Source: Nitrospirota bacterium (GTDB lineage Bacteria; Nitrospirota; 9FT-COMBO-42-15; HDB-SIOI813). From it: 42,237 nucleotides of DNA. Position 1 is the stretch's first letter. Each line of letters starts with the position of its first letter. The notes beneath the pieces were generated by a model. That model made no database searches. It saw only the letters and a list, made by a program, of their open reading frames with translations, and was not told the origin of the DNA. The translations under genes were made by a program, and so were the position numbers. The stretch lies in NCBI GenBank assembly GCA_023248395.1, contig JAHFEQ010000005.1, positions 1 through 42,237 of the forward strand, written 5' to 3'. Of this stretch, positions 1 through 42,237 are shown piece by piece.

Positions 1-6
1 AAAGTT

Positions 7-124
<118 letters not shown>

Positions 125-128
125 TAAT

Positions 129-160
129 AAAAAAACCCCATTGTTATATGGGGTTTTTTT
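129..160 (+). terminator. Rho-independent terminator after 5S rRNA
   Basis: AAAAAAACCCCAT-tgttat-ATGGGGTTTTTTT hairpin with T tract. Confidence 0.85.
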
Positions 161-231
161 ATTGCTTATTTCACAGACCAGTCCTGCTCTAAGCTTCTTA
201 AAGACTAATTAGCAAGTTACCGATATTCTGT

Positions 232-2421
232 ATGCTTTTAGGCAATGTCATAAGGTATTACTATCTTAAGATGCAGATAAAAAACTTATACAATTGTGCT
301 ACAAAGAGTATCCGACTCAAGTTCATATTCTTACTCTGCATTCTTTTCTTACTTATGGGTGTCTTAACATTCCTTTTTTACATCAATAAGACAAAAAAGC
401 AACTTCATGAGAAATTGGTTGAAAAGGGGGTTATCTTAGCAGAGAATTTGGCCTATAATGCCGCCTTTGGAGTATCATTAGAAGACTCTGAGATACTCGA
501 TATCCTGATACATGGGATCATAAATCGACAAGATATAGCCTATGTCATTATATATGACAGCAAGGGTCGGGAGTTGGCCTTCAAGGACCCTTTATATGTA
601 CGAAAGATTATAAAACCTGTCACCTTGCATACCGGATCTTTGAGGGAAACATTTATCTCAAAGAACACCCTCGGTAAAGGAAATTTCATTTATGATATTG
701 TTGTACCCATTGTCCGGGAAGCGATCACTCTACCGCAGCTGCAACAAAAGGGGCTGGGGTCTGGTACCGTTCAATCATCAGGGGATGAAATAATCGGGGA
801 GGCAAGGGTCGGGGTCTCTCTTCACTCACTGAATTTAGAGCTGAAAAATATGCTGATGCTCAGTATTTTGATTACTGGGATTATCACTCTATTATCTATA
901 CTTACTGCCTTAGTCTTGATAAGAATGATCGTTAAACCTGTATTAGACATGGCCACGGTTACTACTTCTATCGCAGAAGGAGATTTTACTCATACTGTAA
1001 GTGTGAATTCTAATGACGAGGTGGGCATTTTAGGAAAGGCATTCATGAAGATGACAGGCAATTTAAAGGAAATGATAAGGAGTATACAGGATGCATCGAA
1101 GAATGTTGTCTTAGCATCGCATAATATAAGCACGAGCTCAAATAATGTCAGTGATGGGGCACAACAACAATCCAAATCGATAGGGAGGATATCTTCCTCT
1201 ATTGAAGAGATAAACACATCAACTCGTGACGTGGCCAGCAGCATTGATGCATTATCAAATGCGGCCGTTGCAACATCTTCATCTATTCTTCAGATGGAAA
1301 CATCGATTAGTGAAGTGGCTAATCATATGGGAATATTAGAAACCTCTGTGGAGGAGACGTCTTCGGCAATAGTGGAGATGTCTGCCTCTATTAAGGAGGT
1401 TGCAGACCATGCGGATATACTGGCGGATGCCGCAGAGAATACAGTTCTAACTGCTCAGGAAATTACTATGTCTCTTGACAAGGTCGAGGAAAGTGCAAAG
1501 AAAGCTGCTGAATTATCGGAAAAGGTCAGTGAGGATGCAGCCAATATGGGTCTTCAGTCTGTACGAAAGACTATTGAGGGGATGACTAATATCAGAGAGA
1601 CGATGGATAAATTGGCAAAGGTAATTAGCGGATTGGGTATACGTTCAGCTCAAATTGGAGGTATTCTAACAATAATTGATGAGGTAACGGACCAGGCAGG
1701 ACTTCTGGCATTAAATGCAGCGATTCTGGCGGCCCAATCCGGTGAGCACGGTCGCGGGTTTGCTGTTGTTGCTGATGAGATCAAAGAATTGGCAGAGAAG
1801 ACTGATTCTTCTACAAAGGAGATTGCGCAACTTATTGTAGATGTCCGGGCAGAAGTATCCGACGCCGTAACTTTGACAAAAGAGGTGTTGAGGAGTGTTG
1901 AGGAGGGGAGTAGGCTCTCTGTAAATTCAGATACTGTTTTGCAGAAGATACTGGAGAGTGCCGAAGAGTCAAAAGAGATGGCAAAGACAATAGAGCATTC
2001 TACAGTTGAGCAGGTAAATGGCATAAAAGAAGTGACAGGATCTATTGGTAAGATTAACGATATGATAAAACAAATTGCCCATGCGACACAGGAACAAAAT
2101 ATGGGCACACAAAGAATCCTGGAAGCTACTGAAAGGGTACGTGATATAGCGAAAATGGTTAGAGGGGCTACAGCCGAACAGGCAAGTGGGAGTGGGCAGA
2201 TAGCAGAAGCCATGACAAATGTGAGCACAAAGATTCAGGAGATGGTTATCGCATCGAATGATCAGACAAAGGGGAGTCAGAAGATTCTGAACTCTATAGA
2301 AGATATACGCTTCATTACCCAACGTAATGTGGAGATAGCCTCAGAGATGTCAATAGCTGTAAACCTTCTTGCAAAACAGTCAGAGTTGCTTGAGACACAA
2401 GCCAGAAAATTCCGGATATAA
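232..2421 (+). CDS. Methyl-accepting chemotaxis protein (2 TM, periplasmic sensor, HAMP, very long signalling domain); true start may be ATG 271
   Basis: Two hydrophobic segments, HAMP (..IAEGDF..NDEVGILGKAF..), hairpin tip LLALNAAILAAQSGEHGRGFAVVADEIKELA. Confidence 0.93.
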   Translation: MLLGNVIRYYYLKMQIKNLYNCATKSIRLKFIFLLCILFLLMGVLTFLFYINKTKKQLHEKLVEKGVILAENLAYNAAFGVSLEDSEILDILIHGIINRQDIAYVIIYDSKGRELAFKDPLYVRKIIKPVTLHTGSLRETFISKNTLGKGNFIYDIVVPIVREAITLPQLQQKGLGSGTVQSSGDEIIGEARVGVSLHSLNLELKNMLMLSILITGIITLLSILTALVLIRMIVKPVLDMATVTTSIAEGDFTHTVSVNSNDEVGILGKAFMKMTGNLKEMIRSIQDASKNVVLASHNISTSSNNVSDGAQQQSKSIGRISSSIEEINTSTRDVASSIDALSNAAVATSSSILQMETSISEVANHMGILETSVEETSSAIVEMSASIKEVADHADILADAAENTVLTAQEITMSLDKVEESAKKAAELSEKVSEDAANMGLQSVRKTIEGMTNIRETMDKLAKVISGLGIRSAQIGGILTIIDEVTDQAGLLALNAAILAAQSGEHGRGFAVVADEIKELAEKTDSSTKEIAQLIVDVRAEVSDAVTLTKEVLRSVEEGSRLSVNSDTVLQKILESAEESKEMAKTIEHSTVEQVNGIKEVTGSIGKINDMIKQIAHATQEQNMGTQRILEATERVRDIAKMVRGATAEQASGSGQIAEAMTNVSTKIQEMVIASNDQTKGSQKILNSIEDIRFITQRNVEIASEMSIAVNLLAKQSELLETQARKFRI

Positions 2422-2513
2422 ACTCGTCCATCCTCACCTCAGGACAATTTTGAAGTACCCCGCGACTTTCCTTGTTTCACTTCCCGGTAACCTTATGCTA
2501 ATATAGCCATACA

Positions 2514-3188
2514 ATGATAGATAAGAGCGAAAAAGTTACTATATTGAGTAATATACCATTTACTATAGAAGAGAGAAAGGTGCTTAGAGCTCTTCGAATC
2601 TCTAAAATAAATTTACTAAAGGAAGTACAAGAAGACCACATTACCAAGGCCATAAAAGATGCTATGGAAAGGGCCTATTCTCTTATAAAGGGTAAAGCCG
2701 GCTATCGGACTTTTAAAATTAAGGAGGTTACTACGGATAGGGTCATTATAGAGAAGAGTGACCAATTATTTCTTGGGAACAATATGGCGAGACTCTTAAA
2801 GAACTGTGATTATGCTACATTGTTAGTATGTACCATAGGCGCTGATATAGCAGATCGGGTTGAGGAATTGGAAAAAACAAGTTTAACTGATGCATATTAT
2901 TTGGATAGAATAGGGGCCTGGATGGCTGATTATATGGCAGAAAAGGTTGGCAGGATTATAGAAACGGAGATCATGAAAAATGGTTATAAGCCGACCTTCC
3001 GTTATGCCGCAGGTTATGGAGACTGGGACCTGTCGGCACAAGCGGAAATTATGCGGCTGACTGAGGCCAAGAGGATAGGAGTATCTGTTACAGATACATT
3101 CATTATGGTGCCAAGATTTTCTGTCTCTGCTGTCATAGGATGGGAGAGAAAACAAAATGTAAATATCAAATATAAAAATGCAAAATGA
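2514..3188 (+). CDS. Stand-alone methionine synthase reactivation (AdoMet-binding) domain protein
   Basis: Motifs CTIG, RYAAGYGDW, MVPRFSVSAVIG; directly upstream of a MetH lacking this domain. Confidence 0.8.
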   Translation: MIDKSEKVTILSNIPFTIEERKVLRALRISKINLLKEVQEDHITKAIKDAMERAYSLIKGKAGYRTFKIKEVTTDRVIIEKSDQLFLGNNMARLLKNCDYATLLVCTIGADIADRVEELEKTSLTDAYYLDRIGAWMADYMAEKVGRIIETEIMKNGYKPTFRYAAGYGDWDLSAQAEIMRLTEAKRIGVSVTDTFIMVPRFSVSAVIGWERKQNVNIKYKNAK

Positions 3189-3248
3189 CAAAGGAAAATT
3201 TAAAAATTTTGCATTTTAATTTGATTTTTGACTTTTAATTTTTGATTT
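3155..3248. repeat. AT-rich heptamer-periodic inverted repeat overlapping the stop codon of the upstream gene
   Basis: Perfect 12-bp IR AAAATGCAAAAT (3175-3186)/ATTTTGCATTTT (3206-3217), followed by TTTTTGA/CTTTTAA-type heptamers. Confidence 0.6.
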
Positions 3249-3266
3249 ATTCCAGGAGAGAGGACA

Positions 3267-5723
3267 ATGATGCAAAAACTGTTTCACAGATTAAAAAGCG
3301 AGATTATGTTGCTCGATGGTTCTCTGGGTGCCATGCTGCAGTCGAGAGGACTTCCTTCTGGGTATGCCCCCGACTTGTGGAATTTAGAAAGGCCTGAAAT
3401 CATCGTAGAAGTGCATAGAGAATATGTTAATGCGGGTAGCAATATTATTCTGGCAAATACATTCGGATCTACTCGCCTTCGCCTGGCAGAGTATGGTGTT
3501 GAAGGGAGATTAAAAGAGATTAATCAGGAAGCGGTTAAAATAGCCCGTAAGGCTGCTGGAGACAAAGTATTTGTAGCCGGTGATGTTGGCCCATGTGGGG
3601 CAACAATCTTCCCGATCGGTGAGCTATCCTTTGAGGATGCTGTAGACATATTCTCTCAGCAGACAGAAGTATTAGTAAACTCGGGATGTGATTTGATTGT
3701 CATTGAGACGATGTTTGATCTGATTGAGATACGGGCTGCCATCATTGCTGTAAGAAGGGTTTCCAAGAGTATCCCCATTGCTGCACTGATGACATTTACA
3801 CAAGATGGTTTAACAGATACAGGGACTGATCCTGAAACAGCGGCAGTGGTATTAGAGGGATTAGGAGTTGATATCATTGGCGTCAATTGTTCTACTGGAC
3901 CTGCAGAGATGGTTGGAGTTCTGAAAAAGATGGTATTAGCAACGGATGCCTATATCTGTGCAGAACCGAATGCAGGGCTCCCACAAAATATAGGAGGCCG
4001 GACTGTATTCCCTATGTCTGCTGAAGAAATGACTTCCTATGCTGAACAGTTTATAGATGTCGGCGTAAATATATTAGGAGGTTGTTGTGGTACTACCCCT
4101 GAGTATATTCGATTGTTAGCACAAAAGATAAAAGGGAGAAAGCCGGCTCTAAGAAAAGGCTTGGGAGGGCTCAAAATAGCAAGCAGGTCGAAGACTGTCT
4201 ATGTGGGAAGTGGCTTTCCATTTCTTAAGATAGGAGAGAAGATTAATCCTACTGGACGGAAGGCATTAGCTGAGGCCATAAGAGAAGGGCGTATGGATAT
4301 GGTTATAACGGAGGCCAGAGGACAATATGAAGCAGGGGCGATGTCGCTTGATGTGAATGTCGGTGTTCCTATGACGGATGAACCAAGGAGTATGGGACGT
4401 GCAATAGAGTCTATTCAGACGGTTGTGGATATCCCTCTTGTCATAGATAGCTCTGTTATAGAGGCGATCGAAGGGGGGCTTAAGGTGTATGCCGGCAAGG
4501 CTCTTGTAAATAGCGTTAATGCAGAACCTGAACGCATGGAAAAACTATTTCCGATCATAAAAAAATATGGCGCTGCCGTAATAGCCCTTCTTGCCGGACA
4601 TGAAATTCCAGAAACGGCTACTGAGCGATTGAAGAAAGCAGAAAATATTCTTCAACAAGCCCTGTCCTATGGGATAAGAAGAGAGGATATCCTGTTTGAC
4701 TGTTTAGCCCTTACCGTATCAGTAGCCCAGGAGGCCTCGACCCAGACCCTTGAAACTATTCGGCTGATAAAGCAGGAACTTGGTTGTCCTTCAATACTGG
4801 GTGTAAGTAATGTTTCTTTTGGTCTTCCGAATAGGAAGACCATTCATAACACATTTTTAGGGATGGCAATAGGATATGGGTTGGATGCGGCCATTGTTAA
4901 TCCCTATGATCTGGATTTGCATCAGGTGGTATCTGCTGCAAGCCTGTTTGCAGGCAGAGATATTGGTTGTCGAAAATATATAGCCCTTCAAGAGACTTTC
5001 AAAGTAGGTGAGAAGAGAGAAGAGAATAAAGAAGGGGGGGTGACCAAGAAAGAGGTGAGCACAGGGGATAAGATATTTAATGCTGTAGTTGAAGGTGACA
5101 GAGATGGAATAGTGGCCTATGTTAAAAAGGGGCTTGAGGAAGGTATCGATCCGGGAGAGATCTTCCTTGATATTATGACTCCAGCTATAAGGCGTTTGGG
5201 TAATTTATTTGCTGAAAGAAAGAAGTTTATTCCGCATTTAGTGGCTTCTGCAGAGTCCATGAAGCGGGGAGTGGATGTGTTGATTCCTTTTCTGGAAAAA
5301 AAGGGGGTTATAGAGAAGAAGGGTACTATTATCATGGCTACGGTGAAAGGCGACATCCATGACCTTGGTAAGAATATATGCTGCATGATGTTGAGGAACT
5401 TTGGATTTGAGGTTGTAGATCTCGGGAAAAACGTACCTTATGAGGAGATATTAAATGCTGCAGAGAAATATCATGCTCATATTATAGGACTTTCAGCGCT
5501 CATGACCACAACAATGCTGCAGATGAAGACTGTCAGAGATGCTGTACATGAACGAGGACTTCCATATAAAATTATGATAGGGGGGGCAGTAACCACACAG
5601 AGATTTGCGGATGAAATTGGGGTGGACGGATATGCTAAAGATGTTGGCGAAGTGCCCTACGTTGCAGAGAGGTTGATACAAAGACATCCTTCTGTCCGGG
5701 CCAAATGTTCGCTTGACGGGTAG
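3267..5723 (+). CDS. metH: Cobalamin-dependent methionine synthase (Hcy-binding, pterin-binding, cap and B12-binding domains; no activation domain)
   Basis: GVNCS and GGCCGTTP Zn ligands; IGEKINPTG pterin-domain start; GDIHDLGKN B12 motif; GLSALMTTT. Confidence 0.95.
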   Translation: MMQKLFHRLKSEIMLLDGSLGAMLQSRGLPSGYAPDLWNLERPEIIVEVHREYVNAGSNIILANTFGSTRLRLAEYGVEGRLKEINQEAVKIARKAAGDKVFVAGDVGPCGATIFPIGELSFEDAVDIFSQQTEVLVNSGCDLIVIETMFDLIEIRAAIIAVRRVSKSIPIAALMTFTQDGLTDTGTDPETAAVVLEGLGVDIIGVNCSTGPAEMVGVLKKMVLATDAYICAEPNAGLPQNIGGRTVFPMSAEEMTSYAEQFIDVGVNILGGCCGTTPEYIRLLAQKIKGRKPALRKGLGGLKIASRSKTVYVGSGFPFLKIGEKINPTGRKALAEAIREGRMDMVITEARGQYEAGAMSLDVNVGVPMTDEPRSMGRAIESIQTVVDIPLVIDSSVIEAIEGGLKVYAGKALVNSVNAEPERMEKLFPIIKKYGAAVIALLAGHEIPETATERLKKAENILQQALSYGIRREDILFDCLALTVSVAQEASTQTLETIRLIKQELGCPSILGVSNVSFGLPNRKTIHNTFLGMAIGYGLDAAIVNPYDLDLHQVVSAASLFAGRDIGCRKYIALQETFKVGEKREENKEGGVTKKEVSTGDKIFNAVVEGDRDGIVAYVKKGLEEGIDPGEIFLDIMTPAIRRLGNLFAERKKFIPHLVASAESMKRGVDVLIPFLEKKGVIEKKGTIIMATVKGDIHDLGKNICCMMLRNFGFEVVDLGKNVPYEEILNAAEKYHAHIIGLSALMTTTMLQMKTVRDAVHERGLPYKIMIGGAVTTQRFADEIGVDGYAKDVGEVPYVAERLIQRHPSVRAKCSLDG

Positions 5724-5742
5724 GTTACCTGCATGCTATATT
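5713..5742 (+). promoter_or_regulatory. Putative sigma70 promoter for the tlpA/spy-like/ubiB genes
   Basis: TTGACG-N18-TATATT with extended TG; IR TGCATG..CATGCA around the -10. Confidence 0.4.
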
Positions 5743-5791
5743 CCATGCATAATAGAAAGTATTTTTACTTATACTTAACTTATAGCAGTAA

Positions 5792-6364
5792 ATGAAATTA
5801 ACCTTCAACAGTACAGTCTCTTTGGCAATATTTACTATTGTTTTAAGTGTAGTCCTAAGTGTTGGCTTTTTTCTCCAGCATACTTTGGCTGAGAATAAAA
5901 GTTATGATTTAAACTTAGGAGTACAGGAATATTCCGGCCCCGCTGAGGCGATAGATTTTACACTAAAGGATATAGATAACAAGAAGGTTACTTTAAAAAA
6001 CTACAGGGGCAAGATAGTCATGCTTAATTTCTGGGCTACCTGGTGTACACCTTGCCGTATAGAAATGCCATCCATGGAGAAATTACATCGACAATTCAAG
6101 GATAGGGGACTTGTTGTTTTAGCGGTGGCCTCTGGTGAAAATGCAGAAAGTGTAAGTACATTTGTTAAAGAGCATAAAATAACATTTTCTGCTCTTTTGG
6201 ATTCTGATCAGGAGGTAACAGACGATTATAAAGTCTGGGCTCTCCCTACCACGTATTTTATCAACGCTGAAGGTAAGATAATAGGGAAGGTTAATGGGAG
6301 CAGAGACTGGAGTGCAAAAGAGGCAACTCAGTATATTTCATCCATTTTCCAGGCATCTCTGTAA
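5792..6364 (+). CDS. TlpA/ResA-family membrane-anchored thiol-disulfide oxidoreductase
   Basis: NFWATWCTPCRIEMP, LPTTYFI cis-Pro loop, N-terminal hydrophobic anchor. Confidence 0.92.
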   Translation: MKLTFNSTVSLAIFTIVLSVVLSVGFFLQHTLAENKSYDLNLGVQEYSGPAEAIDFTLKDIDNKKVTLKNYRGKIVMLNFWATWCTPCRIEMPSMEKLHRQFKDRGLVVLAVASGENAESVSTFVKEHKITFSALLDSDQEVTDDYKVWALPTTYFINAEGKIIGKVNGSRDWSAKEATQYISSIFQASL

Positions 6365-6430
6365 TAGCTGCGAACGTACCAGCGATTAGGCTGTCTACTT
6401 AATCATAATAATTTACAAAGGAGGCAGAAA

Positions 6431-7051
6431 ATGGGACGGAAAGGATATATGTTTTTAATTGTAGTGATTGTATCTATCTTTGGTAGTAGTAGAATGGCGA
6501 TAGGTCATATGGGTAATGCATATGAATCCCATAGGATGGGGAGCGAGATGAAGGAAGAGTCATGCATGAAAGGGTCTGATATGATGAAGCACAAGATGGG
6601 TGAACCTATGATGAAGGAAGGCATGGGGATGGGCATGCGTATGGGTACGGATATGCCTAAGATGTACCCTTGGGGATACCTGAAAGAGAGTCTCAAATTA
6701 ACAGAAGAACAGGACAAAAAACTTGGCAAGGTTTATTCTGATTATAGAAAAGAGATGTTGAAGAAAAAAGTTGACGTAGAGATTGCGGAGATGGAGCTCA
6801 CGGAATTGTTGAAAACGAAAGAAGCTGACGTGACTGCGATAGAGGAGAGTGCTAATAGGTTGGAGTCGTTAAGATCTGACCTTAATATGGCCAGGGTTAA
6901 GGCACTTTTGAAGACAAGGGAATTTTTATCAGATGAACAATATGAAGATCTATCAGGTTTTATCCTTGAATGGATGAGAGGATGGAGGAGACCTCATCAG
7001 ATGGGAGGGGCAGGCCATGAGTGTATGGATGAGATGATGGAATGCAGGTAA
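6431..7051 (+). CDS. Exported Met/His-rich Spy/CpxP/ZraP-like helical protein
   Basis: Signal peptide, Met-rich N- and C-terminal tracts, LKLTEEQ and FLSDEQ (LTxxQ-like) motifs. Confidence 0.75.
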   Translation: MGRKGYMFLIVVIVSIFGSSRMAIGHMGNAYESHRMGSEMKEESCMKGSDMMKHKMGEPMMKEGMGMGMRMGTDMPKMYPWGYLKESLKLTEEQDKKLGKVYSDYRKEMLKKKVDVEIAEMELTELLKTKEADVTAIEESANRLESLRSDLNMARVKALLKTREFLSDEQYEDLSGFILEWMRGWRRPHQMGGAGHECMDEMMECR

Positions 7052-7060
7052 AAGGACACA

Positions 7061-8737
7061 ATGCCATTTTACCATTTCAGGCAGACATATAGAGACTTAC
7101 AACGTGTTCGCCAAATCTTAAATACCCTCATAAAATATGGCTTTGGCTATGTGGTAGAGAGATTAGACCTGCAGGGATATATCCCTTTAGGTAAAAGACT
7201 ATTTAGAATTTCCAAAAGAGAGTCAGTTCCTAAGAATGCTGCTGAACAGTTCAAGCTTGTTCTTGAAGAGCTTGGTCCTACGTTTATAAAATTTGGACAG
7301 ATATTAAGTCTGCGGCGGGATATCTTATCTGAAGATTTCATCAAAGAATTAGAAAAACTGCAGGACGATGTCCCACCCTTTCCTGCAGAGCACTCCTTAC
7401 AAGAAATTTTATCGCAACTTGGAAAACCAATAGAGAAACTTTTTGCATCCTTTGATAAGAAACCCCTTGCTGCCGCATCTATTGGGCAGGTCCATAAGGC
7501 AAAATTATTCGATGGGAGAGATGTAGTAGTTAAAATACAAAGACCTGGGATTCGGGAGACTGTAGAGACAGACCTCAATATTCTAATGAATCTGGCAAGG
7601 CTGTTAGAGAAATATATGCCAGAGGCTAGACTATACGATCCTATTGGCATGGTAGAGGAATTTGCGAAATCTATACGCAGAGAATTAGACTTTAGGATTG
7701 AAGGTAGGAGTGCAGACAGGTTCAGGGAGATATTTAAGGGATCCAAGACCGTATACGTCCCGGAAGTTATATGGGAACTTAGTGGAATGCGTGTCATTAC
7801 GATCGAGTATGCCGTGGGGAAGAAGGTTACGGAGGTAGGCGGAGATATTCAATATCGGCACAATTTAGCAAAAAATTTTAATGAATCTTATTTAATTCAA
7901 ATATTTGAATATGGTTTTTTTCATGCGGATCCCCATCCAGGCAATATTTTTATTCTTGATGACGGGCGTATCTGTTTTCATGATTTTGGCATCATGGGGT
8001 ACCTCGATGATGAGATGGCAGATAATTTATCTGGCCTGTTTCTGGCCTTTATGGATAAGGATATTGGAAGGATGATGGATGTATATCTTGCGATAGGTAT
8101 ACTCACTGGTGATGTTAATACGAAGGCTCTTAAAAGAGACATTAGGGATTTTTTGGAGAGATATTACGGAATTCCTTTGAAGGAATTCTCTTTCGCTGAG
8201 TTTACGGAAGGTCTTATATCTATAGGGAGACGTTATCAGATAAAGGCCCCTACAGAATTACTCATGTTTGGCAAGACCTTTATGACGGTTGAGTCTATAG
8301 TAAGGATCCTGGACCCTGAGTTTAATCTTGTGGAGAATATCAGGCCATATACCCAGGTCTTGTTAAGGAAGAAGCTCTTTGACCCATCCAGAATTTACAG
8401 GGACTTAATGAAAATCGGTATGGAAATAAGCAGCATTCTTCGAACACTTCCTCATGACCTTCATAATATCGTGCGGCATCTTAAAGAAGGCCGTATAGAG
8501 ATAGATGTTAAGCATGATAAACTTGAAGATTTAGAGCGGCATATAGATAAGGCCAGCAACAGATTATCCTTTAGCCTCGTCATTGCTGCAATTATAGTAG
8601 GTTCTTCTATTATCATGCAGACTCAGATCAGCCCGCTTATGTTAGGGTTTCCTATAATAGGTGTTATTGGCTATCTTGTAGCCGGTTTCTTAGGGCTATG
8701 GCTTGTATGGGCTATACTTAGATCAGGCAGACTGTGA
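7061..8737 (+). CDS. UbiB/AarF/ABC1 atypical kinase-like protein
   Basis: LGPTFIKFGQ, AAASIGQVHKA, VVKIQRP, FFHADPHPGN, DFG, two C-terminal TM helices. Confidence 0.95.
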   Translation: MPFYHFRQTYRDLQRVRQILNTLIKYGFGYVVERLDLQGYIPLGKRLFRISKRESVPKNAAEQFKLVLEELGPTFIKFGQILSLRRDILSEDFIKELEKLQDDVPPFPAEHSLQEILSQLGKPIEKLFASFDKKPLAAASIGQVHKAKLFDGRDVVVKIQRPGIRETVETDLNILMNLARLLEKYMPEARLYDPIGMVEEFAKSIRRELDFRIEGRSADRFREIFKGSKTVYVPEVIWELSGMRVITIEYAVGKKVTEVGGDIQYRHNLAKNFNESYLIQIFEYGFFHADPHPGNIFILDDGRICFHDFGIMGYLDDEMADNLSGLFLAFMDKDIGRMMDVYLAIGILTGDVNTKALKRDIRDFLERYYGIPLKEFSFAEFTEGLISIGRRYQIKAPTELLMFGKTFMTVESIVRILDPEFNLVENIRPYTQVLLRKKLFDPSRIYRDLMKIGMEISSILRTLPHDLHNIVRHLKEGRIEIDVKHDKLEDLERHIDKASNRLSFSLVIAAIIVGSSIIMQTQISPLMLGFPIIGVIGYLVAGFLGLWLVWAILRSGRL

Positions 8738-8761
8738 GTTGGCACTGAAAAATGCCCATCT

Positions 8762-9658
8762 CTATTGTATCAATATATCCATGATCTCCTGGTAGCGTGT
8801 GGCTGCCTTTCTGACAATCTCATCAGGAAGTACCGGTCCGGGCGGGCGCTGATTCCACTTGAGGGTCAGCAGGTAGTCTCTAATAATCTGTTTATCATAG
8901 CTATCCTGACTCTTCCCAGGTTGATAAGTCTTTACAGACCAGAAACGGGAAGAGTCAGGGGTAAGAATTTCGTCTAGTAATATAAGCTGGTCATCAAGCA
9001 GACCAAACTCAAACTTTGTATCCGCAATAATAACTCCTTTCTTTTCGGCTATGGCCTGCGCCTTTTTATATACCTGGATGCTGACGTCTCTTAATCGAAT
9101 TGCTAATTCATTCCCCACTATTTTTTTTGCTTCGTCAAAGGTTATATTAATATCATGACCCTCTTTGGCCTTGGTACTTGGAGTAAATAGGGGTTCAGGA
9201 AGTTTTGCAGACTCAAGAAGGTTATCAGGCAGTTTTATCCCGCATACTGCCCCATTCTTTTTATATTCCTTCCAGCCAGAGCCGGAGATGTATCCCCTTA
9301 CAATGCATTCCACAGGGAGTGGTTTCGCCTTTTTTACAAGCATACTACGGTCTCTGAGTGTCTCTTTTACAGGCTGGCATACAGCAGGAAAGTCTTCTAC
9401 GTCTATGCTTATGAGATGGTTGGGTATTATCCCTTCCATTTCTTTGAACCAGTAGGCGGATATTTGAGTCAATATCCGCCCCTTTCCTGGTATGCCATTT
9501 GGGAGTACGACATCAAACGCAGAAACACGGTCTGTTGCAACGAGTAGCAGATGTTTATCGAGGTCAAAGATGTCCCGGACTTTACCGCTTCTAAGGACCT
9601 TGATGCCAGGGATTTCCACTTTTAAAACTGTCTTCTCTATGACAAGCCTCAGTATCAA
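8762..9658 (-). CDS. purC: Phosphoribosylaminoimidazolesuccinocarboxamide (SAICAR) synthase; start uncertain
   Basis: GKVRDIF, DRVSAFDV, VECIVRGY, FTPSTKA, ADTKFEFG, DEILTPDSSRFW, SYDKQ. Confidence 0.96.
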   Translation of the reverse strand: MILRLVIEKTVLKVEIPGIKVLRSGKVRDIFDLDKHLLLVATDRVSAFDVVLPNGIPGKGRILTQISAYWFKEMEGIIPNHLISIDVEDFPAVCQPVKETLRDRSMLVKKAKPLPVECIVRGYISGSGWKEYKKNGAVCGIKLPDNLLESAKLPEPLFTPSTKAKEGHDINITFDEAKKIVGNELAIRLRDVSIQVYKKAQAIAEKKGVIIADTKFEFGLLDDQLILLDEILTPDSSRFWSVKTYQPGKSQDSYDKQIIRDYLLTLKWNQRPPGPVLPDEIVRKAATRYQEIMDILIQ

Positions 9659-9696
9659 ATCCCCCCTGACCTCCCTTTTCTAAAGGGGGGAAGGGG
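9657..9696. repeat. C/G-tract palindromic REP-like element between sat and purC
   Basis: CCCCCCTGACCTCCCTTTTCTAAAGGGGGGAAGGGG: CCTCCCTTT-tct-AAAGGGGGG stem flanked by C and G runs. Confidence 0.55.
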
Positions 9697-9715
9697 CGAT
9701 GACAAGTACAATCAA

Positions 9716-10879
9716 CTATTCCTTATTCACTGACATGGCCTCTATCAGTATCTTTGCCACCTCTGGACGTGAGAATTCAGGCGGAGGGGTAACACCATTT
9801 TTCAGCATCTCACGGACCTTTGTCCCTGAAAGGGTCACATGCTCACTTGAGTCATGGGGGCAGGTTTTGTATGATGCCATACTTGTGCAACGTTTGCAAT
9901 AGAAGGTGTGGTCAAAAAACATGGGGGTTATCCCAAGCTCTCCATCTTCGAACTCATCAAAGATATAGTGGGCGTCAAAAGTCCCATAATAGTTTCCTAC
10001 GCCGGCATGGTCTCTTCCCACGATAAAATGGGTACAACCATAGTTTTTCCTGCAAATTGCGTGGAAGATAGCCTCTCTTGGTCCTGCATATCTCATAGCG
10101 GCCGGAAAGACGGCCAGGAAAGTACGATCTTTTGGATAGTAGTTTTCAAACAGGGCCTCATAGCAACGCATTCTGATTTCAGCCGAAATATCATCACCCT
10201 TTGTAGCACCCACTAAAGGATGTACAAGGAGACCATCCACAATCTCAAGCGCAGATTTCTGTATATACTCATGGGCACGGTGAATCGGATTCCTTGTTTG
10301 AAATCCTACAACACGCTTCCACCCCTTTTCCTGGAAGATCTTCCTTGTATCAGCCGGGTCAAGACGATACTGAATAAAGTCTTTATGTCTTGGTCTGTGG
10401 AAGAGGCTTATCTTCCCACCGATAAGGATAGGCCCAGAGTCATAGAGTTGTTTTACTCCGGGATGTTCCGGGCTGTCAGTTTTATATACCTCTATTGCCT
10501 CCTTTTCCTTATCATGTGAGTAAATATCTTCTATTAACATCACGGCGAGAGAATTCCCTTCCCCGTCAACTAAGGCTACCTCTTCTTTCATAGATAGGTC
10601 GTTAGCCGTCTCCTCTTTTACAGAAAGGGTGATCGGGATAGACCATGGAAGACCGTTGGCCAGACGCATGGTGTCCACAACAGTATTATAATCATCCCGG
10701 CCCATGAATCCTTCCAATGGACTCATAGCGCCTGTGGCTATCATCTCGAGGTCTGAGATTTCCCTCTTATTTAATTGAAGCTTTTTTAATTCCTTTGCCT
10801 TTAACTCTGATAGTTCACGGTCTTTACCCCGCAGTATCCGGTTGATCAATTTGCCGCCATGTGGTATGGAATGTAGCAT
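9716..10879 (-). CDS. sat: Sulfate adenylyltransferase (Sat-type ATP sulfurylase)
   Basis: [58 protein letters not shown]. Confidence 0.97.
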
Positions 10880-10911
10880 CTAGGGTATCCTCCTTTTTAT
10901 ATGATTACATA

Positions 10912-13281
10912 TTATGCCTTTTCTATAACAATCCTGTAATGCTTATCTTCTACCTTCTCTTCCTCGAGTATCTTATGCCCTTCATTAAGGACACTCCGCG
11001 GGACGTTCTGGTAAGGTTCTCCATCATCAACGATAATTTGCAGTATCTGACCTGCATCCATCTCCTCTAATTTCAACTTTGTCTTTACAAAGTTATAGGG
11101 GCATGCCACGCCCTTTAAGTCTAAGTAGGCATCTATCTTTTTCTCCATGGGTCTTTCTACCTCCTCTTTTGATTCCTTCTCTTCTCTTTTCCTGAATTTA
11201 AAGTCTTTATCAAGCTGATTATAAGCCTCCTGAGATTCTCTTGCCAGAATCTCAGCGAGTATTATTCTCTCTTTAACTTTATCTTTTGATGCTGGCTTGC
11301 CATACTCAGTAAATAATGGTTCAACCCTCCCTGACACAATACACTTATCTATGATCTTATCCTGAAACTCCCGTATAAGTTCACGCTCCACCTCGGTGTC
11401 TATCCCAAAGGGGACCAGCATGCCTTTAGAGACAGATATTATTGCCCGCTCAACCCGCTTGAGCGATTCTTCGGTCTGACCGGCTTCAAAGAGCATGGCA
11501 GCCTCGGATACCTCACGGCTGCCAGTAAGGAGGCAGTCTTCAATTAAATCGACCACTCCGCCTGCACACTCCCCGGCCCCAAGTTTTACAACAAAATCTG
11601 TCTTAGAACCCCAATCATAATAGCTTTCAGAAGATTCTGTAAATGATGGAATGGTGGTATGTTTCTCCAAAAGCCCCTGGACATAATCTAATCCCACTCT
11701 TTCAATATACTGATAGAACAGCTCCCCCGGCAGTTGTTCCTGTTGATAGAGAGAGACAAGTTCTGATATGGCACCTGGTATATTCCTGGCCGGAAGCTTT
11801 ATATTTGAATCTCCAATGACGGCACGGCCTTTTCCAATGCCACCCCTGAGATGCAGTTGATAGTGCGGGACAAGCCGTCCTTCTATCTTCTTTGCCACAC
11901 CATGAAAACCAATATCAGCTATGTGATGGTGACCGCAGGAATTAGGGCATCCACTTACTTTTATCTTAACATTTTCAACCTCAGCATCCTCTCTTGTGCT
12001 AAGTTCTTTACCAATGGCAAATGCTAACTGTCTCGATGATGTTAGTCCCAGATTACAGGTCTCCGCACCAGGGCAGCTCTGAATATCAATCATCTTTCCG
12101 GCGCCAGCCAGGGCCATTTCCCCCTCTTTTAATGCCTTATACAGGTCGTGGATGTCTTTGTCCCGCACCCATCGCATAATAAAGTTTTGCTGTTGTGTTA
12201 CTGTGATGCTGCTATTCGCATATTTGGCTGTAATACCCGCCAGCCTCCTGATCTGATCTGTAGTAATATCTCCCATCACCAGACGGACACTCACTGCGTT
12301 ATATCCATCCTGTTTTTGTTTAAGGACATTTGTACGATGCCATCTGTTAAAATATGGATCGCCAGAACCACTTGACTCTGTTTGGTCAGATGCTATATTG
12401 CAGCCTTGTGGAGCTGTATCGCCTGTTGGTAGGGTAAGAGACCATGTTCTTGAGGTCTTAAGGATGTTAAATTCCTTCATAATTCTTTTCTTAAGTTCCT
12501 CAAAACCAATTTTTTCCAGCAAAAATTTCATCCTGGCCCTGCTCCTGTTTTTTCGCTCCCCAAATTGATCAAAGACTCTTAAAATAGCCTCAGATAGTGG
12601 TATAAGATCTTCTTGTGGTACGAACTCATACAGTAACTGCGCTATCCTAGGATGAGGTCCGAGGCCGCCTGCAACATAGACCCTAAAGCCAAGTTTCTCA
12701 GTTCCATTACCCCCCCCTTTTACGGCTATAGCGCCTATATCATTAATGGGTGCCATCGCACAGTCTTGAGAACATCCAGAGAAGGCTATTTTGAATTTCC
12801 GTGGAAGGCTCTGACACACTGGATTTCTCAAAAAATATGAGGTTGTAAGTTTTGCATAAGGGGACACATCGAATGCTTCATCAGGGCAAATACCTGCTAA
12901 ATAGCATCCTGTAACATTTCTGACAGTATTACCGCATGACTCTCTTGTTGTGAGTCCGACCTCTGCAAGGAGCCGCATAACAGTTGGTACATTTTCTAAC
13001 TTAACCCAGTGAAACTGTATATCTTGTCTGGAAGAGGTGTGGGCTATGCCAGTTGAGTATTTATCGCCGATATCTGCTAACCTTCTAAGATGTTCAGGGT
13101 TCAGTGTACCCTGCGGTATCTTGACCCGCACCATGAAATCTTCTTTCTGGCGCTGGCCGTAGATACCCTGTTGCAGCCTAAACCTTTTGAACTTATCCTC
13201 AGGGATTTCACCCTGTTGCAGCCGACCTATTTCTTTCTCAAAGGCCGCAATCTCTTCAAGTACAGAGGGGGGTATATTCAT
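10912..13281 (-). CDS. Ferredoxin-type siroheme sulfite (or nitrite) reductase with a C-terminal helical domain and fused TusA sulfurtransferase domain
   Basis: RLQQGIYGQRQ, LPRKFK, CPGAETCNLG and SGCPNSCG siroheme-[4Fe-4S] ligands, GAGECAG, C-terminal LDLKGVACPYNFVKTK. Confidence 0.9.
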   Translation of the reverse strand: MNIPPSVLEEIAAFEKEIGRLQQGEIPEDKFKRFRLQQGIYGQRQKEDFMVRVKIPQGTLNPEHLRRLADIGDKYSTGIAHTSSRQDIQFHWVKLENVPTVMRLLAEVGLTTRESCGNTVRNVTGCYLAGICPDEAFDVSPYAKLTTSYFLRNPVCQSLPRKFKIAFSGCSQDCAMAPINDIGAIAVKGGGNGTEKLGFRVYVAGGLGPHPRIAQLLYEFVPQEDLIPLSEAILRVFDQFGERKNRSRARMKFLLEKIGFEELKKRIMKEFNILKTSRTWSLTLPTGDTAPQGCNIASDQTESSGSGDPYFNRWHRTNVLKQKQDGYNAVSVRLVMGDITTDQIRRLAGITAKYANSSITVTQQQNFIMRWVRDKDIHDLYKALKEGEMALAGAGKMIDIQSCPGAETCNLGLTSSRQLAFAIGKELSTREDAEVENVKIKVSGCPNSCGHHHIADIGFHGVAKKIEGRLVPHYQLHLRGGIGKGRAVIGDSNIKLPARNIPGAISELVSLYQQEQLPGELFYQYIERVGLDYVQGLLEKHTTIPSFTESSESYYDWGSKTDFVVKLGAGECAGGVVDLIEDCLLTGSREVSEAAMLFEAGQTEESLKRVERAIISVSKGMLVPFGIDTEVERELIREFQDKIIDKCIVSGRVEPLFTEYGKPASKDKVKERIILAEILARESQEAYNQLDKDFKFRKREEKESKEEVERPMEKKIDAYLDLKGVACPYNFVKTKLKLEEMDAGQILQIIVDDGEPYQNVPRSVLNEGHKILEEEKVEDKHYRIVIEKA

Positions 13282-13307
13282 AATGATTACTCCTGACTAA
13301 TTTATTT

Positions 13308-13691
13308 TTAGATAGAAAAGTCTACTGCTGCCACGCCTTCTATCTTTTCATCAAGCTCTACCGGAAGCACCTTTGTCCGTATAGTAAAATTGTCTATAGC
13401 GCCCTCGGTATCGATAAGCTCCCATGTTATAAAATCCCTTGTGTCGTGTATATGAGGAAGCAATCTTGCAGTATGAAATCCCAGTTGATAGGAGAGCCTG
13501 AATTCTATAGCCTCCTGCGGGCATACTTTTACACAGGGTAGACAATCCCAGCATTCTGCCGGATCTCTCATAAGGATCTTTCCCGTTTTTGGGTCTTTCA
13601 TTAGAAGGTCCCCCGGGCACATTCTCACGCACGGTGGGTTATGTGATCCATGACATGTATTGCATTTGTCTGCATGTACAACTACTGGCAT
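13308..13691 (-). CDS. aprB: Adenylylsulfate reductase beta subunit (2x[4Fe-4S]), short form
   Basis: CNTC..PPCVRMCP and CWDCLPCVKVCP; GGAGG SD before ATG 13691; follows aprA. Confidence 0.88.
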   Translation of the reverse strand: MPVVVHADKCNTCHGSHNPPCVRMCPGDLLMKDPKTGKILMRDPAECWDCLPCVKVCPQEAIEFRLSYQLGFHTARLLPHIHDTRDFITWELIDTEGAIDNFTIRTKVLPVELDEKIEGVAAVDFSI

Positions 13692-13769
13692 CTTTCTTCC
13701 TCCCTTTTTTATATGATTCCAGAGATTAATCACTGGAATCTTTTTTTACATCTCTATAATCAATCTTTA

Positions 13770-15488
13770 TTACCTTGGTTTATACCTGTCCCCAGGGACT
13801 ATCTGTTCATAAGGCCTTGTGAATACCTCAATATTTCCTGTGACAACATCCCTTCTTGAGTTTACAAATTTGAGCCACTGCTCGTCATCTCTCTCAGTAT
13901 AGTCTGTCCGGGTACAATATCCAGGCCATCTGGTTTCCTTTCGATACAACATGTGTTCCACAAGGGTCTGGGCAACATAGACCCTGTCTATTACCTCATG
14001 CGCCTTCATAAGTTCATGAAGCTCTTCTGCTATAAGGTGTTTAAATTGGTCTGGCAGTGTAGAGAGGCGTCTTTTAGCTACATGGAGTCTCTCCTCGCTG
14101 ACTTCATAAAAGGTTGCCGCTCCCCCTGCATATTCCTCCATGATCTTCTGGAGTCTGACCTCCATGTCGTAAGGCCTTATTCCATCCTTTTTGTTAGTAA
14201 AGCTAAGAAGTGGAGCAAAGACCCGATTCTGTTCCTCCTCGATAATATCTGCTGGTATTTCCATGAATTCATTCTTCTGGGCATACTCCCCAGCATTCAT
14301 TGCGGCGATGACCCCCTCTGCCCAGCAGCCACTTACAAACTTGTATGGCGCACCACCCGATACGTCGCCCGCTGCATATAGACCATCGAGGGTTGTCTTA
14401 CGGTTGACATCGATCCAATAACCAGACTGGGTGTGTCCCCCTACTATGTAAGGTTCGGTAGTCTGGACTTCAACAGGTTCTTTTGAGGGGTCTATTTCAT
14501 TCGCTGCCCAGTAGAGAACCATGGAAGGATACATGTCAAGGAATGCCGACTTAAGATCTCTTGCCTGTTGAGATGTTATATGACGCGTATCTAAATAGAC
14601 AGGACCGCGTCCCTCTTTTATCTCCTGGATTGGCCCATGTGACCGGTATGGGGTAGGGGCACCGTCTCCCCCGATATGGGCGTATTTCGTCGCCATAAAC
14701 TTCTCTCCCTTTGAATTGATTTGAGGGGCTCCCACACCAAGGGCTATAGTCCCCGTTGGGGCTATTGTATCTTTGACACGCAGACCGATATAGCGCATCT
14801 CAAAACTCGTCATCTCAGCACCGGCCCTTATGCCCATGGCAAATCCTGCGCCTGTGTTATAGGGGCAATACCATGTCTTATGTTGTGCATCGTGAGCATT
14901 GTTTGGTTTATAAATCCCGGCAGCACCGCCCGTTGCGATAATGGTTGCCTTTGCCTTCACTATAAATAGGTTTCCATTCCTTATGCTGACACCAACGGCA
15001 CCTCCGACTTTGCCATCTACGACTAAATAATTGGTAGCCACAACCCAATTTAAAACCTTTGTCCCGGCATTCTTTGCAGCCTTTGCAATAATAGGTTTTA
15101 AAGACTCACCATTGATCTTAATATTCCATCTGCCTCGCGGTATGTAGTTTCCTTTTTCATCACACAGAATAGGGAGGCCCCATTTCTCTACCTTCTTCAC
15201 GCAATACTCGAACAGCTTTGACATACTCAATACGAGATCTTCCCTGATTAAACCACAGGAATCAAATCTGACGTACTTTACAAAGCTCTCAGGGGTCTCT
15301 CCAGGGTTCAGATAGGCATTTATCGCATTCATGCCCCCTGCGAGACAGCCACTCCTGTCAATGTGTGCCTTTTCCATGATAGTGACGCTGAGATTTGGAA
15401 ATCGTTCCCTTACCTCAACTGCAGCTAAACACCCTGCTGTTCCACCTCCTATAATAAGAATGTCTGTCTCAATAATATTCTGCTCCAT
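13770..15488 (-). CDS. aprA: Adenylylsulfate reductase alpha subunit (flavoprotein)
   Basis: IIGGGTAG FAD motif, EKAHIDRSG, NAINAY, GRWNIKINGES, KFVSG, RKETRWPGY; linked to aprB and sat. Confidence 0.92.
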   Translation of the reverse strand: MEQNIIETDILIIGGGTAGCLAAVEVRERFPNLSVTIMEKAHIDRSGCLAGGMNAINAYLNPGETPESFVKYVRFDSCGLIREDLVLSMSKLFEYCVKKVEKWGLPILCDEKGNYIPRGRWNIKINGESLKPIIAKAAKNAGTKVLNWVVATNYLVVDGKVGGAVGVSIRNGNLFIVKAKATIIATGGAAGIYKPNNAHDAQHKTWYCPYNTGAGFAMGIRAGAEMTSFEMRYIGLRVKDTIAPTGTIALGVGAPQINSKGEKFMATKYAHIGGDGAPTPYRSHGPIQEIKEGRGPVYLDTRHITSQQARDLKSAFLDMYPSMVLYWAANEIDPSKEPVEVQTTEPYIVGGHTQSGYWIDVNRKTTLDGLYAAGDVSGGAPYKFVSGCWAEGVIAAMNAGEYAQKNEFMEIPADIIEEEQNRVFAPLLSFTNKKDGIRPYDMEVRLQKIMEEYAGGAATFYEVSEERLHVAKRRLSTLPDQFKHLIAEELHELMKAHEVIDRVYVAQTLVEHMLYRKETRWPGYCTRTDYTERDDEQWLKFVNSRRDVVTGNIEVFTRPYEQIVPGDRYKPR

Positions 15489-15528
15489 AGATATGACCCC
15501 TCCTTGATTTTAATAAACCAGTTTATAT

Positions 15529-15972
15529 TTATATATGATACATTACTGTTTTTTCTTGTTCTCTCTTTTTCTTGTACATATCTTCTATACTTACTTTACT
15601 TAACGCACCTGTAATAGCCCTACGAACATCCTCCCATACTTCCTTAACAACGCATCCATTTATCTGAGGGCACTTGTGCTCAAATGCACCATTAGTGCAG
15701 TCCATCGGGGTTATAGGCCCTTCAATTGCCTCAACTATTTGAGCCACACTAATTGTCCTGGGGTCTCTTGACAATACATAGCCACCTTGTGCTCCACGGA
15801 TGCTTTCTACAAGGCCGGCCTTTTTCAGGGATGCCATGACTTGCTCTAAGAATCTCATCGGAATGGCCTGTCGTCCGGCAATCGCCCTTACATGGACGGG
15901 GCCTTTATCGGCATTAAGGGCCATATCTAAGACTGCTGTGATTGCATAGTCACTTTTAACTGAAAACCGCAT
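15529..15972 (-). CDS. Rrf2-family transcriptional regulator (IscR/CymR-like); alternative TTG start at 15978
   Basis: FLEQVMASLKKAGLVESIRGAQGGY, AIEG, three Cys (CTNGAFEHKCPQINGC), C-terminal MYHI. Confidence 0.93.
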   Translation of the reverse strand: MRFSVKSDYAITAVLDMALNADKGPVHVRAIAGRQAIPMRFLEQVMASLKKAGLVESIRGAQGGYVLSRDPRTISVAQIVEAIEGPITPMDCTNGAFEHKCPQINGCVVKEVWEDVRRAITGALSKVSIEDMYKKKREQEKTVMYHI

Positions 15973-15977
15973 TTTCA

Positions 15978-16002
15978 ATATCCTACTATTCCGATAGGAA
16001 TT
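15978..16002. promoter_or_regulatory. Putative Rrf2 autoregulatory operator
   Basis: 25-bp imperfect palindrome ATATCCTActattccgaTAGGAATT between the -10 and the start codon, overlapping the SD. Confidence 0.6.
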
Positions 16003-16008
16003 ATGAAA

Positions 16009-16036
16009 ATTATACCAATTATTTTTCCCCTGTCAA
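16009..16036 (-). promoter_or_regulatory. Sigma70 promoter of the sulfate assimilation operon
   Basis: Minus strand TTGACA-N16-TATAAT with extended TG. Confidence 0.8.
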
Positions 16037-16110
16037 GAGAAATTTTTGGATATCCGAATAGTATCTTTGTACTCAACATTATTAAAACCAGAAAAGGGAT
16101 ATATATTTAA

Positions 16111-18363
16111 GTGAATAACTCAGGATTGGGGAAAAAAAAGACGGTTTTATTATTAAGATGGTTAGTTATTATTATTACATCATTTCTCATGCTGTTTTCC
16201 CGGGGGCGTGTCTCCCTGCTGAGTTCCCAGACTTTTATAATTTGCACCCTCCTTTTATCCAATTTAGTCTTAACCTATATACCCGAACATGTTTTCTCAA
16301 AAAAATGGTTTGACTACGTATTCGTTATGATGGATACAGTCTTTGTGTCTTTGGGCATTTACATGACAGGTGACTCCTCATCAGAATTCTACTTAGTCTA
16401 CTTTCTGGTCATTATTGCCACAACCTTTAGTTCTGACCTTAGGACAATAATCCGTAATACCGCGATTGTGAGTGTTGTTTACACTATTATGCTGTTTCAC
16501 AATAGACAATTAGAAGCAGTAATACATGATGAAGGCATCATGTTGAGACCCCCTTTTCTATTTATTATGTCACTGTTTTATGGCTATTTGGCTGAACAGA
16601 CGAGGACTCATTATAGTAAGACTGTAGACCTTGAGGCAGAGAAGAGGAAGTTAGAGATCCTGCTGGAAATAACAAAGAGCGTTTCTTCAACCCTGGATAT
16701 AAAGGAGGTCTTGGGAATAATAGTCAATAAGGTGGCAGGGTATATTCATGTAGACAGATGTTCCATAATTCTTACCGATGGTCAACAAAAACATGGGTAT
16801 GTAGTAGCCTCACATGATGCCCCTGAGATCGACCGACTTGAGATAGACCTAGAAAAATATCCGGAGATATTCAAAGCATTAAAGAGCAATGAGGTTGTCG
16901 TTATTAATGATATAACTGCCGAGCCCCTCATGAGTAATGTACGAGAACTCCTTGACCAGATAAACATAAAATCGCTTTTGGTGATACCTATTGCCTATCA
17001 GGAAGAGGTCATAGGTACACTGTTCTTGAAAATAAGAAGAAAGACCCATGAGTTTTCGACAGAGGAAATAAAATTCTGCCAGGTTGTTGCCAACACATCG
17101 GCAAATGCCCTCAAGAATGCACAATTGTATGAGCAGATAAAACTGCAGGCAAAGACAGACGGACTTACAAAACTTCTTAACCACAGATCTTTTCTTGAAA
17201 GCTATCAGGAAGAGGTGCTTCGTTCAAAGAGAACCAATAACCCCTTTTCAATACTAATGATAGATGTTGATAACTTTAAGTCGATTAACGATTCCTATGG
17301 TCATCAGGAGGGGGACAGTATCCTGTATGAATTAGCCCAATGCTTAAAGGATAATACGAGGGCAATAGATATCGTTGCGCGCTATGGTGGAGATGAGTTT
17401 ATTTGCCTGCTGCCAGAGGCATCCTATGATCAGGGACTCCTGGTGGCAAATAGAATCATGAAAAAGATGAGGGAGCGATTTAAGGAGGGGAATAGAGGGG
17501 TAAGCATTAGTATAGGCATGGCCACCTATTTTTATCACACGGATGATTCTACTGTACTCCTGCAACTTTCAGATCAGGCCATGTATTTGGCAAAGTACAA
17601 AGGTGGGGATCAGATATTCGCATTTGACCCTGCCGATACCCAGAACCTAAGATCCTGGAATAAAAAGGTCTTTGAGACATTTTTTGTTATGAAGACCCTG
17701 AGCCGGTTTGATAATAGTCGGGAAATTACTATGGATTTAACAGAACAATTAAAGAAGATGTTGTCGATAGACTCTTCTCCCCAATCACTCTATGAGATTG
17801 TCACATCCTTAAGCAGTGCCTTAGATGCGCGAGATCACTATACGAATGGCCATTCAGAGCGAGTTATTGAGTATGCAAAAGGGATTGCGAATGAAGTGGG
17901 GATGTCCATGCAGCAGCAGGAGGAGCTTGTATATCTCTGTCTTCTTCATGACATAGGAAAGATAGGGATACCTGACCATATTCTCAATAAGCCGGGGAGG
18001 CTTACACCGGAGGAATTCGAGATTATGAAGCGACACGCAGAAATTGGGGAAAAGATTATATCCCCTCTTGAGGCCCTAAAAAATCTAAAGCCGTTAATAC
18101 GCCACCATCAGGAATATTATGATGGCAGAGGATATCCTGACGGTCTGAGTTGTGAGGCAATACCACTTTCCTGCCGCATCCTCTCCGTAGTGGATACGTT
18201 TGATGCGATGACCACAGACAGGCCTTACCGGAAGGCCCTCCCCATGGAGGCTGCAATCGGTGAACTCAGAAGATTTGCCGGGACGCAGTTTGATCCGAAT
18301 ATCGTAGAAATATTTATCAAAATCTTTGAGAAAGAGGAAGCTGCTGTCAAATCCTCTGCATAA
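16111..18363 (+). CDS. Membrane-bound GAF-GGDEF-HD-GYP c-di-GMP cyclase/phosphodiesterase
   Basis: About 5-6 TM N-terminus, GAF, DVDNFKSINDSYGH, RAID I-site, RYGGDEF, LHDIGK, DGRGYPDGL, DRPYR. Confidence 0.92.
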   Translation: MNNSGLGKKKTVLLLRWLVIIITSFLMLFSRGRVSLLSSQTFIICTLLLSNLVLTYIPEHVFSKKWFDYVFVMMDTVFVSLGIYMTGDSSSEFYLVYFLVIIATTFSSDLRTIIRNTAIVSVVYTIMLFHNRQLEAVIHDEGIMLRPPFLFIMSLFYGYLAEQTRTHYSKTVDLEAEKRKLEILLEITKSVSSTLDIKEVLGIIVNKVAGYIHVDRCSIILTDGQQKHGYVVASHDAPEIDRLEIDLEKYPEIFKALKSNEVVVINDITAEPLMSNVRELLDQINIKSLLVIPIAYQEEVIGTLFLKIRRKTHEFSTEEIKFCQVVANTSANALKNAQLYEQIKLQAKTDGLTKLLNHRSFLESYQEEVLRSKRTNNPFSILMIDVDNFKSINDSYGHQEGDSILYELAQCLKDNTRAIDIVARYGGDEFICLLPEASYDQGLLVANRIMKKMRERFKEGNRGVSISIGMATYFYHTDDSTVLLQLSDQAMYLAKYKGGDQIFAFDPADTQNLRSWNKKVFETFFVMKTLSRFDNSREITMDLTEQLKKMLSIDSSPQSLYEIVTSLSSALDARDHYTNGHSERVIEYAKGIANEVGMSMQQQEELVYLCLLHDIGKIGIPDHILNKPGRLTPEEFEIMKRHAEIGEKIISPLEALKNLKPLIRHHQEYYDGRGYPDGLSCEAIPLSCRILSVVDTFDAMTTDRPYRKALPMEAAIGELRRFAGTQFDPNIVEIFIKIFEKEEAAVKSSA

Positions 18364-20533
18364 CGAGTCGTATCTTTACACTCCACTCCCCGCCCTCGGT
18401 TAAGATAAATTTCCAATGGGGGATAAGCACTGAGCTCTGATATTCCCTTTCAAACCCACTTTCTGATTGTGAGATAGTCTCTACCGGATACCTCCAGAGG
18501 GTACAGCTCTTAGAGAAAGACAGACTTATGTTTGTAGAGATGACCTGATTCTTAATGCCGATGGAGGATACATCTTTGCTCTCTCCTCTGCTTCTCTGAC
18601 AAGAGTCTTCAAGTGAGCCCCCTTCAAGGTAATATTTGCAGAAATCGGAATTTCCATCCAGCATCGCGAAATTAAACTCGGGCCCAAACCAGAGATCAAT
18701 TGTGTCGCCCACTACATTTTTTACATTATAATTAAATTCCATATCAGGGCTTCCACTCACTATCTTTATCTCCTTTGTAATACAGATCCTGTTACTATAA
18801 ACAAGACCTTCACCCTGTAAGATGATAGCCTTCCCATTCCTTAAATCCTTTATAACGGAGACGTAGGGTATGAAGGGAAATCTTCCAAGGTCTTCATATC
18901 TATTTTGTATGACAGAGTCTAATGTAGTACTGTTGCCAAATATATGATCTATTAGCATTCCCTTTCGATATGAATCGTAGTGCAGATAGAGATGCAAATC
19001 GGTCTCTTTGGATCGGGTGATGTCATGAATAGAGTGTGGGGCCTCGCCACTCTGGCCTCTATTATTGTTAGCAAGGACTCTCTTATGGTAGACCTCTGGC
19101 CTTCTGGCAAGGGTATTGAGAAGGTTGTAGGAAGAGGGTCTATAATCCAGTTCTGTTAGCATGCCCCCTTTATGGGTATCCACAACGAAAGATATCTCTG
19201 GCATGGTTACCACTAACTCCTCACTTCCATCACAATCAAAGTCAAAGGCCTCTACTTCAAGCCAGCCCTCTTTGCCAAGCGTTACCTCATCCGCTATCCG
19301 TTCTGCCTTTATAAGGTGCTTATAGACTGCTGCCCTGAGATGTCCCAAGTAGAGTCCCCCAAATATCCCATGCCAATAGGGACAGTTGACCTGCCCACGC
19401 CATAATTCTAAATGGGCTTCATAGATATTCGGGGCAAGACCCTCCCCCTTCCTCGCAACACTTCTTCCTATATGTGCCGGACTTAAGGCCTGGTTATTAC
19501 CCTCTGCAAGTTTTGATACCTTATTGCTTACACGAAGCATCTTCTTATGCATATGATTTGCCTCTGGATATTTTTCAAGGAAATTCCTCCAGAACCCGCC
19601 GCGCAAAAAGGGGACATAAAATCTCTCCTTACCACTTGCCTGTACTTCATTTAAAACCTCTTCAAAAAGATTGCCGCTTTCAGCAGGCAGAGACCATTCC
19701 ATCATCTCTCTATAAGAGGCAGTTGGTACATATACCCTCCCATGGGCACGAATATTTTTATAAATACCGCTTAGGGTAGTTATGTTGATCCAGGAAGATT
19801 CACGGATTAAGGTATCAAGGAATCTCTCAAGCCATCTCTGATTATAGACCCAATTATATGTTTCGGGCCAAAGACCAAACTTTTCTCCATCATCCCCATA
19901 AACCAACACACGATCCCCTTCCTCTGTAGCAAGACTTCGCAAACATTCTATCGTTTCATGAGGTTCTCTAAAGGGGATTGAGTATCGGAGTCTTTCGCTG
20001 GAAGGGAATAAATAGACCACCTTCCCTTCGTCTTCTGTAGAATAGTAACCGTAAAGTTGATGTTCCTGCAGGCCGGCATAACGGAGATGTGTGTCGTCAA
20101 CTATCAGATACCTAACCCCGGCGTCATTCAGGACACTCGGTAGCTGTGGTTCCCATATCCGTTCGGTAAGCCACATCCCTTCAGCCTCTGTATGAAATTT
20201 CTCCCTTATATATTCCGTCAACATACTGATCTGTCCTATACAATCCCTTCGGGGTATCACACATAAGATGGGTTCATAAAACCCTCCGGTCATCATCTCT
20301 ACCTGGCCTTTTGCTACCAGTTCGGCAATCCTTTTCAATAGATCTGGCTTGTTGGCCTCAATCCATTCAAGAAGGCTTCCGGAGTAGTGGAGGGATACCT
20401 TCATTTCCGGATATCTCTCCAGGACGTCTATAAACGGGCTATAGCTTTTCTCATAGGCCTCCTTAAATACATGATCAAAATTGTCCACCGGCTGATGAAA
20501 ATGTAAGGCCATGGCGAAGTTAATCTTTTTCAT
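18347..20533 (-). CDS. GH57 alpha-amylase/4-alpha-glucanotransferase
   Basis: HFHQP, GGFYEPIL, WLTERIWEP, GDDGEKFG, YWHGIFGGLY; C-terminal ETISQSESGFEREYQ. Confidence 0.93.
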   Translation of the reverse strand: MKKINFAMALHFHQPVDNFDHVFKEAYEKSYSPFIDVLERYPEMKVSLHYSGSLLEWIEANKPDLLKRIAELVAKGQVEMMTGGFYEPILCVIPRRDCIGQISMLTEYIREKFHTEAEGMWLTERIWEPQLPSVLNDAGVRYLIVDDTHLRYAGLQEHQLYGYYSTEDEGKVVYLFPSSERLRYSIPFREPHETIECLRSLATEEGDRVLVYGDDGEKFGLWPETYNWVYNQRWLERFLDTLIRESSWINITTLSGIYKNIRAHGRVYVPTASYREMMEWSLPAESGNLFEEVLNEVQASGKERFYVPFLRGGFWRNFLEKYPEANHMHKKMLRVSNKVSKLAEGNNQALSPAHIGRSVARKGEGLAPNIYEAHLELWRGQVNCPYWHGIFGGLYLGHLRAAVYKHLIKAERIADEVTLGKEGWLEVEAFDFDCDGSEELVVTMPEISFVVDTHKGGMLTELDYRPSSYNLLNTLARRPEVYHKRVLANNNRGQSGEAPHSIHDITRSKETDLHLYLHYDSYRKGMLIDHIFGNSTTLDSVIQNRYEDLGRFPFIPYVSVIKDLRNGKAIILQGEGLVYSNRICITKEIKIVSGSPDMEFNYNVKNVVGDTIDLWFGPEFNFAMLDGNSDFCKYYLEGGSLEDSCQRSRGESKDVSSIGIKNQVISTNISLSFSKSCTLWRYPVETISQSESGFEREYQSSVLIPHWKFILTEGGEWSVKIRLVMQRI

Positions 20534-20543
20534 GTCTATTCAC

Positions 20544-20819
20544 TTATCTCCTAACCTCAAATATCATAAATTCACCTTTATATGACTCAATATGTATTTC
20601 TACAGATTTAACGACTGCCCGTGGAGGACCTGCATGGCACCATTGGACCAGACTATCGATATCTTTCTTTTCACCTTCTGCAACCACCTCTACACGGCCA
20701 TCCGGAAGATTTGTAACATATCCAGTAAGCCCCCTGGCTTGCGCCACCTCTCTGGTTGAATCTCTGAAAAATACACCCTGAACTATGCCGCTTATGTGAA
20801 GATGAAGCCGTGTTTTCAT
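20544..20819 (-). CDS. acyP: Acylphosphatase
   Basis: GIVQGVFFR, GYVTNLPDGRVE, GPPRA. Confidence 0.93.
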   Translation of the reverse strand: MKTRLHLHISGIVQGVFFRDSTREVAQARGLTGYVTNLPDGRVEVVAEGEKKDIDSLVQWCHAGPPRAVVKSVEIHIESYKGEFMIFEVRR

Positions 20820-21844
20820 CCAAAGAAGGTCTCTGCTATCTCATAGATATCCATGTCTATTGTCTTTGACCGTTTTATTCCCTCCTCAAGGCTGACCGCC
20901 ACGATCTGATTTCCCCTGAGGGCAACCATCTTCCCAAAGTCCCTTTTCTGGATGAGGTCAACGGCTGCAATCCCATAACGGGTGGCGAGTATTCTGTCAA
21001 AAGCGGTAGGACTCCCTCCGCGTTGAAGATGTCCTAATACCACATCCCTGCACTCAAACCCCGTCTTCTTCTCTATCGTTTCACATAAGAATTTGCCGAT
21101 GCCCCCAAGCTGGACGTGTCCAAAGGCATCTGTCTTCGTATCCCTTGTGATCATCTTTTCCGCCTCTGCTAAGACAGCGCCTTCTGCCACAACGATGATA
21201 CTAAATGTCTTACCAACGCTATGCCTCCTCTTTATGCTATCGCAGACCTCCTCGATTGTGAAAGGTTTCTCCGGGATAAGGATATAGTCTGCACCACCTG
21301 CAAGGCCGCCATAGGTCGCAATCCATCCTGCATGTCTTCCCATAACCTCCACTACAAGGACTCTATGGTGTGATTCTGCCGTGCTGTGGAGGTTATCGAG
21401 GGCATTCATCACAATATTGACCGCAGAGTCAAAGCCAAATGTAAAATCGGTGGCTGAGAGGTCGTTATCTATTGTCTTGGGTATCCCTATGGTATTAACC
21501 CCCATACCGTATAATTTATAGGCGACACCGAGGGTGTCATCTCCCCCAATGGCTACCAGGACATCGATCTCCAGTTGTTTTATATTCTCTATAGCCTTCT
21601 GTGGTCCATCTGCTGTTGCAAAGGGGTTTGTCCTGGATGTGCCGAGTATCGTGCCGCCTAAGTGAAGTATTCCTGAGGCCTTCTCTGAATCCAGGGTTTC
21701 ATAATTGAGATTCAGTAGCCCCTTCCATCCATCCCGGATGCCTACGACCTGATACCCCAATTTTAGTGATCTTTTCACCACAGCCCTGATAGCAGGGTTA
21801 AGCCCGGGGCAATCACCACCACCTGTGAGTATGCCGATCTTCAC
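20816..21844 (-). CDS. pfkA: 6-phosphofructokinase (PfkA family, group III-like; PPi-type signature)
   Basis: TGGGDCPG, GGTILGTSR, GGDDT, PKTIDND, MGRHAG, LGHLQRGG. Confidence 0.93.
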   Translation of the reverse strand: MKIGILTGGGDCPGLNPAIRAVVKRSLKLGYQVVGIRDGWKGLLNLNYETLDSEKASGILHLGGTILGTSRTNPFATADGPQKAIENIKQLEIDVLVAIGGDDTLGVAYKLYGMGVNTIGIPKTIDNDLSATDFTFGFDSAVNIVMNALDNLHSTAESHHRVLVVEVMGRHAGWIATYGGLAGGADYILIPEKPFTIEEVCDSIKRRHSVGKTFSIIVVAEGAVLAEAEKMITRDTKTDAFGHVQLGGIGKFLCETIEKKTGFECRDVVLGHLQRGGSPTAFDRILATRYGIAAVDLIQKRDFGKMVALRGNQIVAVSLEEGIKRSKTIDMDIYEIAETFFG

Positions 21845-21868
21845 CGATATAATCCTCCTTTTGATTTT

Positions 21869-23365
21869 TTATCTTTGCTCTTTAATTTTCCCCCGTACCT
21901 TCTTATATAGCTTTACATATTCCCCTGCGGAACGCTTCCATGAGAAGTCGGATTTCATGCCACTCGTGATTAATCTCTTCCACCGGGCCTTGTCTCCATA
22001 AACAGAGAGCGCAAGGAGGATTGCCTTTAATAAATCCTCTGCGCTGTAATGGTTGAATAGAAAACCTGTAGTCCTGTCCATAGCTATATTGGAGGGGGTA
22101 TAATCTATTATTGTATCCGCAAGCCCCCCGGTCTTATGGGCTACAGGCACAGTGCCATATCTGAAGCTGTAGAGTTGGTTCAGACCACATGGCTCGTATT
22201 TAGAGGGGAGGAGGAAGATATCAGCCCCCGCCTCTATCTTGCGTGCCAGGGTATCATCAAAAAATAGATTAACAGATATCTTCGTTGGGTATTTTGTTGC
22301 AAACCTCTTTAAGATATCCTGGTATTTGGGCCTGCCTGTGCCCAGTATAACCATCTGAATCTCTAACTGCATGAGTTCATCCATGATCTTTATCAGGATG
22401 TCAAAACCTTTCTGGTCGTCTAATCTCGATACAATACCTATGATTGGGACATCTTTTATTGTTAATCCACAGTTTTTCTGGAGGTCTCTCTTGCATATCT
22501 TTTTCCGGGAGGTCGACTTGAGACTGTACCGTGCAGCAATATGTTTATCGATCGAAGGGTCCCACTCCTTATAATCAACCCCATTCAGGATACCGTAGAG
22601 GTCACCTCTCCTTGCCTGAAGCACCCCATGAAGTCCATGACCCAACTCTTCTGTCTGTATCTCTTGACTGTAGGTAGGACTGACTGTATTGACAATATCA
22701 GAGAAGAGGATACCCCCTTTGAGGAGGTTTATTTTTCCGTAGAATTCAAGCCCATTCATATTGAATACAGTCCATCTAAGGCCAGTAAGGGGGAATTTAT
22801 CTCCCATAAATAGCCCCTGATAACCTAAGTTGTGGATAGTAAAGAGGGTGCCACAACTTTTGTAAAAATCTATTAGATCTTTGTCCTCTTTTACCATCGC
22901 TTTTAAGTACACTGGAATAAGCGATGTCTGCCAATCATTACAGTGGATGATGTCAGGCTTCCAACCCAACTTTTTGATCGTGTAGAGTACAGCCATGGAA
23001 AAGAAGGTGAATCGTTCAAGATTGTCCGCATAATCATTTCCATCTTCCTGGTAGAGTCCTTTCCTGTTAAAATATTTATCATGGGATACGAAGTAGACAG
23101 GGACGCTGGTATTGGGTAACCGGCTTTCATAAAGCCCGCCTTCTTCACTCCGCTCCCCTATTCTTATTGGGAGTGATTCTACGATCTTTCCCAATTTGTC
23201 GGACGTATCTGACGGTCTCGCATATCCCGGTGTAATAACCCTGATGTCGCAACCGATTTCTTTGAGGGCCCTGGGCAGGCCGCTTGACACATCTCCTAAC
23301 CCTCCTGTCTTAGAAAAGGGGGTTACTTCAGACGAGCAGTATAGTATATTTAGCCTCTTAGTCAT
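21869..23365 (-). CDS. glgA: Glycogen synthase
   Basis: KTGGLGDV, HCNDWQ, TIHNLGYQG, NTVSPTY, PSKYEPCGLNQL, TGGLADT. Confidence 0.96.
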   Translation of the reverse strand: MTKRLNILYCSSEVTPFSKTGGLGDVSSGLPRALKEIGCDIRVITPGYARPSDTSDKLGKIVESLPIRIGERSEEGGLYESRLPNTSVPVYFVSHDKYFNRKGLYQEDGNDYADNLERFTFFSMAVLYTIKKLGWKPDIIHCNDWQTSLIPVYLKAMVKEDKDLIDFYKSCGTLFTIHNLGYQGLFMGDKFPLTGLRWTVFNMNGLEFYGKINLLKGGILFSDIVNTVSPTYSQEIQTEELGHGLHGVLQARRGDLYGILNGVDYKEWDPSIDKHIAARYSLKSTSRKKICKRDLQKNCGLTIKDVPIIGIVSRLDDQKGFDILIKIMDELMQLEIQMVILGTGRPKYQDILKRFATKYPTKISVNLFFDDTLARKIEAGADIFLLPSKYEPCGLNQLYSFRYGTVPVAHKTGGLADTIIDYTPSNIAMDRTTGFLFNHYSAEDLLKAILLALSVYGDKARWKRLITSGMKSDFSWKRSAGEYVKLYKKVRGKIKEQR

Positions 23366-23370
23366 CGTGT

Positions 23371-24498
23371 TTAAGCCCTGCCCAGATCCGTTTTTAACTT
23401 TAACATCTGCATGATATTACGCTGGCTGATGATACCCATAACCTTTTCATCCTTCATGACCACAAGGCGGCCATGCTGACTTTCTACCATCCTTTCTAAT
23501 GCCTCGAGTACGCCACTCTCAGGTGAAATAGCAAAAGCGGACAGGTCAGGACACATTATATCTTTAACCAATGTATAAGGCCACATCTCTTTTTTGACCT
23601 CCTTGATATCATGGATAGATATGATACCGACGAGGGTATTATGAGATACTACAGGGAAGCTATTAAACCGATAGTGGAAGAAAAAATCATTCACGATCCT
23701 GTCAAGGGTTATATCACCATCAACAACAATTGCAGGTGCTGTCATCACATCCCGGACCTTTACAGAGGATAAGGTGCGATGGAGCAGCGTCTGCCTGTAC
23801 CCCTCCTCTGCCGCCTGCTGCAGGAATATCCCTATAAAAATTAACCATAACCCATTGATAAAGGTCCCCTGGAAGATATCCCAGAATCCACTGATAATCA
23901 GAAATAAGGCGAATCCTTTGCCGATACGGCTCGTAATAAGTGTTGCCTTACTGAGATTCCCGGTCCTTTCCCAGATAATAGCCCGGAGTATTCTTCCGCC
24001 ATCCAGGGGGAAACCAGGAATGAGATTAAATAATGCCAGGAACAGGTTTGTAATGGTCAGGAAATATGAGATCGTCGGTACAGAGGAAGCGTTCATCCAC
24101 ATTTTGGAAAAGTAGTTGATACCCCAGAATGTTCCTGAAATGAGCAGACTTAATACAGGTCCTGCTGCAGCGATCTTCATCTCGCCTCTGGGGCTCCGGG
24201 ATTCGCCGATCATGTGTGCAATACCGCCGAATACGAAGAGGGTGATGCTCTTGATCCTGATCCCCTGACGCTGGGCAACATAGGAGTGTGCAAGCTCATG
24301 CATGAGTATTGAGGTGAAAAGGATAAACGCAGTGACAAAGGCCATAGTCCATTGGGTTAAAGGCCTGTAGTCTGGCCCCATCTGCGGGAAATAACCCATC
24401 GCAAGTGTCCAGACAACGAGGGAGAATACAATAAACCAGGTGTAGTTAATATAGATGGGTATCCCGAATACAGTGAGTAGTTTAAAACCGTTAGGCAT
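23371..24498 (-). CDS. Site-2 protease (M50) with two CBS domains; start placed at MPNG
   Basis: HELAH, AAAGP, FNLIPGFPLDGGR, C-terminal CBS pair. Confidence 0.92.
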   Translation of the reverse strand: MPNGFKLLTVFGIPIYINYTWFIVFSLVVWTLAMGYFPQMGPDYRPLTQWTMAFVTAFILFTSILMHELAHSYVAQRQGIRIKSITLFVFGGIAHMIGESRSPRGEMKIAAAGPVLSLLISGTFWGINYFSKMWMNASSVPTISYFLTITNLFLALFNLIPGFPLDGGRILRAIIWERTGNLSKATLITSRIGKGFALFLIISGFWDIFQGTFINGLWLIFIGIFLQQAAEEGYRQTLLHRTLSSVKVRDVMTAPAIVVDGDITLDRIVNDFFFHYRFNSFPVVSHNTLVGIISIHDIKEVKKEMWPYTLVKDIMCPDLSAFAISPESGVLEALERMVESQHGRLVVMKDEKVMGIISQRNIMQMLKLKTDLGRA

Positions 24499-24505
24499 CT
24501 TAATG

Positions 24506-25675
24506 TTAGCTGAAGAGTTGCACAAGACTTCTTTTAATAGCCGTCTTCATTAAAGAGCCAGCATTCGCCTTAAGCTCTTTTAAAAAGAGTGTATACCTGC
24601 TATCACCCCTGAGGACATTGTAGTATTTTTCTGCGAGTTCCGGCCTCTCAAAGAGGAGATTATACCACATCATTGGAAAGGTGTATATCACGTAAGAGAT
24701 CTTTTGGGCGGCCTGAAATTCTGTATATAATTCAGTTCCAATGAGTGCATCATATCTGGACAGATCAGAACTCCCTTTGTTTATCGCCTCAGAGATTACG
24801 GTGGATGCGATCTGGGCACTCCTCATCGCATAGTAGATCCCTTCGCCAAAAAAGGGGTCTACAAGATTTCCTGCATCACCCACAAGCATAATGCCATCCT
24901 TTGTAAGATGTTGAGGATTTCTGAATAATGGGAGGGGGTACCCTTGATGCTTATATCCTTCAATTCTGCTGATCGTATCCTGTCTCTTTATAAACGTATC
25001 AAAGTACCCCTTGGGCTGTTTAACAATCCCTCGAAATCCTGCGATACCTGCAGATAGGCACCCTTTCTTGGGGAAGGCCCATGCGTATCCATAGGGGATG
25101 GCGCCAAAGTCGATATGGATGTAATGATTATGCCTGTCAGCTGCATGCGGGTCTACAGGTATCTCTGCCTCGATAGAGGCTGCTACAGCTCGCATTTTCT
25201 GCGGGTGTGTGAATCTTCTGATAACGCCATTAGCACCATCTGCCCCTATGACATATTTGCAGTTAAAGACCTTATCTTCCGTAAATACATCATAGCCCCC
25301 TTTAGCATGAGAAATACCCTTTACCCGGCTCCCATCCAAAAAAGTTGCCCCGGCCCCTGATGCCTCCGATGCCAGGAGAGAGTCAAATCTATCCCGCATA
25401 ACCATGTAGGCTATCGGTCTGTCAGAGAGGAGGCAGAGCCCCTCCTTCTGTTGATAGCTAAAGTATACCCCCCTAACAGTCGCCTCTATAACCTCTTTTA
25501 TACTAAACTTGAGGACCCGGTCTATTTTCAGGGAGAGACCGCCGCCGCATGGTTTATACCGGGGGAACTTCTCCTTTTCGAGGATAAGCGCATTTAGCCC
25601 TGCCTTTGCAAGTTCGTAAGCTGCTGTAGTACCCGCAGGACCAGCACCTACAACGATGACATCATAGGATGGCAA
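24506..25675 (-). CDS. Geranylgeranyl reductase-family flavoprotein
   Basis: VGAGPAG, PRYKPCGGG, RDRFD, GADGANG, GYAWAFPK, GDAG..DPFFGEGI. Confidence 0.9.
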   Translation of the reverse strand: MPSYDVIVVGAGPAGTTAAYELAKAGLNALILEKEKFPRYKPCGGGLSLKIDRVLKFSIKEVIEATVRGVYFSYQQKEGLCLLSDRPIAYMVMRDRFDSLLASEASGAGATFLDGSRVKGISHAKGGYDVFTEDKVFNCKYVIGADGANGVIRRFTHPQKMRAVAASIEAEIPVDPHAADRHNHYIHIDFGAIPYGYAWAFPKKGCLSAGIAGFRGIVKQPKGYFDTFIKRQDTISRIEGYKHQGYPLPLFRNPQHLTKDGIMLVGDAGNLVDPFFGEGIYYAMRSAQIASTVISEAINKGSSDLSRYDALIGTELYTEFQAAQKISYVIYTFPMMWYNLLFERPELAEKYYNVLRGDSRYTLFLKELKANAGSLMKTAIKRSLVQLFS

Positions 25676-25685
25676 GATTTCTCCT

Positions 25686-26426
25686 CTACAGTTCTATGCT
25701 CCAACCTATGCCATGCTGCTGAAACCATGCTGTGAGGAGGGTGAAAGAGTTGGTAAATATCATCACCCCGATGATGATAAGGAAGGAGCCACTGGTGATG
25801 GTGATCCACCTCATATACTTTGTAATAACCTTAAAGGTGGATATGAATGAATTAATGGCGAGGGAGGAGATAAAGAGGGGGAGACCGAGTCCAAGCGAAT
25901 ATACAGCCAGAAGTCCCATCCCCTTAGCCACGGACCCTGTCGTACTGGCATAGAGGAGTATTGAACCTAATATCGGTCCCACGCATGGCGTCCATCCGGC
26001 GGCAAATGCCATCCCGACGACAAAAGACCCGAAATAACCCGCAGGCTTATGTTCTATATGTATTTTCTTCTCCGAAGTTAAAAAGTCAAGTTTAAGTACC
26101 CCCATGATATAAAGACCAAACAGGACGATCAGGACTCCTCCCACCTTTTGGACAATATCCTGGTAGGTCAATAAGATCTTTCCTATGTAAGTTGCTGACC
26201 CGCCGAAGAGGACAAAGACGGTTGTAAATCCGGCAATAAAGGTGAGCGAATTGGTGATCGTGATGAACCGGACCCTCGCCCGGTCTTTGCTTGAGGTAAT
26301 ATCCTCGAAGGTCAGCCCCGTGATATAGGTCACAAACGAGGGAACTAGCGGGAGCACACAGGGTGAGACAAAGGATAGAAGTCCGGCAGAAAAGGCTACA
26401 AATACAGAAAGGTGACCCGCTTCCAT
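25686..26426 (-). CDS. ccdA: Cytochrome c biogenesis protein CcdA
   Basis: SPCVLPLVP and WTPCVGPILG motifs, 6 TM. Confidence 0.93.
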   Translation of the reverse strand: MEAGHLSVFVAFSAGLLSFVSPCVLPLVPSFVTYITGLTFEDITSSKDRARVRFITITNSLTFIAGFTTVFVLFGGSATYIGKILLTYQDIVQKVGGVLIVLFGLYIMGVLKLDFLTSEKKIHIEHKPAGYFGSFVVGMAFAAGWTPCVGPILGSILLYASTTGSVAKGMGLLAVYSLGLGLPLFISSLAINSFISTFKVITKYMRWITITSGSFLIIIGVMIFTNSFTLLTAWFQQHGIGWSIEL

Positions 26427-26427
26427 C

Positions 26428-27027
26428 CTAACCTCCTTTTGTTTCAGTCTCCGGTTTGATATTAAGCAGCTTAAAAATAGTCTGAACTGCTGCTATGGTT
26501 TCCCAATTTCTCGGTCCGATCACTTTCTCAGCGAGCTTTCCTTCCTGATCGATGATATAAGTCTCCGGAACGCCTGTCAGCTTATACTTACCATCCGTCT
26601 TACCCCAGGGGTCGAGAAGGATCGGAAACTTAAGACCCAGGCTGGAAACAAAAGGGCCTATCTCCTTTTGGGTGGTCACCCTGTCCATGCTTATAGCCAG
26701 CATTTCAAAGGGTACGTTCTTTTCTTTTAGATAGGTATAAAGGATCTGCATAGAGGGCATCTCATCTTTACAGCTCTTGCACCATGTGGCCCAGAAGTTT
26801 ATAAACACCACCTTGCCTTTCAGGGAAGAGAGGATATACTCCTTACCATTCATATCCTTGAGTGTAAAGTCAGGGACGTATGCGCCTGCGACTACCGGTT
26901 CATATTTGCTGCTCTTCATCCATACCATCCCAATGATTCCTGCCAGGATGACGACAGCAATAATAAGGGCACTGAATTTGCCGCTGCTCTTGGCCCTTTT
27001 CTCTTCGTCTATAACAAACTCAGCCAC
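26428..27027 (-). CDS. resA: ResA/TlpA-like thiol-disulfide oxidoreductase
   Basis: NFWATWCKSC, GVPETY; located within the ccs cluster. Confidence 0.85.
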   Translation of the reverse strand: MAEFVIDEEKRAKSSGKFSALIIAVVILAGIIGMVWMKSSKYEPVVAGAYVPDFTLKDMNGKEYILSSLKGKVVFINFWATWCKSCKDEMPSMQILYTYLKEKNVPFEMLAISMDRVTTQKEIGPFVSSLGLKFPILLDPWGKTDGKYKLTGVPETYIIDQEGKLAEKVIGPRNWETIAAVQTIFKLLNIKPETETKGG

Positions 27028-27044
27028 CTCAAGACCTCATCCTG

Positions 27045-27878
27045 TTACGCATAGGCATGCAGTCCCGGGAGTACAAAGCTTACCCCCCAGTAGAGGAATA
27101 CAACTGCAATAAATCCAATGATAGAAAAATAGGCGGTCTTTCTGCCCCGCCATCCACGTACAAGCCTTCCATGGAAGTAGCCTGCATAGATAAACCATAC
27201 AATCAGTGACCATGTCTCCTTCGGATCCCAGCTCCAGTATCCTCCCCAGGCATAGTTGGCCCATATGGCACCGAGTATGATACCGAGGGTTACAAATGGA
27301 AATCCTATGGCAATAAACTTATAATTCAGGTCGTCAAGAAGTTCTGAGCTGGGAAACCTGTCAAAAAAAGAAGGTTTACCTCTCTGCTCTGAACGTTCTT
27401 TGAGTAGATACATGATGCCGATACCGAAGGCTATTGCAAAACCTGCATAGCCGACAAATGTTGTGATGACATGGAGGATTAGCCAGTTACTCTGTAAGGC
27501 CGGTATCAGTGGCTCTATAGCCTGATATCGGTATGGTAACATGGCTGCCGCTCCAATTGCAAGGAATGCGAGAGTGACAATAACAGCCCCCACAATCCTC
27601 AACCTGCTGGAATACTTCAGTTCTATGGCGATATAACCCATAATCACTAACCAGGAGAGGAGAACCATTGTCTCGTATAGATTTGCATAGGGGGCCCTTC
27701 CTGTTTCTATGGTTCTGACAACAAGTGCCGCTGTATTAACCAGCCAGCCCAGAACTGTCAGTGCAAATGCTAAATGACCTATCCAGTCTTTCTTCAGTGC
27801 CATGTAAACGATATAACAGCAGGATGCTATCAGGTAGACCCATAATAGGATATCAGAGAGAAAAAAAGAGTTGAACAT
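27045..27878 (-). CDS. ccsA: System II cytochrome c synthase CcsA/ResC
   Basis: WWD domain WGGYWSWDPKETW, LQSNWLILHV, C-terminal GLHAY. Confidence 0.95.
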   Translation of the reverse strand: MFNSFFLSDILLWVYLIASCCYIVYMALKKDWIGHLAFALTVLGWLVNTAALVVRTIETGRAPYANLYETMVLLSWLVIMGYIAIELKYSSRLRIVGAVIVTLAFLAIGAAAMLPYRYQAIEPLIPALQSNWLILHVITTFVGYAGFAIAFGIGIMYLLKERSEQRGKPSFFDRFPSSELLDDLNYKFIAIGFPFVTLGIILGAIWANYAWGGYWSWDPKETWSLIVWFIYAGYFHGRLVRGWRGRKTAYFSIIGFIAVVFLYWGVSFVLPGLHAYA

Positions 27879-27896
27879 AAGTTGTTTCCTCCTGTC

Positions 27897-29306
27897 TTAA
27901 AAAGACTCTACGATACTCTTAAGTTCTTTTTCAAAGCCATAAGAGTCTTTATTCGTAAGGCCACCAAGATATATTAATGCACTCTTTTCAGAGGGTTCGA
28001 TCTTAATCCACAGCCTCCGGTGAAATATGAAAAAGGATATAAAAAGTCCCGCCATCAGTAGTCCGCTTCCGATCCAGACCAGATTAACTCCAGGGTCCTT
28101 TGCCATCTGAAGACCTGAGTATTGGGGAGATCTGTAATCGGCTAAGATAAAATCAAATTTTGATTTCTCTATAGGGAACATGTTGTGCAATTTTGGATCA
28201 TAGAATAGCCATGGTGTCGCTATGAGGTTTCCGTCCTCCACAATTTCAAGTTGAACCGCTGGATTCTCATGTTCAGGTGACTTAGCATATACCTGTTTTC
28301 TCTGGGCGTCATAGGCGAAGTGGGATACAAAATTGGTAACGTTCAACCGCAAGCCAGTTCCCTTTATCTCCTTCTCCTTCCTGAAGTCAAGGGCTTCTTC
28401 AACTACTATTTTCCCGCTCTTTTTATCTATGATACGGATAAGCGCCTTATCAACCCTGTCCCATGCCAGTCCATAGCTGCTTTGGTAAAACCAGAAGCCT
28501 TTATATTGCAGGGGATCATTGACCTGGATGGTCTTCGTCATCATCTTCTTACCATGATCTACTACAGATAACTTGCTAAAATAATCTTTTATACTGCCGT
28601 TCTCATTATAGTCTATCCAGAATTTATCCAGAGACACATAGAAGTCTCCCTGAGGGACATAGAGAGGTTGACCTTCATAGACAGGGTAGAAGCTCCTGAA
28701 CCCAATCGCACTACTGACCACAGTCCCCGTAAGGATGATAAATATACTGATATGCGTTATTGTAGAGCCCAGTCTCCCTATTCTTCCTTTAGCGGCAAAG
28801 ATTGAGATGTCTTCAGCACTATTTTCTGGGGGGTTATTTTCTACCCAGAGCTTATATTTGTGCCCCTTTAATAGAGATGCAATCTTATGTTTAGCCTCTT
28901 CAGCATTGCCCTGAAATTTGATTATGGTACAGTTTTTGAGATTCTGGACAAGGTTATGCGTAAAATCACAGTCGACTACATAATAGGCCCTCCATATAGA
29001 GGGCAGCCTCTTTGAGAGACAGACTGCGAGGTTTGTGGCCAGAAGGGCCAGTAAGAGGGTAAACCACCAGCTATGATATAGATTGGTAAGGTTGAAGAGA
29101 TTGATCCAGTAGTACCACTTCTCCCCATACCGTTCTATATATTCCTGCGGGTCAAGCCCCTGTTCTATTACGGTTCCCAGGATGGAGCCGGTTGCCAAAA
29201 GGAAGAAGACTACGACTGCTAACTTGACCGAACTGAAGAAGTCATAGACTTTTAAATAGACCCCCCTCTGCCTGGATCCTACTTCTGTCTGTGCTGCTGT
29301 CTCCAC
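27897..29306 (-). CDS. resB: System II cytochrome c biogenesis protein ResB/CcsB
   Basis: SSVKLA..GTVIEQ, YHSWWF, THIS, VNDPL..FYQSSY, DPG..VWIG. Confidence 0.92.
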   Translation of the reverse strand: METAAQTEVGSRQRGVYLKVYDFFSSVKLAVVVFFLLATGSILGTVIEQGLDPQEYIERYGEKWYYWINLFNLTNLYHSWWFTLLLALLATNLAVCLSKRLPSIWRAYYVVDCDFTHNLVQNLKNCTIIKFQGNAEEAKHKIASLLKGHKYKLWVENNPPENSAEDISIFAAKGRIGRLGSTITHISIFIILTGTVVSSAIGFRSFYPVYEGQPLYVPQGDFYVSLDKFWIDYNENGSIKDYFSKLSVVDHGKKMMTKTIQVNDPLQYKGFWFYQSSYGLAWDRVDKALIRIIDKKSGKIVVEEALDFRKEKEIKGTGLRLNVTNFVSHFAYDAQRKQVYAKSPEHENPAVQLEIVEDGNLIATPWLFYDPKLHNMFPIEKSKFDFILADYRSPQYSGLQMAKDPGVNLVWIGSGLLMAGLFISFFIFHRRLWIKIEPSEKSALIYLGGLTNKDSYGFEKELKSIVESF

Positions 29307-29366
29307 CTATGTGGTTACCTTACACCTTATCTTTCGTCTCATCGTATTCTCTATTAGAGTAGGTTT

Positions 29367-29395
29367 AGGATAAACTATGCCGGGTATATTGTCAA
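29367..29395 (-). promoter_or_regulatory. Putative sigma70 promoter of the resB run
   Basis: Minus strand TTGACA-N17-TATCCT. Confidence 0.55.
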
Positions 29396-29413
29396 GAAAA
29401 CGAATATCTGTTA

Positions 29414-29614
29414 CTGTAATCCCTCACGGACGGGTGGGGCCGTTGCCCCTTCGCTCCTGGCCTTCGCAGTTGACCTATCTTAAGTCTCGCAGGCGGGGAA
29501 GCCTTCCAGCCTCTAAAGGGCTGGCTTTCCTCCGCCTGCTCGCCTTGATAGGTACCCAACTGCTCCCGGCAAGTCGCTCAGAGGCAACGGCCCCACCCGT
29601 CCGTGAGGGATTAC
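29414..29614. mobile_element. MITE/REPIN-like 201-bp rod-shaped palindromic element
   Basis: Perfect 32-bp IR 29416-29447/29583-29614, further nested stems, flanked by 7-bp direct repeat TCTGTTA (29407-29413, 29615-29621). Confidence 0.75.
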
Positions 29615-29653
29615 TCTGTTATGCTACAAAAAAAGATCATGAGGGCTTGAGTT

Positions 29654-30661
29654 GTGAAGATAGACCGTAATCGTATTATGACCGTTTTTCTACTTGCTAT
29701 CTCGGTCCTTAGCCTGTATGGTATTCATCTCATATTCCGGCCTTTCTATAAGTCCATACTCTGGGCTGTCATCATAGGGGTTACATTCTGGCCCATCTAT
29801 GCTTGGATGCGCGGTCTCCTTAGGGGGCGCTCATCGCTCAGTTCCTTAATTGCTGTTGGAAGTATTATACTCTTTTTCCTTATTCCGGCCATTCTGGTGG
29901 TGAGGTCTCTGGTTGACCAGATCGCTTATGCCTATAATGCGGTGCTACCTCTCATACCAGAGCTCATGGATAGGGTATCACACCTTATCCCTCTCAGAGA
30001 TGAGACACTCAAAGAAACGATAATCAGCAACCTTCAAGATTTTGGAAAGGTGATAATCACCTATCTAAGTTCGGCCACAGGAAATATCCTGTCGATTATA
30101 TTCCAGTTTGCGGTTGCTGTTCTGCTGCTCTTTTTTATCTTTAGAGATGGGGAGGGCCTGCTTGAGAAGATAAAGGGGGCTGCCCTGATACCGCATCGGG
30201 ACATAGATGTCTTTATAAGGGAGACAGGTGTGGTCATCAGGGCTGTAATCTATGGAGTGATTATTACGGCAATGGTTCAGGGGGTATTAGGCGGGATCGG
30301 ATTCTGGATACTCGGCCTTCCGGCACCCGTGCTCTTTGGAACCATCATGTTTATCCTGGCGCTCATCCCCTTTGGCGGTACTCCTATGGTGTGGTTACCT
30401 GCTGCCTTATGGCTTCTCTATAACGGTATGATCGGAAAGGGGGTATTCCTTATCTTATGGGGTGTGCTTGTGATTAGTATGATAGATAATTTTCTGAGGC
30501 CGTACTTTATCGGCAAGAAGTTGGGATTTCATGGGGTATTGACATTCATCGGGATAGTTGGTGGTATGATGGCCTTTGGATTTCTCGGGGTTTTCTTAGG
30601 TCCTTTCCTCTTAGCCATCTCTATACGGTTATTTGAAATGTACCTGAAGGTGGAAGCGTAA
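29654..30661 (+). CDS. AI-2E family transporter
   Basis: Multi-TM; FFIFRDG, QGVLGGIGF, IDNFLRP, FGFLGVFLGP. Confidence 0.93.
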   Translation: MKIDRNRIMTVFLLAISVLSLYGIHLIFRPFYKSILWAVIIGVTFWPIYAWMRGLLRGRSSLSSLIAVGSIILFFLIPAILVVRSLVDQIAYAYNAVLPLIPELMDRVSHLIPLRDETLKETIISNLQDFGKVIITYLSSATGNILSIIFQFAVAVLLLFFIFRDGEGLLEKIKGAALIPHRDIDVFIRETGVVIRAVIYGVIITAMVQGVLGGIGFWILGLPAPVLFGTIMFILALIPFGGTPMVWLPAALWLLYNGMIGKGVFLILWGVLVISMIDNFLRPYFIGKKLGFHGVLTFIGIVGGMMAFGFLGVFLGPFLLAISIRLFEMYLKVEA

Positions 30662-32716
30662 ATGGAATATAAATATACCAACCGGTTAACCCATGAGACA
30701 AGCCCCTATCTCCTTCAACACGCCCACAATCCGGTAGACTGGTATCCCTGGTGTGAAGAGGCCTTCCGAAAGGCGCGTGAGGAGGACAAGCCTATCTTCC
30801 TCAGCATCGGGTATTCTGCCTGTCACTGGTGTCATGTCATGGAAGAGGAATCTTTTGAGAATGTAGAGATTGCAACCCTGATGAATAAAAACTTTATCAA
30901 TATAAAGGTTGACAGGGAGGAGAGACCCGATATTGACGATGTCTATCAGTATGCCTTACAGCTCTTCGGCGGAAGTGGCGGCTGGCCCCTGACGATCTTC
31001 CTGACCCCTGAAGGCAAGCCCTTTTTTGGCGGAACTTACTTTCCCCCTCGTGAAAGGCAAGGCCTTAAAGGTCTTCCGGAGATCCTTCTTGCGGTGGCAG
31101 AGGCCTATCGTAACAGGAAGAAGGGGATAGAGGCAACAGCGTCAGAGGTTAAGAGTGTTCTGGTCAGGATTACAGACAAGGTCCCATCGGGTGGAGAGAT
31201 AAACCTTGCAGATATAGACAATGCCTCATCACGACTCCTCAGATATTATGACCCATCTCACGGTGGTTTCAGTACAGCGCCAAAGTTCCCAAGTCCTACT
31301 CAGCTATCACTCCTTCTCATCTACTATAAAAGAACCGGTGATCCACTGGCCATAGAGGCTATAGCAAATACCCTGCGCAATATGGCAGAAGGAGGGATAT
31401 GCGATCAGTTAGGCGGCGGATTTCATCGCTACACGGTGGACGAGCGATGGATGATACCCCACTTTGAAAAGATGCTCTATGATAATGCCCTCTTATCTAA
31501 GGTCTATCTCGATGCCTACAGGGTGACCAGAGACACCCTTTTTAAAAATGTTGCAGAGGAGACCTTAAACTATCTCCTGCGCGAGATGCATCACCCTGAC
31601 GGAGGATTTTATTCCTCCCAGGATGCGGACAGTGAAGGAGTAGAGGGGAAGTTTTTTGTATGGTCCAGGGAAGAGATAGAATCTATCCTCGGAAAAGACG
31701 CGAAAATGGTTTGTCGCTTCTATGGTGTTACTGATGAAGGGAACTTTGAGGGGAGGAATGTGTTACATGTAGACCGTGGGCTGAAGGCCCTCTCCCATGA
31801 GTTTGGGCTTTCAGAGGAGGAGATCCGGAATACCGTCGGGAGGGGAAGGGAGAGGTTATTCGCCTGCAGGGAGCAGAGGGTTCGGCCCTTCCGGGATACG
31901 AAGATTATAGCGGGATGGAATGGGCTTGTGATATCTGCACTGATCGCTGCATTCCAGGCAAGCGGGAGGGACTCCTATCTCGATGCGGCAAAGAGCTCAA
32001 TCGGGTTTATAAAGTCCAGCTTGTATAGAGATAGCGTCCTTCTCCATGTGTGGAAGGATGGGGTGGCTAAGGTGCGTGGGGACCTCAGCGACTACGCATT
32101 TGTGACTGCCGCAGCGATTGATATGTTTGAGACTACCTTTGATGAGGGATACCTGTTATGGGCAGAGAGTCTTACGAAATCCTTGATAGACCTTTTCCGG
32201 GACAGGGAGCGGGGTGGTTTTTATGACACGGCAGGAGGCGATGATATACTTTTTCACAGGTTAAAAACAGGAAATGATCATCCGCTTCCATCCGGTAATG
32301 CTGTGGTGACAACAAACCTGCTCAAGCTTTCCTACTATAGAGATAATAGAGAATATCGTACCATGGCTGAACAAGTGATTCGGTTGTTTTATGATGACGC
32401 GATAGAAACACCATTCAATTACTCAGCCCTCCTCTCATCTGTTTATCTCTATATTGAAGGGGGCAAGGAGATCACAGTCGTTGGAGGCAGGGATAGTGAG
32501 GAGATCAGAACGTTCTTACAGAGACTTGGTGAGAGGTATCTCCCCAACAAGGTGATCTATCTGACAGATATCCATAAGGTTGCAGAGGACCGATCTATAC
32601 CCGCATTTGCCAGAGGGAAGTTATCGAAGGAGGGAAGGGTTACTGTCTATATATGCCAGAAATTCACATGCTCACAGCCGCTTACAGAATGGGAGGACAT
32701 AGAAAGATTCCTTTAG
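30662..32716 (+). CDS. YyaL/SSP411 thioredoxin-domain protein
   Basis: [49 protein letters not shown]. Confidence 0.94.
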
Positions 32717-32903
32717 CCAGGCGCTTGGCCATGTTATTGACTTTCTCTGGGTTTTTCGCAAAAACATGAATTTTTTGTTGGAAAAAATATTTTATGTATG
32801 TTATAAGGTTTTCCGATGCCGTTGTCCGCCATCCAGTCATTGCATTTGAGAAAAAGTTCCTTAAAAAATCTTTTTATTAAAACATTAAGGAGGAAGGGTA
32901 ATT

Positions 32904-34016
32904 ATGAAGAAGGGTATGGATATGTTAATTTTGCTGTGTGCCATCTTGTTGTTAAGCATCCCCTGCCCCCGTAGCTATGCTTTTGAGCTTAAAGGGTTTG
33001 GCAGCGTTACATTCACCAAGAGCACAGATGGCGCTGAAGAGTTTCGCCATGGCGACTTTGCCGTTGGTGCAGTTGACCTCTTCCTTGCCGAATCGCTGGA
33101 GGATATAGAAGTCCTGTCGGAAATTGCTTTGGAAAATGGAGTTATTGACGTAGAAAGGTTTACTATCGGATACACCTTCAGTGATGCCCTGAGAGTTCGG
33201 GCAGGGCGTTTTCATACCCCGCTGGGTCTCTGGAATATCACCTATCATCATGGGGCACAGATTCAACCGACAATCGATAGACCGGAGTTCCTGAAGTTTG
33301 AAGATGATGGCGGCATACTGCCTACCCATGTTGTTGGGGTCTATCTTTCCGGACGGGCCAGTACCGGAGTGGGAACAGTGGAATATGGAGCCGCGTTGGG
33401 CAATGGCCCCAAAATCACGTCAGAAAAGGGCGTTAATATACTCAGCCCCAACAATATTGAAGACAATAACATAGGCAAGGGATTAGCCTTTAATGCGGCC
33501 CTGTCACCAGAACTGGTACATGGGCTTAAGGTAAGTATGTCAGGACATATCGCAGAGATAAAGGACGATGGTTCAGTGATCGATGCTGATAATGCAGACG
33601 GGGATAATAAGCCGGCAACTGGTGCAGATACAGTACAAGTGGACCAGACCATACTGAATATGTCCCTGATGTATTCAATAGCCGATATAGACTTCACAGG
33701 GGAGTATTTTTCCATAAAGGATAAAGATGCGGCTGCAACGAATCTCGGGTCCTTTACAAATAAAGCCTATTATGGACTGATCAGATATACCTGGAAAGAT
33801 AAATGGGTCCCCTATTTTTTATTGGAGCATCAGTCGGTTAAGGAGAATGATCCTTACCTGATTTCACTCGGAAAGAATTTTGATTCTACTGAATCTATCC
33901 TGGGGCTCAGGTATAACATAAATTACAGGAGTTGTGTTAAAGGGGAAGCCAGATCTGTTAAACAGGGCAGTGATAACTGGATGGAATATGCCGTTCAATG
34001 GGCGCTTGCATTCTAA
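32904..34016 (+). CDS. Putative outer-membrane beta-barrel (porin-like) protein
   Basis: Signal peptide, alternating amphipathic strands, GRFHTPLG, C-terminal QWALAF. Confidence 0.75.
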   Translation: MKKGMDMLILLCAILLLSIPCPRSYAFELKGFGSVTFTKSTDGAEEFRHGDFAVGAVDLFLAESLEDIEVLSEIALENGVIDVERFTIGYTFSDALRVRAGRFHTPLGLWNITYHHGAQIQPTIDRPEFLKFEDDGGILPTHVVGVYLSGRASTGVGTVEYGAALGNGPKITSEKGVNILSPNNIEDNNIGKGLAFNAALSPELVHGLKVSMSGHIAEIKDDGSVIDADNADGDNKPATGADTVQVDQTILNMSLMYSIADIDFTGEYFSIKDKDAAATNLGSFTNKAYYGLIRYTWKDKWVPYFLLEHQSVKENDPYLISLGKNFDSTESILGLRYNINYRSCVKGEARSVKQGSDNWMEYAVQWALAF

Positions 34017-34044
34017 TATGCCTGGGGACAGATTAATAAAGGTT

Positions 34045-34113
34045 GATTACAGAGATGTAGTAAAAGATTCCAGTGATTAATTTCTGCAATCTTCTTAAAA
34101 AATCTCTGGAATC
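34045..34113. repeat. Four ~13-bp units (two forward, two inverted) forming nested inverted repeats
   Basis: GATTACAGAGAT 34045, GATTCCAGTGATT 34066, AATTTCTGCAATC 34079, AATCTCTGGAATC 34101. Confidence 0.55.
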
Positions 34114-34138
34114 ATATAAAAAAATGGGAGGTAGGATT

Positions 34139-34588
34139 ATGAACAATATGGTGAAATGGGGGTTAGGGATAGGGATCCTGGTGTTGCTGTTGTGGGGGAA
34201 TGCCTATGCTACGGCGAGAGAAATTGCGATCATCTCTAGTAAAGACTATCCATCAAATACCATTACAGCGGATAAGGTCAAGGAGGTCTATCTTGGGGAG
34301 AAGATGTCTGAGGGGAGCGTCAAGATAAAACCTATGGAGCATAACGATGAGGCGATCAAAAAGAAGTTTATAGAGAATGTCCTGGGCACCTCAATTGATC
34401 GTTATAAGGCATACTGGATCAAGAAGTTTTTCCAGGAAGGGATTACGCCCCCTACGAACAAGGTATCGTCTTCAGAGTTAATCCATGCGGTCAGTCAGAC
34501 GAGCGGAGGGATAGGTTATGTGTGGGCGGATGAGGTTAAAGGTGATACAGGGTTCAAGGTGCTGCTTAGGGTTGAGGTTGGCGATTAA
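34139..34588 (+). CDS. Small exported PstS-like/type II periplasmic-binding domain protein
   Basis: GGAGG SD before ATG 34139, signal peptide, EVYLG, AYWIK..F..G..PP, GGIGYV. Confidence 0.75.
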   Translation: MNNMVKWGLGIGILVLLLWGNAYATAREIAIISSKDYPSNTITADKVKEVYLGEKMSEGSVKIKPMEHNDEAIKKKFIENVLGTSIDRYKAYWIKKFFQEGITPPTNKVSSSELIHAVSQTSGGIGYVWADEVKGDTGFKVLLRVEVGD

Positions 34589-34615
34589 GGATATTATCAG
34601 GCAAAGGACAAGACC

Positions 34616-35515
34616 TCAACCATAGATTTCCGTAGGTATATCTGTGATCTCCTCTACTTTTTTGGCTATAAGGGTTAGTTCCTTTTCAGCGAGTGGGGTA
34701 ACATAGGACTCAGCGGGTGGCCTTGCAACTGTATAAATTTGGACAAGGCGTATCTTCCCTCCACTCTCTGATATCTCTTTAAGTAAAAGAGAGTAGCGCT
34801 CTATCTCATCCGGAGGTGGAGTAATCCCATCGATGTTATTAAAACAACTCTGAATAATAATAGGATGTCTTTGTGCGGTGAGTATTAAATTACGGACTAT
34901 GTCCTGCAACGGTACGTTGGTGCGAGAAACTTCTCTATAGTAGGCATCACTCCCTGCATCGAGTTTTGCCCAGACCTCGCCATTATGCTGATACATCAGG
35001 TCAATAGCATGCTGGACCTTTGGACGGTTGAGGCCAGAGGCATTGGTTATCAGTACAATGGGGAAGTTTCCCTTAATCCTTAGGACCTCTTCGACCACCT
35101 CATAGAAATAGGGGGATGTAGTCGGTTCGCCATCTCCGGATATGGCGATATCCGATAGATGCCTTAGTTCAGCAGGTATCCTGTCAAAAGGGGAGAGAGA
35201 GGATATCCGGCCTGTCTTGACTAAATCTAAGGTCTCTTTTAATTCATGGCATATATGCTGCAGAAAAGGGGACAGATTTATTTTCGGCTCAGCCGAAAAT
35301 AAATCTGTCCCCTTTTCTGCAGGGCCGCTTCTATCTACCTGGCAATAGATACAATTAAAGTTACATACCATATCCGGATTCAGGTTTATACCTATAGAGA
35401 TACCCCTTGACCTCCTCGAAAGGACAGGATATACATATTGATTTTCTTTAAATGAGCGGCTGTGACTTGTATAAGGCATGACATCAGGATAGCCTGGGGA
35501 GACTGGAGATGTCAA
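34616..35515 (-). CDS. Radical SAM protein (start may be ATG 35479)
   Basis: VLSRRSRG.SIG.N, CNFNCIYC, SGDGEPT, ITN, KLDAG. Confidence 0.9.
   Translation of the reverse strand: MTSPVSPGYPDVMPYTSHSRSFKENQYVYPVLSRRSRGISIGINLNPDMVCNFNCIYCQVDRSGPAEKGTDLFSAEPKINLSPFLQHICHELKETLDLVKTGRISSLSPFDRIPAELRHLSDIAISGDGEPTTSPYFYEVVEEVLRIKGNFPIVLITNASGLNRPKVQHAIDLMYQHNGEVWAKLDAGSDAYYREVSRTNVPLQDIVRNLILTAQRHPIIIQSCFNNIDGITPPPDEIERYSLLLKEISESGGKIRLVQIYTVARPPAESYVTPLAEKELTLIAKKVEEITDIPTEIYG
35258..35322. repeat. Perfect 65-bp palindrome (REP doublet-like) inside the radical SAM CDS
   Basis: CTGCAGAAAAGGGGACAGATTTATTTTCGGCT-C-AGCCGAAAATAAATCTGTCCCCTTTTCTGCAG; 32-bp arms are exact reverse complements. Confidence 0.9.
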
Positions 35516-35526
35516 GGTTCTATGAC

Positions 35527-35687
35527 CTAATACGAACGCAATAAATGTCTTTATACTGCGTTGGACTCCTCGGAAAATCCTCGACGTACCTCAAAAAGTA
35601 CGCCTGCAGTTTTCCTCGTCGTCCGCCTTGTCTAAAGCCATTTCTTACGTTCGTATGATGTCACTTTAGTTAATGCGTTTGTATTAG
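35527..35687. mobile_element. 161-bp MITE-like element with 18-bp TIRs and an internal rod hairpin
   Basis: CTAATACGAACGCAATAA / TTAATGCGTTTGTATTAG (16/18 match); nested stems ATACGAACG/CGTTCGTAT, GGAC/GTCC, GGAAAA/TTTTCC, CGTAC/GTACG. Confidence 0.65.
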
Positions 35688-37999
35688 TAACACTTGGAAT
35701 GTCCGCAGAAACTACACTTCTCGCAGCCTTCAGAGAATTCCATCTCGCAGCCGCAGTCAGGGCATGCGGCCCCTATCCTCCGGTCATGCTCCACATTTAT
35801 ATTCTCAGTGCCATCCTCTGATTTCCTCATCAGATACTCCATGAGGGAGTTTGCAATGGCATCTGCGCAGGAGTGTATGATATTTTTCCCAAGGCCGTAG
35901 GGTTTGTTGCATCGAATCCCGATGAGTTGCCTGATAACCGATTGTGGCGCTACGCCACTTCTAAAGGCAAGGGATATCAGCCTCCCGATAGCCTCGTTTT
36001 GTGAACCTTCGCATCCGCCTGCCTTCCCCATATTACAGAATACCTCGAAAGCCCCCCCCCTCTCGTCCTCATTGATAGTTACATACAGGTCACCGCAGGA
36101 GGTTTTCATCCGGTTTGTAACCCCGGTTGTAGTTTTTGGCCTTGGCCTTGGATGGATGATCTGGGGCGCCGGCTGTCCATTGGACAGACTCTCTTCTGAC
36201 TTCTGACTTTTGGCTTCCGGGTTAGGACGCGGGCTAAAGCCTGCGGCTACTTCTGTCTTCTGAGTCGTTCCTACATTCATCACCTGTTCTGCACGACTCC
36301 CGTCCCGATAAACTGTAATACCCTTACACCCCAGTTTATAGGCAAGCATGTACGCCTTTTTAACATCCTCTGCTGTTGAATTGTGCGGGAGGTTAATCGT
36401 CTTGGATACAGCGCTATCGGTATGTTCCTGAAATGCAGCCTGCATACGGACATGCCATTCAGGTGATACGTCATGGGCTGTCGCAAACACCGACTGCCAC
36501 CTTGCCGGTACTTCGGATAAGCCCCTTATAGAGCCATGATTGCCGATGATCTTCTCAATCAGATCATTGCTCAGGAAGCCTTCAGACCTTGCCACTTCGA
36601 GGAAGGCCTCCAGCATATAGGGGAGATGTTCACCCCCCATCACATTCTTATACCAGATGAGGCTGAACTCGGGTTCACAGCCCCCGGAGGTATCAGCGAT
36701 CATGCTCAAGGTCCCTGTTGGTGCAACCGTAGTGATATAGGCGTTTCTGAGATTTTTCCCCTCTTTCTGACAGACAGAACCTTCCCAGTTAGGGAACACC
36801 CCACGCTGCTGGGCCAGTCTCTCAGACTCACTATGCCCAATATCGCGTATAAATTTCATAACACTCCGGGCAGTTTCTATTCCTTCTTCAGAGTCATAAG
36901 GTATCCCCAGCTTAAAGAGCATCCGTGCGAATCCCATCACGCCAAGACCGATCTTCCTGTTCCCCTTGGTGACCTCTTCTATTTGCCGGATAGGATAATG
37001 ATTCATGTCGATCACATTATCAAGAAAGTGGATCGAGGTGCGCACGGTACGCTCAAGCCTGTTCCAGTCAATAATCCCCTTTCCGTCATTATAGGTCACA
37101 TGGACATCAAGGTTTATGCTGCCCAGGTTGCACGACTCATAAGGGATGAGCGGCTGCTCGCCACAGGGGTTTGTCGCCTCTATAAAGCCGACATGGGGAG
37201 TAGGATTGGCCCTGTTGGTCGTATCGATAAAGAACAGACCTGGCTCGCCATTCTTCCATGCATTAGCGGCGATCTTATTAAAGACATCTGTTGCGGAAAT
37301 TTTTGATATGACCTGGCCTGTCCTCGGATTCAGCAGCTCATAAGGCTCACCCCTTTCTACAGCCTCCATAAACCGGTCCGTAACAGCGACACTGATGTTG
37401 AAATTTGTTATCTCGCTCTCATTTGATTTACAATCTATAAACTCTAATATATCCGGATGATCAACACGGAGGATGCCCATATTGGCCCCACGTCTTGTCC
37501 CACCCTGTTTTACAGCCTCTGTAGCATGATTAAAGACCTTCATAAAGGATATAGGACCTGAGGCGACTCCCCCTGTAGTGCGCACAACATCATTTTTGGG
37601 CCTGAGCCTTGTGAAGGAAAACCCTGTTCCCCCGCCGGATTTATGGATGATGGCTGCCTGCTTTACGGATTCAAATATGCCGTCCATGGAGTCCTCAACC
37701 GGTAAGACAAAACATGCTGAAAGCTGCTGAAGCTCTCTTCCTGCATTCATCAGGGTAGGGGAGTTGGGGAGGAACTCTTTCTTTACCATGAAGCGGTAGA
37801 ATTCTTCCTCACTGCTTGTGATATCCGCATCAGGATGATAGAGGAGGTCTGCCTCTGCAATATTACGGGCGACCCTCCTGAACATCTCCTTCGGGTCCTC
37901 CACGACGTGCCCCTTATCATTCTTGGCAAGATAACGTTTCTCTAAAACCTTAATGGCATTTTGAGAAAGTAGCGGCTCAATAATCTCTTTTGTGGCCAT
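35684..37999 (-). CDS. nrdJ: Class II (adenosylcobalamin-dependent) ribonucleotide reductase with C-terminal TSCPD/Zn-ribbon region
   Basis: [55 protein letters not shown]-terminal CPDC..CSFC. Confidence 0.95.
36228..36250 (-). repeat. GTAG-type REP element in-frame in nrdJ
   Basis: GTAG-C-CGCAGGC-TTTA-GCCCGCG, translated as VAAGFSPR in the inter-domain linker. Confidence 0.65.
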
Positions 38000-38092
38000 A
38001 GAATTCCTCCTTCTCTCTATATATAAATATGATTACGGTGATTTTTAAGTAAAAGATTTCAGAGATTGTTAATATCCAAAAGAAGCAGCGAG

Positions 38093-38121
38093 AGTGTACA
38101 CCAGACAAACTGCCTTGTCAA
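38093..38121 (-). promoter_or_regulatory. Sigma70 promoter of nrdJ
   Basis: Minus strand TTGACA-N17-TACACT. Confidence 0.7.
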
Positions 38122-38127
38122 GAATTT

Positions 38128-38175
38128 TTTCTATATATTGTGATTTTTTTATAGACCATACCCACTATTTTGTGG
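38128..38175. promoter_or_regulatory. Tandem NrdR boxes
   Basis: Minus strand tcaCAATATATAGaaa (38128-38143) and ccaCAAAATAGTGggt (38160-38175), 32 bp apart, matching acaCwAtATaTwGtgt, upstream of an RNR. Confidence 0.8.
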
Positions 38176-38244
38176 ATTAACTGAGGAAAGGCTGGGGAAA
38201 AGGTGTGGAGAAGTTAGAAGTATTGCCCCCGCATCCAATGCAAA

Positions 38245-38994
38245 TTATCTCCAAGTCACTTCGTCCCAATAAAGATGAAGAAATACCTCATAGGGTGGAA
38301 GGTTCTTGCTGTTAAGCTCTTTCGAGCGGATCCAAAGATCGACCTCCATCCCAGCCGGGTCGGTCTCTCCTCCCGGGAGCGTCTTCTTCTCAGGATAGTG
38401 TACCTGATGTGTTTTTGGGTCACGGGACCGTTCCATTACCATGAAGTGTGCCGAATAGTCCTTGTAGAGGATCTCACCGTTCTTGAACAGATCAGCCTTG
38501 CCCCAACCTGCCAAATAAAGCCAGGTCTTAGGATAAAGAGGGTCTCCATTGCCAGAGTCCCCATGCTCATAGACCCGGGTAGCAATACCTCCATCCTGAA
38601 AGGGGGCCGTCTCCGCGAACCGGTCGAAGACGATCCGGTAGCGATCTGTCCCTTCGTTAAATTCTGCGATAACCAGACCGGTGTTAGTCTGTTCATTCAC
38701 ATGAATATCGATAATCCCGGAGACGGGGATCAGGCGCTTTCCGGCGTAATCCATGTGATCCCAGGGAGACTGATCCTGCACGCTCCCGACCAAGGTAGCC
38801 TGTGCTCCTTTGATAGAAAACTGTCCACTATAATGAGGATGCTCAGTTGCTTTGAAGATTCGTGTGCCTTCTTCATCCTTTGGGATCCCAAATTGGATTG
38901 CTTCTGTCGCTCCAGGGATCGATATCCCCATGACTGCCCAGAAGCTCACTACGAAGATCCATCCTGAAAAAAACCGTTTTGTTTTTTTCTTCAT
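38245..38994 (-). CDS. Exported protein of unknown function
   Basis: GAGGAGG SD before ATG 38994, basic plus hydrophobic signal peptide; no family recognised. Confidence 0.75.
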   Translation of the reverse strand: MKKKTKRFFSGWIFVVSFWAVMGISIPGATEAIQFGIPKDEEGTRIFKATEHPHYSGQFSIKGAQATLVGSVQDQSPWDHMDYAGKRLIPVSGIIDIHVNEQTNTGLVIAEFNEGTDRYRIVFDRFAETAPFQDGGIATRVYEHGDSGNGDPLYPKTWLYLAGWGKADLFKNGEILYKDYSAHFMVMERSRDPKTHQVHYPEKKTLPGGETDPAGMEVDLWIRSKELNSKNLPPYEVFLHLYWDEVTWR

Positions 38995-39045
38995 TTTTTC
39001 CTCCTCATTTAAACAATTTAATTCATCTATCTGTTTCATCCTGTT

Positions 39046-39226
39046 TCATCGCATGTCACCTTCTTTTTTCACCCGGGTCCCACATGCATATGCAAGGAAA
39101 CCCGCCATCCCTATCACAAAGGCTATATAAAAGGGCCATTGAGGTCCAATCGTCCAGAGCCATCCTCCTACCAGAGAAGCTGGAAAAACCACCAGACCAT
39201 GGAACAAGCTTAAATATTCTCTTCAT
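39046..39226 (-). pseudogene. Internally deleted MFS transporter remnant
   Basis: GAGGTG SD and ATG (MKRIFKL..), with GLVVFPASLVGGWLWTIGPQWPFYIAFVIGMAGFLAY..* in another frame, resembling MFS TM11-12. Confidence 0.65.
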
Positions 39227-39229
39227 GAA

Positions 39230-40429
39230 TCACCTCTCCTCTTTATTAAGACAAGACTTTAATTTTATTCCCCGCCTCATCCAGAAGACAAAGGCGGCCA
39301 CTGCAAGAACTAAAGATGCCCCTTTGAACGCCATGCCAAAACCTGAATATGCAGCCACAAATCCTGAAACTAAAGGCCCTGTAGTGTGTCCCATGTCCAT
39401 GATGGAGCCAAGCAGGCCCATTGCGGAACCCCGTGCCTCCCTGCTGCTCAGGTCCGCAACATAGGCGGATGAGGCCGACGTAACTATCGAGAGGCTAAAG
39501 CCAAAGGCTATGCTCAGGGCAAGTAAAGGTATGAATGACCTGAAAAGCGAAAAAATGCCTATGCAGGCTGCCGCGATTAATGCGCCTGTAAATATTTGGG
39601 GCCTTCTTCCGTGTCTGTCGGAGAATCTCCCCATAATAGGCTTTGAGAGGGCAAGCGTGATAACCTGTGCAGAGAGGAGTATCCCAACCGCATAGGGGCT
39701 GAGGCCGTTTCTGACCGAATAAAGGGGGAGGAATGTTTCGAATGTACCGTATGCGAAGAGGATGGCCGCTTCCACGGCACATGTGATAAGTATTGCTTTA
39801 TTGGAGAAGACTGTCCTGAAGGTTTCAACGGTATCTCCCCACGCCTGATTCTCATGTTGCGGCGTCTCAGATTGTGGAATGATTATGGTGAGGAGAAAGG
39901 TGACAGTGCCTGCAAGGCCGCACACGATATAGACAGTTTTGTAAGCCAGTCCCGGATTGAAGGCCAGGGCTCCAATAATGCTGCCTCCAATAATAGGCGC
40001 CATGAACCTGCCGAAAAGGGTCGCTGTGGAAAACCATCCCATCTTTTCACCCCGCTCCTCGTGGAAGAGTTCAGAGACAAGGGCCATAGCGACAGGTATG
40101 AATATCGCCGTGGCAAAGCCGTGAAAAAACCGGACAACCGCAAGCTGCCAGATTTGGGTCACCGCAAGGTAGAGGAATGGGACTGTGGAGAAGACACATG
40201 ACGACAATATAAGCATCTTACGTTTGTCGAATCTGTCAGAAAGGATTCCCGCAGGGATACTGAATACAACCCCTGTAAATGCAGAAACAGCAGCGACGAA
40301 CCCGACACCTGAAGGGTCTGCCCCCAGGTGGGCCGCAAACAGGGGAAGCACAGGGCTTTTTGATATAGTCGAACTGAATATGGCAAAAAGCCCTGTTATG
40401 CAGAGCAGCAGGAATGGACTGAGTCTCAT
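39230..40429 (-). CDS. MFS transporter (DHA1-like)
   Basis: 12 TM, motif A GILSDRFDKR and GRFSDRHGRR, RFFHG. Confidence 0.93.
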   Translation of the reverse strand: MRLSPFLLLCITGLFAIFSSTISKSPVLPLFAAHLGADPSGVGFVAAVSAFTGVVFSIPAGILSDRFDKRKMLILSSCVFSTVPFLYLAVTQIWQLAVVRFFHGFATAIFIPVAMALVSELFHEERGEKMGWFSTATLFGRFMAPIIGGSIIGALAFNPGLAYKTVYIVCGLAGTVTFLLTIIIPQSETPQHENQAWGDTVETFRTVFSNKAILITCAVEAAILFAYGTFETFLPLYSVRNGLSPYAVGILLSAQVITLALSKPIMGRFSDRHGRRPQIFTGALIAAACIGIFSLFRSFIPLLALSIAFGFSLSIVTSASSAYVADLSSREARGSAMGLLGSIMDMGHTTGPLVSGFVAAYSGFGMAFKGASLVLAVAAFVFWMRRGIKLKSCLNKEER

Positions 40430-40977
40430 TTACTCATCAGTCCTTGTATTTCCCTGTGATAGCCGAGATACCGGTTCAGGGTCTTTTCATTTTTTCCGTA
40501 TTTCGGGTATTCCCTCAGTATCTCTTCAAACCTCCGCTCAGCCTCCAACTCATTACCTCCAATATCCACAATCCCATCCATGATAATATCCACAAGTCTG
40601 TCAGCATATATAATTATCTTCTCCTCAAGAGTTTTAAGAGAATAATCTTTGACAGGCAATCCCAGTTCTTTAGCCTCTTCCTCTGTAAGCCCACCCCTGA
40701 TATGCTTTTCCATGATATCTGTAACCTTTTCTGGTAAGCCTAATTCTCTTCCGATATCAGCGCCAATCTTCCCATGCTCAATTTCATGGGTCTTTGCCTT
40801 CCCAAGGTCATGAAATAAAGCCCCCCGTCCAATAAGTTCCATATCAAGGCTGGCGCCCGTCCGCCCTGCAATCTCCAACGCCTTTTCAGAGACCTTTACG
40901 CAATGTCTTATATCTACCCATGAGACCCCAGCCTCTCTGAGTAAACCGATATCTGATTCCTGGATCCTGTAATTCAT
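40426..40977 (-). CDS. HD-domain (HDIG-type) metal-dependent phosphohydrolase
   Basis: RHC..V, LFHDLGK, EHG, KHIRGG, YADRL. Confidence 0.88.
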   Translation of the reverse strand: MNYRIQESDIGLLREAGVSWVDIRHCVKVSEKALEIAGRTGASLDMELIGRGALFHDLGKAKTHEIEHGKIGADIGRELGLPEKVTDIMEKHIRGGLTEEEAKELGLPVKDYSLKTLEEKIIIYADRLVDIIMDGIVDIGGNELEAERRFEEILREYPKYGKNEKTLNRYLGYHREIQGLMSK

Positions 40978-40992
40978 ATTAGTCCTCCGTTG

Positions 40993-41125
40993 CTACTTAA
41001 CCCCGAAATACGCCAACGTATCTGTTATTGTCTTTTCGAAGTCTTGTTTAATATGGTCAAACATGCCTGAAATCCTTTCCTGTCCTTACAAGGCTCATAT
41101 TTAAATGTTTGTCAATGGATGGCAT
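40993..41125 (-). pseudogene. Probable internally deleted small gene (two overlapping out-of-frame mini-ORFs)
   Basis: AAGGAGGT SD plus MPSIDKHLNMSLVRTGKDFRHV* (41057-41125) overlapping MFDHIKQDFEKTITDTLAYFGVK* (40993-41064). Confidence 0.5.
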
Positions 41126-41143
41126 AATTACCTCCTTTTAAGC

Positions 41144-42145
41144 TCAGGTTTTAGACGCATAGAGCATCTCGAAAACTTCTATCCCTTTTTCAAGGGCTTT
41201 ACTGTCATCCTTTACTGTCTTTCTTATCCCCTGCAGGATTTCCTCTACACCCTTTGACTCTGGACTTTCATATTGACCATCCTTTATATCCAGTTCGTGA
41301 ACAATCTCTGCTATTTTTTTAAGCGTTCTGTCTCTGAAAGCAAATGACTTGAGAATTACCTCAAAGGTGCACCGATCGCCTATATGAGTAAATTCACCGC
41401 CTCTGATATCAAAGAGGATATTCTTTTTATCGATATTTTCCATCTCCTTTTCTTCTATGAACTTAAATAGAGCCTTCTTATCAATAAATCTTTTCACCAG
41501 CCATGCAGAGGCCATCCTGTCAACAAAAGGTTTTTTTCGGGTCACCCATGTCCTTCCCTGATAGTCTTCAATTCGTCTGGCAACGATCGTCCTTTCTTTC
41601 TCCTTCGTAGCGGCACCGGATATCCTTTTTAAATCCTTTTCTATATCCATTATCTTCTTTTTAAAATCCCTTCCAGCCTTTGACGAAAAGAAATCAATTC
41701 TCGTTACTTCTTCAAATTCTTTCAGGTGTTTATTGAATTGTTCTAATAATTTTTTTGTGTTTTGTATTCCAGCGCCTTTCCTGATGCTGCTTACCTTCCT
41801 TTCCAGTTCCTCCAGCCTCTTCTCAATATCGCGGTAGTCTTTCTCTCTCTGCTGGTTGAAGAGATCAATTATTTCAGCATGTTTCAATGTCTCAATTTTT
41901 TCAACCATAACAAAAGCTGCGTCACCTTTCATGGATATAATTTCCGACACCAGCCACTGGAAAAGTTCGTAATGCTCCTCGTTGCAGGGCAGGACATAAA
42001 CAGCACCCTTAAGTTGTATTGCCCCTACTTTTGCAAGTCTTCTCCATACCTTCATCCTGTTACTTACAGGTTTTGAAGGTACACTATAAAAAAATAGAAG
42101 CCATTTTATCTCTTCTGAAATGCCTCTGTGTAATACCCGTCTCAT
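41144..42145 (-). CDS. chrB: ChrB-family chromate-resistance regulator (ChrB_N plus ChrB_C)
   Basis: WLLFFYSVP..R.KVWRRL..GA, RIDFF, WVTRKKPFVDRMASAWLVKRFID, FTH.GDRCTFE, IVHELD. Confidence 0.9.
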   Translation of the reverse strand: MRRVLHRGISEEIKWLLFFYSVPSKPVSNRMKVWRRLAKVGAIQLKGAVYVLPCNEEHYELFQWLVSEIISMKGDAAFVMVEKIETLKHAEIIDLFNQQREKDYRDIEKRLEELERKVSSIRKGAGIQNTKKLLEQFNKHLKEFEEVTRIDFFSSKAGRDFKKKIMDIEKDLKRISGAATKEKERTIVARRIEDYQGRTWVTRKKPFVDRMASAWLVKRFIDKKALFKFIEEKEMENIDKKNILFDIRGGEFTHIGDRCTFEVILKSFAFRDRTLKKIAEIVHELDIKDGQYESPESKGVEEILQGIRKTVKDDSKALEKGIEVFEMLYASKT

Positions 42146-42166
42146 GATTGACCTTTCTGTATTTAT

Positions 42167-42210
42167 GTAACATATGTTACTAACATAACATATGTTACAA
42201 GATGATTCAA
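42167..42210 (-). promoter_or_regulatory. chrB promoter with tandem palindromic operator
   Basis: Minus strand TTGAAT-N17-TATGTT overlapped by GTAACATATGTTAC (42167-42180) and TAACATATGTTA (42186-42197). Confidence 0.75.
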
Positions 42211-42237
42211 GAATATTTTTGCAACTGTGGGCTTATT

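Follow-up and report, generated by a model that had tools for sequence, protein, structure and literature searches.

The locus described here raises the question of whether a redox enzyme of sulfate reduction can be a client of the cysteine synthase CysK. Docking of a C-terminal Ile into CysK is already known, and the clients that use it are CysE, CymR, a contact-dependent toxin and a nematode hydroxylase; AprB would be a new carrier of such an Ile. In the 42,237-nt stretch of DNA from a Nitrospirota bacterium that was analysed (contig JAHFEQ010000005.1; hereafter, the window), the gene for an AprB-like iron-sulfur subunit ends with the codons for DFSI. The original prediction, which proposed on this basis that AprB may bind CysK, knew of no such interaction, and our literature search, which covered sources outside the subscription journals, likewise returned neither AprB nor any other sulfate-reduction enzyme as a CysK-docking carrier.

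Gene organization and type of reductase

The features of the locus are listed in Table 1. The operon is an assimilatory route from sulfate to sulfide built on an AprAB-like (P)APS reductase, a member of an enzyme family that was recognised only in 2023. The alpha subunit scored 776.8 bits with NF005331 (cut-off, 557) and did not reach the classical aprA model. The sulfite reductase fusion matched NIR_SIR, NIR_SIR_ferr and TusA with 198.6, 136.6 and 73.5 bits, respectively, and the ATP sulfurylase matched PF01747 with 341.5 bits and NF003166 with 585.8 bits (cut-off, 387). No APS kinase gene was found in the operon; one is present elsewhere in the genome. The predicted promoter, read from 16036 to 16009, agreed with the consensus at 12 of 12 positions in what was a consensus scan only.

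Table 1. Features of the sulfate assimilation locus in the window
Feature	Position	Strand	Description
Operon Rrf2-aprA-aprB-sir/tusA-sat		minus	Compact; promoter-like site in front
Predicted promoter	16009..16036	minus	Sigma-70-like, 5' of the Rrf2 gene; TTGACA, 16 nt, TATAAT with TG
Rrf2 regulator, CymR-like	15529..15972	minus	147 aa from MRFSV; end ..KTVMYHI
AprA-like FAD alpha subunit	13770..15488	minus	572 aa; assimilatory (P)APS reductase type
AprB-like beta subunit	13308..13691	minus	127 aa; Fer4 families
AprB C-terminal tail	13308..13370	minus	VLPVELDEKIEGVAAVDFSI followed by stop (translation)
Sir-TusA	10912..13281	minus	789 aa; Sir hemoprotein with C-terminal TusA domain (fusion); 26 nt downstream of aprB
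ATP sulfurylase (Sat)	9716..10879	minus	387 aa; final gene of the operon

The open reading frame listed for aprB begins with a GTG at position 13733. Because the homologues of AprB all begin with MPV, at the position of the ATG at 13691, and because this ATG is preceded by GGGAGG at a distance of 7 nt, we took AprB to be a protein of 127 aa. The aprA gene ends 36 nt upstream, so that AprB is encoded beside an AprA-type flavoprotein. Eight Cys residues are available for two [4Fe-4S] clusters (C10, C13, C21, C25, C47, C50, C53 and C57); in the homologue alignment these and W48 were invariant or nearly so. A role for a Trp between cluster and FAD is given in the legend to Fig. 4 of PMC10322725.

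Our comparisons placed the enzyme with the assimilatory AprAB-like (P)APS reductases of the 8A8O type and not with the classical AprBA or dissimilatory APS reductases: its alpha subunit was nearest to 8A8O_A (E = 1.3e-192, 644.5 bits), compared with E = 1.5e-120 and 406.5 bits for 1JNR_A from Archaeoglobus. AprB itself scored 68.7 bits with TIGR02060 (aprB), below the cut-off of 135.65, and its solved relatives were 3GYX_B, 1JNR_B and 8A8O_C. As criteria for PAPS over APS we used the loop 104-123 and the absence of a Gln at position 145 of the A. fulgidus enzyme, where Gln145 would clash with the 3'-phosphate; the window has Asn at this position (GRWNIKI), the methanogen Ser (GKRSIKI) and A. 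fulgidus Gln (GQWQIMI).

The PAPS reductase of Methanothermococcus thermolithotrophicus (8A8O) is described as assimilatory, with an alpha2beta2 composition and the same architecture as the dissimilatory APS reductases (PMC10322725). The window resembles it in the matches of both subunits and in an assimilatory context that includes Sat, whereas its sulfite reductase is Sir-TusA and not Fsr. The two enzymes also differ in the beta subunit, which has 104 aa and is tail-less in 8A8O but has 127 aa and a tail in the window. The alignment of the two beta subunits (E = 4.1e-13) stops at window residue 107; given this end point and the length of the 8A8O subunit, the last 20 residues of AprB have been added in comparison with its nearest characterised counterpart. 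With dissimilatory AprB (1JNR_B and 3GYX_B), the window's AprB shares the two-cluster ferredoxin domain, Trp48, a beta-sheet segment and a C-terminal extension; however, dissimilatory AprB is 150-166 aa long and has a longer, unrelated tail with no conserved terminal residue among the representatives.

Conservation of the AprB tail

The DFSI end that had been read in AprB was borne out by translation: the minus-strand bases 13370-13308 run from GTG CTT to GAC TTT TCT ATC TAA and encode the tail given in Table 1. The tail begins with a conserved segment, LPVELDEK.EG, followed by a variable linker of approximately 4-5 residues and a terminal [DE]-[FY]-[SA]-I. In the homologue alignment, T106, K107, L113, D114, E115 and G119, which belong to the first half of the tail, were invariant. 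AlphaFold2 gave residues 108-127 a pLDDT below 50 and no secondary structure in a model of AprB alone, which was a poor model overall (mean pLDDT, 54).

Conservation of the terminal Ile in this operon type had been set as a test of the original prediction. A genome scan with one genome per species yielded 54 loci, 49 of which were Nitrospirota loci with the same operon. Five weak ferredoxin matches (L062-L066) were left out of the Nitrospirota set, and exclusion of three of the 49 loci that were cut by contig ends (L059-L061) left 46 complete AprB genes. All 46 orthologues ended in [FY]-x-Ile, as did AprB in all 25 metagenome clusters found by a word-index search (54-91% identity; terminal Ile in 25/25), and the conserved Ile was absent from AprB of dissimilatory length. 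Among the 46 Nitrospirota proteins, position -2 was Ser in 43 and Ala in 3, position -3 was Phe in 42 and Tyr in 4, and position -4 was Asp in 45 and Gln in 1; five to seven residue types were seen at each of positions -5 and -6. The total length of AprB of the DFSI type was 126 to 128 aa.

In a crude ORF set from the whole 2.0-Mb genome, 94 of 1754 ORFs ended in Ile and 11 in [FYW]-x-I, and two of these 11, AprB and Rrf2 (..VMYHI), are encoded in this five-gene operon. The conservation of the AprB tail far exceeds chance. A fixed end on a variable leash is the sequence pattern that marks a docking peptide. The tail was also kept at the DFSI-type loci without Sir-TusA, which are the majority. 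At three loci aprB had no adjoining aprA; aprA was located on another contig in two of these genomes, and in the third, an incomplete assembly, no aprA closer than 30% identity was found.

Known CysK clients and the CysK of the genome

The CdiA-CT toxin is activated by CysK via a C-terminal ..GYGI, and PDB 5J43, which was among the matches of CysK, is presumably this system. It provides a case of an unrelated protein with a CysE-like Ile tail for use with CysK, as is proposed here for AprB, although CdiA-CT is an interbacterial toxin and AprB a housekeeping redox enzyme. The statement that M. tuberculosis CysE ends in DFSI was confirmed: this native tetrapeptide has been crystallised in CysK1 (PDB 2Q3C), according to PMC9547175. 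For H. influenzae, where the tail is GIDDGMNLNI, the same source ascribes most of the binding energy to the terminal Ile (PMC9547175). Crystal structures show S. aureus CysK bound to the CysE end (..DDYII) and to the CymR end (..GYMFYI), and a KD of 25 nM is reported for CymR (10.1101/2024.09.19.614015). In these complexes the carboxylate is contacted by T73, N76, T77 and Q145, the Ile by F146 and T181, and the aromatic residue by M124, F146 and I128 (10.1101/2024.09.19.614015).

As had been noted, cysK lies outside the window. The presence of CysK in the genome, which had also been set as a test, was verified by a match to TIGR01139 (449 bits; cut-off, 350.95); the best solved relatives of the protein were 2EGU, 8SRT and M. 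tuberculosis CysK1 (2Q3C; 355.6 bits), CysK enzymes known to bind peptides of this kind. We took 8SRT to be S. aureus CysK because its residue numbers fit those in 10.1101/2024.09.19.614015. In the alignment with 8SRT, the genome's CysK kept all eight core peptide contacts (T73, N76, T77, Q145, F146, T181, M124 and I128) and differed at three peripheral ones. Its model had a mean pLDDT of 83, and, like M. tuberculosis CysK1, it has the conserved carboxylate-binding loop and the hydrophobic channel. The proposed pair resembles the CysE-CysK complex (2Q3C) in the DFSI tetrapeptide, the free terminal Ile and the placement of the tail on a pathway enzyme; it differs in that the carrier would be an iron-sulfur reductase subunit three steps upstream rather than the acetyltransferase, and in that the CysE of this genome has no Ile. 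CysK was found above the cut-off in 9 of 10 other Ile-tailed genomes, with only a below-cut-off match in the remaining one, and the tail-less sister clade had it as well (5 of 5 genomes); the presence of CysK does not discriminate Ile-tailed from tail-less genomes.

The CysE of the genome (TIGR01172, 247.7 bits) ends in ..NQIRGLK, without a terminal Ile, and the same lack of Ile was seen in 5/5 DFSI-type Nitrospirota genomes in which CysE was found; in one further DFSI-type genome examined, CysE was not found. Since CysE has no Ile, the CysK cleft would be free of its usual client. We considered whether the AprB tail is a substitute for a lost CysE tail. This idea fits the Nitrospirota (5/5) and one other genome but fails as a rule: Ile is present on both CysE (..HGMGI, encoded next to cysK) and AprB in one Melainabacteria and one gammaproteobacterium genome, and CysE is without Ile also in four control genomes in which AprB has no Ile tail. 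In one Ile-tailed genome, where AprB ends in ..VDQGMGI, the end of CysE was ..EAPKA.

The Rrf2 regulator

A similar tail had been claimed for the Rrf2 protein of the operon, and its homologues agree with this claim. The end ..VMYHI belongs to a family in which, among the 120 homologues listed of 252 matches, 114 ended in Ile and 99 in MYHI; other ends in these 120 included MFHI, MYYI and, in Firmicutes-like members, ..GYMYYI. All 38 Rrf2 proteins encoded upstream of aprA in the Nitrospirota loci ended in [FY]-x-I, with the full form M-[YF]-H-I. The protein matched PF02082 with 139.6 bits, the CymR model NF047409 with 111.8 bits (cut-off, 195) and the IscR model with 121.4 bits (cut-off, 207.55), the latter two scores being below the cut-offs. 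Its M-Y-H-I can be aligned with the M-F-Y-I of S. aureus CymR (..YMFYI; 10.1101/2024.09.19.614015), and the match to the CymR model extended through the final model position. Unlike Firmicutes CymR, the protein is below the equivalog cut-off and its host is a Nitrospirota bacterium; moreover, its three Cys residues, spaced C-x8-C-x5-C, are typical of cluster-binding Rrf2 proteins and are a difference from CymR. By analogy with CymR, and in line with an established mechanism, we read this Rrf2 protein as a putative CysK-dependent repressor of the operon. Our literature search found no description of a CysK-dependent Rrf2 repressor in this phylum.

Tails in the wider AprB-like family

When 1.84 billion representatives were searched with a profile, 504 relatives were obtained at E <= 0.001, and the ends of the best 150 of these 504 were inspected. 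Most of the 150 were tail-less proteins of 100-115 aa, and 21 ended in Tyr, typically as ..SN[KQR]Y; no shared end was found among the members of dissimilatory length (145-160 aa) in this sample. Four tailed representatives of the 150 ended in ..DSGATI, ..YSGDGI, ..DQGMGI and ..DLGLDI. A second genome scan gave 117 relatives, and 80 loci were retained. Ile-ended tails were present at 13 of the 80 loci, in Deferrisomatales (..SGDGI), two Thermodesulfobacteriota (..LGKDI), three uncultured bacteria (..VDQGMGI), and six Melainabacteria and one gammaproteobacterium (..DLGx[DG]I). At 19 loci from Polyangiales the end was ..PPF.P.L, at 17 of the Leptospirillum type it was ..VPEELL.., 26 loci had short proteins and 5 were of other kinds. 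The ..[FY]VDQGMGI end of AprB notably resembles the ..[FY]IHGMGI end of CysE.

An Ile end was common to every complete AprB-like protein of 125-144 aa, 59 in all. To judge by their sequences, the 13 Ile tails that are not of the DFSI type are CysE-like ends. The tails of the Polyangiales and Leptospirillum-type proteins are conserved without an Ile, which indicates that conserved AprB tails can serve other ends.

The history of the tail was examined in an AprA tree of 113 rows (FastTree), which was midpoint-rooted because it contained no dissimilatory AprA outgroup and carried a long-branch warning for one group. In this tree, the Ile-tailed lineages fell into three separate well-supported clades. 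Ile-ended tails of other sequence (..SGDGI, ..QGMGI and ..DLGxDI) occurred in at least two AprA clades besides that of DFSI, and the DFSI clade was sister to the Leptospirillum-type (PEELL) clade, whose AprB reaches no further than the LPVEL-like segment. An AU test on 39 chosen rows, with the group named after the first tree had been seen, rejected the placement of all Ile-tailed lineages in one clade (p = 0.0003). The Ile tail was therefore gained more than once or repeatedly lost, and the differing sequences and lengths of the tails favour repeated gain rather than loss.

A proposed model for docking of AprB to CysK

We consider the chances about evenly balanced that the AprB tail docks in the cleft of CysK. 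The first part of the tail (LPVELDEK.EG) probably rests on the reductase, and the last part would be a short flexible linker followed by [DE]-[FY]-[SA]-Ile-COOH. In the manner of the CysE, CymR and CdiA-CT tails, this end would enter the cleft at the active site of the CysK encoded in the genome, with the carboxylate of the Ile at the substrate-carboxylate site and the aromatic residue in the hydrophobic channel. A complex prediction for CysK with AprB residues 93-127, run without controls, gave scores of 0.25 and 0.02 against a mark of 0.32, which favours neither binding nor its absence. A point against docking is that the linker between G119 and the motif spans only 4-5 residues, so that CysK would need to lie close against the enzyme. 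A defined complex is plausible, since an alpha2beta2 reductase offers two tails and a CysK dimer two clefts.

Since the carboxylate of the Ile would occupy the site of the substrate carboxylate, O-acetylserine should break the complex. The reductase and CysK would then be coupled, in their activity or their availability, to the supply of the sulfide acceptor, O-acetylserine, and AprB and the CymR-like repressor would compete for CysK because they would share one cleft. Three outcomes can be envisaged: production of sulfite and sulfide might be restrained when the acceptor is lacking, CysK might be inhibited as it is in the cysteine synthase complex, or AprB might rival the repressor for CysK. 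The tail with its conservation and recurrence, CysK with its conserved pocket, and the CymR-type tail are observed here; binding, its sensitivity to O-acetylserine and an effect on activity or transcription are inferred.

A broader reading, which we regard as possible but doubtful, makes CysK a hub that is gated by O-acetylserine and whose single cleft is contested by several tails, namely those of the CymR-like repressor, AprB and possibly a ThiS-like sulfur carrier encoded next to cysK. The repressor and the reductase would be held and released jointly, AprB would lock the operon on, and unrelated phyla would have gained the Ile tail of AprB on at least two or three occasions. When O-acetylserine is scarce, CysK would keep the repressor on the operon and clamp the existing reductase; a rise in O-acetylserine would free both together, and AprB made later would titrate CysK off the repressor so that the operon is locked on.

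Alternative explanations for the tail

The tail may instead be an internal part of the enzyme. Its terminal Ile and aromatic residue would then be lodged in an AprA pocket, in an arrangement that stabilises the heterodimer or shields the clusters without any outside partner. Dissimilatory AprB (1JNR_B and 3GYX_B) does extend C-terminally beyond the ferredoxin and beta-sheet parts, and in the A. fulgidus structure papers its tail reportedly wraps around AprA, which would give the AprB tail a precedent that needs no CysK. The invariant residues between T106 and G119 are those expected of a packed segment, and the short linker to the motif points in the same direction. On the other hand, the closest solved enzyme (8A8O) forms its alpha2beta2 assembly without any tail, according to PMC10322725; the linker varies in sequence, with a total AprB length of 126 to 128 aa; and the representatives of dissimilatory length have no common end. 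A pocket for the Ile end would, moreover, have to evolve separately in three AprA clades, whereas CysK already has an Ile pocket that is reported to take DFSI, ..MNLNI and ..YMFYI (PMC9547175; 10.1101/2024.09.19.614015). We consider packing on AprA unlikely.

We give a similarly low probability to recruitment of a partner other than CysK, such as the physiological electron donor of the reductase, Sir-TusA, or another PLP enzyme of the fold, which might be of the CysM/O-phosphoserine-sulfhydrylase type or the ThrC-like protein encoded in the thiS cluster. The genome does encode a second enzyme of the CysK fold, which is closest to M. tuberculosis CysM (O-phosphoserine sulfhydrylase, 3DWG), and this CysM is said to take the C-terminus of a protein, CysO, into its active site; a CysM-like gene is also located directly before aprA in the Polyangiales operons. 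We know of no ferredoxin or thioredoxin that docks by a terminal Ile, which speaks against an electron donor, and most DFSI-type loci keep the tail without Sir-TusA. An electron donor would nonetheless suit section 9 of PMC10322725, which used methyl viologen and names no donor for this class of enzyme. The variants of the motif, however, closely match the known CysK clients.

A sorting signal or a C-terminal degron recognised by a cytoplasmic protease, shared by AprB and Rrf2 for joint turnover, appears highly improbable. Hydrophobic C-terminal residues can be degrons, and a feature common to two proteins of one operon would suit such a role, but the AprB motif is, to our knowledge, outside the known classes of bacterial C-terminal degrons, and the CysE-like variants ..GDGI and ..GMGI have no degron precedent. 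In addition, the CymR-type end has a demonstrated receptor, which is CysK (10.1101/2024.09.19.614015).

Implications for sulfate assimilation

The hosts of the DFSI-type operon belong to an abundant, uncultured group of Nitrospirota from groundwater and sediment that includes manganese-oxidising relatives. If AprB does dock to CysK, the known CysK clients would be joined by a new class, a redox enzyme that acts in sulfate reduction. For the first time, the reductive branch of the pathway, a source of toxic sulfite and sulfide, would also be linked post-translationally to carbon acceptor supply.

C-terminal tails of AprB outside the DFSI family

The AprB proteins of Polyangiales (loci L099, L105, L106, L108, L112, L119, L124, L128, L129, L134, L142, L143, and L147, among others) are 113 aa long and have a conserved ..G.PPF.P.L end, the last residue being Leu and not Ile. 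The operon that encodes them contains genes for Rrf2, CysK, a CysM-like PLP enzyme (after a gap), AprA, and AprB, in that order; its Rrf2 ends in ..YVY[VA]I and the CysM-like enzyme in ..MRWEKHYEW. ..G.PPF.P.L is a second conserved AprB tail, with cysK itself close by.

The clade sister to the DFSI family (Nitrospirota AprB with a [DE]-[FY]-[SA]-Ile tail) comprises Leptospirillum and hot-spring Nitrospirota (loci L083, L093, L096-L098, L101-L103, L111, L113, L118, L120, L122, L126, L127, L130, and L132); its AprB proteins end in ..RVPEELL plus one to four residues, without Ile. The Rrf2 gene near aprB is on the opposite strand there, and its product lacks a terminal Ile (..GQPRYH, ..QPLHHKG).

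Tyr is another conserved end residue in the AprB-like family: 21 of the 150 best AprB-like representatives (e.g., P0225, P0238, P0248, P0249, P0252, and P0258) share the end ..[SA]N.Y. Most are about 104 aa, the length of the methanogen beta subunit.

Organization of aprB loci in Nitrospirota

Many Nitrospirota operons contain a gene for a TauE/SafE-family membrane protein of about 300 aa between the Rrf2 gene and aprA (PF01925 match of 90 bits for the L050 protein); this gene is absent from the operon in the window. We also found lone aprB genes with intact tails (..IDFAI, ..VDFSI) in three loci, two of which (L039 and L040) have an acyl-CoA dehydrogenase-like gene before aprB. Two of the three genomes carry aprA on a separate contig, without an adjoining aprB.

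Features of the window, the own genome, and related aprB loci
Feature	Location	Coordinates	Strand
Cobalamin-dependent methionine synthase, upstream	Window	3267-5723	+
Sulfite reductase hemoprotein with C-terminal TusA domain	Window	10912-13281	-
CymR-like Rrf2	Window	15529-15972	-
Membrane GAF-GGDEF-HD-GYP protein, divergent neighbor of operon	Window	16111-18363	+
Glycogen gene set, downstream	Window	18347-23365	-
Serine acetyltransferase, short form, 211 aa	Own genome, contig 83, L006	1363-1998	-
470-aa ORF ending ..LYFDI	Own genome, contig 110	27480-28892	
448-aa ORF ending ..KEYDI, start response-regulator-like	Own genome, contig 118	2749-4095	
466-aa ORF ending ..SRYVI	Own genome, contig 42	18713-20113	
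cysK gene cluster	Own genome, contig 26, L001	1217-3834	
cysK gene cluster	Own genome, contig 26, L067	6112-10666	
TauE/SafE-family gene	L019	5221-6189	
TauE/SafE-family gene	L021	5188-6156	
TauE/SafE-family gene	L050	5298-6194	
TauE/SafE-family gene	L055	4357-5274	
Lone aprB	L039	7977-8387	
Lone aprB	L040	7992-8387	
Lone aprB	L044	7992-8387	

Other proteins of the operon and its surroundings

In the window, a linker of about 170 residues separates the sulfite reductase hemoprotein from its TusA sulfur-carrier domain, and this C-terminal fusion suggests that reduced sulfur is passed on protein-bound rather than set free as sulfide. The CymR-like Rrf2 contains three Cys residues (MDC-x8-C-x5-C) in a pattern like that of iron-sulfur Rrf2 regulators and may be a double sensor, of a cluster and of CysK. 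The glycogen set consists of a GH57 enzyme and ORFs that, by eye only, were named acylphosphatase-like, phosphofructokinase-like, and glycogen synthase-like.

CysK and candidate partners in the own genome

The serine acetyltransferase has a helical-looking C-terminal extension (..RIERIEKELEEIKNQIRGLK) without a terminal Ile, as do the short enzymes of four related genomes. Three further sizeable ORFs have an [FY]-x-I end, possibly by chance.

The cysK cluster encodes a ThiS-like protein ending in ..MGGGVR, CysK, ThiF/MoeB, a ThrC-like PLP enzyme, another ThiF, and a Prok-JAB protease; the ThrC-like enzyme, whose sequence is partly masked, carries a zinc ribbon at its N-terminus. Its parts resemble those of mec-cysO-cysM of Mycobacterium tuberculosis, except that the enzyme here is of the CysK type. 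In some of the metagenome homologues, ThiS and CysK are fused into one protein of 373 aa. A protein thiocarboxylate may be a sulfur source for CysK, and the C-terminus of the thiocarboxylate carrier may also enter the cleft.

Follow-up and report, generated by a model that had tools for sequence, protein, structure and literature searches.

A perfect coding palindrome in a radical SAM gene is probably a dimer of TIRtron-type transposon ends

A perfect 65-bp palindrome is translated in frame within a radical SAM gene of a Nitrospirota-like bacterium. We propose, with a probability of roughly 0.8, that it is a non-autonomous dimer of ~23-bp TIRtron ends that inserted into a loop of the encoded protein and was mobilised in trans. 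In this model, two inverted ~23-bp end repeats would be joined head to head around a 9-nt copy-specific centre, the repeats deriving from a small IS-like unit (TIRtron) with a gene for a RAYT-like Y1/HUH tyrosine transposase (TIRYT). A candidate TIRYT-type transposase would have moved the dimer in trans through a single-stranded hairpin intermediate, by a chemistry like that of the IS200/IS605 and REP/RAYT systems, and the dimer would have inserted in the loop that links the Fe-S cluster motif to helix α1. Its survival within the gene may be due to a frame that stays open whichever way the element is oriented and to a loop that can vary in length. In-frame palindromic repeats and the TIRYT-type element family are both already known, as they are described in the available text of PMC3733652, PMC6006769 and PMC10969869, and the present case adds another example.

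Results

The palindrome consists of two inverted units around a copy-specific centre

The palindrome occupies positions 35258–35322 (no strand assigned) of the window, as we call the whole 42,237-base stretch of DNA that was analysed. An inverted-repeat search placed its arms at 35258–35289 and 35291–35322, each 32 nt long and 100% complementary to the other, with a single centre base (35290) separating them, and both outer ends read CTGCAG; this is the geometry that an earlier note on this DNA had described. It is the sole perfect case among the three inverted pairs in the window with arms of 20 nt or longer and no more than 60 nt between them. A 22-nt piece of the arm, allowed up to 3 mismatches, matched the two arms only, and 100 shuffles gave no match. 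As single-stranded DNA the palindrome folds with −37.1 kcal/mol, compared to −5.9 ± 2.2 kcal/mol for 200 shuffles (z −14.4), and the corresponding mRNA stem reaches −58.1 kcal/mol (z −11.3).

Position frequencies from 167 contexts in other genomes delimit a left conserved unit of ~23 nt at 35263–35285 (plus strand), composed of R-A-A, the 19-mer AAGGGGACAGATTTATTTT and Y, and, together with the arm search, a right conserved unit at 35295–35317 (minus strand) that is the inverted copy of the left one. The left unit contains GGGGACAG at 35268–35275, with its complement in the other arm, and this string fits GGGGWSAS. Between the units, at 35286–35294 (no strand assigned), lies the copy-specific centre GGCT-C-AGCC, which is itself palindromic and is unconserved in the family.

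The earlier note had compared the core to REP-like repeats, a label that fails in its strict sense. Classical REP units are imperfect palindromes of 20–40 nt, and the single arms are not of this kind: they fold at just −3.2 and −2.1 kcal/mol, values equalled by 5 and 11 of 200 shuffles, respectively. GTAG, CGTC and their complements are absent from 35258–35322. A classical REP with a GTAG/CGTC tag was rejected on these two grounds, and the match to GGGGWSAS fits a TIRYT-type repeat instead. The sole Rfam match in the whole window was a 5S rRNA.

The palindrome is read in frame in a radical SAM protein

The host gene, which encodes a radical SAM protein of unknown function, extends over 34616–35479 on the minus strand; its start was placed at 35479 because orthologs begin at MPYT, and the frame is open to 35515. 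This minus-strand ORF (34616–35515) matches Pfam Radical_SAM (PF04055, E 2.5e-8) and reads CNFNCIYCQVDRSGPAEKGTDLFSAEPKINLSPFLQHICHEL without a stop across the palindrome, just after the CxxxCxxC motif, which bears out what had been claimed for the reading frame. The codons of the cluster motif (CNFNCIYC), counted from the ORF start, lie at 35342–35365, and those of the element-coded peptide PAEKGTDLFSAEPKINLSPFLQ, assigned from the ORF translation and an AlphaFold2 model, at 35258–35323, both on the minus strand. By virtue of the symmetry, translation of the plus strand yields a nearly identical peptide in which Q replaces the central E. The second frame of the coding strand is open except for the centre codon, and the third contains stops. 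A second variable site, GNFP (35060–35071, minus strand), at which orthologs carry other repeat-like peptides, is a possible scar.

At least 7064 homologous clusters were found at E ≤ 0.001 among the best 8000 scored, the closest named ones coming from Nitrospirae or Nitrospiraceae MAGs, and an NCBIfam scan of the host protein gave no model near its cutoff. The AlphaFold2 model, built from a 68-sequence alignment, has a mean pLDDT of 89.7 and a pTM of 0.88, and Foldseek searches with it returned generic radical SAM folds only, such as TYW1 and PFL-AE, with TM scores of 0.5–0.6. In the model, pLDDT drops below 50 only at residues 53–67 (PAEKGTDLFSAEPKI). The helix spanning residues 69–89 (287-aa numbering) begins at LSPFLQHICHEL (LSPFLQ...), and thus the right arm codes for the start of helix α1. 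In native orthologs, VDI(K/S)-type residues occupy the place of the element-coded right arm. The model therefore suggests a division of the insert: the left arm and centre probably now form a disordered surface loop, and the right arm (NLSPF...) is predicted to replace native residues at the N-terminal end of helix α1.

The unit is dispersed in other genomes as solo copies and inverted pairs

When one genome per species was scanned with the 19-mer, at least 136 stretches matched. Hosts among the matches listed include Pseudomonas and other Gammaproteobacteria, Desulfobacterota, Nitrospirae, Coprothermobacterota, Aerophobetes, Planctomycetes and others. Across 167 distinct contexts, conservation is limited to the ~23 nt of R-A-A, 19-mer and Y, and the sequence upstream of this unit is purine-rich and otherwise unrelated. 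These loci hold 56 distinct inverted pairs of the repeat, with spacers of 3–188 nt that vary from copy to copy, which upholds the proposal that the palindrome joins two inverted copies of a dispersed repeat. Spacer palindromy as a family-wide rule was rejected, however, as only 8 of the 48 pairs with spacers of at most 70 nt are palindromic nearly to the centre (≤5 unpaired bases). The full palindromy of the window copy is thus a minority state, found also in L110, L051, L044 and L123, for example.

IS200/IS605 elements are moved by Y1/HUH enzymes that leave no target duplication. The longest direct repeats flanking the pairs average 1.44 nt, versus 1.56 nt in shuffles (n = 55), indicating no target duplication in the family, which fits a Y1/HUH enzyme. 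The CTGCAG of the window copy, which had been considered as a target duplication, is the only 6-mer among these flanking repeats; being self-complementary, it is just the outer part of the palindrome.

Most copies in other genomes look intergenic. Only 1 of 14 long ORFs that cross a pair is recognisable as a gene, and residence in frame is thus rare for this repeat family. An in-frame case is found in an AnmK gene (L110; PF03702, E 2.7e-46) of a Nitrospirae MAG that also contains an intergenic copy (L038). A search of a 5.8-billion-protein set with residues 60–99 gave 9 candidates, all radical SAM orthologs; as the known AnmK case was missed too, this search is uninformative on the number of other carrier proteins.

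The repeat brackets genes for a Y1 transposase

Many solo copies of the motif stand 13–40 nt upstream of genes whose products start MPRMGR... or MPRQAR..., and a second, inverted copy (the right repeat) overlaps the stop codon of the same gene. In other genomes, such inverted copies thus bracket genes of 231–234 aa in units of ~0.8 kb. All six flanked genes tested match Pfam Y1_Tnp (PF01797; E 1e-12 to 1e-14), and tblastn matched Y1 transposases beside the motif at 29 of the 136 loci listed. For three of three transposases the best NCBIfam match was REP_Tyr_transpos (REP-associated tyrosine transposase, NF047646), at 72–75 bits and hence just below the cutoff of 80 for the NCBI RAYT equivalog, while the IS200 model scored 21–25 bits against a cutoff of 55. 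The link to Y1 (RAYT-type) transposases, which the earlier note had suggested, is thus supported by the genes that the 19-mer flanks. The IS200/IS605 families themselves do not describe this element, both by the IS200 score and because its ends are inverted repeats rather than subterminal hairpins.

The transposases share 51–58% identity with the first row of their alignment, which shows HVH at columns 60–62 and invariant tyrosines (e.g. Y121). As the 19-mer is identical across phyla, the ends are better conserved than the enzyme. The transposase family is very large, with at least 7998 clusters at E ≤ 1e-20 among the best 8000 scored; the sources name these clusters just "transposase", and many reside on contigs of 0.8–1.5 kb. 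A PDB sequence search with the transposase gave only a weak match to ISDra2 TnpA (E 0.07). Within the window itself, tblastn found no Y1 transposase and a Pfam scan identified none in the 29 larger ORFs; apart from the dimer, the window contains no second copy of the repeat.

Two loci help to relate the transposase units to the short pairs. In L059, a unit of 188 bp, two motifs enclose nothing of the gene but short N- and C-terminal pieces, which makes it an internally deleted intermediate. A Pseudomonas record of 10.7 kb contains 12 motif copies, which bracket two wholly contained transposase genes and also form short pairs. The regular copy spacing in Pseudomonas arrays had led us to consider integron attC sites, the consensus of which includes a GTT/AAC core. 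This candidate was dropped because no such core is present and the ~0.8-kb transposase units explain the spacing.

The same data bear on whether a mobile element is needed at all. A fold-back or template switch could have produced an inverted duplication of native coding sequence on the spot, and such a local origin would account for a centre and outer CTGCA/TGCAG that are copy-specific yet palindromic, and for element-coded KINLS standing in the position of the KVDIK-like residues of native orthologs. It would not account for an identical 19-nt core in at least 136 stretches of unrelated genomes, situated at the ends of Y1 transposase genes, and the chance expectation of an arm match in the window is 0. 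We therefore regard a local origin as very unlikely.

Orthologs carry full, trimmed, decayed and native loops

Orthologs were compared at the protein level, with 64 loops readable among P0001–P0068. The signature EKGTDLF...KINLSPF is present in nine of these loops, those of the window protein, P0001, P0003–P0008 and P0012. The eight other carrier clusters, 68–93% identical to the window protein, have the same peptide in the same loop with differing centres and junctions. The loop of P0015 is a point-mutated look-alike, KKGAGNFSDDRKSSLPLF, and P0010, P0013, P0009 and P0014 retain just LSPF or (K)INLS. In two of these, P0009 and P0014, the loop additionally contains repeat-like peptides unrelated to the element.

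Assemblers can generate perfect palindromes, and a chimeric fold-back was accordingly weighed. The window palindrome, however, is internal to an intact, conserved ORF, the 93%-identical ortholog P0001 has the same junctions, and the eight clusters that encode the same peptide at the same site were drawn from different contigs and databases (ena, jgi, ncbi, lgn), a pattern that speaks against an artefact confined to a single assembly. We consider this explanation extremely improbable.

Most of the 64 loops are of the native type and 19 aa long. The window loop has 31 aa, a gain of 12 aa. Both the alignment and the AlphaFold2 model thus agree with the earlier suggestion of a new protein loop, extra relative to orthologs; the expected clean insertion of ~20 aa, however, did not materialise. 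As the gain is 12 aa and not ~22, native residues must have been lost or replaced, and at least one event beyond a clean 65-bp insertion is needed.

The earlier note had further considered the insertion recent. This view finds no support, because the window protein and P0001, 93% identical to it, have the same junctions, and because relatives of 68–79% identity carry the element too. The centre residue of P0001 is Q, as the complementary centre base would specify, and either a mutation or a flip of the palindrome may have produced it.

Repeated gain or a single ancient insertion

We built a tree after cutting out both variable loops, using a quick method with modest supports. A single clade of 13 rows (SH-aLRT 84) contains every carrier but P0012, together with the native-loop P0011 and the partial P0010. 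P0010 lies beside the carrier P0005 (path length ~0.03), and P0011 is in an unresolved fork with the carriers P0004–P0008, with branch lengths of ~0.03. At least six state changes are needed on this tree. We read these sequence relationships as suggesting two or more insertions, or else an exchange of alleles, in combination with trimming. The insertion appears to be old enough to be common to related Nitrospirota-like lineages, with gain, trimming and loss in the loop seemingly recurrent.

A simpler history would have a single ancient insertion in a Nitrospirota-like ancestor, inherited vertically and altered later by point changes and deletions, with no mobility at the site. The confinement of all carriers but P0012 to one clade, the use of the same loop in every carrier, the look of point-mutation decay in P0015 and the remnant-like loops of P0010, P0013, P0009 and P0014 all speak for it. 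It has difficulty with P0012, which is outside the clade, with the native-type P0011 forking so closely with P0004–P0008, with the number of state changes required, and with left and right junctions and hairpin centres that differ among carriers; moreover, as native residues were replaced, deletion cannot restore a native loop. A single insertion is therefore possible but somewhat doubtful. Allelic recombination could mimic either history.

The symmetry of the arms exceeds what peptide selection can maintain

Across the stem of the window copy, the third base of a codon is paired to the second base of a codon in the opposite arm, and first bases are paired to each other. Perfect arms thus cannot be kept by selection that acts solely on the peptide, and the options that would be left are recency, re-insertion or correction at the DNA level. 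Four of the seven centre types seen in carriers (SAEP/SAQP, LAEP, SPGG and SLGG) can be encoded by a palindrome with 1 unpaired base, as can only 2611 of 160000 tetrapeptides (1.6%). LAEP and SLGG are each one residue from another type, so that about two centre types are independent. Among the other centres, the three-residue SQE leaves 2 bases unpaired, SRQG 5 and SGQG 7. In a cruder, whole-protein back-translation test, 7 of 10 rows (the window protein, the eight carrier clusters and the decayed P0015) exceeded all 100 shuffles; the null from degenerate back-translation is high (mean 17.5, maximum 27), which makes this test unusable for other repeat peptides.

Symmetry of this kind might be expected if the host had use for the hairpin or the peptide, as an mRNA stem, a DNA binding site or a functional loop. 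The arms are perfect even though the insertion predates 7% protein divergence, the pairing of codons between arms is beyond the reach of peptide selection, ortholog centres vary yet remain compatible with a palindrome, and the stem is very stable as RNA. Set against this, loops of the native, partial and decayed types serve close relatives well (P0011, P0010 and P0015, respectively), P0009 and P0014 hold unrelated repeat peptides in the same loop, and the loop is modelled with low confidence. We judge a host function unlikely. Specific candidates for such a use are an mRNA stem that adjusts expression or serves as an RNase III substrate, and a functional loop adjoining the Fe-S cluster.

A reading that joins these observations, which we offer only tentatively, is that the loop has been colonised several times independently, that a DNA-level process keeps the dimer symmetric and that the right arm has been co-opted. 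The loop after CxxxCxxC would then be a recurrent landing site for the dimer and for unrelated palindromic repeats, symmetry would be kept by hairpin-templated correction or by re-insertion through a site-preferring Y1 transposase, and the right arm would now serve as the beginning of helix α1. If this were true, the filled, trimmed and empty alleles, in backgrounds that are nearly identical, would constitute a natural record of the as yet uncharacterised chemistry by which TIRYTs insert and excise.

Discussion

The closest described system is that of TIRtrons. Di Nocera et al. 2013 (PMC3733652) describe, in the available text, RAYT-like genes flanked by long terminal inverted repeats, termed TIRYT genes, in units termed TIRtrons. 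These repeats share GGGGWSAS and form moderately abundant families, often as dimers, with 26 examples given. In the accessible portion of Quentin et al. 2018 (PMC6006769), TIRtron/TIRYT corresponds to subclass 2.1. The elements analysed here resemble those so described in a RAYT-like Y1 gene bounded on both sides by terminal inverted repeats and not by REP hairpins, in the fit of GGGGACAG to GGGGWSAS, and in repeats that are also solo, dimeric or clustered and of moderate number. Their proteins of 231–234 aa exceed the ~150-aa core of classical RAYTs, and the surplus may correspond to the published C-terminal extension. The elements differ in that the HTH-like C-terminal domain of the published accounts, as far as their available text describes it, was not seen in a Pfam scan of the transposases at E ≤ 0.01. 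PMC3733652 describes GTAG and CGTC REP dimers inside known genes, where they encode 20–30 residues; the available text of the two papers reports such intragenic REPs and no in-frame TIR dimer. Transposition of TIRYT elements is presented in the available text of PMC3733652 without experimental demonstration. Literature string searches with the peptide and the DNA motif gave, to judge from the titles listed, nothing on bacterial repeats, although the figures and old-format supplements of PMC3733652, which lay outside these searches, may print the repeat.

The window dimer also has the organisation of REPIN-RAYT systems (Bertels and Rainey 2011), as set out in the available text of Bertels et al. 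2017 (PMC5581495): an inverted doublet forms one long hairpin, and the same repeat flanks a Y1 transposase gene. Unlike these systems, however, the single unit here is not palindromic, several transposase gene copies are possible per record, the same end sequence is found across phyla and the window copy is intragenic instead of extragenic. By analogy, the wide host range makes an assignment to the "Group 1" RAYTs of PMC5581495 plausible.

The most direct parallel for the position of the insert is provided by Rickettsia palindromic elements, summarised as in-frame insertions in the available text of a 2024 review (PMC10969869) and also treated in PMC3733652. In both settings a palindromic repeat lies in frame in a conserved enzyme gene and adds ~20 residues, and here, too, it interrupts a conserved gene with orthologs that lack it. 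To judge from these accounts, insertion into a loop is probably what lets a protein with such a repeat keep its function. The window element differs from its Rickettsia counterparts and from intragenic REP dimers, so far as those texts describe them, in its length (65 bp versus ~100–150 bp for the Rickettsia elements), in having no CGTC/GTAG tag, in a candidate transposase that can be identified and in its host, a Nitrospirota-like free-living bacterium. Like bacterial MITEs, the dimer is a short non-coding derivative that retains just the inverted ends of an autonomous element, and L059 represents the deletion intermediate; the dimer is set apart from MITEs by having no target-site duplication and by a Y1/HUH single-strand transposase, not a DDE enzyme, as partner. 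The coding palindromes of Nematomorpha mitochondria (PMC6649704) are likewise perfect inverted repeats within protein-coding sequence; these are organellar and much longer, and the available text states no association with a transposase.

The probable dimer of TIRtron ends is thus a clear-cut instance, in a bacterium other than Rickettsia, of a selfish palindrome that is translated as protein and for which a candidate transposase partner can be named. The ends of the element are conserved across phyla to a greater degree than the enzyme presumed to move them. For annotation, the element explains a recurrent peptide, …KGTDLF…KINLSPF…, which is expected in unrelated proteins and in spurious ORFs. 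Related genes display the full element, a trimmed remnant and the native loop as stages, which makes this site in the radical SAM protein useful for studying both the insertion and exit of Y1/TIRYT elements and the conversion of inserted DNA to ordinary protein.

Copies of the end repeat in other genomes

In a Nitrospirae MAG, the gene for AnmK (anhydro-N-acetylmuramic acid kinase) contains a second in-frame copy of the dimer (L110:301–353, contig JACRHF010000101.1). This dimer has a 15-nt palindromic centre, and the reading frame shifts across the centre. A 188-bp unit in another genome (L059:2001–2188) retains both end repeats, between which only N- and C-terminal pieces of the Y1 transposase gene are present; by deletion, this form stands midway between the complete unit, of ~0.8 kb, and the short dimers.

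The element is also dense in a Pseudomonas aeruginosa record (L137, NZ_CP116719.1, 11538–22227), where 12 copies of the motif lie within 10.7 kb and the transposase was matched at four places by tblastn. Small genes, with annotations as toxin-domain, endonuclease and hypothetical proteins, lie among these copies and matches, so that this setting looks like a cassette-like array.

Directly outside many of the end repeats, the outer part of the repeat recurs in piled-up, incomplete tandem copies that are AAAGGGGAC-like in sequence (for example, at L014:3524, L022:2001 and L083:724, each in a different stretch carrying the repeat core), and this pile-up may reflect a cleavage or joining site. Upstream of the end repeats the sequence is purine-rich.

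The radical SAM gene and its surroundings

The database protein for the window's radical SAM gene (P0002, 251 aa) begins with MVCNFNC (start codon at window 35369–35371), within the conserved N-terminal region. Because the orthologs begin at MPYT, a start that corresponds to window 35477–35479, the public gene call is probably too short. The gap between this gene and the class II ribonucleotide reductase gene (35684–37999, minus strand) is occupied by an imperfect inverted repeat (35523–35663) with 34-nt arms that are 82% complementary and separated by 73 nt, for which no Rfam match was found. The window opens with a gene for 5S rRNA (8–124; Rfam RF00001, 111.9 bits), and the remainder consists of housekeeping genes, including those for methionine synthase, sulfite reductase, ATP sulfurylase and cytochrome c maturation, and glycogen genes.

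Variable sites in the radical SAM protein

The gene that contains the palindrome has a second variable site, which precedes the LITN strand and reads GNFP in the window (35060–35071, minus strand), in contrast to KGCFDDTK in the 93%-identical relative. Orthologs P0006, P0012, P0013 and P0037 carry GHFPYF...ENMGSVP-type peptides at this site, with NVIPAQAGIQDADKRLDSCFRRNDNNSG additionally present in P0012. GNFP may be the scar of such an element.

At the protein level, the loop following the CxxxCxxC motif, which holds the dimer peptide elsewhere, contains other repeat-like peptides in four orthologs: SLRERDRVRVG in P0009, VIPTKVGIQNDGLILDSCFRRNDK in P0014 and, in both P0034 and P0061, an insert rich in proline. 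From the ortholog sequences, this loop seems to tolerate several unrelated insertions.
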